Shown: positions 1 through 12,668 of the stretch, one piece after another | How positions within the stretch are numbered: position 1 is the first letter of the stretch | Layout: each line of letters begins with the position of its first letter | Assembly (NCBI GenBank): GCA_030619825.1 | Contig: JAUXAS010000021.1 | Span: forward strand, 1 to 12,668 | DNA from: Hadesarchaea archaeon | GTDB lineage: Archaea > Hadarchaeota > Hadarchaeia > Hadarchaeales > Hadarchaeaceae | Length of the DNA stretch: 12,668 bases | Direction: 5' to 3' | The notes under the pieces: generated by a model | Seen by the model: the letters and a program-made list of their open reading frames with translations, nothing else | The model's database searches: none | What the model was told of the DNA's origin: nothing | Made by a program: the position numbers and the translations under genes

Positions 1-23
1 GAATTTTCTCCCTCGCGATCGCA

Positions 24-956
24 CTAGTCACTTGTGGCCCTCCCTGAAATTTCGAGCATGCGTTCAGTGGCCGCACGCGCTCGAGCTGCTATCTCCGGCG
101 GCACGTGTACCACATGTTTTATATCGCGCAGGGCGAGGTAAAGCTTTTCAAGGGTGTGCAGCTTCATCTGTTCGCACACGGCAGTTTCGAGCGCGGGGAT
201 AAACTCTTTATCAGGGAATTCCCGCTTCATCCGCTCAACTAACCCGACCTCGGTGGCGATGATGAATCGCTTGGCCGGCGAGGCCTTGGCGCGGAGCAAC
301 ATCTGGCTCGTGCTGCAGATGTGGGTGGCGAGTTGCTGAACCTCGGGGTCGCACTCAGGGTGCACGAGCACCTCGGCATCGGGGTAGCGCTCCTTCAGCA
401 GCATGATGTCGGCAGGGGAGAACATCCGGTGCACGTAGCAGTAGCCGCGGTCGGGGAGCGGGATTATCTGCTTGTCGCTGCGCCGCTGCACGAACCAAGC
501 TAGATTTCGGTCAGGGCCAAAGAGAATTTTTTTCTCCTCCAAAGCGTTGACCACGAGCGGGGCGTTTGCTGAAGTGCACGTTACATCGGCCTCAGCCCTC
601 GCTTCGGCCAGTGTGTTAACGTAGAGCACCACCGCGGCGTCCGGGTGTTTCTGTTTGGCCTCGCGCACGAGCTCGGCGGGGAGCTGGGCGGCCATCGGGC
701 ACTTGGCTTCAGGATCCGGGATGATCACGGTTTTATCGGGGTTCAGTAGCACTGCGGTCTGGGCCATAAAGTCGACTCCACATAACACGATGACATTTTC
801 CTTGACCTTCGCCGAGTACCTCGCGAGGTCGAGTGAGTCCCCTATGTAATCGGCGAGGAGCTGGATCTCCTCCTGTTGGTAGTTATGGGCTAATATGACT
901 GCATTTTGATCATCCTTCAGCTTCAGGATGGTTTCTTTCAGTTGTTCGGGCTTCAT
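24..956 (-). CDS. nadA: Quinolinate synthase A ([4Fe-4S] enzyme)
   Basis: N-terminal ILAHNYQ and GDSL motifs, CGVDFMA, YVNT and HPEC; three Fe-S Cys (KCPMA, YCYVH, VCEQMK). The ATG at 956 is preferred over the TTG at 962 because GAGGG lies just upstream. Confidence 0.96.
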   Translation of the reverse strand: MKPEQLKETILKLKDDQNAVILAHNYQQEEIQLLADYIGDSLDLARYSAKVKENVIVLCGVDFMAQTAVLLNPDKTVIIPDPEAKCPMAAQLPAELVREAKQKHPDAAVVLYVNTLAEARAEADVTCTSANAPLVVNALEEKKILFGPDRNLAWFVQRRSDKQIIPLPDRGYCYVHRMFSPADIMLLKERYPDAEVLVHPECDPEVQQLATHICSTSQMLLRAKASPAKRFIIATEVGLVERMKREFPDKEFIPALETAVCEQMKLHTLEKLYLALRDIKHVVHVPPEIAARARAATERMLEISGRATSD

Positions 957-998
957 GTTCAACCCTCAAAAGTAGGCGAGGTTTGTGAGTTATAAAAT

Positions 999-1826
999 CT
1001 ATGTTCCTATTCGAATGCTCTCGCTCAAATTTCGAAGCGTTCGGATGGCCGAGAGCGCCGCCAGATAGCTCGTCTTGGGGTCATCGGGGAACGGTACATT
1101 TTTCATTTTGATAACGAACTCACCCGCCTTGCCTCGGACGCGGATTTCGTGTACGTTGTGGCTGAGCTTCGGGTCGGCGATGACGCGAACCCTTGTCTTG
1201 TCGAGCCCTATGCCAGCTAGGCTCAGGGTTGCGGCCACGTTCACACTCCGGGGAAATGCCTTGGCCGCTTTTCGAGCGGGCCCATCGAACACCATGCGGG
1301 CCTTTTTCAACCCCCTCAATTTTATGCCGCTTTTTTTGAGGTATGTGCTGTAAGCCAAAGCCGCAGGGGGCTTCCGTGTGGTCAGCGTGACCTCCTCGAT
1401 TTCCCCAAGGTCGGCCGCCTTTACGCCATCGATACCGAGAATCGCTCCAGAGGGGATGTAAATTTTGTGACCGCTTAGGCCGGCAGCGCTCCGCACACTT
1501 TTCAACAGCATCTCGTCCGCGAATGCACCCACACTCATCACCATGATATCTTTACCCGAGCGAAGGACATCGGTCGAGCACTGCTCTACCGCCAGCTGGG
1601 AGGCTGCCTCGATGACCATGCCCACGGTTTTGTCGGCGTAGATTTCTGCCATGCTCTTCGCTATTCGCGGTTTTGAGCGAAGCTTTTTTGCCAGCGCTTC
1701 GAATTTTTCTGGTTTTAAATCGTAAAGCCACACGAGTTCAGCTCTGCCGGCCCTACCCTTATCGATAGCTTGAGCCAGCGCCGTTCCTATCGCGCCGCAA
1801 CCAATGAGGGCGACTTTTAACCCCAT
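999..1826 (-). CDS. nadX: L-aspartate dehydrogenase
   Basis: Rossmann GCGAIG; EAAS, SVGAF, PSGAILGID, TTRKPP, FPRSVNVAA, HEI and PKTSYLAA motifs; adjacent to nadA. The ATG at 1826 is the likely start (the ORF track opens at TTG 1856). Confidence 0.93.
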   Translation of the reverse strand: MGLKVALIGCGAIGTALAQAIDKGRAGRAELVWLYDLKPEKFEALAKKLRSKPRIAKSMAEIYADKTVGMVIEAASQLAVEQCSTDVLRSGKDIMVMSVGAFADEMLLKSVRSAAGLSGHKIYIPSGAILGIDGVKAADLGEIEEVTLTTRKPPAALAYSTYLKKSGIKLRGLKKARMVFDGPARKAAKAFPRSVNVAATLSLAGIGLDKTRVRVIADPKLSHNVHEIRVRGKAGEFVIKMKNVPFPDDPKTSYLAALSAIRTLRNLSESIRIGT

Positions 1827-1999
1827 CGAAGACCCTTTAAAATTACCAACAGCCAACCGTTTAATCCTTAGGATGCAGTGGGCTGATTCCCTGCTCCATC
1901 GTCTTTATTTATGGCTCAACATTCCGCTTCAACATCCCAACTACAACGCGGCCAATCAAAAACCTCTGAACCCGTTGCGACCTGAAGTAATCCAGCAAG

Positions 2000-2013
2000 G
2001 GAAACTTTTTATA
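2000..2013 (+). promoter_or_regulatory. Putative archaeal BRE/TATA promoter for the abrB-RND unit
   Basis: GGAAAC-TTTTTATA located about 40 nt upstream of the SD-like AGGTGG (2051-2056). Confidence 0.5.
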
Positions 2014-2084
2014 CTTGTATAACATGTCAAATAAGTAAGAAATGATAAAAAGGTGGTCAGATAAAAAAGAAAGAAGTTGAGTGC

Positions 2085-2300
2085 ATGTTCTACGGCTCCG
2101 CCACCGTTGGAACGAAAGGGCAGATAGTAATACCTGCCAAGTTAAGGAAAGATTCCAATATTAAGCCCGGCGACACGTTGATATTCATCTGCAAGTCAGG
2201 ACGGGAAGGATTTGGGGTAATGAAACCGGAAGGGCTGTTACGTTTGCAGAAAGAGTTCGAAAGCTTGCAGAAGCAATTAGTCGGAAAAATTAAAAGATAG
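2085..2300 (+). CDS. AbrB/MazE/SpoVT-family DNA-binding protein
   Basis: TVGTKGQIVIPAKLRK...IKPGD swapped-hairpin signature; 71 aa. It may start at the in-frame ATA at 2061. Confidence 0.9.
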   Translation: MFYGSATVGTKGQIVIPAKLRKDSNIKPGDTLIFICKSGREGFGVMKPEGLLRLQKEFESLQKQLVGKIKR

Positions 2301-2380
2301 CTGAAACTCGAGTATGATCTATCCTGCGAGCCCTAAACGAAAGTTCGGAGATTTGACTGCGGTAGCATGGGGATATCTCA

Positions 2381-4699
2381 ATGATGGATAAAATAGCGAG
2401 AGCATGTGAAAAACGCCCGTTTGTTGTGATAGGTGTAATAGCCCTCATCACGGTCTTGATGCTTACCGGGATCCCAAAGATTACCACGGAAACCGAGATG
2501 AGAACATTCCTGCCCAAGGGATATCCATCTATCGAAGCCACGCTGGAGATTGAAAATAAGTTCGGCGGGATGCAGTACGAGTTTATTTTAATCAAATCCC
2601 AAAAAGTGACGAACGCAAACGTTGTAAGATCGTTGCTCGACCTGCAGCAAAAACTTGTCACAGAACCTACATTGGAAAACTATGTCATGGAGGTCGGGAG
2701 CTATTTGGATTTTCTGCTTCCATACATAATGGTGGACAGCCAGTTATTGCAGGATAACCAACTTGAGCTCACCATACAATCGCTCCTAGCGCAACCCCAA
2801 ATCAAAAACATGGTAGAAAATAAATCGATAACCCATGACCAAAAAATCTGTCTATTAAGTATAAGAGTGAATTCCAATCTAAAACAAAGTGAAGCAAGTG
2901 AAAAAACCGGGTATTTCGAAGATTTTGTGAAAAGTTATGCTTCCGAAAGCGGTGCTTTTGACGCTTCGATCACTGGTGGATACTCCATTTCTAGAGACAT
3001 GCAAAAAATGGTTGGTGGAGAAAGCTATATTTTGTTGCTAGCAGCGGTGATCTTTATTATCGTCGTTCTTGCTCTAGCTTTTCGCCACGCCAGTGATGTT
3101 GTGTCACCATTTGTGGTCATTGGATTGGCGATGGTTTGGGTAATGGGCATAATGGGTCATTTTGGCATTTCGTTCTCTACCGTGGCCGTCGCGATCTTGC
3201 CCCTTCTGCTGGGTATAACTATTGATTATGCTATCCATATGATCTATCGTTACAAAGAGGAAAGATCCAAGGGCTATGATGCGGGCAAGTCTGCAGTTTC
3301 GAGCATCAAAACCACGGGCACCGCAGTATTCCTCACAGCTGCGACGACGATGATAGGTTTTGGCGCGTGGTTGACTTCGGATCTTCCTCCTCTACGCGAT
3401 TTTGGTTTCCTTTCCATGTTGGGGATATTCCTCAGCTTTGTCTTTGTCGTGACTTTGTTGCCAGCATTTTGGGTCATTCGTGACAGGAAGAAAGGCACAG
3501 AAAGAGCCGCCAAAGTGCCAGGGTATGGGGCATCAAAAAAAGCCAAGTCGGCCATTGACCGAGGATTAATAAAAATAGCGATGGGGGCTGTACATCACTC
3601 GGGAAAGGTGGCAATAACTGCGGGGATAATCACCGTTATTGCCATACTGCTTGCAACTCAGACAACCACTGCCATATCGTTTGAAGAGTTCATGCCCGCG
3701 GGTGTTGAATCAGTTGAGACCAGTAATGAGATCGAAGAATACTTCGGCGGACAGGACCCTTCAAGTGCCGTTATGGTCCTCGTGGAAGGCGATATAACTG
3801 ACCCAGCTACCCTCGGAGCAATGATCCAGCTTGAACAGCAAACACTCTCCGATACTAGAAACACCAATATAACGAGTTCCTACAGCATTGCCGACTTAAT
3901 ACTGGTAACAAATAACGGGTCCCTGCCGGAGAACTCAGAAAACGCCAAAGCGATTCTTGGAATTCTCCGCCAGCAAATGCCTGAGAGAACCGATGTTTTA
4001 ATAACCTCTGACAACGGGGCGGCCACAATAATGTTTATGGGAACCGCTGAGACGGATGCCGATTTGAAACTAATAGCGGACATAGTCAGGACCAATGTCG
4101 ATCAAGTAGCCCCAAACACCCAAGCGGAATTTGCAGTTGGGGGTATGCCAGCAATTGCCGCTGACCTGCTGGGCAAAATATCAGAAAGCGCCATAACGAC
4201 AACCCTAATAGCATTTGTCCTATGTGCCTTGGTTTTATGCTTCATCTTCAGAAGCCCGGTACTTGGCCTTATTACCATGATTCCCGTTACCCTCGCATTA
4301 ATTTGGGAATTCGGCGCGCTTTATGTATTTGGCATCCCCCTAAACATAATGACGGTATTGATCTCAGCGCTCCTCATCGGAATCGGCATCGACTTTTCGA
4401 TCCACATCACCCATCGATATATGGAAGAGTGGAAAGACCGCCTACGCAAACCCGAAGAGTCTGTGGGTACATCGGTATTTCACGTTGGGAGGGCGATATT
4501 GGTGGCGGCTGCGAGCACTTGCGGTGCTTTCGGTATAATAATGCTCTCAGGGATGCCGATGTTAGGGATATTCGGCGGCATAATGGCATTGGTAATCCTA
4601 CTCTGCATGCTCGCCGCACTATTTGTCCTGCCATCTATACTCGTTGCGTACGCAAGACGAGCAGGACGGAAAAGATCGGTGTTGGGGCCCTCATTTTAG
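2381..4699 (+). CDS. RND-superfamily (MMPL/HAE3-like) membrane transporter
   Basis: 772 aa with two homologous halves, each with 1 TM, a large extracellular loop and 5 TM. Both halves carry a GxxxD motif (GITIDYAIH, GIGIDFSIH). Confidence 0.92.
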   Translation: MMDKIARACEKRPFVVIGVIALITVLMLTGIPKITTETEMRTFLPKGYPSIEATLEIENKFGGMQYEFILIKSQKVTNANVVRSLLDLQQKLVTEPTLENYVMEVGSYLDFLLPYIMVDSQLLQDNQLELTIQSLLAQPQIKNMVENKSITHDQKICLLSIRVNSNLKQSEASEKTGYFEDFVKSYASESGAFDASITGGYSISRDMQKMVGGESYILLLAAVIFIIVVLALAFRHASDVVSPFVVIGLAMVWVMGIMGHFGISFSTVAVAILPLLLGITIDYAIHMIYRYKEERSKGYDAGKSAVSSIKTTGTAVFLTAATTMIGFGAWLTSDLPPLRDFGFLSMLGIFLSFVFVVTLLPAFWVIRDRKKGTERAAKVPGYGASKKAKSAIDRGLIKIAMGAVHHSGKVAITAGIITVIAILLATQTTTAISFEEFMPAGVESVETSNEIEEYFGGQDPSSAVMVLVEGDITDPATLGAMIQLEQQTLSDTRNTNITSSYSIADLILVTNNGSLPENSENAKAILGILRQQMPERTDVLITSDNGAATIMFMGTAETDADLKLIADIVRTNVDQVAPNTQAEFAVGGMPAIAADLLGKISESAITTTLIAFVLCALVLCFIFRSPVLGLITMIPVTLALIWEFGALYVFGIPLNIMTVLISALLIGIGIDFSIHITHRYMEEWKDRLRKPEESVGTSVFHVGRAILVAAASTCGAFGIIMLSGMPMLGIFGGIMALVILLCMLAALFVLPSILVAYARRAGRKRSVLGPSF

Positions 4700-4826
4700 G
4701 CAAGGTTCGGTAATTTACAAATCCTCTTCCACTGTCATCCTGACTAAAGGGAAAATCATCCGAGAAACCGATTAGGCTAGAAATGTAACAAAAAATGCTC
4801 AAATTCTTATTTTATAGAAAGTTGAG

Positions 4827-4921
4827 TGGTGGGGCCGCCGGAATTTGAATCCGGGTCACCAGCACCCCATTCCAGCGCTCGCGCGAAGCTGGGAGGCTAG
4901 ACCAAGCTACCCCACGGCCCC
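4827..4921 (-). tRNA. tRNA-Pro(GGG) with a 17-nt intron at position 32/33 (intron 4870-4886); CCA encoded
   Basis: Acceptor GGGGCCG/CGGCCCC-A-CCA, T arm CCGGA-TTCAAAT-TCCGG, anticodon stem CCAGC/GCTGG. A complete bulge-helix-bulge fold yields the mature loop TT-GGG-GT. Confidence 0.92.
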
Positions 4922-4943
4922 ACAGAGATTATCGCACGAGGCT

Positions 4944-6233
4944 TTATTTGGGCTTAGTGTAGCCCCACTTCTCGAGGGCGCCCCTGAGCTCCTTTCTCTT
5001 TTTGGCGTACTCATCGAGCGGAATTCCTTTCAGGGCAGCATCGATTGCCTGTCGAACCGCTGAAGCTCCAGCTCGTCCCCCTTGAGGATGCCCCCAGATG
5101 CCACCCCCAACTTGGATGACGGTGTCTTTTCCTAGCATGTCGATGATCTCGGGTATCAAACCAGGGTGCAGCCCGCCCGAGGTGACGGGGAAAACTGGCT
5201 TGATCCCATCCCACCCCTGGGCGAGGATGTGTTTTTTTCCCTTGATGTTTCGGCCCGTGATCGCCTCCTGCAGCGCCAGAACCTCCTCCCGCGGCGTCTC
5301 GAGCTTCCCTATCGCGGTGCCGATGTGGAGCTGGTCGACGCCAATCAAGCGGGCGACCTTCGCGACGGCCAGCATAGACATCCCATGCTCCCGCTTTCGG
5401 GTGAAGGCGGCGTGGAACGCGCGGTGAGCGTGAATCGCGAGTCCCAAGTCTTCGCACTCCTCGCGCAGCGATTGAATCTTCGCCCACCCCACAGTCAGGA
5501 TGTCGACCATCACGTACTCGCCACCTCGCTCCTTCACGAATTTCGCACGGCGGAGCATTTCCCGCGTCTCGGCTGTCACGTTGATCAAGTAGCTCTTTCG
5601 TTTCCCTGTCTCTCGCTCGGCTCGGTCCCGTAGCTTAAGCGACCGCGCCACCCTCCGCTCGAATTGGTTGAACTGCTGCCCGGAGAGGTTCTCGTCATCC
5701 TTGAGCAGATCGATGCCACCAACCCAGGCCTCGTAGCCAGCTTGGGCGTGCTCTTCGCTGCTCATCCCGACCTTAGGTTTCATCACGGTTGCGGTCAGCG
5801 GCCTATCCCTCACCTTGAAGAGCTTTCTGATGCCATCGATGCCAAACTGGGGGCCCCTAAATGATTTGATAAGCTTGGGTGACCACCGCACATCCTCAAG
5901 CCTGAGATTTTTTACTGCCTTCATCCCGAAGATATTGCCCGCGATCGAGCTGAGCACTTGGGGCATGTTTCCCGCCTCGAAGAGGTCAAAGGGGTAGGCC
6001 ACCCTCACCCATCGCCCTTTCATTTCGTAGGCCTTCGCCATGAGTCGCCGCTTTTCGGGCGTCATCGTCGTAAGGGTGGTCCAGGTGCCGATCGAGCTCT
6101 CCGAGGCCACGCGCCCCACGGCTTCTCGCATACTAATGCCGCTCGCAGGCTCAATTCTGAACAGGACGATCAAGTCCTCGCGCGTGGGCCTGTAGCTCGG
6201 GTCTACGAAATCTAAATACCATTCGGTCTTCAT
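4944..6233 (-). CDS. rbcL: Form III ribulose-1,5-bisphosphate carboxylase/oxygenase
   Basis: Catalytic set intact: ESSIGTW, GNIFG, KPKVG, GIDLLKDDE, HAHRAFH, loop-6 GTAIGKLE, SGGLHPG, GGGIWGHP. No small subunit nearby. The ATG at 6233 is likely (alternative GTG at 6251). Confidence 0.94.
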   Translation of the reverse strand: MKTEWYLDFVDPSYRPTREDLIVLFRIEPASGISMREAVGRVASESSIGTWTTLTTMTPEKRRLMAKAYEMKGRWVRVAYPFDLFEAGNMPQVLSSIAGNIFGMKAVKNLRLEDVRWSPKLIKSFRGPQFGIDGIRKLFKVRDRPLTATVMKPKVGMSSEEHAQAGYEAWVGGIDLLKDDENLSGQQFNQFERRVARSLKLRDRAERETGKRKSYLINVTAETREMLRRAKFVKERGGEYVMVDILTVGWAKIQSLREECEDLGLAIHAHRAFHAAFTRKREHGMSMLAVAKVARLIGVDQLHIGTAIGKLETPREEVLALQEAITGRNIKGKKHILAQGWDGIKPVFPVTSGGLHPGLIPEIIDMLGKDTVIQVGGGIWGHPQGGRAGASAVRQAIDAALKGIPLDEYAKKRKELRGALEKWGYTKPK

Positions 6234-6277
6234 GCTCTCGGACCAATTCACAATGGCTCTTCAAGTAAAAATACACG

Positions 6278-6469
6278 CTAGCGCTTAAATTTCGCTATTT
6301 CTTCGGTCAGGTCTACGCTCGTGATTATCGTGCTCCTGCAGCAGTAGCGCTTGACCCCCAACTCGTCGAGCACGCGTTTAGGCTCCTGACCCCTTTTTAC
6401 GCGCTGCTCGAACTCCTCGTACTTGTCGCCCAACAGCTTGCCGCAAGTTATACAACGAACCACCCGCAC
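6278..6469 (-). CDS. rpoN: DNA-directed RNA polymerase subunit N (Rpo10)
   Basis: VRCITCGK...LDELGVKRYCCR Zn-binding motifs. GTG start at 6469 follows SD AGGTGA, which overlaps the rps9 stop; 63 aa. Confidence 0.93.
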   Translation of the reverse strand: MRVVRCITCGKLLGDKYEEFEQRVKRGQEPKRVLDELGVKRYCCRSTIITSVDLTEEIAKFKR

Positions 6470-6473
6470 GTGA

Positions 6474-6875
6474 TCACCTATACGATTTTTGGTAACGGGC
6501 CCTAGCCCCGGGACCCCCGGGCTTCTTGGGCTCCTTGAAGCGCACATCGCTCTTTACCAAAGTCCAGTCGTGCTGCTTGAAAAGCTCTCGCACCTTGGGG
6601 TCACCCGACCACTTGATGAGCCCCCGAGCGATGGCCGTGCGAACGGCATCCGCCTGCCCCATGAAACCCCCGCCCTCGACGTTTACCTCAATATCGACGC
6701 GGCGCGCGAGGTCTGGCACCAAGGTCAAGGGCTCTAAAATTTTGAGTCGCGCGAGTTCCGGCTCGTAAACCTTGAGCGCGCGGCGGTTGATGAACACTCT
6801 CCCCTGACCATCCTTCACCGTGGCCCTAGCGAGCGCGGTCTTGCGTCTGCCGGTTGCGAGTACGGGCTTCTTCAG
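6474..6875 (-). CDS. rps9: 30S ribosomal protein S9 (uS9), probable CTG start
   Basis: GGGFMGQADAVRTAIARG and C-terminal EPKKPGGPGARARYQKSYR. The conserved N-terminal GRRKTALARA lies upstream of the ORF-track GTG (6818), and the frame extends to a CTG at 6875 that overlaps the rpl13 TGA. Confidence 0.93.
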   Translation of the reverse strand: MKKPVLATGRRKTALARATVKDGQGRVFINRRALKVYEPELARLKILEPLTLVPDLARRVDIEVNVEGGGFMGQADAVRTAIARGLIKWSGDPKVRELFKQHDWTLVKSDVRFKEPKKPGGPGARARYQKSYR

Positions 6876-7306
6876 AACTTCGCCCCCAAGTGTTTGCTTA
6901 TGTCTCCTATCCTCATAAAGCGTCGTGTGCCCAGCCGTTCAAGGCTAGCTTCGGGAAGGGTTTGCATCTTCTTACCGACGAACTCAGGGGGGACTCCTAT
7001 ATGGACGCGCAATCGATCGTAGGCTCCCCGCCCGCGAGGCTTATCGAATGGTAGCATCCCCCTGACCGTCCGGCGTACGAGCTCTTCGGGGCGCTTGAGG
7101 TGGAACGGCCCCTTTCGGGGATTGGTTAGGTTTCTGATTTCGAGCCAAGCGTCGTAAGCGTCAAAGGTAGCTTTTTTTCTACCGGAAATCACTATCTGCT
7201 CTGCGTTCACCACGGTCACGCGCTCGCCCTCAAGCAAGCGTTTCGCCGCGAAGCTCGCGAGCCTCCCCAAGACCAGATCTTTCCCGTCGATAATCATGTT
7301 CCTCAC
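6872..7306 (-). CDS. rpl13: 50S ribosomal protein L13 (uL13)
   Basis: IIDGKDLVLGRLAS, VVNAEQIVISG, GPFHLKRP and VRGMLP motifs; GTGA overlap with the rpl18e stop. Confidence 0.96.
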   Translation of the reverse strand: MRNMIIDGKDLVLGRLASFAAKRLLEGERVTVVNAEQIVISGRKKATFDAYDAWLEIRNLTNPRKGPFHLKRPEELVRRTVRGMLPFDKPRGRGAYDRLRVHIGVPPEFVGKKMQTLPEASLERLGTRRFMRIGDISKHLGAKF

Positions 7307-7668
7307 TCCATCAGTTTGACTCCCTTGCCGCTCGGGTTTTGCTCGAACAACTGCTGGATTGTCAACGCGTTTCCGCCAGCGCCCACGATTTTTCGTCTAG
7401 CGGCACCCGAGAACTTGAAAGCAGCGATAGATACCGCGTGGTCTAGCTTGCCTGCTGCCAAGACCTTGCCGGGCACGATGATGGTGCTCCCCTCGCCCGA
7501 GTAGCGGTTCAGATGGCTAAGGTTGACTTCGGCCCGACTCCTTCTGGGCCGCTCGAGTCGCTCCGCTAGGTCGAGCCAGAGTTTTACCCCCTGCTTCTTG
7601 CCCCTTGCGCGAAGCTCTCGCACGAGCATCCGCAGCACGGGGTTCGTTGGTCCTGTCGGTCTTGGCAT
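7303..7668 (-). CDS. rpl18e: 50S ribosomal protein L18e (eL18)
   Basis: TNPVL, RPRRSRAEVNLSHL and VPGKVL motifs; SD AGGTG upstream; conserved position before rpl13. Confidence 0.95.
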   Translation of the reverse strand: MPRPTGPTNPVLRMLVRELRARGKKQGVKLWLDLAERLERPRRSRAEVNLSHLNRYSGEGSTIIVPGKVLAAGKLDHAVSIAAFKFSGAARRKIVGAGGNALTIQQLFEQNPSGKGVKLME

Positions 7669-7715
7669 CTCGACACCTTAACGGTCGACACACTTTCTAG
7701 CTTTCTTAGGATAAA

Positions 7716-7785
7716 ACCTATGGTGGCGCGGTATTAGGAGTTTGTACTTGGATTTGTACCCTCCAGAATACTTCCGGAAGAATCT
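7716..7785. repeat. Junction repeat 1: short tRNA-end remnant, hairpin GTATTAGGAG...CTCCAGAATAC and palindrome CTTCCGGAAG
   Basis: 7728-7744 is identical to 8698-8714 (17 bp); 7732-7785 aligns with 12477-12530 over about 54 bp with scattered mismatches. Confidence 0.8.
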
Positions 7786-7800
7786 GGTTAATTTCTCTTT

Positions 7801-8559
7801 TCACGATTTATGTGCTTTTACTTTTACACTTGTAATTTTTCCAACCAATGTGTCATCTAGTCCTGGTTCATAAAATGTGTTCTGAGAAACAATATTGACA
7901 TCTCTAAATCCTGCTCTTTTTATCGTATCTAAATACTCTTTTTTCTCTAACGCTCCGGCGATGCATCCAGCCCAGGCCTCAAAGTTCTTTCTAATGTCTT
8001 CTGGTAATTCACCTTCTGTAACTAAATCGGAAATCAAAATTCTTCCACCCGGTCTTAAAACTCTGTATGCTTCTTGATATGTCCGTAATTTATCTGGAGA
8101 AAGATTGATGATGCAGTTGCTAATAATTACATCAACCGAATTATCTTCAAGAGGCAAATTTTCAATTTCTCCAAGCCTAAATTCTACATTTTTATATCTA
8201 TTCTTTGCTGTTTCATTGGCTCTTTTAACCATTTCTTCCGACATATCAATTCCAATAACGTGGCCCTCTGATCCTACTTTATTTGCAGCCAAAAATACAT
8301 CAATTCCTGCACCTGCTCCCAGATCCAAGACTGTTTCTCCTTTTTTCAAGTCCGCTAATGCTGTTGGGTTGCCACACCCCAAACCCATGATAGCAGATTC
8401 TGGAATGTTCCCAAGTTCATCTTCAGAATAACCAATATTTTTCGCTTGTTCCATTACATCAATTCCACATGGGCCACAAGTAGGACAACAACTGGTATCT
8501 TCTTTAGCTATTTTTGAATATCTTTCCATTACAATTTTTTTAATTTTTTCTTCCTGCAT
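7801..8559 (-). CDS. arsM: Arsenite S-adenosylmethionine methyltransferase
   Basis: N-terminal SCCPTCGPCG, LGCGNP, SAM motif VLDLGAGAGID, ISNCIINL and WAGCIAGA, so the conserved As-binding Cys are present; SD GAGG. Confidence 0.92.
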   Translation of the reverse strand: MQEEKIKKIVMERYSKIAKEDTSCCPTCGPCGIDVMEQAKNIGYSEDELGNIPESAIMGLGCGNPTALADLKKGETVLDLGAGAGIDVFLAANKVGSEGHVIGIDMSEEMVKRANETAKNRYKNVEFRLGEIENLPLEDNSVDVIISNCIINLSPDKLRTYQEAYRVLRPGGRILISDLVTEGELPEDIRKNFEAWAGCIAGALEKKEYLDTIKRAGFRDVNIVSQNTFYEPGLDDTLVGKITSVKVKAHKS

Positions 8560-8610
8560 TTTTTAACCTCTATCTTTTCCTTTCAGATATATGTGCGCCA
8601 GCCATTTTTG

Positions 8611-8739
8611 ACCTATGGTGCGGGGGACAGGATTTAAGCACCAATTTACTAGTAAAAATCTCTCTAAAACAGCTGATCTGCTTCAACAAGCCTGGGTGCG
8701 GTATTAGGAGTTTGAACCGACCCCTGAAGTGAGTTAGCT
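8611..8739. repeat. Junction repeat 2: 21-bp tRNA-Leu 3'-end copy (att-like) plus two further shared motifs
   Basis: 8614-8634 = 12563-12583; 8655-8683 matches 12524-12553 (25/30 by eye); 8698-8714 = 7728-7744. Confidence 0.85.
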
Positions 8740-8952
8740 TTCCAGCAGCACGCATTGCATGGGAGTATTGTTAAGATTCGCCGAAAGTCTTGTGGCAGTC
8801 TTCCTCCCTTAGCTCAGAGGAGGGGTAGAGAGTTGACAAATTGGCAATCTCTCGAGGAAGGGTGGCTGGATCCAGCTCGGCAAGCTGATCCGAGAGCTAC
8901 CGAGGCTAGATCCCATTTTCTGAACTGATAGTAGTCTTGAAGCATTTTTTTC

Positions 8953-11751
8953 TTACACTTCTATGCTGTCGCTTGTTTCCTCGTTTGCCTCTAAGTCATA
9001 TATCCACCCTTCTAGTACAACATTATCCACCGTGAAGGTGAATTCTCCACTAGCATTCTTGACGTATTTGGTTTCGAATGTTACTCGCCCATTAACATCG
9101 GTTACTCCAGAAACGTCGCCACTTCTAAGCCCACCCCAGTGACCGTATACTTTCGCACCTTCAACTGGGTTGTTGTCAGCATCGACGATAGTCACCGTTG
9201 CTATGGCATTCGTCCATGCGTTTGGTCCCCTATATATGGTTTCCTTTGACATATCGATGCTGGCAATATGCAACTTGGGCATCGTGGCCTCAACTGTTCC
9301 GGTCCATGCTTCGATCACTTGCCATGCAGCAGGAGCTTCAACTGTCCCGGTCCATGTTTCGATCAGCTGCCATTCGGCGATTGGGGCTTCTATCGTTCCA
9401 GTCCATGTCTCGATTAGCTGCCATGCAGCTGGGGCTTCGACCGTGCCCGTCCAGCCTTCAACTATTTGCCAAGCAGCTGGTGCCTCAACTGTTCCAGTCC
9501 ATGTCTCGATCAGCTGCCATTCAGCAGGGGCTTGGACCGTGCCTGTCCAAGTCTCGATCAGCCGCCACATAACCGGGGCTTTGATGGTTCCAGTCCAGGT
9601 CTCGATCGCCTGCCACTGAGCTGGAGCATTAACGGTTCCGGTCCATGTTTCTATTAGACTCCATTGAGCCGGAGCGCTAACGGTTCCTGTCCAGGTTTCT
9701 ACGACTTGCCATGCAGCTGAAGCTTGGATCGTGCCAGTCCATGTTTCAACTACCTGCCACGCAGCTGGGGCTTCGACCGTGCCCGCCCAGGTTTCGATGA
9801 GGTTCCATTGAGCAGGTGGGGCAGGGATTATCTCGAGCACCCAGGTGTTCTCCGACCAGTTGTCGCCCGCAGCGTTGTACGCACATACCTTCCACCAGTA
9901 GTTGTCCGGAGCCAGCCCGGGCAAGGGGACGTCGTAGTAGTTCTCGGTTATGAGCGTGACGTCGATCACGTTCTCGCCATCCGCGAAGTTGGGATCGTTG
10001 TCGACTACCAAGCGATGGTTCTCCGCGTTCGAGCCCTTGATCCATTCGAATCGTGGGGTGTTATCGTTGGTAATCGTTCCATCCGCTGGTGAATAAAGCG
10101 CGGGTTGGCCTGGAGGTTCTATGCCTAGCCCAGCGCTAATATCAAAGAAATAATTGCCAGACCCGGAGTAGGAGTAGACCTCAACCGTATAGGTCCCCAA
10201 CTTGGTGATGGACACACTTATTGTTTCCTGTCTCCTCACTCCGAGTGATGACGCAATTTTATTTCCATTTGGATCGTATAGATACAGATCAAAGTCCGGG
10301 TCAGTTTTCACCGGAGTTACCACTTTCCAGTCTGGTATGATTAAGGTTATTGCAATTGGGTAATTTGTATCGGTGACCTCGTACGGCCAGAGGTCGCTTT
10401 CCCCTTTGCCCCCTAAACTGTCTTCTTTATATTCATGCGCAGGGACCACAGGGCCGGTTCCCACAAAGTTCCCAGCAGTTTTGACGGCTTCGTACGAGTC
10501 TAATCGTCCTGCACCGTAGTCAATATCCTTGCCTGTATTATCCCAAGAAGAACCCCAATCTACAGCAGTACTCATGATGATGCTCTTAATGTCATTTGGG
10601 TGGTTATCAATCAGACCTGTGTTTGCATGTAACATGAGGGCTACTGTGCCAGACACAAATGGCGTTGACATACTTGTTCCACTCTTGCTCACATACCCGT
10701 TAGTGGACCCAGCCTCTGCTGCTGTCAGTGAAACTCCAGGTCCCACAACATCGGGCTTAATCCTCTCATCGGCTGTGGGGCCCCTACTAGAAAAGCTTGC
10801 TAAGTAGAAGCCGAGTTCACCCACATCAGCCATCGCACCCACGGTGATAGCATTCTCCGCAGCCGCGGGAGAGCCTATTGAGTATTTCTTAGGGCCTTCA
10901 TTTCCAGCTGCCACAACGGTTATAATCCCATTCTCAACAGCCTTGTTCACCAAAGTTGACGTGGAGTCTGTACCGTCAGAGCTTCCACTTATCCCTATGC
11001 TCATGCTGAGGACTTCGATGCCAAATTTTTCCTTGTTGTTGATGACCCATTGAATCCCTGCGTTTACATCGCTGATTGTCCCGCTACCCGTCTTGGCTAT
11101 TACTTTTACGCCCACTAGGGCTGCCCCTGGCGCAACACCTGTGTAAACTGAGTTGCCTTCACCAGTTCCCGCTGCGATTGAAGATACATGGGTTCCGTGA
11201 CCATGATCATCATATGGTTCTAGCTTACCGTTGACGAAATCCACCCATCCAATAACCTTACCCTCATCTAAATCGAAATGTGTCACGTCAATACCCGTAT
11301 CTATAATGGCAATGACGATATCATTCTCCGTGTAAATTGGCCATCCATTTTCTGTTGTCAGTCCGTCTAGATCTCCGTCAACGTCAAAATCGTAGACGGC
11401 GTTATCAACGCCAAACCAAACCGTGGCGGAGCCCAGCATGATATGGACAATTTTCTCGTCGTATTCAACTCCCTTGACAAATGGAATCTTGTCAAGAGCC
11501 TTTATTTGCCCCCCAGTTAAAGTAGCCGCGATACCAGGCAGATTTGGATACTCATATTTAACGTAAAATAGCCCAATTTTTTCAGTCACCTGAGCGATCC
11601 CAGCGGCTGGAGTTACACCATCGAAAATGATAATGACCCGAATCTCGTCAGTTGTTTCCGCCCGAACTGCCGTTATCGGCAGGGTGCCTATGAAAATACA
11701 TACGAAAATAATTGATGTGACAACCGAAGACTTCTTCGAATTAAAGTCCAT
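8953..11751 (-). CDS. Secreted S8 (subtilisin-like) serine protease with I9-like propeptide, PPC-like domain, Fn3/Ig-like domain, 11 Trp-rich repeats and a C-terminal Ig-like domain
   Basis: Signal peptide ending AVRA; catalytic IIDTG, HGHGTHV, AAGN (oxyanion) and GTSMS; DFDLYLYDPNG (PPC-like). Start is ATG 11751 or GTG 11754. Confidence 0.93.
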   Translation of the reverse strand: MDFNSKKSSVVTSIIFVCIFIGTLPITAVRAETTDEIRVIIIFDGVTPAAGIAQVTEKIGLFYVKYEYPNLPGIAATLTGGQIKALDKIPFVKGVEYDEKIVHIMLGSATVWFGVDNAVYDFDVDGDLDGLTTENGWPIYTENDIVIAIIDTGIDVTHFDLDEGKVIGWVDFVNGKLEPYDDHGHGTHVSSIAAGTGEGNSVYTGVAPGAALVGVKVIAKTGSGTISDVNAGIQWVINNKEKFGIEVLSMSIGISGSSDGTDSTSTLVNKAVENGIITVVAAGNEGPKKYSIGSPAAAENAITVGAMADVGELGFYLASFSSRGPTADERIKPDVVGPGVSLTAAEAGSTNGYVSKSGTSMSTPFVSGTVALMLHANTGLIDNHPNDIKSIIMSTAVDWGSSWDNTGKDIDYGAGRLDSYEAVKTAGNFVGTGPVVPAHEYKEDSLGGKGESDLWPYEVTDTNYPIAITLIIPDWKVVTPVKTDPDFDLYLYDPNGNKIASSLGVRRQETISVSITKLGTYTVEVYSYSGSGNYFFDISAGLGIEPPGQPALYSPADGTITNDNTPRFEWIKGSNAENHRLVVDNDPNFADGENVIDVTLITENYYDVPLPGLAPDNYWWKVCAYNAAGDNWSENTWVLEIIPAPPAQWNLIETWAGTVEAPAAWQVVETWTGTIQASAAWQVVETWTGTVSAPAQWSLIETWTGTVNAPAQWQAIETWTGTIKAPVMWRLIETWTGTVQAPAEWQLIETWTGTVEAPAAWQIVEGWTGTVEAPAAWQLIETWTGTIEAPIAEWQLIETWTGTVEAPAAWQVIEAWTGTVEATMPKLHIASIDMSKETIYRGPNAWTNAIATVTIVDADNNPVEGAKVYGHWGGLRSGDVSGVTDVNGRVTFETKYVKNASGEFTFTVDNVVLEGWIYDLEANEETSDSIEV
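9289..9819 (-). repeat. Intragenic tandem repeat, 11 x 48 bp (16 aa, consensus APAxWQLIETWTGTVE; one unit is 17 aa)
   Basis: Counted directly in the translated ORF. Confidence 0.95.
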
Positions 11752-11845
11752 CACATTATCACATCAACCTTTGATAACATACTCCCAAGCACGCGATAAA
11801 GCGTCTGCGAGAGAAGGGATAAGCGTAGGGAGTTTTTCGCTGCGC

Positions 11846-11944
11846 CTATAGACCTAGTAATGCTTCTAACGTCTTTACAGCTTGATCTACTGGAATACCC
11901 GCCGCTTGTAGTCCCTTCAAAATCGCCAAAGCTGCCTCCACCAT
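11846..11944 (-). CDS. Unannotated 32-aa peptide MVEAALAILKGLQAAGIPVDQAVKTLEALLGL
   Basis: ATG preceded by SD GAGGTG (11951-11956) and TATA-like TTATAAAA (about 11980-11987); ends in TAG; same strand as, and 95 nt upstream of, the subtilase. Confidence 0.62.
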   Translation of the reverse strand: MVEAALAILKGLQAAGIPVDQAVKTLEALLGL

Positions 11945-12032
11945 TATTCCCACCTCGTTTGAACTTTATACGCCATTTATTTTATAACTTGCTATCAGGG
12001 GTTTTATCTTTCAAAAGTCGAAAATCCGTAAA

Positions 12033-12134
12033 TTTATCTATGACTCGCTTTAGCTAAAATAACATCTATTTGGGGATTATCTTTGATTTAAGGGTCATAT
12101 ATAAAATTTGGGCAATTATAGAGTCATAGATAAA
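12033..12134. promoter_or_regulatory. Three copies of a 14-bp motif GRGTCATAKATAAA (one inverted); candidate protein-binding sites
   Basis: TTTATCTATGACTC (12033-12046) is the exact reverse complement of GAGTCATAGATAAA (12121-12134); GGGTCATATATAAA (12092-12105) matches 12/14. Confidence 0.5.
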
Positions 12135-12451
12135 AATTTAAGGTCTAATAGCCTCCAAATTTGCCAAAAGAGTTAAATGGGGTTTTAAAATTAATTGCTT
12201 GGAGGGAAAAAATGGGAAGGCCTCCGGTGTCTGGAACCGAAAGACTCTCGAAGATCAAGCTGTCGCTCGAAAGAGATCCCCAGTCCAGAACGGAGGCGTG
12301 ACCCGCAAAGTTTTTATGAGACTAAGTTATTTAAAAACAATACTAGGAATGTTATTTGGAATAATTCTTTCTAAACAAAAAATGCAAGATTTGTAGAAAT
12401 AGTGCTTACCCCATTAGAGCTTTCCCAAAGATATCTCGACTCAACTTTCCC

Positions 12452-12562
12452 AACCTAATTCTAACGTCCGCTGCCATATTAGGAGTTTTAGATTTAGGTT
12501 TGTACCCTCCTGAATCTTTCCGGAAAATCTCCTCTCAAACCGACGATCTGCTTTAGAATGAG
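12452..12562. repeat. Junction repeat 3, adjoining the tRNA-Leu 3' end
   Basis: Contains the motifs shared with 7732-7785 and 8655-8683, hairpin ATTAGGAG...CTCCTGAAT, palindrome TTTCCGGAAA and an inverted repeat at 12452-12464/12488-12500. Confidence 0.8.
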
Positions 12563-12564
12563 TA

Positions 12565-12652
12565 TGGTGCGGGGGACAGGATTCGAACCTGCGAACCCCT
12601 TCGGGACCAGACCCTAAATCTGGCGCCTTTGACCTGACTTGGCTACCCCCGC
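12565..12652 (-). tRNA. tRNA-Leu(TAG), CCA encoded
   Basis: Acceptor GCGGGGG/CCCCCGC-A-CCA; anticodon arm CCAGA-TTTAGGG-TCTGG; long variable arm CCC-GAA-GGG; T arm GCAGG-TTCGAAT-CCTGT; 88 nt. Confidence 0.97.
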
Positions 12653-12668
12653 CCAGTCAGATTTCGTC

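Follow-up and report, generated by a model that had tools for sequence, protein, structure and literature searches.

Tandem cassettes bounded by tRNA-tail-derived sites behind tRNA-Leu(TAG) in a Hadarchaeota genome, probably moved by a tyrosine integrase in trans

What kind of system placed short repeats around the accessory genes that lie between tRNA-Leu(TAG) and rpl18e in a Hadesarchaea archaeon? A preliminary description of the locus offered two answers: a degenerate, integrase-less cluster of integron-like cassettes, or an undescribed tyrosine-recombinase system that lands at the tRNA-Leu 3' end. The stretch of DNA analysed (the window; 12,668 nt) is the whole of contig C79 of genome G000 (0.99 Mb, 89% complete), and on the minus strand it runs from tRNA-Leu(TAG) (12652-12565) through a subtilase gene (11754-8953) and arsM (8559-7801) to rpl18e and the ribosomal operon. 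All features located below are on the minus strand unless stated otherwise. The tRNA that anchors the array was confirmed by ARAGORN and Rfam (12565-12652), and its last 8 nt (12565-12572) are the octamer CCGCACCA, the shared core of the junctions. The identity proposed for arsM (arsenite methyltransferase, 252 aa) holds, with 328 bits against a cut-off of 263 for NCBIfam NF008823, and Pfam likewise places the large ORF (933 aa) among the S8 subtilases, as a secreted-type protein with a PPC domain. The subtilase contains 16-aa repeats with a 48-nt period (about 9286-9849) and a weakly Ig-like C-terminus, and is preceded by an AT-rich non-coding leader (11755-12468; 39% GC). Neither this leader nor the catalytic region was found in the 65 other genomes, where the protein had only short C-terminal matches. 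GC content is 37% in the arsM unit, 48% in the subtilase segment and 58% in the neighbouring host genes. An Rfam search of the window returned tRNAs only, and a promoter and terminator scan gave a result at chance level. The first host gene past the array is rpl18e (7303-7668), and beside it lies the original host flank (B'; 7669-7723), which is found directly 3' of the tRNA in relatives with an empty site.

Between the tRNA and this flank lie four units joined at copies of the tRNA 3'-terminal octamer: an empty unit of 96 bp, the subtilase unit of 3.8 kb, a second empty unit of 78 bp and the arsM unit of 892 bp. Every unit combines a short, conserved left arm with a right end resembling a tRNA T-arm and acceptor end, so that the layout reads tRNA / empty L1-P / subtilase-P (truncated) / empty L1-T1 / L2-arsM-P / host flank. 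The 96-bp unit (junction 3; 12469-12564) joins left arm L1 to a P end (12477-12522) with a decayed core (12469-12476); it matches the R1 sequence model with E 5e-6, and is identical to the empty unit of the relative G003 across its first ~50 nt. This junction lies upstream, not downstream, of the subtilase, and follows the tRNA rather than a gene. The subtilase segment closes in a truncated P end (junction 2a; 8694-8718; R1 match E 2.6e-6) with a one-mismatch core (8694-8701). The cargo-free 78-bp unit that follows (8616-8693) consists of L1 and a T1 end that closes in a copy of the tRNA-Leu(TAG) 3' end. An exact 21-bp direct repeat (8614-8634 = 12563-12583, the tRNA 3' end) marks this fourth junction (2b), a host-derived, attR-like tRNA fragment that was absent from the first reading. 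Left arm L2 (about 8594-8615), arsM and a full P end (junction 1; 7724-7776; R1 match E 5.9e-15) with a one-mismatch core (7724-7731) make up the arsM cassette (7724-8615). Half of the cores in the window are decayed and, because both P cores flanking the subtilase are affected, the subtilase segment may now be immobile. The att length in the window is 8 bp (P) or 19-21 bp (T1), not 40-50 bp reaching the anticodon arm. No unit contains integrase or transfer genes, and neither int(C) nor a helper element was found in the window; an int(N)-like frame at 12557-12617 is simply tRNA antisense.

The motif from which the locus was first recognised, ATTAGGAG, does occur on the plus strand at 7733, 8703 and 12478, with partial complements located 20, 10 and 21 nt downstream. 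Its three occurrences compare with 0.36 expected, and three were reached in 1 of 200 shuffles. The repeat is far longer than this 8-mer, with a 39-nt match between junctions 1 and 3 and a model of about 50 nt; ATTAGGAG is one variant within a ~50-bp site (the P end), and is present in only 21 of 90 distinct sites. The P end imitates the T-arm and acceptor end of a tRNA and terminates in the core CCGCACCA; its conserved features are a pair of T-loop-like words spaced by 12 bp, then ATA and the core. The P end is derived, in register, from the T-arm and acceptor end of a tRNA, and its second T-loop-like word, 12 bp upstream, is plausibly an extra integrase-binding site. The three repeats are best read as copies of a tRNA-tail-derived recombination site rather than as integron hairpins.

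A degenerate integron (CALIN) would instead require the junctions to be attC hairpins that are recombined as single strands by an IntI encoded elsewhere. In an alignment of 25 copies (20 chosen by pattern and five added by hand), 62.5% of the 200 cells of the proposed helix are paired, which equals the shuffled mean (314 of 500 shuffles as high), and two-sided change is seen in one of eight pairs. The proposed helix beats partners slid by -1 to -3, and barely that at +1 (58%), which is expected because the structure was drawn from a member of the alignment. The consensus fold (-2.4 kcal/mol) has a structure different from the proposed hairpin. Folding of single-stranded DNA gave z values of -0.15 to -1.15 for the six junction strands and +0.35/+0.49 for the perfect copy. 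For the plus strand of junction 1, the minimum-energy fold pairs roughly the proposed arms; these are lost in the centroid, and 85 of 200 shuffles fold equally well. The supposed hairpin of the arms thus shows neither covariation nor a folding signal.

R boxes follow the complementary consensus RYYYAAC ... GTTRRRY. The R-box-like words GTTAGCT (8733) and TTCTAAC (12459) are present where they had been placed, but neither fits RYYYAAC or GTTRRRY. None of the 90 distinct sites lies inside an R-box pair (shuffled mean 1.0), and no pair was found at the three window junctions; a scan for R boxes plus fold also left the window blank, but is not counted because two short IntI loci used as positive control were blank as well. 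Both cargo genes of the window share the minus strand (2 of 2), as had been pointed out, but orientation is mixed across the family, with 31 of 60 distinct ORFs on the tRNA strand and 29 opposite. The best IntI match in G000 (89% complete) is a 54-aa sub-threshold fragment with 58 bits against a cut-off of 265. Integrons have been reported in 3-4% of Hadarchaeota genomes (PMC9668308), and a row of single-gene cassettes is integron-like in function; IntI does exceed the cut-off in two of 66 genomes (G049 and G052), but both are without the P site. With no covariation, folding signal, R-box pairs, co-orientation or IntI link, and with the 8-mer confined to a minority of sites, the attC reading is not supported and the integron reading is largely refuted; we consider a CALIN at this locus extremely improbable.

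Copies of the site are found well beyond the three junctions. The P-end sequence model detected 15 in G000; of 66 Hadarchaeota genomes, 21 contain one or more, and these span 8 of 20 genera and include 12 of 13 congeners. A 40-nt pattern (at most three mismatches) was matched in 13 of 46 family genomes and its reversed control in none; the exact pattern occurred in 49 metagenome stretches, several of them redundant loci, and in no viral contig.

Gene content between tRNA-Leu(TAG) and rpl18e varies among relatives. Of 14 congeneric genomes, eight have an empty interval (G001, G004, G006, G007, G008, G009, G010 and G011), in which the tRNA, cut by the contig edge in G011, leads straight into the host flank and rpl18e. 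The other six are filled differently, one by a cargo-free 95-bp unit and five by cargo of 0.9-18 kb, so that an invariant interval can be set aside. In G005 it holds the arsM unit alone, and in G013, G012 and G002 other cargo extends over about 2.7, 3.1 and 18 kb, respectively. The 95-bp unit belongs to G003 (rpl18e protein 100% identical), is bounded by a clean 8-bp duplication, and matches junction 3 in its left half and junction 1 in its right half; this allele looks like the product of a crossover between the two within their arms, as ordinary homologous recombination would give. In an independent study, contigs run across the tRNA/junction 3 region and across the rpl18e/junction 1 core, which argues against mis-assembly of the array ends; in the contigs of four runs, no piece covers the entire stretch. 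Joints 8718-12497 (X1) and 8658-12563 (X3) were rejected as deletions, given short sides that could stem from other repeat copies, and joints that lead backwards were rejected as circles, the sequence in between being unread in contigs. No excised circle joint was found among the joints listed from four contig sets (contigs only).

The arsM unit occurs at several places. A second copy lies on contig C14 of G000 (89% identity over 915 bp), the unit directly follows tRNA-Leu in G005 and at locus L139, it follows tRNA-Leu(GAG) in G047 (88% identity, P end lost), and it is present in G056 (85% DNA identity) and at metagenome loci. Set against the 68-71% DNA identity of rpl13 from G047 and G056, the 85-89% identity of the arsM unit indicates that this cassette was transferred between genera as a unit. 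Its left boundary is constant directly at different tRNAs (TAG and GAG) and, since ordinary homologous recombination needs more than an 8-bp match, this constancy counts against the view that the units are passive scars, that is, leftovers of large integrative elements that decayed in place and were reshuffled by host homologous recombination, with no site-specific cassette substrate. So does the P end itself, 40 nt of which are identical in G000, G003 and G048, although G048 belongs to another genus and its rpl13 is 68% identical at the DNA level. Passive decay would account for the integrase C-terminal fragments that recur near tRNAs in many genomes, for the variable cargo/arm breakpoints inside units, for the mid-arm crossover of the G003 allele, for the decayed half of the window cores, and for near-complete genomes that carry sites and no integrase (PF00589 searches of G002, 94% complete in three contigs, and G020, 95% complete, gave no match). 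On balance, we regard it as unlikely.

Across the arrays, CCGCACCA junctions have a whole tRNA, P, T1, T2, T3 or a tRNA half plus integrase as their left type, and one of the arms L1-L5 or the host flank (B') on the right. Left types and right arms reassort freely, P preceding all six right sides (the right side is unclassified in 35 of 68 P junctions). Because the 3' terminus seen in T1 ends is that of the tRNA anchoring the locus (TAG, CAG or GAG), and because at L245 a P arm continues into a perfect tRNA T-arm end, crossovers appear to fall between the T-loop and CCA. The arms follow tRNA-Leu with anticodons TAG, CAG, GAG and CAA, tRNA-Gly(GCC), and an intron-bearing tRNA that is probably Phe(GAA), as read by eye. 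They were found after 29 of 48 tRNA-like ends in CCGCACCA versus none of 36 other ends, a count that is biased because loci were chosen by site and that includes three att copies, rather than whole genes, among the 29. The catalogue holds 68 distinct core-to-core units, of which 19 are cargo-free (78-127 bp), some in tandem, and 49 are longer; a single ORF of at least 100 aa occupies 34 of these 49, and some of the long units are composite, weak internal cores having been missed. Junctions can be as dense as about seven in 7 kb (L105).

We consider it probable that the array is a tandem row of CIME-like cassettes, bounded by att sites and mobilised by a tyrosine integrase that acts in trans. 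Core boundaries, empty and filled alleles, flank reassortment, relocation, cross-genus transfer and the use of several octamer tRNAs are the observations that this reading brings together. Transient elements would supply the integrase, which would carry out double-stranded site-specific recombination within the T-loop-to-CCA stretch and excise units as circles; these would then integrate at the tRNA gene, which would stay whole, or into a junction within the array. Cargo would be gained or lost, and empty units formed, when the repeated arms recombine with one another by a homologous or illegitimate route. The putative recombinase of this landing system would be of the tyrosine type, and several candidates bear on its identity.

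G000 has five tyrosine-recombinase matches outside the window, none of which adjoins a P end. At locus L133, an array that includes the arsM unit comes immediately after a tyrosine recombinase of 305 aa, the N-terminus of which is encoded by the antisense of a tRNA-Leu(GAG) half; this overlap of integrase and tRNA half matches the SSV-type layout (PMC7253208, PMC8371274). The L133 family occurs in 22 of 66 genomes, often as fragments, and comprises 910 homologues. Its only match in G000 is a 34-aa fragment on C64, and an integrase C-terminal remnant lies in the tRNA-Leu(CAG) array of the same genome. A 40-50-bp att reaching the anticodon arm is present at L133 and L060; the sequence common to P ends and the tRNA is just 8 bp. 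SSV-type integrases are described, partly by extrapolation, as cutting at tRNA loops, SSV1 at the anticodon loop (PMC8371274). Integrase and site distributions differ, family f4 having the integrase in four of nine genomes and the site in none of the nine. The possibility that the P unit is the coding start of a variant integrase was rejected: frames looked suggestive by eye, but no small unit, as translated, matched any of 120 integrase family members. Two other candidates were discarded, a 323-aa integrase beside tRNA-Leu(GAG) in G009 (close matches in only 2 of 66 genomes, none in G000) and the recombinase of L122 (0 of 5 genomes). No free element was found in viral contigs, which were scanned four times by pattern and once by protein, or in phage or plasmid collections. 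Since the window contains no enzyme and the other candidates fit inconsistently, we infer that the recombinase acts in trans. If the model is correct, there is about an even chance that the enzyme belongs to the SSV-type, tRNA-overlapping integrase family; that it is another tyrosine integrase is somewhat less probable, and that it is something else improbable.

The remaining reading dispenses with a tyrosine recombinase, invoking a casposase, serine recombinase, IS110, HUH/REP-like enzyme or reverse transcriptase, and supposes that insertion of a unit duplicates the 8-bp tRNA end as its target site. A fixed duplication does not suit the T1 ends, whose 19-21 bp of local tRNA fit attR, even though the clean 8-bp duplication around the G003 insert could be read in that way. 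The tandem cargo-free units of 80-127 bp resemble MITEs, but no terminal inverted repeats of units were seen by eye, and there is no long inverted repeat at unit ends. Casposons are known in tandem arrays (PMC6563490); no Cas1 was found within the array, and among five site-bearing genomes full-length Cas1 occurs in one (plus Cas1 fragments in G000), Y1 transposase in two, and resolvase, IS110 and reverse transcriptase in none. We therefore rate a non-tyrosine mechanism as very unlikely.

The proposed landing at the tRNA-Leu 3' end is supported by the many copies, variable content, empty sites and relocated cassettes; the resulting arrays resemble known tandem tRNA islands and CIMEs more than an unknown class. 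Displaced 3' fragments in direct orientation (the 21-bp repeat and the P/T1 ends) and a precise empty site in 8 of 14 genomes are features of tRNA islands. CIMEs and tandem accretion of Streptococcus ICEs/IMEs (PMC5704250) likewise involve integrase-less elements with attL/attR stacked at a tRNA 3' end and chimeric internal att sites; the present arrays differ in being archaeal, in having units that are mostly single-gene or empty (78-127 bp) with no conjugative helper in the window, and in a dedicated P end that is common to eight genera and about six tRNA species via an 8-bp core. As with the SSV-type suicidal integrases (SSV1, pTN3, pT26-2), integrases encoded by Hadarchaeota carry a tRNA 3' half antisense at the N-terminus (PF16795 at cut-off level), one such gene standing in a P-site array, and att copies and integrase fragments cluster at tRNAs in both cases. 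For the SSV type, att sites measure 40-50 bp and extend into the anticodon arm, and the Thermococcales/Archaeoglobales set showed no tandem insertion (PMC7253208, PMC8371274); here, the shared core is 8-21 bp, the arrays are long, and the window has no split int(N)/int(C). Islander tDNA islands resemble the arrays in having a tRNA and a displaced 3' fragment at their ends, with crossover in the T-stem region, but Islander accepts an island only if it has an integrase and is no shorter than 2 kb, and its tandems of three or more numbered only four (PMC4383910), whereas our units are mostly <2 kb and lack an integrase. Archaeal att sites can be as small as 8 bp, as thaumarchaeal elements show (PMC6563490). 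Integrons and CALINs (PMC9668308) share the row of small exchangeable cassettes and the absence of a recombinase from the array, but not the absence of attC fold and R boxes, the mixed orientation, the tRNA-derived sites or the missing IntI link.

Tandem att-bounded islands are thus already known; what is new here is a P end common to several genera, a core of 8 bp that serves several tRNAs, cassettes without cargo, and an arsM unit present in more than one genus. A literature search that excluded most subscription papers yielded no account of the P-end site in Hadarchaeota. We tentatively raise, as a less likely extension, that P ends and empty cassettes capture genes as a phylum-level analogue of integrons, with a trans-acting integrase of 8-bp core specificity that targets about six CCGCACCA tRNAs or existing units, and with a cassette pool shared across Hadarchaeota genera. 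On the main reading, too, these deep-subsurface archaea swap integrase-less gene packets stacked behind tRNA genes, a route by which uncultured archaea with small genomes gain and trade single accessory genes without an integron. Such arrays would escape island finders that demand an integrase and 2 kb, and their tRNA-end att copies can pass for attC sites, which calls for caution. If there is an integrase able to act at several tRNAs through an 8-bp tRNA-terminal core, it would represent a new type of specificity and be of practical use as a tool. Cargo of the other arrays, labelled by eye, includes an ATP-cone protein and transporter-, toxin-antitoxin- and restriction-like genes.

Junction 2 is separated from the stop codon of the subtilase gene by DNA that includes a non-coding stretch of 99 bp (window 8761-8859). 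This stretch has a counterpart with 91% identity on another contig of the same genome (C64, 53936-54034), where it lies inside a cassette of the tRNA-Leu(CAG) array, and it is also present in a further locus (L140). The sharing of this stretch among the window, the tRNA-Leu(CAG) cassette and L140 suggests that cassettes are assembled as a patchwork of pieces. The subtilase itself carries approximately 11 tandem Trp-rich repeats of 16 aa each (48-nt period; window 9286-9849), and none of the four Pfam matches to this protein falls within the repeat region. The same 16-aa repeat occurs on contigs C76, C63, C64 and C33, as well as in locus L132, and this recurrence identifies it as a predicted surface-protein repeat that is distributed lineage-wide.

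Cassettes are also anchored by an apparent tRNA-Phe(GAA) (L245, 6570-6691; contig C3 of the window's genome, 4076-4201), which has two introns whose sequences are unlike between genomes. In the window, an intron-bearing tRNA-Pro (4827-4921, minus strand) was identified using Rfam and ARAGORN with introns, whereas the tRNA scan at default settings overlooked it. The interval that separates the 3' end of this tRNA from the nad genes (window 1900-4800) contains a gene for a regulator of the AbrB/MazE type and an MMPL/RND gene of 772 codons' product length in aa (47% GC), possibly representing a further tRNA-linked insertion. The gene at window 4944-6251 (minus strand), which adjoins the ribosomal operon, encodes a 435-aa protein that, judged by its motifs, is a putative RuBisCO-like large subunit.

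Searches for tyrosine recombinases with PF00589 gave no matches in Hadarchaeota genome G002 (3 contigs, 94% complete), not even to a XerA-like gene, and matches were likewise absent from several other near-complete Hadarchaeota genomes. Genuine integron integrases (IntI), scoring above the TIGR02249 cut-off, were identified in two Hadarchaeota genomes (L265, G049:C40; L266, G052:C53); one of the two genes has an internal stop. Contig C64 of the window's genome encodes an isolated tyrosine-recombinase C-terminal fragment (40631-40813; 48% to a Hadarchaeota IntI over 54 aa), with a methyltransferase gene of low GC content on one side and an AbrB-PIN pair on the other. For the SSV-type integrase, a candidate mobilizing enzyme, repeated copies of the final ~38 codons are located near tRNA-Ser and tRNA-Ala genes (L246-L249; G009, G001 and G004), and such 3' copies are far commoner than whole genes.
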